Below are positions 1 to 64,000 of a stretch of DNA of 64,000 bases, piece by piece. Positions within the stretch are counted from its first letter, which is position 1, and each line of letters opens with the position of its first letter. The translations under genes and the position numbers were made by a program. This DNA comes from Pelomyxa schiedti (Eukaryota > Protista > Evosea), in assembly GCA_020536535.1 (NCBI GenBank), contig JAHLWZ010000852.1:10367-74366 (forward strand). The letters run 5' to 3'. The notes under the pieces are model-generated. The model was not told the origin of the DNA, did not search any database, and saw only the letters and a program-made list of their open reading frames with translations.

Positions 1-11227: not shown

Positions 11228-14200
11228 TCAACAAAGCTTCTCTAGGTACTGCGAAATGGTGCGCTGTGTGACCACAGGGGGCGGGTGCTCACACAATATC
11301 GCTGCAAGGGCTGACTGGTCCACCAGATTCCTCTCGTCGCGGAACGGAATTCCGCCAAGTTGGTGCAGCATCAGCCTTAGAGGCCAGAGTGCACAATTGT
11401 AGTCGCTGTGAATTGCCTGCATCCACTCCTCGTTGGTAACCACTTCAAGCCTGCCCTTCCCATAAGTGTGCAGGCTGTAGGCTTCCTGCAGGTGCTCTAG
11501 CAGCGGGATCGGCGGTCCCACAATGTGGTACGTGTTGGCGTCGGGGATCCCGGGGAGTAGCGATAATGCTGCGACTACGGCAGCCACCCAATCCACTGGG
11601 GCCAATGAAGCCAATCGGTCAATTTCTGCAGATGGATTTGGAATCTTTTGCAGTTGCATGGTTGATTTCAGGAATCTGTTGATTGTATCTGTTGGGTTCA
11701 GAGCACCGGTTATGCTGTGTCCAGATATAGTTCCAATACGAAGGACTGGATTGGATTTAGCTTTACAGGTGAATGGAATATATTTTACCTATTGCTTCGA
11801 GTCCAGTGGCTCTTGCTTTTTGGATTAGAATTTCACTCACTCTCTTCGTTAAACCATATGGTGTCATGTTGAGAAGGCCCGGCCGGATATCAGTCTCTAG
11901 AGGCAATTCCAAAATTGGTGCTTTGGTTGCCATCTCAGAAGATGAAAAGGCACTCAAAGAAGAAATGTAAACCAAACGTTTCTTTGTTTGTGAGGCTGCA
12001 AGTTTGATACACTCTACTGTTCCTATTACGTTTGGCCGCCTGAGGAAGCTATACGGACGTATGGAACTTACTGTAGCACCATTGTGGATAATGAGTGTGG
12101 CACTGGTGGCTATGTCGTACCACACTTTTTCCGATAGCCCAAAATATGGTTTGCCTAAGTCACCAGAGATGCAGTACACTCGTTCCAGAATGGTGTCTGC
12201 TGGAATTTGTACGGAATACTTAAGCAAGCTTTCTTTCAGTGCTTCTTGCGGTCTGGATGATGAAGTGTCATGAACAAGGCAAAATACTTTCTCGCAGCCG
12301 GAGGAGACTAATTGTGCAAGGATATGGACACCCAAAAACCCAGTGCAGCCTTTTGTTTTTTTAGTTTTAAGGTAGGTAATGACATTGAAGCTTAAACCTG
12401 TTAGAAAGCAGCAAGTATGAGTGACCACGACTTCTGCAGACCTATTGAACGTAGTTATACTCTCTGTTAAGGTAGTGTCATGTTGTAATTCCGATACAGT
12501 AACATCAGGTGTAGACAATGAGGATCCAAGTGCAAGATCGTTAAGAGTCACGTGCTCTGATAAAAGGGCATGGGGAGCCACGTGAAAGGGTAGTGTTTTA
12601 TTTAGAATTGTGGCCAGACGTATTGCCTGGATGCTATTAAGACCAAAGCTCCTTATTGGCACAGTTGGGGATGGGTTTGAAATATTCAGTTCTGACACGA
12701 GCAACGAATGTGCACTTTGAATGGCTCCCTCAATTCTGCATTGAGTGTTGTACTGTAACATGAGTTTTTCAGAGTACTTGGAGTTTAACGCTCTCCTATT
12801 CAATTTCAGACTTGGCAAGAATAGGGAGTTGTCTCCTGTCCAAGATTTACTATCGAGAAGTAGACCACCAGGAATTTCATGTGAGGGTAAACTGAGTGAG
12901 CCAGCAATGACTTTGAAATCGTCAGAAATCAACTTCACCATTCGTGGGTCACTGCAGAGGAAAGAGTTATCATCCATGTTAATTTGCAGTCCCTGAGCTT
13001 CAGCGTGCTTCGCCAATACATGGAAATTGGGAACTACAACAGCTAGTACACAAGGTAAAAAGCTAGAGACATGAACAAAAACACTCTCCACCAGCTTAGA
13101 AGTGGAGTATATTTTTTCCAATTTCTCAGGTGAAACCTTATGCTCTTCAACTTCACACAAAGGAAAGAATCAAAAATACCCAGAAGCCTTGAGAAAGTTT
13201 GCAACAGAACTTTGCACGATCAATGACTTTTATCTGCATTGTTTCACTCTTCAATTCGACTATATCTCCTGTGCAAAAGAAACCATCTGACGAAAAGTTG
13301 TCTTGATTGCTTGCAGTATTACCAAGATATCCTATATACATTTCTGGGGTTTTTACCTAATCACAGTGGGAACGGAGAGGGTGTGAAGAAGTGTTTTCAT
13401 TTCCTTACCCAAAGAAGGCCTCTGGGCGGTTTGTCAGTTTTAAAGTAGCCAAGGTCAGGAACATCTTCAAGTCTCACTTGGACGTTGAATCTTATTCTAC
13501 CATCCACTGCAATTGCTCCGCACTCAGTGGTTCCATAACCTTCCCGAACATTGATGGGATAGAAGCACTCCTTCATCCAGTTCAGCACTACATCAGGGGT
13601 GGGGGCACCGCCAGTGGATATCCTTACTATCCGGGGACCAAGAAGTTTACGAAAAGAGATCATGGTTGTCCTTTTTACTTCCTCGATCTCTGTTGAGTTG
13701 GTTGAAATAGCCATTTGAGCATTGAACCTGCTTAAAAGTGAGTCATGTCTGGTCTACTAAAAAAACAACCTTACTTGGAATACAGGGACGACCATATAAA
13801 AGGGGGTGCCTGTAAATCTGTGGGACCAAGAATCGAAACCTCTTGAAAGAAAGTTGCTAAATCACCGGAAAATAAGCCAAGTTTCCCTCCACTTGACATC
13901 ACTGTCAAAGTGAGGAATAATTGAGCCGACTGAGAAATTTTAGTTAAACGAGAATGACACTAGAGGAATGAACATAGGCTAAAGGCATGTACAACAGTTG
14001 AACACCAGTAGGGGGCGCATCGACGGTCCTATTGTTGTTACTACAGCACCTCAGACCTCCAAAGTACCTTACATGCATGTTAAGGTTTCTATCTGGAATC
14101 ACTGCTCCTTTCATCATTCCTTCACTTCCACTCGTAAAAACAATGGTGCCAGCTGATGACCATTCTCTTGGAACTATCCTCGGCCAGATAGGTGCGGCAT

Positions 14201-15249
14201 TAGATTGTTCAATGGCTTCATTTAAAGAGGTGTAATGAATGCAATTCTGGGCCAGGACTTGCTTTAGACACGGGGATGGTGGTACGCTTTCAAGTACTAC
14301 CAACCACCGGAAAAGGGGGAAAGAACCTTGGCAAGTGGCACTCTCCATACTTCTTCTGGATATAATGTGATGGATCATATCAAAGTGTGAAGAGTCACAG
14401 AAAATGGCGGTGACATCCGAGTTCACAAGACCCTCAATTACAGCCTCATTGGATACTTTTGGGGAAATGGGTGCTGTAACACAGCCAGCGAAGGAAGAAC
14501 CAAAGAAAGAAACAATCCAAGCAACTGAATTTTCACCAAGAATGGCTATTCTTGAGCCAGGTGGTATCCGTGCTGTGGTAATAATCCACGATTGAAGTGC
14601 ACGTGAAGATAAATAGATGTCCCAATATGAAGTCCACTTATATCCCACAATCCCTGCTCCTTCCTTGTGCACTCCAACGCCAAAGAGTGGTCTTTCCCGC
14701 CATAAGAGAAGTGCAGATCTAAGGGACCGAGCAAAACAATTGTAAACAGTATTTGGATATCCAATCCGTGAAGGAGAGACCACAACCACAACGTGTTTAT
14801 CTTCAACTGTTTGTTTTAGATCAAGAAAAGTGAAACTACAAGCCAACCAAAGTGTTTCCTCCAAGTGTCAGATGAAGCCCAGCACTCTTCACACAAATCA
14901 AATTCACCTGTACTCAACTCATCACATGTACTGCAGTGATATCTCACCCCATCATCCTTGATACCAATCCTAGCCAAAAGAAAAAGGCAGAGCAGGAAAA
15001 AGAACATGGACAAAAAGGTGAACCATAACAAAAACTGAAAACGAAATCGAAAACGAACCTACAAGCATCACATAGTATAGCAGCCCGTGGTTCCAGTGAA
15101 AATTGATCCCCTGCGTCCCTCCCATCATTGTAAGTGTCCTGTTGGTCATTGCATTTATCCGGCGCACCAATGAATCCTCTACACACGACGCCATCAACCT
15201 CGGTTTCCAGGGCCTTCCCATCATTGAGAAACACGCTGCCGCACGCCAT
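11228..15249 (-). CDS. NRPS-like carboxylic acid reductase (adenylation-PCP-thioester reductase) with N-terminal ZZ zinc finger
   Basis: A domain: FTSGSEG..KG, GYGTTECG, TGD, DR...KLSQG..VSPEKLE. PCP: FGLNSIQA. R domain: TGCTGFLG, HNGA, NV.GT, YISS, YGLTK. Spliced N-terminus: CDAC..RYHCSTC..FDLCEEC..H..H. Confidence 0.88.
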
Positions 15250-15501
15250 ACTACCACACTACAGCGAGAAAAGCCGAAACAGCCAAAAAAACCTTTCCAA
15301 GAAACTAACTTCACAAACAACAGGGTAATCTCTTTGCTTTGCAATTTGTGAATTGTGTAGTGTAAACCAGTTCAACAGGAACAGTAGTGTTTTCGGCTAC
15401 TGCTGATAATGTCTGGTGGGTTTTGGATTTTAAACATTGCGATGCTCCTCATTCTCTACTCCTTTTGCTCACTATAGTATGATACATAGCCGTAAACAAA
15501 A

Positions 15502-18500
15502 TCAATCCTGGCCTGAGGCAGCCAGAGCCAATGCACGCCATTTGGCCAAATTGGTCGCAACATTCTCTTGAAGCTCGGATCTCAGGGAAGGCAGAACCTG
15601 GCCAATTACATCCGCAAACGGCTGGATTACATATTCAATGAATGTGGCTTGGCACTTGGGTATTTTCTGTTGTGTTTGTGGGAGATGAGTCTCTTTTTTT
15701 TTTTTTGTGGTGGTTTTTTGTACCGAGTCAGTTCTATCCATGAAAGGGGATACTGGTAACTTCCCTTTTTTCTCTTCATCACCTTGCCGGAAGAATTCCT
15801 AAATGGCAGTAGTTACAATACACCTACACTCAAAAGGAATTAAACCTCCATGATTCGTTCCGCCCAGAGTTTGGCAATTTCCCAAGGTCTAGTGGCATTG
15901 TTTACATCTGCAAACTTTATGAACATCTGTAAAACGGCATCTCGTTCGGACTGCATTCTTAGAATACAATACATTTGGATGTGAAAGTAACCTTTTTCTC
16001 CCAATCAATGCCTTTAGTCAAAAATTTTGTTTTGAAGGAACTCAGCAACTCGACATGCCTTGACATATCTGTTGGAATGTAAGAAAAATGGCGGGGAATC
16101 GTTTCCAACCAGTTGCTAATACTAACGATGTTACAAGCTGATGAAACTCTACAATCTCCTTCTAGTTTGAAATGAGCAAGGAAATGAATAGTGGTACTGC
16201 TTACCCTTTCCCATTTCTCAAGGAAATTGTTCTCATCCATAAAGAGGAGCTCAAAACTGACAGCTGCGTGCATGTTTTCCAAGATCTTTAAGCAGTCACT
16301 TGGTGAATTTTAAAAGAAATTTATACAGATATCCCATTATATCGTATTGCCAGCCCGTCAAGAGTGGTGTGCAGGTAGTTATTATTGACACCAGGGTGGC
16401 GGTAATCTGATTGGGAAAAAAAACCAGTTCACTCTTCAGAGAAAGCAAAAAAGAAAATACCGTGTATCTAGATTTTTTTAATAAAAATAAAATAAAAGAT
16501 TTGCGCATACGGCAGAAGCAAGAATAGAGGCAAAAATTTCTTTATCAGAAATTTTTATTTCGCCAAGACCTCGTAAACACATATGGACAGCTTGACAAAC
16601 TGAACTTTGTTTACTTATAAAGTCAGGTGAGACAAAATCGTACCGTCAATGGCATGGAGAGCGCAATGATAGCTGATCTATGGTTAATGAATTTCCACAA
16701 TCCGAGAATTCTTACGGGTTATCAAAGTAACCGTCAGCGATTTGCATTATATAGTTTTCGAGCTTTTGTCTGTTGAGGGACAATTTGTCTACAAGGCAAT
16801 AGAAATCCACTAATTTCATGAAAATACGATGAAATACCACCTCTGCAGCTGGTGAGTAATTCAATGTAAGGAATAGCCTTTCATACTGGGAGCTTGTGGG
16901 AATTCTAACACATTGAAGTTCCAAGAATTGAGCGAATGGGAGTCACCAGAATCTTCAATGACAATTTTTATGCTTATGAAAATTTGTCAACCTAACTCGC
17001 CAGATAAATTGTGTATTACCTATTTGTATTGGAATTTAAAGGAACGCCCTGTTGAATTTGCTCGTTTTCATCAGTATTGTATCGAAGAAGGGTTGTCTTT
17101 ATGTAATCGTCCACTTCTGAATCCACATCTGATGCAATGTAACTCAACTATGTCGAAATTGCCAATTTTGTACACACTGAGTAGTCCCATTTGCTTTTTG
17201 GAGATGTAATCAGCTTTGTATAATTTATTTGAAGCAATCAGTCCAATGACTTCATTGAGCTCTTTTCTCATCCGTGAAGTGAGTCCTGCAGGAGTTGAGA
17301 CTTATATTGTGTTCAGGTCCTCTTACTTCTGGCGGATTTGATTTCAGATAATGTTTGTATAGCAAATTCAGCTGGTGTATCAAGTACGTTTATGCCAACT
17401 TGATGTTCCAGAGCATGAACCTATCTTGATAAGAGAACCTAGTGGAGAGTACAAAGGAACCTTTGCTCTGAATCGCAAAAGCATTAGGCACATAAGAATT
17501 AATGTGATTGACACAATAAAAAGAATCCCACCAGCAACACTTGACATAATAGCAACCGTAGGGTCTGACTTCAAAACATAGGAGTAGGGTATGAACACGA
17601 CAAGAGACCAAGGGGTGGCCCTGATAGCACTGTGCACGAGGAGGTACTTCTCTTTTCCTATGGGCCTCACGTCATAGCCCGTAACGGTGAAGTTGATCTG
17701 CGTGCGTAAAAGAGGATACCGAGTGTAGAGAGCATTACGTCAGCAACGGATGTGGGAAGCTGGCAGTAAAGTGTGCAATTCTCCACTTGAGAGAAGACAG
17801 AATTGGTCAGGGTCGTGCCCGTCAAAATAATTTTGGAGCTGTCCAGAGCTATGGCAAAGGCTGTCTGAAGTCAACTCAGAGGAAATAACTTCTCTACACA
17901 CAATTTGGACAGGGAAGAAATTCTTCCAGAAGGAGTGTTGAAGCATTCAGGGAAAGTTGAACAAACACGCCTCCAATGTAAGTATCATGCATATACACAG
18001 GGTACGAAAGACTTACTTTATACACTAGGGGAAAGTTAGTTTGTATGCACAGGGGAAAATGGTTACAGGCTTGCGTGAGAAATGACGCTGGCCCGAGATA
18101 TTGTATGGTATGATTGAGGTTATGTATGGGATCAGCCAAAGGAATGAGAGAACAATCTTGAGGGATTGTTTCAGCAATGGTGTGATTTTCAAGGTTTTGC
18201 CAACCCAATGCCCTGAACAATTACACTAAGATACTACAAGTGTGATAGTTGGTACCTCAGCCAACAGGCTAGCCCATATTCAGAGCCTCCAGACAATATC
18301 CAACCACTTGCTCGGGTAACAGTAGAGAGGAGCGTTGTACCAATCTCATCTAACAAGTGACTCATTACGTAGGCGTCAATTGCCGCACAATATTGAGGGC
18401 AGTCCACACACTCCCCCTGTCCTGAGAGTATTGGAAATAATATTAGTTAAGTGTGTCTGTACCATTAAAGTATTTTTGGCAAAATTCTTCCCAGAGGTCA

Positions 18501-19093
18501 AAACATCTGCACGAGGTGACATTTAATTTCTCCACTACCGGAAGCATCCCTTGCCATGCCACAAACTGCATAATTGTCAACCAGGCGAATATTGGATAAA
18601 AATTAACCTCAGTGGTCCTATTGGGGTTCTCATCAGAGAGGTAACCATATTTTGCAGGATGACCACGAGCAGTTGCTTCCTCTTGAGTGCAGTAAAACAA
18701 ATTTAAAAGTTCGGTATCACTCAGAGAACTAGTACTCAGAGTGTTATCCATAGAATTCCCCAAAACACGCATGAGCTATTGCCAAGTCAATGTATTTAAG
18801 GGCAGCAAGATACCCAAGAAACCTGGTGTATGTTCACCAACGCATTTGAGACATAAGTCGCATTCTTTTCCACCTCAGCCAACAATTGAGAGAGAGTTCC
18901 ACTGTCCAAGTGTGAGGAAGAAAAAAGAAAAAAAGGAAAAAAAACATGCACCAAACAGCCATAATAAAGTCAGGGGGAAAAAAAAAGTTACACACGAGTT
19001 TTCGTAAGTAAGTCCGTGGACCAAGCACACCAGACCCATAATCACAACTTGAGGAGGACCCACCAACTTCATCACCCAACCTCGTCCTCTCAT
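15502..19093 (-). CDS. Class I cyclic-nucleotide phosphodiesterase with long N-terminal putative ectodomain and one TM helix
   Basis: PDE motifs YHCALHA.DV.Q, IHDYRHPGVNN, RYN..ILENMHAA, TDMSRH, IKFADV, EEFFRQGD.E, Q..FI. Hydrophobic N-terminus and TM helix VAIMSSVAGGILFIVSITLILMCLMLL. Start is uncertain. Confidence 0.88.
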
Positions 19094-19328
19094 GATGAGT
19101 GCACCCCACAAAGAACGGGAAAAACCCTCAGGCCTCGCTGGCTACCTACGAACGAACCCCCTTTGGTTTTGGTGGTTGTCTGGGCCCACGAACGAACGTT
19201 TTTTTCTTGTGATTCGTTGATCAGGCTCAGGCTCTGGAAACAACCAACGGCCGAAAGAACTGAACTGGCGAAACCCCTTTTCCGTCATTGGGAAATTTGG
19301 GAGCCGCGTTACGCTTTTGGCCAAAGAA

Positions 19329-20684
19329 TTAGATGCGCGTTACCGTTTTAAGTAGTTCCAGAGGTGCAACATCAGGGAATGACGGCATGTGTTGCAAGAT
19401 GAGCTCCATGACGTGGGCTGTTCCGTGCTCTTGGCGTCCAACGAATAGCATTTGTGGGGGGCTGTTGGGAATATCCTCCCCTACGTTTACGAAAGGCATG
19501 CGGTCTGTGTGTGGAACCAATGTTAGTTTTTGGGGGATTTGGCGAGATTGTTTGTGGTTATTTGGGTGGCGAAGTGGTAAGTAATGCCATACCTGAAAGT
19601 GGCTTGTCGTTTGCGTTTGGGGAGTCGCCAAATGCAATGGCTGAATCGAAGGAGAACCCGTATTCAGGGTGACTAGCCATCCAGTCGAGAGGTGATCCTT
19701 TGTTTATTTCCTTTTTCCTCAACCAAATACCTGAATGTTACATTAGTCAAGCAAAGGGAGGGACACTTGGGATACTGTTAGGGGCGCGATCCACGGAAAT
19801 TCCCTTGGAATCAAAGAACCCATCAGTGGGAACATACTTTTGTGACACAGACTGAACAAAGCCCATCATAGAGATTGTGCAAGTGTGGTGTACTCCTCCC
19901 GGAGAGGACACGGGAGGACCGTGCCTCTCCACCACAGTTTCGTTGGTCTCACACATAATTGCACCACGTGTGGTAATTTTTTCTATGGATAGGGCTTCCT
20001 CCAGAGGGGTAGTTGTGTCATCAACAATCTTCGCGAAGGGTTTTTGATATTTTGCTGACAATGCCAATAGTGGTGTGCGGTCCTTTCTGAAGTCACGGAA
20101 AAGGGCCAGGAGCATCTTAACAAGGTGAAAAGAAATAAACTACATAGGGAGCTACCTCCTGTGCCTTCAAAAGAATATCTGGGATTATTTCGTTTTGTAT
20201 GCAGGTTGTACCTGAGCAAAATGTCTCCCTGAAGGTTACATCCTCGGATGGAGTACCTTCCTACATAAGGTACTTTGAGAACATTCCAATATAACGAGAA
20301 ACAAACATTCCCAGTGAACTTGATGATGCATGCACCTGAGCACATTGACACCACAACGTTCTGCCTCAATTCAGGTGGTATTTGCTCAACAATTTGGTTG
20401 AAAACTCTTCAAAGCATCAGTGATAAATTCAAAAAAAAAAAAAAGCAAAACAACATAGGGAAAAAAAAATGACACCTTAGGCCAGCAGTGGTAACAACCA
20501 TCAATTTTCCTCCACTTTTCAACCAGGCCACTAGTGGTGCGTGCACGGGGCTCGTGGTCAGAGGAGGAAATAAGCCGGTCCGAGGTTTGCACACGAGAGT
20601 GTCGTCCATATCAGCAACAAGCCATCTCAATCTAGAACTACGAACAGGACAACAAGACGGCTCAGATCCGGAAGCACCACTCAT
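19329..20684 (-). CDS. HAD-superfamily hydrolase (subfamily II-like)
   Basis: Motif I LVADMDDTL, motif II VVTTAG, motif IV FGDSPNAND. Confidence 0.75.
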
Positions 20685-20867
20685 TGCGCAATAAAGATCT
20701 CGTTTGAACGAATTGAATTTCTCTCACAGTGCCCTGCAACGAAGGAGCTTGCCTCAGGAAAAAGGAACACTGAACTGGGATTTTTTGACACCTTAGAGCA
20801 GGGGAATGCTGCCAACGCTGTTCTCAAGGCTTCGTGTTCAGATCTACAAGCAGTTTTCTTTTATTTG

Positions 20868-23102
20868 ATGTCCGCTGGTTCGCGTGGAGTGTGCCCACCA
20901 AGACAGCAACAGCCACCGCAGTCGCAGTCGCAACCACAGTCCAAGGGGAAAAGACCCGTAGGGGAGAGTGGATCTGAGGCACTGTGGGAGTGTTTGATAA
21001 CCGCGGCAGATCCAGTCTCCGCGCTGACGGCATTCTCGTCTGCGAATGGTGTTGATAGCACATATGGTTGGTGTTTCTTATGGATTGCCTGTTTCCCCCT
21101 TCTTACTGGAGAAAAGCAAGTGACTTAACTCCGGTGCTAAGTCTGTTGGAGTCTCACCATGTGTCACGTGTTACTGTACACCAGGCGCTTTTGGGATCCA
21201 TAAAAAGTTCCCTTTTGACTGCCATTCCATCAATGCCATCCAACAAGTTCGTCCATCAGCCCCTTGCTCTGTTCTCAAATCTCACAGATTGTTAATTCTT
21301 CTTCAAGACTCGTTCCCGTACATCCACTTTGAGGAGCTACGTCCAATTCCCCTTGCTGTTCTGGAAACACTCCGGGAGATACCTGAAAATTACCTTCGGT
21401 TCATAGCATCAAATAAGGAGTTATATCAGGTTGAGGAAATGGTTGGCTAATTTGAGTTTACCCAAACAAGCTCTGTTCAGTGTCAGTTTGGAGACAGATT
21501 TGGCCTTTGGATTCTGGGCCTCTGAAAGATGAGGTCTTGTCACGTAACTGTGTTCATTATTTTTCCTAGCTAATGCTTGTTAAGATTTGTAGCATCATTC
21601 GGCCCGTTTTGGAAAATTCTGGTATATGTACAGAAAATCACGAGTGGTTTGAAAAGGGACTTTTCACAAGCAAAAGTATAGGATCCTACACTTTTTATGC
21701 TCAAAGCTAACCTTGTCCCAAAACCCAAGAGCATACCACCAGCGCAGGTTTTTCCTAAAGCCTAATTCATTCTAACTTTATCAAGATGGTCCAATAGTGT
21801 CTGCTCTCAGGCGACTTGTTGGGCGAAACAGCGTTATATACAACCTTGTGGTGGAAATCCTGACACAGCACTTCATCACCACCAGTAATCCACTTCTGTG
21901 CACTCTTAGGTCAAATCTCCTCATGTCACTGCATGGTGATGGAGTCTCAGAGATTTATGACAAAGACCCCATCCACAACTTTGCCTGGTGTGTGGATGCT
22001 TGCATAAAGAGTCCTTCTTTAGATGAAAGGAACGTTCACAATACCTAAAGTATAACATAAGCAACCTGAGTGACTCTCTCTTAGACGAATACAGGAAGTT
22101 TTTTCACATGCCTGTCGCATCTCAGAAGGCAACTCAAGGAAAATCGGGGACTTAGCAGTCATTATGGCGAATCCCTTTGCTCTCAACGCTTTTTTATCAA
22201 GTATTGTTCCTCTATTAAAGTCTGTGGTTGAAAGAGAACTTGTTCCAAAGGTGAAGCCCCACTTCTACTTCACCAGTGTTGATTATTATATAGGACGACC
22301 CGGCGGTGATTCAAGTCACTCGGTTATTACAATTAGGAATGTCTGTCCATGAAATACTAATGGCCACGGGTCCCTTGAAACTTCCAGAGGAAGATTATCG
22401 CACTATACAGGTTTATCCAATCGTTCAACTGATGTCTTACTCTATCAGAAATTTTATCCTATAATCGCCGAGAAGATTGTTTTAGAAGGATTTGAAGACA
22501 ACGAACCACTTCACCCAGGTTTCAAGAAGTATATGCAGCAAAGTTCTTTGTGCCGAAAGGTTCATCTGAATTTTTTTTATATTGCCCATTAATTCACTGG
22601 GTAGTGTGGTCTTTACTACATTGTAGCACGTGTTCAGAAAAGAGACTTTAAATCAGCATTACCTATGCTGTTGGCTGCTACTGAGCTTGACGATTTGCTG
22701 CAGTCTGAATATGAGTTCTGCCAATCGTTAATTTCTGTGCTGTGTACTCAAAAGGTTTGGCCACGTGAATCGCTTTTTTTAAAACTGTTTCCAAGGATTT
22801 CCACGAGGCCATATTCAACACAATGGCCATTCTGAAGAACCTTGACACCGTTCACACACAGTTGGTCCGATATCTTATACACATGTCTACACACCTTCCA
22901 ACACCCGAATTATGTAGGCATGTGACCTCACTCACCACAGAGTGCGCACTCGGTACCAACATCCCTTTTCAATAATCAGTTGCTCACTCGAAACACAGAC
23001 CCTAGAACAGTCCAAGTTCCCTACAACACCCTAATAGCAAAATCATCCGGCAAACTCACGCCTACAACCACACCATCACTTTTCTCCTTCCTCTCTTTGT
23101 AG
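20868..23102 (+). CDS. NELFB: Negative elongation factor subunit B (COBRA1) homolog
   Basis: Spliced peptides SFPYIHFEELRPIPLAVL, RQIW, YNLVVEIL..F......CTLRSNLLMSLH...EIYDKDPIHNFAWCVDACIK and GDLAVIMANPF match remembered COBRA1 family blocks. Confidence 0.85.
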
Positions 23103-23158
23103 CATTCCTAAAGAAAGAAAGAAAACCTAGTGCACAAAGCAAGGTAGGTCAGTTCATT

Positions 23159-23590
23159 TTAACTCCACCACCATTTGCCATCATCCACATCCTGATATTT
23201 TGCCCAGTGGTAAAGGTGCGTAGTTTCTTCAATTCGCCTGCAATCCAGTGGGCACACAGTTATTTTTGATGCACACTTGTGGCAGCAACACTCATGCCTA
23301 CAAGGAAGGAACTGAACGTCCACATCAGGTACTAGGCAAACACTGCAAAGATTGCGCTTGATGTCAGTGTTCTCAGCCGCCACTTCTATCTTGTTCCATG
23401 CCCTTACAGCACGCCCAACAAGCAGTGATATCACCACCACATCGTCAACGAAACTACAAGAATAAGAGCGATAGAAAGGAGTGAGTGTGTACCCAACAAG
23501 CGGAATTATGTCAGGAATGACATCCAGGGGAAACAGCAAGTATGCCAGAGCCACCGCCAACAGCCCTTTGGTGAATACGCCCACTTTCAT
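23159..23590 (-). CDS. DUF1232 (YkvA-like) membrane domain + C-terminal RING finger
   Basis: AYLLFPLDVIPDIIPLVG-FVDD motif with one intron. RING CSVC..FLPCRHECCCHKC..CPLDCR. The start may lie further upstream. Confidence 0.8.
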   Translation of the reverse strand: MKVGVFTKGLLAVALAYLLFPLDVIPDIIPLVGYTLTPFYRSYSCSFVDDVVVISLLVGRAVRAWNKIEVAAENTDIKRNLCSVCLVPDVDVQFLPCRHECCCHKCASKITVCPLDCRRIEETTHLYHWAKYQDVDDGKWWWS

Positions 23591-23856
23591 TGCTTCAGAC
23601 CCAGGAGGTGGTAATGTGGTTGTTGCTGCGGGTTTGTTGCTGTCCTGCAAGTAGTCATCACCACAGTGGAATAACACCTCCCTTGTCATACGAAGGAGTG
23701 CACCTGGAAGAGGTGTGGCCAGTACAAGTGACTGGGAAACAACGAATCGATACAATGTCGTTAGAACAGGCATTACGACGAAAACGAAATCTTTTGCTGT
23801 GTGTCTTTGCTTTTGTTTTTGTTTTGGCTATTTGGAGTAGATGAAACTTGGAGCTT

Positions 23857-26382
23857 TTAGGGGTCTTCGTCGTCACTTGTAGCGCGTGTCGAGGAATACT
23901 CCATGGCATAGCGCAGTGCGGCAATCTTCTGGGGTAGGAGGGCCAACATTTGCTTGCAGAGCTGAGTCCAGTATTAGCGTGCTTGTGAAAGTGCAAGATT
24001 GTGCGGATTACTTGCATGTGTGTACTGAAGTTCTTGGGTGAATTCTTTTCACCATAGTCAGAGAGCCAGGAGTACTCAACCAGAGCTTTCTTCATATTCT
24101 CTACACAAACCTCCAAGTCAGAACTTATTAATTGCGTGTACCTGTTTTTCGTTAGGTGTTGTGTTAGGGAATTAAGTGGGTTTACAATCTGGCACGCGAG
24201 AACCGGGCAGCCAACACGGCATCTTCGTTGCCGCCGAGGGGCTTTCCTTCAAAACATCTTACAAGTCTGGAGAAATATGTGATAGACGAGTTGATTCTGC
24301 TCTAGGGTTAGCGGCATATAACATTACATGGATGCCACACATCCTGTTGATTTTATAGTCAAGTTCGTGACTGTTGGTGGCGGCCTGAACTTTTAACAAT
24401 TGATCTGCATATTCTGAATGCATGTTTCCGAGTTTGTCATACAACTCTTGAAGTTCAAAGTTGTAAAATTGCGGATTTAGCTGTGACACAAGGGGTTCGA
24501 GTAGAGAGATTCGCTTCTCCTGAAGTTTACTTTTGGTTTTGGTAATTGCTTTCGTGAATATGAGCTAGACAAACCATCTCCGCTCCAAGTTAGTGTCATA
24601 CGAGATTAGTAGTCTATAGAGTTTGCAGAGATCCTTTTTTGTACTCAGAACATGATTAAATTGAGCCTTGGCGTACATTCAACAATTTCATATGATCTGA
24701 GGTAAAGCCGTCAAGTACATAATATTTCATGCCAGAAATTAGTAGATCTCTGATTCTAGAAAACAGTACGTAGGCCTATGAGGATTAAAAAAATATGGGG
24801 GAAATTGGCATCAACCTGCTCATACGTGTCAATTGTAGAAAATTGAACCAACTCGCTGGGGGATGGGGCATTCTCACCCCCAAACAAAGGTTCTGGTGTC
24901 TCCACACCACATGGAGAGATGCTCTTGAGTTCTCCGATGTGTTGTTTGTACTTGAACTTAAAAAAGTCAAGCAACCAATGGGCTCTGGCACTGTGCGATT
25001 TAAGTACATATCACTGAATTTTGTTTTACTAAGTACATGCTACAATTTATCTTGTTCTCTTCACTGGTAGTGACAGGTAAAGTAGCTGCAGCAATGGATA
25101 AACATTGCTCTGCAGCAAAGAACATGTAGTGCTCAACATAATATGCAGCAAGTGAAACACAGTTTAAAGCCCATTCCTATCGGTATTAATGGGAAAACTT
25201 CAACGTATTGGCGATTACTTCGGAATTGTAAGTATTTGAGGCACGTTGTCTCTTCAAAGTCTCATAACAGTACTGGGCAGCCTTCACGGTTTCAGTAACA
25301 GGAAAAGGAAAAAAGTGAGCTCGTTACCATAGACTTCTTCGAATTAATGTTATACATTTGAGCAAGGTAATAAAGGGTATGAGTGTAGAGAGATTCGATT
25401 TCATTGTGATACCCGGTGTGCGTAAATGGTAAAACTTCAGCTTCATTTCTGAGAAAAAATTTTGGGATAAGATCAAAGTGAGCAATTGTGCCTGCTACTT
25501 GCCTGCGTTTAATTTGGAGGTACACTGCCTCGGCCTGCTTTAAGTATCTCTCTGCTTCTTCGTGGTTGGATCTGTCTGAAGCCAATACACCAAGTCTATT
25601 TAACGAATCTATTGCTATACTTCCCCACCCGCGACGGTGGTCACCAACAGGAAGGGCACTTGCAGAGTTGTCCAAGGGGCAAATTCTTGATAACCTAACC
25701 TCTGATAAGATAATCAAATGATAGCCAGGAGTTAACAATTTATGGAGATTCGATTCCCCAGCAGCATTGTCCTCACTATTGAGAGCATTGATTCCAAGTA
25801 CATAATGGATAACTGATTTCATGTCAGCCTGTGTTAAGAAGCAGACCTCTTTTAAAACAGATTCCCCACATTAATTCTACTTTCATAAAATTGCCCTGAA
25901 ATTTCCCGCGTCATACCTGGTCTTCAGAATCCGAATTCAATCTAGATAGTAACTCTTTCTAAATGAAAGTGCTGTTAGTAACTGGCAAAGCAATCAATCC
26001 TGAGTACCAGCACATCATCAGATTTGTAGATAGACTTGAATGGAGTCTCTGGTGGATCTTGAACTTTCAGTAGATCCTCTACTTGTTCCATAACCCGTTC
26101 GAATTCAGCAAGAGGTAACTCGCTTGAACTCGTAGAAGTGGAAGACGTTGTGGTTGTAGACGTAACTGTAGGTGCAGACGCAGGTGGAGACGGAGACAGA
26201 GGAACACTTGCAGCACTCGGATTAGGGATTGCTTCCGACGCCACCGTATCCGCACTCGCATCGTGTCCCTCTGCGGTAGTAGTTACCACTGAGGGGATCT
26301 CTGTCGTTTTCGTCGGTCCCTCATCACTGACCGTTGTCGATAATTCGGTAGTACTCGTAGTTACCGCCCCTTCCGCGCTCAT
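23857..26382 (-). CDS. KIF-binding protein (KBP/KIAA1279-like) homolog
   Basis: DPPETPFKS.Y, NRLGVL...R..HEEA..YL..AE, YTHTLYYLAQMY, YC..TL.RQ, WALNC..LA.YY, LEPL...LNPQFY. Multi-exon TPR-like helical protein. Confidence 0.75.
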
Positions 26383-26656
26383 CGCCACGAAGTTTTTGCG
26401 AAAAAGAAAATTTTGTTGTATGACTGTGGGCATTAGAATTCAAAGTGGCAGTTTGATAGGTTGGCAGGGAACTACAGTACACGAGTTGGAGGTATCGGTG
26501 AAAGAGTTCAGACTCCCAAGCGATGTGTCAGTTCTAAACTCGGCCTTGTCAGCCTTCCGGTAATTACCCGGGAATTCCGCTCAAAAAGGTCAAACCATAA
26601 AAAAACTGCGAAACCCGAACGACGTGGGCAATCTTGCGACTAAAGGCCGGTGTCGA

Positions 26657-27601
26657 ATGACAAGAAGGTTGCGCAGAAACACAACTGGCAAGTTATGGAA
26701 GGCTTGGACACTAAGTGCGGCTTTTCTCTGCTTTTTTTTGTTGTCGTCGTTCTCTAAGATCTGTATTGTGTGCAAAAGGAGGCACGCTGCTGTTGGCACA
26801 TTTTGTTAAAGGACTACTTTCATGCATTTTGAATTCGAATTCTTTTGGCTTGTTTCCGTTGCGGAGGTTTGTTCCCTTTTGCGGTGCCCGTCATCAACTT
26901 TTTCAAGGAGGAGACTCATACCAGGGAAAGATGACGGCAGTAAAAAAACTTTAATTCTTGACCTTGACGAAACTTTAATTCACAGCTCCTTTGAGGTACA
27001 CTGCACCTACTTCCTTCCTCTGTGACTGAGTTAATTATCACAGCCTGTTTGTAAATATGATTTCTCTCTGGAGATGTTCCTTTGCCAACAACACTGCAAA
27101 GTTTATGTCACAAAACGCCCTGGGCTTGAGGAATTTCTTAATTCCATAAAAGAAAAATTTGAGATTGTGGTTTTCACTGCTAGTTTAAAAGAGGTTCGCC
27201 ATTTGATATTAACCTATCTCTCCAAATAACCTCCAATAGTATGCAGATCCAATTTTAGACCTAATAGACCCCAACAATATTATCCACCACCGCCTTTATC
27301 GTGATTCCTGCCATGTGGTCAGGAAATTACATGTTAAGGTAAGAGTAATTCATTACCAATCTCCAAAGAAAAACTATCTTCGTAGGACCTAAACTGGCTC
27401 GGGAGAGATGTCAACAAGTGTGTAATAGTCGACAACTCACCTGTATCATACCTTCTGCATCCACAGAATGCTATTCCTATACGATCATTTATGGGGGATT
27501 GCACTGATTCCGAGTTGAATTCATTAAGTGAAATTCTGACTGAAATGGCCAACTCCCCACTAACTGTACCATCTACCTTGGCACTAATGAAAAACCCCTA
27601 A
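26657..27601 (+). CDS. SCP/NIF (FCP1-like) small CTD phosphatase
   Basis: KKTLILDLDETLIHS, KRPGL.EFL, FEIVVFTAS, YADPILDLIDP, LYRDSC, KDL..LGRD....IVDNSP.SY..HPQNAIPI. Start is uncertain. Confidence 0.9.
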
Positions 27602-27828
27602 CACACACCACACCACCAGTTTTGTCCCTTGTAGTGACAAAATACTGAAAATATCCCCCTGTTCTCCTTGTTTACCTCCACCACGAAGGCGCCAAAAACC
27701 TCGCAATAACGGGAAACTTTAAAAACCAAGAAAAATCAAAAAAAAAAAGAACGTGGAAATTTACCCACGAGGCCCCGCTAACCACCTCCCCTCCAGTATA
27801 AGCCACACCAGTACGAGTGCATCAACAA

Positions 27829-29760
27829 ATGCCCAGCGCTGCCCCTGCATCCCCGCTCTCCACCCCCACCAAGCCCCGCCGACACGCGCACCCCGCCGCG
27901 AGCCCCATCGCCGCCACCACCGCCGCTACCAGGAGCAAGAAGTGCGCCTCGGCTTCGGCCTCAGCAGCCGCAGCAGTAACCAGCAAGCACCTGCGCCGCC
28001 CCCGCCGCGGCCGCGACGCGGAGGAGACCCCCAGCAGCCCCAGGCCTTCCGTGGCCACGCCGCAGAGGCGCAAGGCGCGGCGGCGCAGCAGCCTGCTCTT
28101 TGACACCCTGGTCCCTTCGTCCCCCCCCTCGTTGGCGGCCGCCCGGCCCCACCAACGAATCCTCAGCAGCACGAGCGAGGACGACGACGACGAGAGCATA
28201 CGGGGAACCGACGACGACAACAATGACAACGACAACGACGATGGCAGTGTCGGTGATGACGGCAGGGACGAGGACGAGGGCGGTGACGCACCCAGGAATA
28301 AGAATAAGAACAAGGACAGGAACAGGAGGAAGCACGGCGAGAGTGGTGGAAGGTATGTGTCACGTTGTGAGAGGGGCAGAGTGGCAGACAGAGACGACGA
28401 AGGGATCGAAACAGCCTCGACTCCGTCGAAAAGGAGCGGGAACGAGGAGAGCAACCTGTGGTATGCGTCGCCGGCTCGGCCTCTGCCACCTTTGTCGACG
28501 GATACTGACATCACACAGAGGTTTGCTTCACTCGATATTTCCTTATCCATCTGTATCACGTTTTCTTTATGTCTTGGCTGTTTTCTAATGATAAATTTCT
28601 CACATAGTGGAAATTGCTATAAAAGAGTGCAACGTGGCTACGGATTACCGGTAAACAACACACAACCACTAGTGTCATTTCTGGCAGATGCGATGATAAG
28701 GCAGAACCCCCATTCAGAGTGTTCAACATCAGCTGACGAAAATACTCCTCATTCATCACCCTCTTCTGATCGATCCAATCCTGCAACTGCCTTACCCAAT
28801 GGTAGCGATGCAACACTGGTTATGGCTACTGCTAACGGTAAAGTATTGATGCTGTCACGCACATCATCCTTTGATGAAGCTGTAAAATTGCAAGTAAGAG
28901 CGTTAAATGATGTCTTCAGCTCTGTGGACCAGTTTTGTATTGAAGAAGAAGTGAAAAAAGGTGGTGCATCTCCGCAAAAACCACCACAACACCCAGAACC
29001 AGTACCTGATTATAACCGCGTATCACACACTACTCCAACCCAATGCCCCACCCTCAAACAACATGAACCTCACAGGCACAAAACAAAGGCTCAACCCAGG
29101 GAACAAACACCTAGGAAAAGGCTAAGCACTGCGCCGTCTGAGACAAAAAGCAAAAAACCACGCCACAATGACAGCAGCACCACGACGCAACACACCAAGA
29201 GCCCAAAGAAAGGCAAGAAGGAAGAGGACCCCAGTGCCGGCGGGAAGCCCAAGCCGAAGCACGCGGAACTGCCGAAACCTTCACCGCTCAAGGCGAACGC
29301 CGCACCCCGCCTCTCCCCCGCCTGCACGCGCCCGTCCCTGCACATATCCTCGCTCCTTTCCTCCAGCCCAAGAAAGAATCCACCACCAACACCCCTCAAG
29401 TGCCGCAACACCGCCACCACAGCCACACTCAATGACCACAACACAAACACCAACACAAACCCAGCACCATTTACTCTACCAGAACCACTTCCACACCTTG
29501 ACAATCACAACACGGACAGCAACAGCAGCTTCCCCATACCAATAACACCACCCTCATCACCACAAAAACAGCAACAACTACATCAGCACGCAGTCACAGC
29601 GACAAGGAAGCCGGCTGCCTCACCCTCACGCTCAACCCACAAGTCGGTACTGGTGTCACCACACCGCTCCCCAAAAAAGGATAGGCCTGTGCCGTTCCCG
29701 TCTTTGTTTGGGGCTGCAGCACCCAAACACTACTCGAGGAGGAAAATGGTTAAGACCTAA
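27829..29760 (+). CDS. Low-complexity Pro/Ser/Lys/Asp-rich hypothetical protein
   Basis: About 640-codon open frame with no recognisable domain. A short in-frame intron near 28552-28608 is possible. Confidence 0.6.
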   Translation: MPSAAPASPLSTPTKPRRHAHPAASPIAATTAATRSKKCASASASAAAAVTSKHLRRPRRGRDAEETPSSPRPSVATPQRRKARRRSSLLFDTLVPSSPPSLAAARPHQRILSSTSEDDDDESIRGTDDDNNDNDNDDGSVGDDGRDEDEGGDAPRNKNKNKDRNRRKHGESGGRYVSRCERGRVADRDDEGIETASTPSKRSGNEESNLWYASPARPLPPLSTDTDITQRFASLDISLSICITFSLCLGCFLMINFSHSGNCYKRVQRGYGLPVNNTQPLVSFLADAMIRQNPHSECSTSADENTPHSSPSSDRSNPATALPNGSDATLVMATANGKVLMLSRTSSFDEAVKLQVRALNDVFSSVDQFCIEEEVKKGGASPQKPPQHPEPVPDYNRVSHTTPTQCPTLKQHEPHRHKTKAQPREQTPRKRLSTAPSETKSKKPRHNDSSTTTQHTKSPKKGKKEEDPSAGGKPKPKHAELPKPSPLKANAAPRLSPACTRPSLHISSLLSSSPRKNPPPTPLKCRNTATTATLNDHNTNTNTNPAPFTLPEPLPHLDNHNTDSNSSFPIPITPPSSPQKQQQLHQHAVTATRKPAASPSRSTHKSVLVSPHRSPKKDRPVPFPSLFGAAAPKHYSRRKMVKT

Positions 29761-29917
29761 AAGCCCTTGGAAATTTAGCATAGCAGTTCTAAGACCTCCA
29801 GAGCAAAAAAAAAAAGTCCCGCAGTTGTAAATAACTACCAACTCTAGATCAACTCGTAGTGTTGTTCTTTTTTTTTCTTTTCTGGTCGAACGAGGAAAAG
29901 AAAGGAGCAGGCAACCA

Positions 29918-30939
29918 ATGCGCACCGGAAAAAAGAGATGCAAAAGTAACGGCAGTGGATTGAGCTCCACCGCAAAATCAGAGCAAAGCCGCAACATGCG
30001 AGCCAGAACGGCGGAGAGCAGTAGCCCCAGCGCACAGCAGCCTGTTGTAATTATGGGATCCCCCGGCAACGAAAACTCCTCCCCCGTCGCGTCCACGACT
30101 ACGTCGTCAGCTAACAGAAACATGGGCATCGTTGCAATCATGCAAATAATTCATTGTATCCAAGGGAGACAGTGCAAACCTAGAGACTCACATCAAAATG
30201 CGAACGCGGCTCTGTACCGACCGGATCGGGATGACCAGAGGTTGATTGTTTCAAAAGCAGAACCAAGTGCCACAGAGTCATTGCCGGCCTTGGTGAAGCA
30301 CACCGGGGTAACGGTGTGGCTTTCCGTTGGTATGATAATCAGATAATAAGTGATGACAGTATTTGCTAACATACAGTTCCATCAGATACACGAGATTCAC
30401 GAGAATCACTGATGATTCGCAACGTCACAGAAGGCGGGAGGTCTTCAGGTCCATTTACTGTGACTTTACTACATGTGGAACCAGAGGTAACAGATCTGGA
30501 AAAAATGGATGTAGTCATGACCATTGGTACTAATATCAGCACTTATTCTACAATTCTCAACACCCACCCAACATTAGAAATACCTGCATTCCGGGAATCC
30601 AACAGGGGACCGGTTCCTCTGATGCCCTCATACTGGCCCCGAGTTCCTATGACGCCCTCATTCTGGCCCCAGATATATATTGAGCCTCCGCCATATCCAA
30701 ATCCACCTTGGCAACTTCAGAGCTATGGCGATTCGGATTCTAATCCTATGGTACCCCTTCAGGCTCCAGCCGCCTATAGTTACGAAACTCACAGCCCAAG
30801 CTCACCTCCACTCGAAGGCAATTATGTGGTTTCCCCCACATATGCTTTAGTTGTCGTCCCTGCAGATGTTGTGGTTACACCTGAAACACTCGACACACCC
30901 CAAACACCACCCGACGTGGTAGCCACCTTTTTTTGTTAA
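29918..30939 (+). CDS. Hypothetical protein, two exons, Pro-rich C-terminus
   Basis: ORFs 29918-30346 and 30412-30939 can be joined by a short GT-AG intron near 30330-30377. Confidence 0.5.
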
Positions 30940-31148
30940 AATTTAAACACGAAATCGTCTCTTTAAAGCAAGCCTCTCTTCCCACAACTAGGCCAGCGGG
31001 CCAGTTGGCAAAACAACTGGTTTCGCCACTAAAAAATTGGTGGCTGAGCACGTGCTTGTTCGAAGGGGGAGCCCTAGGGGTCTCAGTCTCAGGCAATCAG
31101 ATCAGAATTTTTTTTTTCTGTCTTTAAAAAAAATTATTATCTGCCTCC

Positions 31149-31675
31149 ATGGGCATTAAAGGTAAATTGTCCGACAATTGTCCGACTTATCCCTTTGTTG
31201 CAGGTTTGCTAAAAGCCTGTGCGGAGGGATGCATCGTGGTCCAGGGCAACCCCCTGTGGCCTGATCGACAGTTTTTCTAAGCAAAAGCTACGCTGCCCAA
31301 TGACCTTCGCAGCCTCCACAAAGCAAAGTCCTCTCATGGGTGGTCAAAATCAAGTCGTGGGGTGTAAGCCGCATTATTTTCGTGATCGATGGGGCCGTGT
31401 CACCCGATCGATTTGCGTGTTGGAAGAAAAGGCGCACCGCTGACCTGCACCGACACCGCCAAATAATGACAAGCCTGATTACGGGATCTGTATCTCCTGT
31501 ATTGCCACCTCCTGCCTCAGTCGGCACCCCCCAATCAGATCATAAAGACGAGAAGGAAGATTTGCCTGGAACTAAGAGATCTGCTCCTGCACTCAGTAAT
31601 GAGATTGTAGAAAAACCAGCAAAGAATCCACAGACAGAAAGTTGGCCTTTAAAAGGTATTTGTTGCTCCACTTAA
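31149..31675 (+). pseudogene. Frameshifted XPG/asteroid/FAM120-type PIN-domain nuclease remnant
   Basis: MGIK|GLLKA across a 42-nt intron (31162-31203). LID...GGQ follows in a second frame and WGVSRIIFVIDG.V...W.KRR in a third. The first frame stops at 31278. Confidence 0.5.
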
Positions 31676-32506
31676 TTCTAATTTCTTATAACTGTGCATA
31701 ATAGGTGGCAAGTTGTCAGGCAAAATAAATCCAGTGGCTTCTGGACTTGCAACTCAAATTGATCAATTGCAACAATACAGTGTTCCAAAAGCTGGTGACT
31801 TGACTGTTGAAGGTCTAAATGAGCTGGATGGTGGTTGTTGTCAGACTGTAATCACCAATGGTAGTTCTTTGTTTTAAAATAATAATATTAACCACTTTTC
31901 ATTAAGCAAAGAGAATACAGACTTCTGTATCTGCCAGTCTAAATGGAGTTGAAAAGACTGTTATTACCACTTGTAGTCATTTTCCTTTCAAAATGTTTCT
32001 TACATTCTCTATAGATCAAAAGAGAATCCCAACTTCTGCTCCAAATCAGAATTCAAAAGGGAAAAGAAAGAGGCCAAAGAAAAAGCCACGAAGGGGCAGG
32101 TGGCACCTCCCCAGACTGCTGCTAACACCCATACAACAGTAGTGCCTACAAGTAGTACAACTTGTATTTATTATGTACTTGCTGATATTTTATCTAGGTG
32201 GCAAAAATACAGTTTTCCCTAAACTGAGAATACAGAACAGTCAAGAGCATGAGCAAGGTGTTTGCTCGAAGTAGCCGGATTTCTTGTGAACACTGTCACC
32301 AGTCACACTTCCTCTCATTTTCGAAGCCAATATTGCCAGAGAGTAACCACCAGGTTGTTTATGAAGCCTTGGCAGAAAGTCAGAGTGTGGTAGGGACACA
32401 CTCTGCTTTTTTTTTTCACCCTTTTGGGAAAGGTGTTCTTTGCAGTGAAGGAGTCTGATGGACAATGTGCCTTCATTGCTAAAGTGGAAGATGCCTGGGG
32501 CACAAC

Positions 32507-32698
32507 TTGCAAGCTTTTCTGAGGGAATATGTTTTGGAAATATAATCATTTCCTGTGAGACAAGAAAGTTGTGGTGGTTGTGCACAACAATCACCACATG
32601 CCTAGGCAAGTCCTCCTTTGTGAACAATTACCACCACTTTCTTGGCTCCCAGGAAATGACTACATTTCCAAAACATATTCCTTCAAAAAAGCTTGCAA
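32507..32698. repeat. Long imperfect inverted repeat (81-nt arms, 30-nt loop)
   Basis: 32507-32587 against the reverse complement of 32618-32698 gives 71/81 identical, ungapped. Confidence 0.95.
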
Positions 32699-33762
32699 TG
32701 TTCTTCATCAATAGAATGCAGCAAAATATACAGATACACTTGAAGCAGTATCCTGTCAGAAGTTCAAAGCAAGTCTTGAATCCTGCAATCTTATTAATCC
32801 AAGTACCACCTAACAAAAAACAATTAGCAATATTAGGAAACATGTTGTTGTGGGTGCAAAGTGATGAAGCAATCTAGTGGCTCCTTGCTACTGCAGGGGA
32901 GTCACTTGGGACATTTCAAGGAGGACACCAATACCAAAGGGGATGACACAGCACTCCCTCTGCTATATACCACACAAGAGGCACCTCCAGGTTATGGAAA
33001 AGTTGAGGTGTCCCCCTTGCCTTAACATAATCCAGGGAATGGGCCCCTTTGGTGCTTGCATAGCAACTGCTCAGTTGTATCACCCCTACATTGACCGGTG
33101 CTGCCACATTGCACTGATTGCCCAGCAGTCCTTACTGGACCTCACACCCAATGCTTGGCCTCACTTAGAAGATTTCAAACACAAAACCACAGGCACCAAC
33201 TCCACATTGCCCACATATTCTACAACAGTCCCCAAAGCAATACCAATTACAAAACAATCACAAACAGAAACAGCTACATTCCTTGCTTTCTAGAAACCAA
33301 ACCAAAAGAAAACTGTTTTCTTCCACCCCACCACCGTGAAAATATTTGAAAGGCACCAAGAAACCCAAAGTCCATACTCTTGTCCATACTCTTTCCAAGT
33401 GCTGTTTGGTGGAACAAGGAAGAAACCATCACAAAAAAGAACCAACTTGGTGGTTTTTGGGTGGGTTGTAGTCACCAAGTTGTGTTCTATGTGCCAACAT
33501 GCACCACAAGGGCACATGCTTGAGCACGGCCTCACACCAACACCACTCCACCTCTCTGTAGCCCATGCACCTGCACGCAAAGCTTGGCGGAGTTCGCGGA
33601 AATGATTTTGTTGTCTTCGCGGAGAGAAAACGACCTTTCCTTTTTGACCTAGAGTTGAACTGTTTTTTTACTTACCATCAGAAACACGTGCAGCACAACC
33701 ACCGTGCGGTACCGTGTTGGTTTGTTTTTTGTCTGGTTCCGCATTACCACGACACACCCACG

Positions 33763-35260
33763 ATGCACTCTCGTATGCAACCACGGGCTGTAAACCAGAC
33801 TACTCAACAGCAACAACCACGTTCCCGTGCCGCCCCCAGCCGGCAGCAGCACACCGTGCCCCCCTCGTCTTGGCGTGGTGCTGAGCGACGGGCCTCCACG
33901 GCGCCGCCCCGGCGCCCCCATCGCGCCCCCCGCAGAGGCCCCTCCTCCTCCTCCATGGCCCCGCCTGCTGCCCCCCCGATGCTGCCCCCGTGCCTCCTCG
34001 CGCCCATGGCCGCGCCGCGCCCGCCCCCGCCCCCCAGGCCCCGCCCCGCCCGCGCCGTGGGCCCCACGCCGTCCCCGTCGGCGCCCCCGTGGGGGCCGCT
34101 GCCGGGCCTCTCGGGGGCGGCGCTGGCCACCACCAGCACGGAGCAGCTGCGGCGCCTGCTTATGCTGCCGAGCGGGAGTGTGAGTGGCGAGCAGCGGGTG
34201 AGAATAGTGGCGGCGATGCAGAGGCTCAACAGGAGCGCCATTGTCAGCGAGCTCGCGAGCTCCCCGCGAACATGCAACCGTGACTGGGCCCCCTTGTTTG
34301 TCAATTTGCAGGACGTGGGTCACTCTATACTACTACTTGCTTGTGTTTTGTATCTTATTTGTTTAACTTGTTTGTTAGCTTTCCTTTCCTTTCCTTTTGT
34401 TTGGTTACAATTTTCTTTGTTGTTAGAAGTCTTGCTATTGAGTGTATAACTTTAAACTAGATACAAGAAAAGAGTTGGGGAATACATGAATGGTCACAAC
34501 AGCCACAGTCCGCACTAACACGAGCTTCAATTTTACACACGGCACAACAAGCTATGCAGCTACTACACTGCTTGGCAGAAATAGCTCCAACCAATATGAG
34601 GGTGTGGAGGAATAATATGAAGTGAGGACTCTCTCAGAAACTTTTTTAAAAAAAAAATCCTCCAGGAACAAATTATGCATTCTGCACTTGATACTTTGAA
34701 AGACATTGATTCACCCACAGCTTCCAGTAACAAGACACGGCATTCTGAAATAACTTTGCCGGGTTTGCATCATGCAACTGGGAACAGCTTAACTCAGACA
34801 TCATCATTACCAACCAAACGAAATCTCTCAGAAATAAAGTAAGACATCTCTTCTACCAATTATATCTTTTTTCCAGTGCTCATACACGTAAGTGGATTGT
34901 ACACAGTTTCCTGCCCTACCTCACTAAAGAGGGTACGCACAAACCAACAATAGAAATTCTGCTCACCCCTAACAGGGAAGGTACTGCACTGAAATAGAAA
35001 CATATCCTGACTACTCGGACTATTCCTCATCCTCACCAGAGCAACACTCATCATCAGAATCATCCCCATCACAAACCCAACAACACACAACAGACTCCAC
35101 GGAAGAAGAGGAGGAAGAATTAGAACTATTCCCCCCGCTATCCAGCTGCCTCGACGTAGTTGTACCCCATGCACAGCACCCCAAACGAGACCAACCCCGT
35201 AATTCTCCCCCGCCAGACCCCCCACAACAACAGAAACAACCACAGTCTGGCCACCTATAA
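33763..35260 (+). CDS. Hypothetical multi-exon protein with GC-rich, Pro-rich N-terminus
   Basis: ATG at 33763 within a long GC-rich ORF, with downstream exons flanked by GT-AG and a Ser/Glu/Pro-rich last exon ending TAA at 35260. Confidence 0.45.
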
Positions 35261-35433
35261 CTGAACACAATATCATCACCATAAAGACATCTCCTAATCA
35301 CAATAAGCAACCTCTCTATCCTCATTCTCAAAACGAAAGAGGATAGGAAAAAGGAAAAGTACTTCTAGCTAAGATTTTCATTTTTGATTTTTGTTTTCAA
35401 AAGTGGTGTTGGTGCTAAATACAAAAAAAAGGC

Positions 35434-36837
35434 TCAAGAGTCATCGAGGACTCTTGGTTTGGGAACATATTCTACACAGCGGGATGGGTCTGTTGGGTAC
35501 CTTTGCTGACAAAAAGTCATCAATCGCTTGATAGATTGTAGGTATTTCCTTGTCGTCTCGTCATTTAGAATGTCTAGTGTCACTGGGTTAAGATGGCATG
35601 AAAAACGGAAGGTTACATACGCGCAACAGACTTCGAGAAAATTTTTTCTCGGGCAGAACGTTCGTGGATACCAACCATGGTTACACCCATGGGCCATGGT
35701 GCATTGCCAATAGCCATTCCCAAGTAAGCATCGTTAGCTTTGACGTAGTCCCTTTCTTTGAGGAATTTGACAATATCGATTACAGGGATCAAAATATCAT
35801 CTGCAACTGTCTGTCATGTGTTATTGGCCGATAAGCCATCACAGTTTAATGAAACCTTCGCATTGAGGAGGTCAAAGAATGGCAGAACGTTATTGTAGCA
35901 CTGCTGAAAAGTGGCTGTGGCCAGTTTCCCTTGCGAAGATCGTCGTTCCGCTTCCGGTTTTTCAGCTAATTGTTCGTTCCAGTCATTCAGCAATTTCTGA
36001 CGGGCATTGATTGTTTGCAGTAGTTGTGCCTAAAGATACCTTGAAGAAAACCATGATTTCTTCTTCTACAGTGGCACATTTATCAGGAATGACAAACGGA
36101 GCTCCACACTCATTTTCTTTTGGCTTCTTTGGTTCATCTCCCTGCTTTCAGTTAGGAAAGGTAAATAAAAGAGAAACGGGCATACAGTTTCCATGGCTCG
36201 GATAGATTTCAAAATCTCATTATCTGTGCCAGCTACATACTCCATGGGCTCCCTCTTTTTGAGTGTGGGTTTGAAAGGTTTCAAAAAATAAGGTATATGC
36301 GAACCTCTTCTAACTTGTGCAGTCTATGTGCTCTCTGGTGGTCATCTTCTCCAAAAAGTGTAATTGGTTGGCCCCTCTGTCGAAGACGGGCCATAACTTC
36401 TCTAACAGGAAGGAGTAACTCGGGTCCTTCTGTCTCCTGCGGCAAGGGTTATTATTTTAAAAACAATGGTCTAAAGGTGCAACTTCTCTGAAATTTCAAG
36501 GTGAAAGAGTACTTGCCTGTTTCTCCTCGGGCTCACTAACGCTCCGCAAAGTGTTTTGCACTCTCTCCCTCAGTAATTTTTGTTCCTGAAGAAAAGGAAA
36601 CAAGTGTGAATTTGGTGGCAAAACAAGCACAATACGTACAGCTTCTCGTTTTGCGTTCTGTTCCTCCAAGTACTTGCGCTCCCTCTCTCGTTCCAGATCT
36701 CCTCTTGTCATATACCGCTTCGACGCCGGGGGTTTAGTCTCCGTCTGTGAACGTCGCTTTCTCGCCACCTCGTCATGCAAACTACTAATGAGATCTCTCG
36801 GTATTGCCGCCGTTGCAGGTGAAGCCTTAGCTGCCAT
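35434..36837 (-). CDS. PRP18: Pre-mRNA splicing factor Prp18
   Basis: [26 protein letters not shown] (PRP4-like motif), [54 protein letters not shown]. Confidence 0.95.
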
Positions 36838-37093
36838 CTCCAACACCCTTGTTTGTTTTTCGAAATGAAATGAATTTTCTCCTCTCAGATCAAGATAATT
36901 GATTTGCCTGCCAGTGGTGTGTTCGGTACCCCAACGCGAAATTGTAACTAAGACCTGAGAAGAAATGCACGTGTGAGTGACCACTCTTGTTGTTGAAATC
37001 ACCATCGTCTCCTTACATTTTTTTTTCTTCTCTTTCCCATCATCTGGTGTGGTTTCTGTTTTCTTTTTGTCAAGTGTGCAGGCCAACTGTGGC

Positions 37094-38500
37094 ATGGTCA
37101 CAAACGTGGAATTACTACGAACTCTCGAGGAGGTTGTTTTCCTAACTTTCTATTCCATTTATATATATATATCACTTACTTTGTACGTTATGGGCTTGGA
37201 TACTCACAAATTTTTTTTTTGTTTTATTTTATTTTTTGTATAGAAACGTGATTCTGGGGACCGTATGACCGAAATTGACAAGCACGTATGTTAGAAATAA
37301 CTGTGGATGAATATAGAAAGTGTAGCTCCACTTATGGTTATTTAGCTTCTTGGAATATTGAGGTCTATAGTTCCCACAGTGTTCCGCGGCCCTCAGGGAT
37401 CAGAAATATGTCGAGAGTACCAAGCAGTTATGCAGTATCATAATTTGAAACCTCGCGAACAGCTTCAGCTATTCAATCATGCACCTTCCATGGATCTTGA
37501 ATTGTATTTGGTAGAGAATCTCGTGTGGGTATTTGTCTCACTTTATGTAACAGATGATTGAAAATTGTGCAGCTCGCTTCCCCGGCTCTGCAGTTACCAA
37601 CCTTTTGGTGGACCTTACTCAAGCTCTCGCTGGAAAAAGGCCTTCAGAACGATATAAAAGCCAGGTAACCTTGCCTGTGTTGAGCACCACAGCGTCATCT
37701 ACATCCATGGACACGCCTCTACCTGAATCACCGGAAATGTGGCACGGCATTCGAAGGCTCAGGTATATGGAATTATACTATTTAACAGTAGACACAAGAT
37801 TTAAACAAACAAAAGCAAGAATGATTGGGGCACTACCACTCCCCCCACAGAGGACACGTGTAAATTCATTCCGACTGGAGTGCATCCTGCTGAAATGCAA
37901 CCGCTAGCAAAATGCAGTGTCACCGAATTCTTTCCCGACTCAGACTTCGAGATAAAACTTACGGAACACACAGTAAAATGCCACACAAAAAAATCTTCAC
38001 TAATAGCATAGGGATATGGTTTGTTTACCCGGAAAGACTTGCCTGCAGGGAAACCGATCATTCCTTTCTGTGGCCAAGTGACTGTCAATTCCCCACACAA
38101 CATGTACACAGCAAGAATGGTTATTGATACTCCCACTGCACCACTATGCTTTTTCATTGACGCTGAACGGACTGGAGGTGTGGCCCGCTTTATCAACCAT
38201 GCGTGTGAAGGCAAAAACAATGTTTCCACATGTGTTCTGTGGGTCACTGAGTGGAACGAACCAGCCTTGATAGTGTGTTCCCGCTGTGAAATTCCCGCAA
38301 ACACTGAGATTCTGTTGGACTACAGTGTCACCATCATCAGTGATAACCCCAAAGATCAGAGCATTCCTTGCCAGTGTGGTTCTGTAAGCTGCAAAAAGAC
38401 CTTATGCCCCACAACTAGTGCATCTCTACCACAAGCCCAAACTCAAGTTTCCATTCCTCCCCCAACTCACAAACACCATCACCACAAAAGAAGGCTCTGA
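37094..38500 (+). CDS. SET-domain lysine methyltransferase with post-SET
   Basis: GYGLFT..D...G, IDA...G..ARFINHAC, EILLDY, CQCGSVSCK. Confidence 0.85.
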
Positions 38501-38556
38501 AGGGAAAAACCCTGCCAGTCCCAACAAACAAAAGTACTTTTCCTTTTTTTTTTTGC

Positions 38557-41500
38557 TTAGGTCTGGAAGTAGGTGTGTGATTTTTGTGCCGTGGCAATGA
38601 GGTGATTGAGGAGGGTATAGCCAGAAATAGCATGCTGGTCCCCATTGGTTAAAACGGAGCCTCCGGATGTGTGTCTTAACAAGTTTTCACTTGCAACTAC
38701 TATGCACTTCTATAGGGAATGATAAGGAAACACAGTCACTGTGACTAGAGATACCTGTTTGGCTCGGGTCACAGCTACATTGAGCCGTTGCTTGTTGTAA
38801 ATGAAATTCAGTTCCCCAGTACATACACTGGGGAAAACATAGTCCACAATTACAACATCCCTTTCTTGGCCCTGGACCTTCTCTACAGTGTTAACGGAAT
38901 TCTGTATATCGATTCCAGATTGAAATAACGGTGCTGTGAGGTTTTGTCCAAAGCAAGGACATAATTTTTGAAGAACGGCAAGCCTCTGTATGTGCTTTGG
39001 TGTCACAACAAATAGAGTGTTTCTCCAGAAGGTGGAGTCCGGTACCTGAAAAGTTATTAGTATAAGGGCACACAGGTTGTCATACTGTTGTATTGTTACG
39101 TAAAAATGAACATAAGTCTGCGATCAATTTCACGCCAACAGTTTCTTGCCTTTAAATTGTGAGAGCATCCTCCAAGAAAAGGAAGCAGTTACTTAACCAC
39201 AATGAAAACAAAGGCGAAATCAGGGTTCAGGGCATTCTGAATAATCGTTCCTTGCTTTTGCAGTAAAGCTGGGTCCAGAATGCGCAATCTCTGAGAGGCA
39301 ATCTGTAGGCGTTGGTATCTTAGTGGCCATGGAAAGGAAAAACCTCTTGCGTTGCTGGGTGAAAGGGGTTTGTGGGGTTTCGATACAGCATGGACGCCAT
39401 AATGTCACACAATTGGGTACACATTCTAGTTGTTTCTGAGAAAATAAATTGACATGATTATAAACACCTCCAAGACTCTGTAAGCATACTGGAGAAGCTA
39501 CAACTGCAATTCATTAAAGAGGAGAAGGGGAAAAAAGGTGTTACCTCTGGTCAGAGGCTTGGAAATAACCAAAAAGTGACGAATCCAGTCTCCCCCATGG
39601 GGATCCTTTCCTCTCTTCAGGTATGAGCCGTGAAAGAGTTGGGGATAGAACAAAACTCACTAATGAGTATTCAGTAAAGTTGCCGAAAGAAAAGCAATTG
39701 TGACACCTCGTTTAACAGGTCCCAGTTGGTTCTCATCCCCAAAGAGCAATAGTCGTCCACTTGGTTTGAGATAACACATTGGTATACTGAGTTCAGGAAG
39801 AGTGCTCTGTGTGGCTTCATCCCAAAGAATGACATCAGCCTCCAGAATGTGAGTAACATGATGGACAGGCGTTACGTTACTACCATCGGTGGTTTTGTCA
39901 TTTCCTTGAAGTGTCTGATTTGCCACACAGTCCCACCAATTACAGCAAACTTGGCGTTGGAAAGGAAGTTAAACACAGTGCACATCTCCCCGTGCTTGCA
40001 TGTGGGGTAATTCAAACACCTTAGGTGCTTGCCATCTTTTTCCAATCGACCAATACAAAACGGTTCGTTACTAGATCCATCTCTCAGGATTGGTAATGAG
40101 AAGAAGGTCATACTCTTGTTGTCGGTTCAGCTGTGATAGCGATTGGAGCAGAGTTGAGATACTGGTATTGGTGAAGCAAACAGCAAGAGCTAAAAATCTA
40201 TCCTTGCCGGATCTTATTGCCTGGCGCATCATTAACAGAGCAGTTGCCGCGATAACACGTGATTTGCCAGATCCAGGGGGCCCCCACACAAGATGAAGGT
40301 GTTGGTCAAAACACTTTTTCACCACCTTGGTTGGTTAGACACAGCAGCGAATATCATGCCTAGTACCTTTGACTGTTCAACTGTAAGAAGAGACGCAGGA
40401 AGGGGTTCTGGAGGAAATTGCAGTAGTGTGTCAGGTTTAAAACTCTGAAAGAGTTCCATTGTCATGAGGAGTGTAAAAATGGGAAAATAATGAACACACA
40501 GAGAGAGCCCAATCTATCGGATTGTGTATAACATTTAGAAAAAGAGAGGGCTTGCCATAAAGCTGAAGATGTGTATAAAGCATTGGAGAAGTTACATCTT
40601 GGTTGGCAGTGCACAAGAGATAATGAGCACCTTTCACGGAATTAAACACATAGGCTGTGGAGAAATACTACCTGGTTTTACAGTCGTAGATGCCATTATG
40701 GACAGAGCTAACACAAGATTCCCACCTTCTGATACTGTCCAGGTTAAGTACTTCTTAGGGGAGGGATGACCTACAGCGTGTGGATTCCACTCGCACTAAA
40801 ATATTACTGAATGCCCTGTTCTTGGAAAAAAGAGCTCCAAACTCATTCGTAGTGAACAGTTTCTTCTGGGCTGCGCTCCGTGCGCCGTTCGCTTCCTTAT
40901 TACCACAAGAGCAGTCCCCGCAACAGTGACAGTAGGAGTGGGTACTTTTCGAGCAAGTGCACTCAACTAGAAGATTAAATACTTCTCTCTCAATACGTGA
41001 CATGTATTGAGTGAAGTGTGGCCCATCAGCGGAAGTCATTACTGTAGTGAAGATAGCTTTTGATATCTGGTAGGTGTTGGAGGGAAACAGAGTGAAGATG
41101 AAAGTTGACAGGTATTTCTGGCCTAGGTTGGTCTTCAGGTAACGCAGCACTGCAAGTAACTACAACACAGGACTTCTTTCTGCAAAAAAAATTAGACAAG
41201 TTGTGTACAAATGTTGGGTACTCTTCTTGGTATTCGAGGGAATGAGATCTCACAAATCTCTGTTTTTCAGCAAAGTCATAGCATTCTTGCTGGAGGAGAT
41301 ACAAAAAGCGTGGAATATAACCAGAGCCAGCTTTATGTATCAGAGGCCACTTAAACAATGGTGGACGAGGGAGCAATCTGGGAGGTTGGTTATGCAACGG
41401 AATCGAGAGAATTATACCTTGAATGTACTTCAGAGCCCTCTAATGTGTGTCGCAGTCCATTTAGAACCTCAAACGTGGACATGATTTTTTTCTTCATCCA

Positions 41501-44500
41501 CTGTTCTCGAACTTCTTCTGAGAACTCTTTTGATGATGAGACGGAAATTGGTGTGCAGAAGAAGGCACACTTGTGGAGGTTTGTGAGAGGTAAAATTCGG
41601 CTACCATCTCTGTGTCAAGTGACTCGAGAGGAGAGATGTCAGACATTAATTTATAAATTTCTTCTCTTAGCGCAGCTCCTCTATTCTGCTGAGTAAGAGT
41701 GATACAATACGATAGCTTTACTAACTGTGTAAGAGCAGCACAGTAGTCTCCTAATGTAGCATCATAAAAAAGAGGAAGTGCCAGATGGCGATCGACTTCG
41801 GATTTCAGGACTACAACCCGTAAGGGTGTACAAGAAGATAAGTCAGGCTGTTGGATAACGTTACCAAGGTTCTAAAGTAATTGTGAATAACCTGAAGTGG
41901 AGCATGTAAAAGAAGCCCGTCTGGAAAAAGAGTTGCCAAAAGCCTGGAAGCTTGTTTCGAAAAATCCTAGATGTGAAGTATCAGCATATGAGAACAAGAG
42001 AGAAATTCGACTGTACATTGAAATCTTGTTCAACGTCAGGCGAAACCACATCTGAGTCCAGAGTTGCCACAACACTCGTGACATTGGGAGTTGCGTTCTC
42101 GTTACCAGAAGGCGGTGCAGTGGTTACTACCGCTTCTTGAGATGAGGGCAAGGCAAGAATAGGGCTGCTATCCACATAACTTGGCAACTGGTGCGCAATA
42201 TGCATACTTTCAGTACTTGGTTCTGGTGCCGCCTTCATGGTTTTCGTGGAATCTTTTTTTTTTCTTGCAGTCGTTTTCCTTGTACTCGTGGGGGTAGATT
42301 CGCCAATTGGTTGAGTATTAGGTGACTCTTCTGATGATTGCACATCTCTTTGTTTGAGTTGTGCTGCAAGCTTAGATTGGGAACGTGTCACCGCTCCAGC
42401 TGAGCGTATTTTTGCAGGATCGATATCATCCTTTTCCTTCAGAGTATATTCAAAAGTTTACAAAGGAAAACAGGGTGGAATTACATGAGAGTTGTTTGTG
42501 GCTTCCAGATTAACAGCTCCAAAATCTTCAATCAGCTTGGGAATACCGTCATCTTGTTCTGCTTTAGATCGTCTTCTATTTGAGGGGCTCTGCTGCGGGA
42601 GTGGGAGACCAGAAGGGGAGGAGAAAAGGGGAGAAGGGGGAGGAAGCACTGCAGGAGATGGTGGAACAATTGAGGGGGTTGGAGGTGCAACTGGTGAGGA
42701 TGGTGAAAGTATTGACGATGGGGACTTCATATACCGAGAGGTTTTAGATGACGTCCTTTTCTTGTCTACCATGCAGTTTAAAATTTTTAACAAAAAGTGC
42801 TGCAGTGATCTCTACCTGGTGCTTTCTTCATTGGTGTAATGAAAGCCGTGGAACTAGCAGCACTGGCACTTATGTTCTGTGAGAACACACCAATACAATT
42901 TACAAAGAAGTACATTGGCTCAGTAGATTCAAAAGACGGGGGTATTTTCCATGCATTACTCAGAAGGATTGCTTTAAACGCATTAAGTTCAATCTGGAAC
43001 ATCAAAGTAAATTCTGAGTCAAAAGGTCATGGTGAAAATTACCTGGTCCCAGATGTAAATTTGTGTGTGCACTCTCTGCTGCCAAGGAAGAGGTTCATTA
43101 TAGGCAGATACCTTGTCTAGAACACAGTACACGGCAGTGATAAGGTTACATTGTAATTCGCTGTTTACCTCCGGCGGAACAACGTTTGTATCTTGAAGTT
43201 CAGATAAGTAATTGAACATCTGGCCTGTAATGTGAAAAGTTACCTGCTAGTACGTTTGTAAGTATTACAGAGGTTGCAGAAACTTCATGGAACCACTTCA
43301 GATGTGATGATGCCGGGGTGTCAAGGTGAAAGAGTGGGGAGAGAATTTGCTGAAAGATAAGGGTTGGTGATAATTCCTTCGGCCCCCTAAATGTCGTTGG
43401 GGTAAAGTAATGTCAAAATTATCTAACCTTTGCCTGTTAAATATACCCATGCCCCAAGATAACAGGGAAAGTCTATGATAGTCAAAAGTAAGTCCTATCA
43501 CAACTGCCAGGTTCTCACAGGCAGGGAGTGTGGAGGATCCAAGATGCGCAGGGCCCAGTACAACGACCCGACGTTCATTAAACGACTTCAGACGAGATGA
43601 AACGCTCTCAATTGGCATACAATCTGAGATGCACCTCTTACCAAAGTTGGGTGACGACCTCAGGTAATGTTATTAAGGTAGATTTTGGTACTAGAAAACA
43701 TCAATTCCGCCAAAGAGTTTTGGCATTCCGGGACAGTAAGCAGTAGGCAATTCTCTTCAAGAATGTCTCGAACTTCAGCATCAATACCGTTTATCAGGAA
43801 GACTGACTGGATTTCTGGTCAATGGGAAGAAAACAATCAAATGGGAGACCTTTTCTTCCTGTGCACGTCTTCAAGACTAAGTTAAAAAGGTTGAGAAAAA
43901 CTTGGAAGGTACCTTACACAATACTCCGAGTAAACACAGCTCTTGCATGCTGAAAGAAGACAGGACTCTACTTGGTCAAATGAACTGGTGGCTACCTGAG
44001 CCAGCCTAGCTACATGTGGCAGGAGAGTCTGAATAATATACATCCGTGCAGATGTAAGATGAACAAGTGAAAAGGTATTCTCTCCAGAAAGCCATATCCC
44101 CCCTGAGGTAGTATTTACCAAGAGTGGGATATCCTTTTCCTAGGGATGATGAATTAATAGTTTCACCCATATGAGGCACACCTGGCAAGTTGCTTCAAGG
44201 ATCATTGTATACAAGCTGAGTTGTAAATTATATGCGGCTTTTGTGTGTGGAGAGGCTTTAGCGTCTTTTGGGGGTGAGATTTGTAGAGTAGCAACACACT
44301 AATACCAATGATAAACGCTTCCCTTCCATTGCTCGACCCTGTACTATGTCAAATCAAAGGATATATCTAATAAGCAGGGATACATACTACGGATTTCTAT
44401 GAGGTCAGGATAACATCTGGAGAATGACAAAACTGAAGACTGAGGGAAATTTAAAAAGGATGCTCTAAAAGTTGAATTCACAAGTAAGCAAGCCTGATAA

Positions 44501-45817
44501 ATGAACACCCTAAAAAAGTGATAAGAAATCAAATAGAGGAAGGCAAGGGTTTACCTCTTTCCCTCTACAGGCTCTACAGTACGTAGAAGGTTGATAGTCT
44601 CAGAGGGCGTGAATTTGTTGTTTGGAGGTGCTGGCTGATGCACAATGTCACCGCGCTGACAAATCATACTTATGAGCTTGCTCTCCCACTCAAATCCACT
44701 GTTGATGTAATAGCGTGACATAGGACTCACTAGAAGGAAAGGGGGAGCATTTTTCACCTTAGTTTTACTCAATTCTTACAATTGTAAAGGTTATGTTACA
44801 TGTTCCAGGATATCCGCGATGTATTACTACTTCTGATGTGCAAGAGCTGCTTAATGCATTTGGAGCACTGAGGCTGTGGGCATATGGGTCCATGGTCAGC
44901 TGTATTCTTTTGTGGTGAGGATCGTCCATAGTTACCCAATATACCTGAAGTGCTTGTTACAGAGAAGAATGTAACTGGGTAGGCTCTTAGCAGCACCAGT
45001 TTCCAGTATGCTGGCATTAAGTGGATCCAGAGGAAGCACTTTGGCTCCAGAAGAAGTTTGGAAAAACCATGTTGCTCTGTGAAGGTGGAACTGATTTGAA
45101 GAGTGAACCTAAAGTATAGGAGAGAAGAACTCACATAGAGATGAGTGTCCGAAAAACTGAATGTAATGAACATTTTCCCCACGTCGACTGTACAAACAGC
45201 CTTTCCTTCTGGGGTGTCAAATTCACTGACTGCTACTCCTGCTCTGTCAAACTGATATAAGACTTCCAAAGCTGACGCTTGCACAGAGGGAAACGAAACC
45301 CCACAGCAACAAATATCAGAGCACTTCTCTGGATCCAGGCAAGGGTTTTTTTGCTTCCACCACTTATAGCAAAAAGCACCAACAGATGAAATTGTGAACT
45401 TATGATGCCCGGTTTGAGATAAAGTTTCTTGACTTGGATTTGGAGGTACTCCCTAGGAGAAGCAAGATAGAATAAGATATCAATAGTCACCATTGCAATG
45501 CATACCTCTTCGAACGAAAAATACCATCTAGCAGATTGCACACCACTTGGGTCACCACTTCTTGATGTTGCACTCAATACCAAAAACCTACACATTTCTC
45601 ATTACTTTTGTTTTTGAAAAAAAAAAAAAAAAAAAAAGAAAGATTTCACGAGATAGGGAAACCTGTCGCAGTTTGACAAAGTGAAATAGGACATCAACAT
45701 GGATGGGCTGACCCGAAACTGCACCGACGACTTGGACGATGACGTCAATGCCGAAACACGAAGCACCCTCTCAGATTCCGTCATTGTTGTCGTTTCGCAG
45801 CACCTGCCCTCCTGCAT
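38557..45817 (-). CDS. Large Fe-S PD-(D/E)XK (Cas4/AddB/Dna2-like) nuclease + SF1B (UPF1/DNA2-like) helicase, with WWE-like insert
   Basis: Nuclease: VSPS......NCDR, G.EWE, YPDLIEI, DAKAS.....LQL..Y, CKSCVYSEYC. Helicase: WGPPGSGKS, FTN, DEATQ, GDENQLGP, TPKHIQR, TVEKVQGQE.DVV, RLNVAVTRAK. Confidence 0.85.
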
Positions 45818-46005
45818 CTTGCCCTTGACGTTCTTGTAATTTTATGATTTGGGCCGGTCTGATTTCTGTGAACTTCCTTCCTCAAGTCTGGAAGCCCACA
45901 ACCTCGGAAACGGTCCCGCCTTTGCCACCAAGGACACTCAGGAATATTCAAAATCATCAAAAAGTCTTTCTACAAAACTTCATTTGATGGAATGGTTCAC
46001 CTTCC

Positions 46006-46889
46006 TCAAACCAAGCCAAGTGATGAGTGGACACTCAGGACTCGACGACAGAGCTCTGTGAAGGCTAGACTTACATTGTCACCTGTCAGAGCACTGCACC
46101 TTTTGAATAGCAGGATCCCTTCTTTTTGCAGAAATACATTGACTTCTTCATCGCTTGTGCCATCTCTGTTCAAGTCGGTTTTGTTTGCCACAATCATTGG
46201 AACTATCCTTTTTGGAGCATGTTCTTTCATCATTTTATACCAGTCCTTCGCCTGATCAAAGGATTCCTGAATCTAAGTTAGCAAGAAAAAATACCAAAAA
46301 TTAACTTGAACCTTCTCCGTTGTGTCATAAACTACAGAAAAATATCCGGCAAATGTGAGTAGTTAACTCATGTTAGAGTAGAGAGGGAACGCACCAAGCA
46401 TAACGCCATGAGCACCTTTGGAACATTTTAATGTTAAACAGTTAGTGATGGAATACCTCTGAAGTAACTTGGGACCAATGAATGGTACCTTTCTGTTTGG
46501 CTTTAATAAGGGTGATTAATGCAAGCTGCTTAACCTTGGCCGGCAGTGTCCCATATCTACATTTTGTGAGTTGGCAAAACGAAACAAATGTGCTGTACAC
46601 TCAATTTCCGGTTCACACCATCGATCTGGAAGTCTGTCAACTCAAATGAATTTCTGGAAGGTGAATTTGTATGCGTTACGAGTCTAAAGGTGAGAACTTG
46701 AACACACGCAACAGTTACAGGGGTGGCAGTGGTGAAGGAGTTTTGGGTCAACCGATGCAAGAGAGATGATTTCCCCCCACCCGAAGGCCCCAGCATTACA
46801 ATTCTAATTGAGTCTTGTGGACTTCGTGAAGTTATCAGCGGCCGCGGCGGGGCCGCAGCAGAAGTACGGCCACACCCTCCGTTTCCCAT
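46006..46889 (-). CDS. Rab5/21/22-group-like small GTPase, N-terminal MGNGGC, no C-terminal Cys
   Basis: GPSGGGKS, WDTAGQ, ERYHSLVPSYFRGA, VYD, NKTD, SAL. Ends ..VHSSLGLV*. Confidence 0.88.
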
Positions 46890-46980
46890 TTCAGTTTTTT
46901 CAAAAAGAATGGTGGTGCAGTTCGGGGAAGAGAATCAACAATTTGCCCAATTTGGTGGAAAAACCAAAAACACAAGGAGA
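46890..46980. promoter_or_regulatory. Putative bidirectional promoter between Rab and VPS9 genes
   Basis: Only 91 bp separate the two divergent ATGs (46889 on -, 46981 on +). Confidence 0.55.
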
Positions 46981-48553
46981 ATGGGAAACGACAACAGCAT
47001 CGCCATAGACAATACCACTACCTATGCGCTCCATGTCATCATCATGCAAGTGGGACCCTTGCTTGACGCCATTGTCCCCAAGGAAAGCATGCTGCGAATC
47101 GACTGCAAGGCTCGTGTTTTGTAAGTGCACAACAACCATATTTCCCGCAAGCTCTTTTCCACGGCACTAAAAGCACACACGCGCAGCTTCACCGTTGCAG
47201 TGTCCAAGGCCCCAGCGGACCCCACGCCCGTCAGAATAACCAACTGGGACGTCGCCAAGCCCATCGTCCTGGTGACCTCTGGCACCGTCCTAGCCGCCGC
47301 CACTGGCTGTGTCCTCCTGTCCCCCCTCAGGGTCACAGTAGGTTGCGGGGCTGCGGTGCTCGGCCTGGGCGTCACCTCCGCAGCGGCGACCACCTGCGCA
47401 GTGAACGCGAGGCTGGCGCGCCGCGACTTTGGCTGCATGTCGGCAAACTGCAGCCTTCTGGCCGGGTACATGAACCAGGAGGAGTGGAACGATGCGAGAG
47501 AGCTGCAAGAGGCTTTCGTATCTAGTGCGGGAAAAACTATGTTCCGTGTGGGGGCGAAGACTAAAGTTCACCTCCCTAGATTGTCAGCCCAACACTTCGT
47601 GGGAGGATCTTAATCACCATCTTGTCCATTTGGATGCCATTTTCAAAGCCAAAGGCATAGAGCAAGTAAGCAAATCTCTCGGTGCTGTCAGTAACAACAA
47701 CTGTAGAGTGAAATCGATGAACTTATGAGAGAAGTGCAGTATCACTTCTTCGATTCTTGTTACGACATACTTGTTATTCCTGATGTAGCCAAATTCCCAG
47801 AGAAAAAACCCACAATACACAGGGGGATGATGATAATTTCAGAGTCGCGGTGAGAAATGGAAAAGATAAAGCTCTTCTTAGTGTTTCTGATGATTCGTGT
47901 ACCCCCGCTGTTCCTCCTGTTTGAAATGACTTTTGTTACCCGAAAATGCAGGGGACTACCTACAGGAATTCACACGAGAACTTGAAGCAATCTCAAAAGC
48001 TCGGAGCCCTCATATGATTCTAAGATGTGTTGAGAACGCGGAATCAGTACTGGCCGGCTATTGGAGAAAATTCAAAAGCCCAACAGAACCCACCCCACCG
48101 GAAGGTCCGATGCTGTAATTGCCCCAAGTCTAATTCTTGTTTTCTTTAGCTCTAGCAGAATGGATGGAACTTGGCTTATATCAGGCGAATATACTGAATA
48201 TGCACTCTATCCTTAACTACCTTGCTCGTTTTCAGGAAGCCCTTCCGGACCACTTGTATGCCAATCAATCATCCCGTACAACTGATCTTTAAAAAGGCAA
48301 TATCTGTATCGAACCCTCGCAGGAATGGTGGGGGTCATCGAACGTGTGTTTCCCAGTTTACCGACACAAAAACTAAATAGGGCACCAAAAAGAAAGGGCA
48401 ACAGGAGGAAGGTCATACAAATACCTTGGCATTGGGACGCGGCCCTGTTATGCAACCAAGTATGGTGTTTATGCCAATGGGAAGACCACTGTACATGTGG
48501 AAGAAGATGTCAATGGTTTCTTGGTGTTACGAACTTCCCATGATGTATCTTGA
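46981..48553 (+). CDS. Divergent VPS9-domain protein with MGNxxS start and hydrophobic segment
   Basis: ELEAISKARSPHMILRCV; PPE|ALAEWMELGLYQANILNMHSILNYLARF aligns without gaps to the VPS9 sADdfLP..iy...kAnp..l.Sni.Yi.rF block; YLYRTL..MV..IE. Confidence 0.6.
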
Positions 48554-48870
48554 TTGTATTATAAACCATTGTTTGGTTGGAAGAGGAAACCAACAACTTG
48601 TTACAAAAAAAAAAAAAAAAAAAAAAAAGGAATAGTTTGGGCATTTGTGAAGAGTCCTCTTCTCCAGAAAAGTGCTGGTATTACATGATTTGTTGTGTTG
48701 TTGTTATTTCAATAGGATCAGGAGGCTTCTTATTTGTGGTGGGGTAGTAATTCACCCACGATTGCCATCTCTAGCAGTCCTGCCAATGCACAGAGCCACC
48801 TTTCCTGAGTGACTTTGAGTGGTAGGCCCAATTTTATTATAGGGATCATACAAGCTACAACTCCTTGATT

Positions 48871-49752
48871 TCAAACTGAGGCAAGAGATGGATTCACAAT
48901 GAGGACTTGACGACAGAGCTCTGTGAACGCTTCTGTAACATTATCGCCTCTCTGAGCACTGCACCTTTCAAAAAGCGGGTGGCCTACACTGTGAAGGAAT
49001 TCATCGACCTCCTCGGGAGATGTGGCATCATTGTTCAGGTCAATTTTATTGGCCACAATCATTACAGTGATAGTATCTGGAGCATTTTCCATCAATTCGG
49101 CATACCATTCCTTCATCCTTAGAAAGGATTTCCTGTCTGTCGTGTCATACACTGTTGAAAAAGTTTAAAAAAACATTTCAATGAGAAGTGGGTAGGAAAC
49201 GCACCAATCATCGCTCCATGAGCCCCTTTTCAAAATAAGTTACTGGAAGAAGAATTAGGGGTACCTCTGTAGTATAGATGCGTCATAGCATGGAAGATTT
49301 CTGTTTGTAATTGTAAGGGGGTAATTATTCTATTCAGGAGAACCTTGGCCTGCAGTGTCCCAAATCTACACTTTGTGGGTAAACCAAAAAAATCAGATGG
49401 AGGGTGTACAGTCAATTTGGCTTCCTTCCCGTCTATAGGGAATCGTTTCGACTCCAAGTTAACCCTACTCAGAGAGAAGAATTCGTTATGGTATGTTCTC
49501 TGAGAGAATTTGTACACACCCAACAGTTGCCACAGTATTGTTGTTAAAGGTTTTTTTGACAAACTGCACCAAGAGAGATGTTTTTCCACCTCCTGAATGG
49601 CCCACCATGACAAGTCTAATTGGAGTTGGTCCCACAGGTGGGGGTGCCTTTGGGTAATTTCTCACCGACAGTGATGGTGATGATGGTGTCACTTGGGAAG
49701 CAGCGGTAGAAGAACTTGAACCATTCTTGTTTTTTGAACCGCAACCCCCCAT
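48871..49752 (-). CDS. Rab5/21/22-group-like small GTPase paralog, N-terminal MGGCGS, no C-terminal Cys
   Basis: GHSGGGKT, WDTAGQ, EIFHAMTHLYYRGA, YDTT, NKID, SAQ. Ends ..VNPSLASV*. Shares intron layout and 3' DNA similarity with the gene at 46006-46889. Confidence 0.88.
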
Positions 49753-49941
49753 TTCTGTTTTGGAATTTTTAGTGCGCCCGCCTTGGGTGACTTGGTCCGC
49801 CCTCTGTTGGTGACAATTTGAAGGAATTGAATTCAAACCAACTTGAAGCCGCTTTCGGCGACCACCTTGTTTTTGTCACAGAGGTGCTCTCAGGTTACAA
49901 TTGTTTCCTGCTGTTCACAGGCAAGACTTTTTTTTTTTTTA

Positions 49942-52166
49942 TTACAAATCTCTGCTGGCCAAGGGGTCTGTTGGTGGGAGGAGGTAATTTGACCACCAGG
50001 GTGTGGGATCCTCAAGAACTGACATCCATTGATGGAGCTCAGTTTCGTTCTCTTTTTGTTGATTAGTTTTAAGACTTATCTGTGGAAACACACCAACGTA
50101 AAATGCTGATTCTGCAGTCACTGTGTGGATTGTGAACTGGCACGGTTTAGCATCTTGGTTCTGGTTGTCGAATTGAATTCAATTGAAATGCCAGTGAGAT
50201 TTACCTTGTCCCTTGTGATGAAGTGGTCTGTGAGTTGAAGTATACCACTAGGTGCTGCATCCTGCAGAATAAAAGAACACCTTGGGATTTATTCTTGCGG
50301 GGCTAGGGACTAAAATAAAAAAGAAAGTACCGTGTCTGTCTTGAAAATGAACAAGAAGTTGTCCTTCAATACACAATACTTTTTGCTCCACAGTCCAAGC
50401 AGTGCTGCTGTATACAGAAGTTAGGAAAAGAAACATAGTTGGGTCACTTGCCTTGCTTCATCATGAAACCACTTCGGGTGGCTTTCCGAGTGAGTCGTGG
50501 AGCATCTGTCTTTGAATAAACAGAGGAAGCCAAATGCGTGGCATCTGTATAAGTTATTCACTTAACGTGTTGTAATGCACAAATAAAACACACCAACAGT
50601 TTTTGTAACTGAATCCAGAATCTTTTTAAATTTCTTTGTATTCCTCCGGTGAACGGCTTCTTTTTCTACCTTCTCTTCTTCTTCTTTTCTTTTTGTTTCA
50701 CTCCTTTCTTCCATGACTTGTTGAATTTGGCTCTTTTTTTTAACTGTGAAAAGGCATCAGCAAGGAAAAAGAGTTGGGAGGTTGACCTATTTCCGTTTTT
50801 TGCTTTGAGAGTAAACCTAAGAACCTTGTTGCAGCCTCTTTAGCCAAAGCTGTTGTGGTGTCAATTGGTGTCGATGTGGCACTAGTACTTGTGGAGCTTG
50901 ACTCGCGTAGATGAGCAGGCTTTGGTGGCACTGGTGGGGGTCGAGTTGGGGGTGGAGGTCCAGCAGAAAATGGATCCACAAAAAAGGGATTATCCTCCTC
51001 AAGTGTTGATGTGGGCGTTGCTTCAGTTCCAGGTGCATCAAATGGAGAGGAAGGTTGAGAAAATGGATCATCTGTTGTTGGTTGAGGTGGAGTCACAGTC
51101 GGCGTTTCCAATTCGAAGTCCAACCCATCTGGATTTGTAACTACTGAAAGTTTATGTATTGTGACGCCAATAGTGAATGGGTTCTAAACTCCTTGAGAGT
51201 AAAACGCGATAAAAAAAAAGTGTACATGAGGATCAGATGTATTATCACGATAAACTAATTTCACATCATTCATAAAAAGTTCAAAATTATGCACAATATG
51301 AGATACAAGTCTCTGAGGAAGTGCTTGCTCTCCGGGGTTTACACCTGTGAGTATTGTATTTAAGTGAGTTGGGTTATTTGCCTTGGGTATTGGTTTCTAG
51401 TTATTACTCAAAAATAACCGGAATTCGGTAGTTTTATTGGCCCTACAGCAGCTATTCCAGTCCAAGCTCTAATTTCCTTCAGGATATCCTCTTTTCCTGA
51501 TGCATCAGCAGAGCTTGAGCTTCCCCCATCCGATGATGGTGGAGCCACATACTGTTGGAATTGTAAACAAATAAACAAAAAAAAAAAAGTTGCATTGGTA
51601 AACAGTGCCACAAGTCCCTCCATGTAATACAGAGTTGGTTAAAACCAAACCTCAGGATTCGGCTCCACAACCAACAAAACGTCATCAATCCTTGCAATTG
51701 TGGGAGTCCCCGAATTGCTCACAGCCGGAGTCGTAGCTCCCAAGTTGGTGGCCGATGATGACGATGACGTCGACGACGACGAAGCCAATGAGGAAGCTGA
51801 AGGAGGTGCAGGTGCATTTTTCTTCATCTTCTGGGCGTGAACTAGGGTATTGACAGGGATTCTGAGCCTCAGTCTCCCAAGTTTTCCCCTCACGACTCTC
51901 ACGGGTGCATTTGTTGTTGGTGGTGCTGATGGCTGTGGTGGTGTTGCCGCCGTCCCATAACTGGAAGTTGCACTAGTCGCGGAGCCGCTACTGCTTCCGC
52001 CTCCGCCGCCAAAGTGCTTCTCGATGGCGCCGGGGCGCAGTTCCAAGTTGGACACGTCGACTTCGCCACGTGTGAGCCCAAAGTGGATGTCGTCCTTTCC
52101 AAGGTCGGAAATGTAATCACTCAGGAACCGAAACACTAATAACCGCACCACCTGCTCTATCAACAT
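49942..52166 (-). CDS. Short Chorein_N (VPS13/ATG2 N-terminal) + PH-like domain protein
   Basis: FLSDYISDL....I.FGL..GEV.V.NLEL...A..., VVRG.LG.LRLRIP, PTIARIDDVLLVV, IVHNFEL.M.DV.L.Y.D, GVTI..L.V. C-terminal FTIHT.....FY...ENETELHQWM..L. Confidence 0.7.
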
Positions 52167-52342
52167 CCTCCTTATTTGAGCGTTTGTTTTTTGATTTCGA
52201 ATTTTTGGAGAATTGTGGCAAAATTTTGTTTGATTCCTTTTGGGTTTTGTATGGTTACATACAGGGTGCACTGGGCATTGTTATATGGTACAAATGACCG
52301 GAAACATGGGGCGGTGATGTGGAATATACAAATGTTGCTGTA

Positions 52343-55300
52343 TTAGGACTGGGGAAGGAACAGAGCAACCGCCGCGATTGTGGTGGATGTTAGGTAATAG
52401 TCATGCTCACAGGAATCAGGGCCGGATGATAACCTTTGTGGGATTAGGCAGGAGACTGAAAAATGATGGTAGAGGGATATTACTCGGTCGCAATGAGCAG
52501 TTCGGTGAATAAAGAAGGTACGCAGGCCTGTGCAATTACATACTGAAACAGGCACGCCATAGTATCTCCGCAGACGGTCCGTTTGTTTGCTTTGTCCCCT
52601 TCCCATAGTTGCCCGATGAAGTTGAAAACAGCATGTGCAGTATTCGTGACACAAGCGGCTTTCTCCGTTGGGCATGCCTTAGACTTGATACTTTTAAAGA
52701 TATCAATAGCGGCTTGAAATGGCCTTAGTGTGGTTGTGACCCTCACAGTACTTGGACCCTGATTGGCTTTTTTGTATCCAATGCTACTTGGTAGAAGGCA
52801 CATACCAACCAAAATTCTGGTTCCACACCAAAATCGGAGGGTGTAGATGATTTATACCGAGCCCACAGTGCCTCGGCCGCTTTGTCAGCTTCAATACATC
52901 TCGTTTTTTGTTTCACAAATGGTAGAACTTGCCCCTGTTGAGAGGATCAATTCAGGACTGTTGATTCTCTTTCGTAATTTACCTTGCACCATGTGAAAAT
53001 TTCTGTGCTCGATCTCACCAAGAGTTCGGCACGTATTATTTCGGAAATCAAATCCTCAGAAACGGCATCACCAACGGAAAGTTGGCGTATGCACTGGTCA
53101 TAGATAGTTTCTAGTACTAAATGGGCAACAGGAAAAAACTCTCAGTACTTACCGGTAGTGGTGAATAGTTTAGTTTTTAGCGATTTCATGTCTGCTAGCA
53201 TTCTTATTGAATCGGAAAATTCTTTGGCAACCATTTCAACAGGTTTACTGCTAAAGGAAATTGAGATTTATCGGAAAAAGTGGTGGGTATACCTAAAAAG
53301 TTCTTGTATGGATACGGCAAGTCTTGTACAGTACAGGTGATGAGTAGCAATGCTTGAATTGTTGAAAAAAAGGCGCATACTCATGCAACTTACCCGGATA
53401 ATAACCGTGCTTCCACGTAACAGTCTTGTGCCTTTTGCTCCAGTTCAGAAAAGGAGAGGTGCGGAAGGAGTATCAGTTCAGCCATCGGCTTATTTTTTTC
53501 GGGGAAATCGGGGATAGTTATAGTCCCACTTTGGAAGCTAATGGACTGCATGAGCTATCACCACGTATTTTAAGTGACATACTATTTGAGTTCTGCTGCA
53601 AGACTGTAAATGAGAGCGTATCGCTCCAAACTCATCAGAGAATATGACTTATATTCTAAACAAGTAGTGTAATACTTGCTAATTGGGGGTACACAGCAAT
53701 CAGTGAAATCGGAGATATTTGGGTAAGTATTCTCGTCACCAGGAAGTGTATGTCTCCACAGTTTATTGAGATTCTGTGACAAGTTTGGTGGCGCAGAGGC
53801 AAAAGAATACCTCTCTATCCAGATTTCTTGTGAAAGCTTTGGAATTGACGAGCGGCGCCAAAATAGGAGATCGAAAGGCTGATGCTATGGAGCATGCAGC
53901 TTGGTGGTTGTTTAATTTGATAAACATTAAGCCAAGCTCGATACAAGCCTATATGCTCAATGAATGGGAAATAGACTCTTCCAAACTTTTACCTCAATGG
54001 TTTCCTTTTGCTCATCACGATCTGATGTTAGAACTTGAGTTATTGTCCACAGTTCTTCTGCTTCAATTCTCATTTCCAATTCTTGTCTTTCCGTTGAGTG
54101 TTCCTAATGGATTCCTTTCATCATTAATTAAATACCGCACAAAAAATACCACACCATAACAACAGAACGAGGATTTTTAGCAACTCTGCGATAGAGTAAC
54201 CAGTCTACATATGTCCATTTGGAGGCAATACTGTATAGAGAACTTGCTAGAACTTCAGGGATCTTCTTCCACTTTATTTGATTGACTCGGTCAATAGTTT
54301 CAGGTGGGCCGCTTATGCTGGCATTAATGGGTCTCGAGTTAAGGTCTCCATCTCCATTCCTGCTTCGGGAAAGGCTATCTTCTATTGCATGTATATTGAA
54401 GTGCCTGCCAGTGACTTCATTGAGTACAAGAGCAACCTCACTTGTATTCTCAGGAGACATAAAATCACCTTTTTGGAAGCGTTACACATTCACAATGAAA
54501 ACAAGCGCTCTACCTGGTATCTGGCTGATCCATTCATTCAGAAAACATAGCATCCATTCTACTTTGGGGGGGTCCCCTGTTTTTGCAACACAGAAGCACC
54601 ACTTCAAGAAAGTTGATAATGTTGCCTCGGGATGTTCAACAGGCTGCATAATAACTAAACCAACCATATGTTGGGGTTGTAGCTCAGTACTCTCAATGGC
54701 ACTGCTCTGTGTTAGAAAGGAACAAAACTGGCACTGTAATATTTGCACACGATGTGAGAACGGTGATAAGTGCAGTTTCGTCACTTTGGGGAGAATGTAT
54801 GTTTCCTGGTATCACCTCTACACCAGCAAGAACATGGTCCCGGAATCTTTCTGGAATGAGGCCTTGTTCCACAACGGCAGAGACGTCAGCAATTAGCTTT
54901 TCTGTTGATACATTGCACGTAGCTGGTAGTGTGGAATGGCTGTTGCCTTTGGGGGAGCTGGAAATACTCTGTGGTACAGAGGTGTTTGCACTCTCCGATG
55001 CACTGGAGTTCAGTATCTCTCTATTCTCCTTGAGAAAATTTGCTACACTGATCTTGACACAATCCAAGAGGTTATTCACAAGCGGCAGGTTGGCCACCAC
55101 ATCACCGATTCGGAACCCTATAGCTGAAGAGGAGCTAACAAGTAACTCCTGACATCTCTTTATTATAGTAGCCCAGAGAAGGCATACAGCTATAATGTGG
55201 ACTACTGGAGATACCGCTACAATCTCTGTCTGTTGGGGATATATCCACTGAAAGAGTTAGGGGAAACCGAAAGAACATTTGACATACAGAACCGTTCTCT

Positions 55301-58300
55301 CTAGAAAGCAGTTCGTTTTGTCTCGATGTCTTTATTCCAAACAGTTTTGAAATTTGAATCATATGCTGAGAAACCCGTGATTCAACTTGACTTAAATTCA
55401 CCACTCCAATCTGTATTTCGGAGTCATTTCCCTTTGAACTTGTACGTATAACACAAACCGATGGTATCAAACTGATTATAGAAGAAACTGCCTGTGAGTA
55501 GGTTTTTCGAATATCGGTTAGTCTTTGTAGTTTTAAGCCACTCTTAACGACATCAGGAAGGATGAGGATTGTTGCCTCCTTCAGTGCGGAAATATTGTAT
55601 GGAGGAACACTTTCCGATGTGGGTCCACATTTGTTGCAATGGAACAGCCAAGGGCCACATCCAACGTTCGGAGGACAACACATTCTCGTAGTTTTACAGC
55701 TGTTTATATGTTAGAAACAGAAGTCTTTGTAAGATACATACTTTGGGCACAAAAACACTGTGGAAACAAAGTTGAGATCGGGAACGGCATTGGTGTACAC
55801 AACTGACAAGAAAAATTTTCTCGTTTCATCACTCTCGATGGTTCCCCTTAAAATGTTGCCAGCTGCATTTGGGATAAACTTATTCACAACTAAAAGTACT
55901 GGTATCCTTGTCCCATTGGGTCGGATGAGGAGCCTTTCACATGGATCGAGAACAGATTTAGGGACAATTCTGTTATCCGCTGCTGATATTACCCACCATA
56001 CCTACATAGATGTTAGATAACCTCCAGGTGATGGAGGAAGTTACCATGTGAATTTCTTCTGGAGGATTTTGGTGGGATGCCAGATCAAAAAGTTGCTTTA
56101 GAATAATGGGGAGCTCAGCAGAAGAGTTCCCTTCAGTTCCTGGTGACTCATACACCACAAGATTGGAATCAATAATATGCCTTGAGGGTTCTTTGGTCAC
56201 TGGTTTTCCCACTCCTGTCCTGAAAAATATAATTGAAGGAGTTAGGAGACAAAAGATTTGTGTATGTACGTTGAACTCACAAAGCAACTTCACGCTGGGC
56301 AACAGCATTAATAAGTGAACTCTTACCAGAACCAGTATTGCCTATAACAGCTATAACGGCAGCAAAACATTGCGTTCTATGAGGAATTAGAGTCACCCCT
56401 TTATGCGTTAACACACTCGTGAAGGGATTTTCTGAAATGAGCTTCTTGTTCCAAAACGAGACTCAACGCCCATGAAGGGTGGTGTGTCCTTTCAGAGGGG
56501 ATGTGAGTTGGTTGGGGAGCGGGGTTGGAAGCGACTGCCGAGGCAATTTTACATTGCAGTTGTGCTGCTTCTGTAAGTCTTTTCTATATCCTTGTTAGTG
56601 GAGAGGTAGACGATATGACGTTGCCTGCCTCTTCAAGAGTTTCTTTGTAGTTTGGGCGAATTTTCAGGCTGGCGTCAAAACATAAGAGAGCCTCATCATA
56701 TTTTTTCAACAAACTCAGAGCGAGTCCTTTTTCGTGCAATATATCTGGGTCATTTTGTCTGGATTCAAGCGCTATGTCTAGACACTGTAGGGCTTCATCA
56801 TATTGATTGAGTAAACGCAAGGATACAGCTTTTTTTCGTAGTGTAAATGGATTGTGATGGCTGCATCTAAGAGCTGCCTCAAACCATGGAAGTGATTCTG
56901 TGTACTTTCCTGCCAAGGCAAGTGAGCAACCAGTGTCATGAGCGTGATTGGTTCCAAGAAGTGTTCTTGCCTTAGGTGGGGAAGGTGGCTCTAGAGATAC
57001 ACTTTGCCACATAGAATTCGCCTCTGTGCACTTGCCACACAACCACAACTCAGATGCTTTGCAAATTAAGAGCTCTGGTTCTTGTGTCCCCGAAAGTGAC
57101 AGAGCACTGTCAAAGATTGTTGCAGCTGCTTCGTGCTTTTTAAGATCGCGCAATGCGAGACCGCGTGCTGCCTGTATTCGAGGATCTCCAGCAGCCGGTA
57201 GTGAATCAAGGCACAACAATGCTTCATCTGGCCTTGAAAGTATTCTGAGAATTGCCGACTTGGCCAATCTGACATCGACGCTCTGCGGCAAGTCAAGTTT
57301 GTCTTTGCTCAATAGTAGATCCTGGCACTGCAAAGCTTCCTCAAGTCTATGCTGCGATACAAGGAGAGAACATTCATTCAGCACTTCACTAATAAATCCA
57401 CGTGTGGTGGCATCAAATGCTGGAGGCGGCGCAACAGGAGAGAAAGTGAGTGCATCAGTGTAACTGGGGGCTTCCACGTCATAGACCAACTTATTTCCTC
57501 TGAGTCCAATAAAAAGTGTATTATTTGTGCTTCTAAGAGTGAGTCCCTTTTTAGAGAGTGGGAACTCACCATAGGAAAAAGCGACTCGATGCACCTGCAT
57601 ACGTTGCTCTGAGTTGATCTTGTTCTTTTGGTGAGGAATTGGAACAGGTGGGATAAGGTGATCCTTTAGGAAGTTTCAACCATAATTTATTGCTCCTGTT
57701 GCAGAAAAGATAAATCAATTCATCTAACAAAGACTAAAGTTATACCCTCTTAAAGCAATAAACATTTTGCCTTGAGTGTCTTTCTTCTCTGGCTTTATTT
57801 TCACAGTAACAAACCATAATTCTCCCGCCCCTGTGGTAGAAGCAAGAGTAATATTTCCCTTTGATGCCATCCCACAGCATAAGAAATTTTTGTTGAAAAC
57901 TTGAATCAAGTAGTAGCCAGTCACAATAGTGGTCGTTTCTACTGTGCAAGTAGGCAGGGTAGAATGTTTTGGAGGCAAAGTTGGTGCAACAGATTGTGTA
58001 AGTTTTAGTGGTGTCGAAGTAGGTGGGGTTGGTTGAGAGTCCAAGGGGGAAGAAGAGGGAACTTGTATCTTTTTATGGTTGAAGATGCTGGAATTGCAGT
58101 GACGTGAAATAAAGGACACTGAAGAAGATATTGTCGACATAGCACGACCACGGCAAGGGACGATTTTATTACTAGGGTCATTGTTGTCAACCTTTAAAAA
58201 AGGTGGTGCAGTTGTTTTGGTCGGCTGTTGAAATCCCATTTCCTGCTAGGCTTTAAGAACTTACTGACAACATTGTAGATGTGACCTCTTTCAAAAGGCA

Positions 58301-59059
58301 ACCTTCTTCAAATAGGACTAAACGGTGATTCGATGTCCGCCAGTGGCCCTTTGCTGCATTAACAAGCTCCAATACAAAGAGGTCCCCATCCAGCTTGTGA
58401 AAATAAACATCTGTAGCCAAGTTACAGCTCCAGAAAAATTAAAAATGTACACAACCTGTCCCATCTTCACAGTAGTCATAAAGAGCAAAGAGAGACAAAG
58501 GTGACATTGGAGAGACTTGAGAGAATTTGGAATGGCACAGTTTTGACAGATCCGAAACTTTGGATGAAGAATCCACCAAGAAGGTCTTGAAGAAAGACTG
58601 CACGGTAGCAACTCCCGAGTGCAAGCTGGATTCACCAAGAGTACCAGTCTCAGATCTTGTGTTGGTAGCAACGACTACCGCAACAGATTCAGCCAAAGGG
58701 TGCGTTGCTACTGGAGTGCTGTGGAGCACGTTCTCCCCACCACCACTTTGACGCGTAGTAGTCGCAATTTCGGGGGCCTTATCACTGCTGCTACTGCTGC
58801 TGATACTGATACGCGACGTGACGTCGCAGTTTACTACAGGAGTGTCCAGTAAAGTATCGCTTTCGCCGAGATCTGCACCGCACTTTGTAGGCGCGGCAGT
58901 AGCAATAGCAGTGGCAGTGGTTTGTTTCGCGGCGTACACCACGTACACCTCTACATCATCCTGCTGAATCAGATCTGCGGTTTGAATCGCGGGGCTGTCA
59001 CCGGCACCCCCGGGGGCGCCGATTGAAGTCGCCGGCTCGCGTTCGCCCCCGCCGCTCAT
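52343..59059 (-). CDS. Giant multidomain protein: RA-like + fascin/beta-trefoil-like + TPRs + P-loop GTPase + VPS9
   Basis: RA-like: KTFLVDSSSKVSDL..F.LY..KLDGD..VL...W. Trefoil-like: IALRGYN, LTLRSTN. TPRs: YDEALQCLD.AL.., YDEALLCFDASLKIRPN. GTPase: GNTGSGKSSLINA..TGVGKPVT..ESPG..VVNK. VPS9: AI..FKSI....CPTEKA.CV..CGDTMACLFQYVIAQA.VP.L..YYLT. Could be two genes. Confidence 0.7.
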
Positions 59060-59255
59060 CACCACGACCCCACTTGCGGCTATTTTGTTTGTTTTTGTGT
59101 GCTTTTGTGTACTTGCTTTGATCGATTCGGTCCGTGCGAAGGGATGTTCCCCGAAAATGCTGTTTTATGCATTTCGCCTGGCTGTTGTTTTGTTGGAACA
59201 TTGACAGAGACAAAAATGGTGGCTTAGGGCGCATCACCGGCTGAAGAACGGTACT

Positions 59256-60374
59256 TTAGGATTGAGATCTTGATGTGGCGGCAAAGTTCAGCAATACCTT
59301 GGCCAGTTTTGGGGTCAACGATGCTGTGTTGCGTTTTTTTGTTCTGAGTGAGGGGAAAAAAACGAAGAGGTGAAAGCACACAAATTCCGGAGGTATTTGG
59401 GGGTGGCCAGTTTCTGTTTCAACAAGTGAGATCTTACATTGACATTGTATTGGCCTACCTGTACGACCGACATCACTTGTGGGTGTGGGGCACAACCTTT
59501 CATGTTGCCTACAAAAATGTATTCACATCCGGCTGGACACAACCTGGAGTTATTTTGTGATCTTGTGCTTTCTTCCATGTTAATTCCAACCTCAACGCCT
59601 CTGTGAGCCAAACACTGAGAGCTTCAGCAGATCTCTCATCTCCTGTGTCATAAACAAGCAAGCACACACAGCAGGAACGGTATTGTAAATCTTTAATTTT
59701 GGTTCAGATGTAGAAAAAATCCTAACACACTGACCACTGCCATGCTAATTTTTAAAACAACGGAACGGATGTAAATACATACTAGTACAAAAATGAAAAC
59801 ATACAAATTTCCCGGGCAGGTCCCACTATTCTGTATTAGTTTGGATTTGAAAGAGGATGCGAACCAGGGCAACAGTGCTGTTAATGTCAGTAAGGTATCT
59901 CAACCTCTGGTTTTTTTCTGTTAATTCCAGTAATGCAACAGGAGGGTAGAAACCAGATCAGGTTTAGTCGCAGGTGAAGGTTCTTCAGGTAAATCTCCAG
60001 TCTGTGTATTTTTATTAATAAATACAGTGGTAAGAGTGTATCTGCGGACCAATAGCCGCCAGAACAGTGCCGTTTTCCCACAACACGAGCCTTGCTTTGG
60101 AGTCGGCCCAAACAAATATGACACAAAGCAACGACAAACAAAAAGAGCCAGCCATCCATCAATCATACATACCTCCAACAATGACCACTTTCACTTCTGC
60201 AGTTCGTGTTGGCAGCCCAATCTGTTTGACATCAGGGTCATCGCAGTCCAACTTAGGCTGAAGCAGGCTCAGTCCCACGGTACAAGGGACGACGGGTACG
60301 AAGGAAGAAGGGGGTGGTGATGGCGGATAGGGGGTCGCAATGCAACCTTGTGGAAATGTCGCTGTCTGCCCCAT
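59256..60374 (-). CDS. Divergent Ras-superfamily small GTPase, N-terminal MGQTAT
   Basis: Spliced KVVIVG-GSCCGKTAL, WDLPG, CLLVYD...S, IFVGNM. Ends ..SRSQS* with no CaaX. Confidence 0.65.
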
Positions 60375-60752
60375 GGCGATGAGTTTTTTTTTATATCCCT
60401 TAAAGGGTTGCTAGTTGCGTCCGTGCAAGTTGTTGCCATGTTCCCAAGTTGTGGGCGAAATCCGGCAAGTTGTTGGCACCCCAACACCCCTTAAAAAATG
60501 TAGGACTTCGTACATTTTTTTAGGTGATTTGATCGATCCTTTTTCGACTTTCGCCGAACGGTGATCTAAATATTTGGATAAAATCTAAGCCCGACTGGCA
60601 CCTGTCATCCTCCAGACACCACTTCCCTGCCGCCAACCTTTGAAAACCCCTCTTTTTCCCAGATCCATGTGGGACCAAATAAACCTCCGCAAGGGGCACG
60701 TCAAATCGCCTCTTTTTTCTCTCAATGTACATTGTTCTCTTTCTAAGCGGCT

Positions 60753-62253
60753 ATGGCTTTTAGCGATGGATCGCTACAGCCGGCAGACTTGTCTTGGTTC
60801 GTGCCACGAAATGCAGAAACAGTGCTCTTAGCACCCGCAGTGGTGCTGTCCGCCCGCGACCAACTTGGGGCGCTTGCGTGCGCGTCGGTGGGGCGCTGCG
60901 GGGCCGGGAGCGCCGTGGGGCGCGTGATGGCGTCGCAGGGGCACGTGGTCCTTGGGCTGCTGCGGTCCCGCGTCGCCGCCACGGCGGCCAAGTTCGTCGT
61001 CGTGCTCGAGGGCATGCACTGCGAGGAGCTCGTGAGTTTGGGCGAGGGCTTCTGGCGGCGGGGCTCCGACAATTCCTCGGTGTCCGTTGCGTTTTGCGCG
61101 TCGCCGGAGCTGCTTGGGATTGTGGGACGCGTGGAGCTCAGGCCGCTGCTCCCCGAGTGGATCGACTACACCCACTTTGTGGATCCCCGCAACTGCACCT
61201 TGTACGGGACCGCCTGGGCACCAAGCCATCCTGCACCCAGAATCGAACTCGACGGCGTGGCGGTGGTGAGAGGGGACAGGCTACAAATCATGACCGAGAG
61301 AACCCTGGAGGGCCCCCCGATGGGCTTCGGGCGTCAGCAGTCATGTCACTACGGGGGCTGGGTGGTGGAATGTGGGCATGTAAGAGATGACGAAGAGAAC
61401 AGGCTGTCGTTGCTGCTTCGACGTACTCTTCCTTCCGCCTCCTCTCCTGATTGTGGGCCCGTGGCCGTCATTCCAACTCCATACTATACCAAGAGGAATC
61501 ACTTTGCGGGTTTCATTGCTTTCAATAAGCTGGCACCAAATGAAATCTTGATGGTGGTGCCACTGACAGCAGATGGTGCATGTCTATTGTTAATCGATTC
61601 CAGGAAGACTTATACAAGCAAACTCCTCAGTGTGATTGGTTCGACATGCTTCAAAATAGGGAAAGAAGAGCGTTTATCCGAGGCATTCCACATTCCAAGG
61701 AATCCCTGCACTGGCCAGCAACCACCAAGTGAGTCCACCTCTTCTTCAGCACATTTCCATTGTCGAGGAGGGGGTGTGTTCATTTTGCTGGCCAAACGTT
61801 GCACTTATACAGCTTGGGGCCACGAAAAGCTAACCTCTGAAGTTTGGCGAGTGGAAGAAACCAGCGGATCAAAACAAGTGCTGGTCTCATCAAATGACAA
61901 CTTGAATCTATCATGGATGTGTGGTTCCAAGTTCATCATTTGCCACACAACCTCTGATGAACCTCGTTATGAAGTGTGGGACTTGTGGGAATCAACAGCC
62001 AAACCACAAAAGGTGGTCCCCTCTATCAGCACCTTCACAACAAAAGTGCTCCGTTGTGGCATACTCGAGAATCATTTGTTGTGTGCTCCAGAACCGAGGG
62101 TCGAATCCATTCATGGCCGTGCAGTCTGTCAATGACAGAAGTGGCATTGCGGGTGTTGTTTTTTCTGATGTGCTCTCTGGTCGGCAAGTTCTCATTGTGA
62201 CGTTCCCTCAATGGAACACTGTGAGCGTTGGCAAAGGACTCTTTTCTTTCTAA
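60753..62253 (+). CDS. Lineage-specific hypothetical protein (AR.Q...RCG..S family)
   Basis: 460-aa ORF, with a probable C-terminus (FSDVLSG..L..T) in another frame ending at 62253, so an intron or frameshift lies near 62050-62135. Confidence 0.55.
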
Positions 62254-62361
62254 ATACAGAAGTCCTTTTCTTGTTTTTTTTTACATTTGAAGGATAATTT
62301 GGAACCGACACAGGCCAGGCCCATGTAGAGACTCACACTCCCAAAGCCCAAGAATCCCACC

Positions 62362-63500
62362 TTAGATCAAATAGAACTCACGAGGGTACTTGGCAAACGC
62401 CAGAGTAGTCCCACTGAACGAATCACTAATAGCCACTCTGACAATAGGGGGACGAGATGATGAGTCCATTGATTTCCCTGTTGCAAGGATACCCACATCC
62501 CAGAATTGATGTTGGGGGGAAATTTCGCAGTGCTTCTCAAAAAAGCTTATGGCTGTTGGTGGTTGGGAAGCACTGTAGACTGTGCATGATGAAGGGTGAA
62601 GTAGTTGGTACTGACAAAAGTGGTCACTCCCAAGGGTCTTAATGCTTCCCCTGGCAGGGAAGGTGTCATACTCCTCTGGGAACAAGTAACACACTCCTGT
62701 GGCAACACAAAGGACCCCGTATGCCATAGGATACCGATTAACAACCACCCAAAGCAAGGCATTTGACACCAGAAATCCCTCTGCGTCCCATCCATCCTCA
62801 CACTGGAACTGCAATTCCCTTACAGTTACCAATGACTTCCTCGCAAACGTGGCAGCCAGGTCAATGAACAGAACGCGATACAAGGAATCACGCGGGCTCC
62901 TACAGAGCATCATAAAGATATCATCACTACTCTTGTCCAACTTCGAACTGACTATGGAAGTGCCAGGAATCATCTCAACACTAACGGGCTTGTTCATCAG
63001 TCCCGGGCGATTCCCATCAGAATTAAGGCCCACCTTCCATATTAGCAACGTGTATTCGACTCCCACAAGCCACTTTGAGCTGGAGCTAATCTGCGTCCAA
63101 GGGCTTTGAGTGTTGTGTGACATTTGTCACCTGCCATCGAGCCCAACTATGTGAAGTGTCTGGTAGCCAAAGTCCACCAACCAATCAGTGCCTACAACAG
63201 AAATACTCTCCTCTGGGAATGATAGGACATGCAGGTCAAACCAGCCGCTGTCCACGACGCCGAGAGTTGGTGAAATCCTCACCCATAATTGCCTGGTGTG
63301 ACCAGACACGTTTTCTCCGTCCCTGTCGTCACACAGCATGAACGAACAGAGCCTCTCGGCGCACGTGACCCACCGGTGGGCCAGCATGATGGGACGACGG
63401 CCACAACCCCACAAGCACTCCCAGCCCCACACCGTCTGTGTCCTCCGCACATCAATCCCATAAGTTGCTTCCGCGCGTCGATATGCGCAACAACCTCCAT
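62362..63500 (-). CDS. Distant paralog of the 60753 family, possibly frameshifted
   Basis: DARKQLMGLMCGGHRRCGAGSA resembles SARDQLGALACASVGRCGAGSA. Shares LFIDL..TF..K.L and a C-terminal SDSFSG..L. A frame change is needed near 63390. Confidence 0.5.
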
Positions 63501-64000
63501 TTACCCTACATGGGTGAACAATAAAAAGCGAAAAGAGGGATCTTGTACAGCGTACAGGGACGCGGGTTTGGTTGATGTCCTGCTTGATGTCCTGGTTGAT
63601 GTGTATGCACCTACATCTCTGATATCAGGCTCATTCAGACCCTTTCCCCAAGATCCGACACAACAAAATAAAACAAAACACCAAAGCGATGCGGGGCTGC
63701 TGTTTGTCAGTGGGGCTCCCTTTTTATATTTTCTGTGGGATCTTGCGTTACTGCTTTCTCTGAGAGTTTCTGGTTTCTCCTTTTCGCGAGGGTATTTGTT
63801 GGCATTGGGTCAGGTTTTCGCTCACTTCTCTTTTGGTCCATATCTTACACAAAATAGCTGCTTTTTCCGCTGTCGCACTTTCACTTTTGTGCGATTTCTT
63901 CCCCCCTGATAGAGTATCTAAAGCTATGTCATTATTTTTCGCAATGATTCCTGTGGGCACTGCTTTTGCATTTATTATTGGTGGCTTTCTGGGGGATACG

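Follow-up and report, generated by a model that had tools for sequence, protein, structure and literature searches.

The window that we analysed is a 64,000-nucleotide stretch of contig C852 of Pelomyxa schiedti, and between positions 46006 and 60374 it contains six consecutive genes, all of which exist. The published assembly of this organism has 52.4 Mb in 5337 scaffolds with 19,876 genes (PMC8887013), and our genome searches covered 52,367,397 bases in 5337 contigs. P. schiedti houses prokaryotic endosymbionts (PMC10579272). Our RNA evidence consists of assembled RNA contigs, from which expression levels cannot be measured; among the six genes, splicing is seen in the four that have RNA contigs.

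Two of the genes encode Rab-family GTPases and are tandem paralogs with 53% identity. RabA (46006..46889, minus strand) has seven exons and encodes 198 amino acids, with Pfam Ras (PF00071) scoring 44.7 bits on one exon and 22.3 bits on another, both above the gathering cut-off of 21.6 bits. Three of its six introns (46267-46311, 46493-46534 and 46557-46598) are supported by RNA contigs, and the model has the motifs GPSGGGKS, IWDTAGQE, NKTD and CSAL, with ERYHSLVPSYFRGA as switch II. RabB (48871..49752, minus strand) encodes 215 amino acids and is also above the cut-off, at 58.2 and 30.5 bits. All six RabB introns are present in a single RNA contig, and there is a 3'UTR intron at 48805-48851. 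In these RNA-supported models G1 to G5 are intact in both proteins: GxxGGGK(S/T), the switch-I Thr, WDTAGQE, NK(T/I)D and CSA(L/Q). Together with a Rab on another contig, C241, they make up a three-member subfamily in which the C-terminal exon is 52–58% identical, and the next-closest Rabs in the genome have at most 43% identity to this trio. RabB is an additional Rab copy, in tandem with RabA.

The first-pass annotation had seen Rab5-group-like switch II sequence in both Rabs, but our searches do not support a Rab5-group identity. When we searched solved structures with the C-terminal exons, Rab11, Rab21, Sec4, Rab1 and Rab5 were only a few bits apart (RABA1a 47, Rab21 45, Rab11 44.5, Ypt51 42.6 and Rab5A 40 bits). 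What we take to be the Rab5-like form of switch II (YHSL.P.Y.RGA) occurs in RabA only, not in RabB. Since these searches do not single out one Rab subfamily, phylogeny does not imply a VPS9-type GEF for these GTPases.

The C-terminal ends of these proteins lack the usual lipid attachment site. RabA and RabB have no Cys among their last 10 residues, the C241 Rab ends in ...IVKNNS, and GTPase3, the third small GTPase of the cluster, ends in ...SSAGDAP without a Cys. None of the four has a CC, CXC or CAAX prenylation motif, and the earlier description of the three cluster GTPases as non-prenylated is borne out by the absence of C-terminal cysteines. All three cluster GTPases also begin with an MG... 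N-myristoylation motif and have a Cys within 11 residues; among the Rabs, the N-termini are MGNGGCG in RabA (Cys6), MGGCGSK in RabB (Cys4) and MGSCGSH in the C241 Rab. A PROSITE-style N-myristoylation pattern fits RabA, RabB, the C241 Rab, GTPase3 and both of the partner proteins described below, and it does not fit the other two cluster genes (Chorein_N-PH and the giant gene). This acylation motif, which accompanies the absent prenylation in the GTPases, had been overlooked at first pass. Judging from the motifs, the tail-less Rab seems to be anchored by N-terminal fatty acids in place of the usual lipid tail.

Head-to-head with RabA is a gene that we refer to as the partner (46981..48553, plus strand), with nine exons and a product of about 394 amino acids. 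Introns at 47525-47579 and 47666-47706 are supported by RNA contigs, so the gene is real; the junction at 47844-47951 in our model is provisional. The protein starts with MGNDNS and a conserved N-terminal module, followed by a hydrophobic Gly/Ala-rich segment at residues 72–114, a weakly VPS9-like core at residues 248–340 and a conserved C-terminal module of about 50 residues. Hydrophobic windows with Kyte-Doolittle values up to 2.1–2.3 are found in this protein and in its paralog on C241.

At first pass the gene was called a VPS9 gene, with failure of the HMM search named as grounds for dropping the call, and every HMM test failed. Pfam was blank on every exon, the genome scan with PF02204 (a model of 104 positions with a gathering cut-off of 27 bits) left the gene unmatched, and a local VPS9 HMM applied to the joined model gave -0.7 to 1.8 bits, which is the level of shuffled sequence. 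We did find a faint resemblance with hhalign, where a profile of the two partners aligned in register with 11 VPS9 domains (query 248-340, template 15-114) with a score of 26.0, a P of 0.0035 and a low probability of 9%. None of 100 column shuffles reached that score, the highest being 19.8. At the Asp-finger column of this alignment, which is itself weak, the C241 partner has D (TDDLLEW) and the window partner has E (PEALAEW). The two proteins share SP...L.C, (D/E)..LEW, N.(P/L)NMHSIL.Y..RF and Y..L...V..IE in that order, a layout that we take to resemble the VPS9 consensus. The best-conserved parts are the N-terminal 46 and the C-terminal 50 residues, neither of which is part of a VPS9 domain or matched by Pfam. 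Our search found no relatives of the partner outside the P. schiedti genome.

The remaining three genes are all on the minus strand. The gene at 49944..52166 encodes a short VPS13-like protein of about 580 amino acids and has a GC-AG intron at 50408-50451. It had been annotated as Chorein_N-PH; the Chorein_N half stands, with positions 3–48 of VPS13_N (PF12624) matched at E 3.9e-6, and the PH half is visible by eye only in the joined model, with HMMs on single exons blank. The VPS13_N match of 25.3 bits is below the whole-family cut-off of 80 bits, as expected because a protein of this size does not have the long rod.

The giant gene (52343..59059) encodes an N-terminal extension, TPR repeats, a GTPase, a RasGEF-like middle and a C-terminal VPS9 domain. 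Of the RA/TPR/GTPase/VPS9 architecture initially proposed for it, TPR is strong and the P-loop is of the dynamin/MMR_HSR1 type, while an RA domain was not found. On an exon with only positions 2–70 of the 104, VPS9 scores 24.9 bits, short of the 27-bit cut-off, with the GD Asp-finger motif retained; it is above the cut-off in two paralogs, P0001 (36.3 bits) and P0002 (29.0 bits). From 57072 to 52355 the gene is collinear with residues 8–1259 of P0002, in which TPR, MMR_HSR1, RasGEF and VPS9 all exceed their cut-offs, and it is from this paralog that we infer the RasGEF-like middle.

GTPase3 (59226..60374) is a divergent Ras-like gene with a provisional exon model, and it extends to about 59226 instead of ending at 59887. 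Its Ras match on the exon at 59512-59703 is 15.2 bits (E 0.016), below the 21.6-bit cut-off, and a tblastn search with RabA and RabB does not match it. Reading all three frames, we found an MGQTATF start with Cys11 and an intact P-loop (GGSCCGKT), together with a degenerate G3 that has no DxxG or DTAGQ and no clean NKxD (G4).

The six genes had originally been read as an operon-like, linked module of GTPases and GEFs. The operon-like part is contradicted by genes on both strands, by separate spliced transcripts and by a poly(A) site at 49904, in the interval that separates the Chorein gene and RabB; this is the end of the Chorein-PH mRNA, seen as a poly-T loose end of an RNA contig, 152 nt before the RabB start. 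As for linkage, there are at least 33 VPS9 loci in the genome, at least 165 GTPases with a DTAGQ motif and 1009 Ras-like exon candidates. Because both families are this large, about one VPS9-Ras adjacency is expected by chance; our estimate from the counts is about 0.6–1.8 VPS9 genes with a Ras-like immediate neighbour. No other VPS9 locus that we checked has a DTAGQ-motif GTPase within 10 kb, and the genome-wide adjacency check gave no enrichment for VPS9-Rab linkage in general. A genome that contains hundreds of small GTPases and over 30 VPS9 genes should produce a "trafficking cluster" by chance, and in it weight can be given only to linkage that is repeated between paralogs. Paralogs of the giant gene (on C792, C1014 and C970) and of GTPase3 (on C333, C375, C1799 and C551) show no linkage, either with one another or with Rabs. 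Most likely, GTPase3, the giant TPR-GTPase-VPS9 gene and the Chorein_N-PH gene simply happen to lie nearby in a genome with densely packed genes and many members of both families.

What does recur is the divergent pair of RabA and its partner. Three separate partner exons each match just one other site in 52 Mb, C241:20771-22518 on the plus strand, and this paralog is head-to-head with the C241 Rab (C241:19870-20721, minus strand, Pfam Ras 28.1 bits), the only other close relative of RabA and RabB in the genome. The two partners align end to end, with 74% identity in the N-terminal exon and 67% in the C-terminal exon, and the window and C241 pairs are old paralogs with 44–74% amino acid identity. 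Since the sole paralog of the partner adjoins the sole other close relative of RabA and RabB head-to-head, the two genes were duplicated together as one unit, and each of them has been retained in both copies. The C241 pair is next to a PIP5K gene, and the window's neighbour genes are absent there. Thus, of the proposed linked module, the pair of RabA and the plus-strand gene survives and the six-gene set does not: the two-gene pair exceeds chance, and the six-gene set does not exceed it. The recurrence on C241 fits a coupled GTPase-partner unit, and we consider this narrower module plausible.

In the window, RabA starts at 46889 and the partner at 46981, which leaves a spacer of 91 nt between the start codons (46890..46980), versus 49 nt on C241. 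The spacer sequence is not conserved between the two copies. It may contain a bidirectional promoter region common to both genes. In the RNA contigs the two genes do not obviously co-occur, with the strongest RabA signal in run X2 and the partner found only in X1.

The reading that we favour, tentatively and with confidence a little short of even, is that the core finding is a two-gene unit made up of a tail-less Rab with an N-acylation motif and a head-to-head partner that is its candidate regulator. The Rab would have lost its C-terminal prenylation cysteines and replaced them by an N-terminal motif for myristoylation plus a cysteine. The partner would combine a myristoylation-motif start, a hydrophobic segment embedded in the membrane and a very divergent VPS9-like helical core. 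Both genes would be under the common bidirectional promoter, and the partner would be a dedicated nucleotide-exchange factor, or some other direct regulator, of the neighbouring Rab. Because REP and GDI presumably could not handle such a Rab, it would be held on the membrane by its acyl chains, and its local activation would come from a regulator that is attached to that membrane as well.

One competing explanation, which we regard as somewhat unlikely, is that the ancestral Rab and the plus-strand gene were adjacent by accident, went through one segmental duplication and were never separated, with no coupling between them. The gene density (19,876 genes in 52.4 Mb), the at least 165 DTAGQ GTPases and the at least 33 VPS9 loci all make this easier to accept, as does the lack of clear RNA-contig co-occurrence, and a spacer of 49–91 nt leaves so little room for breakpoints that a duplicated pair would stay linked without selection. 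However, duplicates are usually lost independently, and here both genes persist in both copies despite identities of 44–74%. The Rab family (three members) and the partner family (two) are also tiny and occur only together, and the same unusual N-terminal anchor motif is on both proteins. If the pair is coupled, it is still conceivable, if improbable, that the partner is a membrane receptor, effector, chaperone or acylation/targeting factor for the tail-less Rab instead of a GEF, and that its likeness to VPS9 is spurious. Every VPS9 HMM test was negative, the best-conserved ends of the protein are not part of a VPS9 domain and have no Pfam match, and the window copy does not have the Asp at the finger position. 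Against this, the hhalign match covers the entire VPS9 domain in register and scores above 100/100 shuffles, and the motif layout resembling the VPS9 consensus is common to both copies.

We think it very improbable that all six genes, which would encode three GTPases, two GEFs and one lipid-transfer protein, form a co-regulated endomembrane module that serves a specialised vacuole, for example one that contains symbionts. All six products are endomembrane-related and within 14.4 kb, and P. schiedti does carry prokaryotic endosymbionts (PMC10579272). By an estimate that assumes independent placement, a genome should contain about 4e-4 instances of two VPS9-type genes and two DTAGQ GTPases within 15 kb, but this figure leaves out tandem duplication, which is the origin of RabA and RabB. 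The genes are on both strands and have separate transcripts, and a poly(A) site separates the Chorein gene from RabB; the giant-gene and GTPase3 paralogs are never linked, and next to the C241 pair is another gene, PIP5K. A more far-reaching version of the two-gene reading, and an unlikely one in our judgement, is that Archamoebae have a Rab cycle independent of prenylation and GDI, in which a myristoylated and palmitoylated Rab is paired with a private, fast-evolving exchange factor derived from VPS9, and the pair was duplicated and specialised. The two would be paired as genes, by the bidirectional promoter, and also on the membrane, where the regulator would be myristoylated and embedded through a hydrophobic segment; the specialisation might be for the vacuoles in which Pelomyxa keeps its prokaryotic endosymbionts. 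If this were true, it would be a rare case of a eukaryote in which a switch is passed on together with its activator as a single genetic unit.

A Rab tied genetically to one candidate regulator would be an unusual eukaryotic linkage of non-homologous partners, and our literature search found no description of a GTPase gene linked with its own candidate exchange factor. The two diverged pairs of Rab and candidate regulator would be natural cognate and non-cognate sets for binding and exchange tests. Like known eukaryotic bidirectional gene pairs, the RabA-partner pair has divergent transcription, a very short spacer and linkage kept through duplication. Conserved bidirectional pairs, such as histone gene pairs, usually encode subunits of one complex. 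Compared with Rabex-5 and Vps9p, the giant gene and its paralogs have a C-terminal VPS9 domain with the GD Asp finger, but fuse it with TPR and RasGEF-like parts and with a GTPase of the dynamin/MMR_HSR1 type. The partner is weakly similar to them in register, but the family HMM does not recognise it, and in one copy the finger position is occupied by Glu.

Rabs that are N-acylated and tail-less, among them Rab5-type GTPases, occur in plants and Plasmodium, and their cycling in the absence of REP and GDI is still poorly understood. ARA6/RABF1 of plants has no prenylation cysteines, carries N-terminal myristoylation and palmitoylation, and is activated by the VPS9-domain GEF VPS9a (PMC5947987, PMC3871812, PMC3398913). 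By their predicted sequences, the Pelomyxa Rabs are likewise without a prenyl tail and have an N-terminal Met-Gly motif with a nearby Cys, but ARA6 is clearly in the Rab5 clade and the Pelomyxa Rabs are not placed in one subfamily. VPS9a is a soluble VPS9 protein of the canonical kind and also serves conventional RAB5, whereas the Pelomyxa partner is a highly divergent candidate with a myristoylation motif and a hydrophobic segment, and its gene adjoins that of the Rab. PfRab5B of Plasmodium falciparum, from a different lineage and with no linked regulator gene described, also has no tail and carries motifs for N-terminal myristoylation and palmitoylation (PMC3912013). PfRab5B shows that the switch of anchor arose more than once, and the Pelomyxa Rabs with their N-acylation motifs probably originated independently of PfRab5B.

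The assembly that we searched holds 52,367,397 bases in 5337 contigs, and the window is C852:10367-74366 in it; the published P. schiedti assembly is 52.4 Mb in 5337 scaffolds with 19,876 proteins, its genes have 7.43 introns each, and GC-AG introns make up 1.59% (PMC8887013). In the window, introns are 39-99 nt long and of the GT..AG type and the exons are many and small, so we built a model of each gene before assessing it. Over 46000-51990 the splice joints are exact, as they come from single-cell RNA-seq contigs of one study; these contigs have no power to rank expression level. Searches were run exon by exon, and joined spliced proteins were analysed by local alignment and HMM only. Three differences between RNA contigs and genome were seen, each in a single contig: T>C at 48731, T>C at 51310 and, in the 3'UTR, a 2-nt deletion at 49940. 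Any of them could be a strain difference or an error. One contig has a loose end at 51450 with sequence that is absent from the window.

RabA (46006-46889, minus strand, 198 aa) has RNA support for three of its six introns, and RabB (48871-49752, minus strand, 215 aa) has all six within one RNA contig. Pfam Ras matches exons of both, their products are 53% identical, the G1-G5 motifs are complete, and the switch II and interswitch motifs are Rab-type. The first-pass annotation called them non-prenylated, and this was borne out: neither has a Cys among its final ten residues. Both instead begin with a myristoylation-type N-terminus with an adjacent Cys, MGNGGCG in RabA and MGGCGSK in RabB, and on these motifs the predicted membrane anchor is shifted to the N-terminus. 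The Rab5-like switch II proposed for both is present in RabA only; when the C-terminal exons were compared with solved structures, the scores of Rab11-type, Rab21, Sec4, Rab1 and Rab5 differed by just a few bits.

Head-to-head with RabA lies the partner gene (46981-48553, plus strand), with two introns seen in RNA and a product of about 394 aa, the length being approximate because the junction at 47844-47951 is ambiguous. When we searched the genome with three different partner exons, each found one other site only, at C241:20771-22518 (plus strand), and the only other gene closely related to RabA and RabB lies right beside it, at C241:19870-20721 (minus strand). The last exon of this Rab is 52-54% identical to theirs, while the next Rabs in the genome reach at most 43%. 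The C241 Rab was read by eye, as was the third GTPase of the window, automated modelling having erred around micro-exons; it starts with MGSCGSH, ends with ...IVKNNS and has the micro-exon layout of the window Rab. The C241 partner starts with MGNTNS and aligns with the window partner over its full length, with 67% identity in the last exon. The C241 genes are also head-to-head, with 49 nt between start codons as compared to 91 nt in the window.

These three Rabs and two partners make up the whole of both families in this genome, and they are only found together. The spacers of the two pairs show no likeness, and the flanks differ, with a PIP5K gene downstream on C241 and RabB and the Chorein gene in the window. 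Since the pair is shared and its surroundings are not, the unit that was copied and retained is the two-gene Rab-partner pair. The PIP5K-type gene (L026:1969-3100 in our retrieved stretch of this contig, C241:22589-23720, minus strand) is tail-to-tail with the C241 partner and matches PF01504 with 54 and 52 bits. Both loci have a phosphoinositide-related neighbour, as there is a PH-domain protein two genes off in the window, which may be a coincidence.

The partner gene had been annotated as VPS9, and this did not survive sequence HMM searches: Pfam matched no family on any of its exons, a whole-genome scan with PF02204 left it untouched, and it was missed by two local HMMs, one built from 7 VPS9 domains and one from 11. 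With hhalign, a profile of the two partner paralogs aligned in register with 11 VPS9 domains across the whole domain (248-340 with 15-114), with a score of 26.0 and a P-value of 0.0035; none of 100 column-shuffled controls reached that score, the highest being 19.8. In this weak alignment, the Asp-finger column holds Asp in the C241 partner and Glu in the window partner. We consider homology of the partner to VPS9 to be fairly probable. A homologous-protein search with the query P0004 returned five VPS9 proteins only. Heme-oxygenase matches for one partner exon in the ESM Atlas were dismissed as noise.

Outside the VPS9-like core, both partners have conserved N- and C-terminal modules of no known family. 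The first exon (46981-47118, plus strand) is 74% identical to that of the C241 partner (L023:2402-2539 in another retrieved stretch), reading MGN.NSIAIDN ... IMQVGPL.DAIVP, and has no Pfam match; this conservation exceeds that of the core, which hints at a separate function. The C-terminal module of about 50 aa (48398-48550, plus strand, and L026:1748-1897) reads YKY(L/I)GIGT, then KYGVYANGKTTVHV, which is 14 consecutive identical residues, and then FLVL; it, too, had no Pfam match. Between the modules, 19-residue hydropathy windows rise to 2.1-2.3 within residues 70-163 of both partners, which suggests a membrane-embedded segment. Metagenome scans with the best-conserved partner exons, the C-terminal module included, found no relative, a homologous-protein search with the RabB N-terminal frame had no match, and protein and metagenome searches together found no relatives of that frame or of the conserved partner exons outside P. 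schiedti.

The first-pass annotation had described six genes at 46006-60374 as an operon-like GTPase-GEF module. The description of the genes largely holds up; the operon-like six-gene module is not supported. Both strands are used, each gene covered by RNA has contigs of its own, and a poly(A) end lies between the Chorein gene and RabB: the Chorein contig ends at 49904 in a plus-strand T run, its poly(A) tail, 152 nt before the start of RabB. We also checked whether VPS9 and Ras-like genes are adjacent above chance. The genome has at least 33 Pfam-detectable VPS9 loci and 1009 exon-level Ras-family candidates, 150 of which were scored, counts that may be slightly inflated by duplicated contigs. 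Scan scores were identical at near-identical coordinates for C842:47140-47535 and C862:47124-47519, and identical at mirrored coordinates for C1130:7384-8004(+) and 9395-10015(-) and for C1145:13483-13632(-) and C1173:2704-2853(+); these are probably duplicated contigs or haplotigs and, in one case, a Ras gene repeated in inverted orientation.

Among 19,876 genes, we estimate that chance alone would place a Ras-like gene directly beside 0.6-1.8 VPS9 genes. The exact DTAGQ codon pattern occurs at 165 sites, as compared to 4 for a reversed control, and left flanks of 10 kb were checked directly, right flanks through the DTAGQ list, which covers 24 of the 33 VPS9 loci (contigs listed up to C852). 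Among these 24, only the window's locus has a DTAGQ site within 10 kb; C445, C636 and C751 have the next-nearest, at 13-15 kb. When 20 other VPS9 loci were searched by tblastn over 10 kb of left flank, RabA and RabB found no match. Paralogs of the VPS9 exon of the giant TPR-GTPase-VPS9 gene are on C792, C1014 and C970 and those of the third GTPase on C333 (two), C375, C1799 and C551, with no contig in common. There is thus no general VPS9-GTPase linkage, and the adjacency of the giant gene and the third GTPase does not recur. With these paralogs unlinked and other neighbours around the C241 pair, a module of six genes is not supported.

The Chorein_N gene (49944-52166, minus strand, RNA-guided model) does have the Chorein_N start that had been described (E 3.9e-6). 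Its C-terminal stretch reads like the PH domain also claimed, without an HMM match for single exons. It contains an RNA-supported GC-AG intron at 50408-50451 (minus strand), a rare class in this genome. At 51397-51446 (minus strand) the reading frame requires a 50-nt intron, and an RNA contig from run X1 is continuous across 51226-51551, which points to intron retention in that transcript or to an error of the gene model at this place.

For the giant gene (52343-59059, minus strand), previously read as RA/TPR/GTPase/VPS9, we found strong TPR, a dynamin/MMR_HSR1-type P-loop and a VPS9 exon that, with 24.9 bits, is below the cut-off of 27; a search for the RA domain found none. From 57072 to 52355 it is collinear with its relative P0002 (1260 aa), in which TPR, MMR_HSR1, RasGEF and VPS9 are each above cut-off. 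P0002, like a further paralog, P0001, is probably encoded in the P. schiedti genome itself. By collinearity a RasGEF-like segment is expected at 53400-54800 (minus strand), where the exons had no Pfam match; if true, the protein would have two exchange-factor domains. The third GTPase extends from 60374 to about 59226 (minus strand), not to 59887 as annotated, and matches Pfam Ras at 15.2 bits only. Read by eye, it starts with MGQTATF, has the P-loop GGSCCGKT and a C-terminus without Cys, and shows neither a DxxG motif nor a clean NKxD.

A Rab without a tail cannot use REP or GDI, so we infer that RabA and its relatives would be fixed to the membrane by myristate and reversible palmitate. A regulator on the same membrane, sharing the short promoter region with the Rab gene, would then switch the tail-less Rab on locally. 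The RNA contigs of RabA and its partner are best seen in different cells. Duplication would have given two such Rab-regulator units, with RabB as an additional tandem Rab copy. N-terminal anchors like those of RabA and RabB are found in plant ARA6 (PMC3871812) and in Plasmodium Rab5B (PMC3912013), and a duplicated pair of a tail-less Rab and a VPS9-like partner would be a new variation on this known theme.
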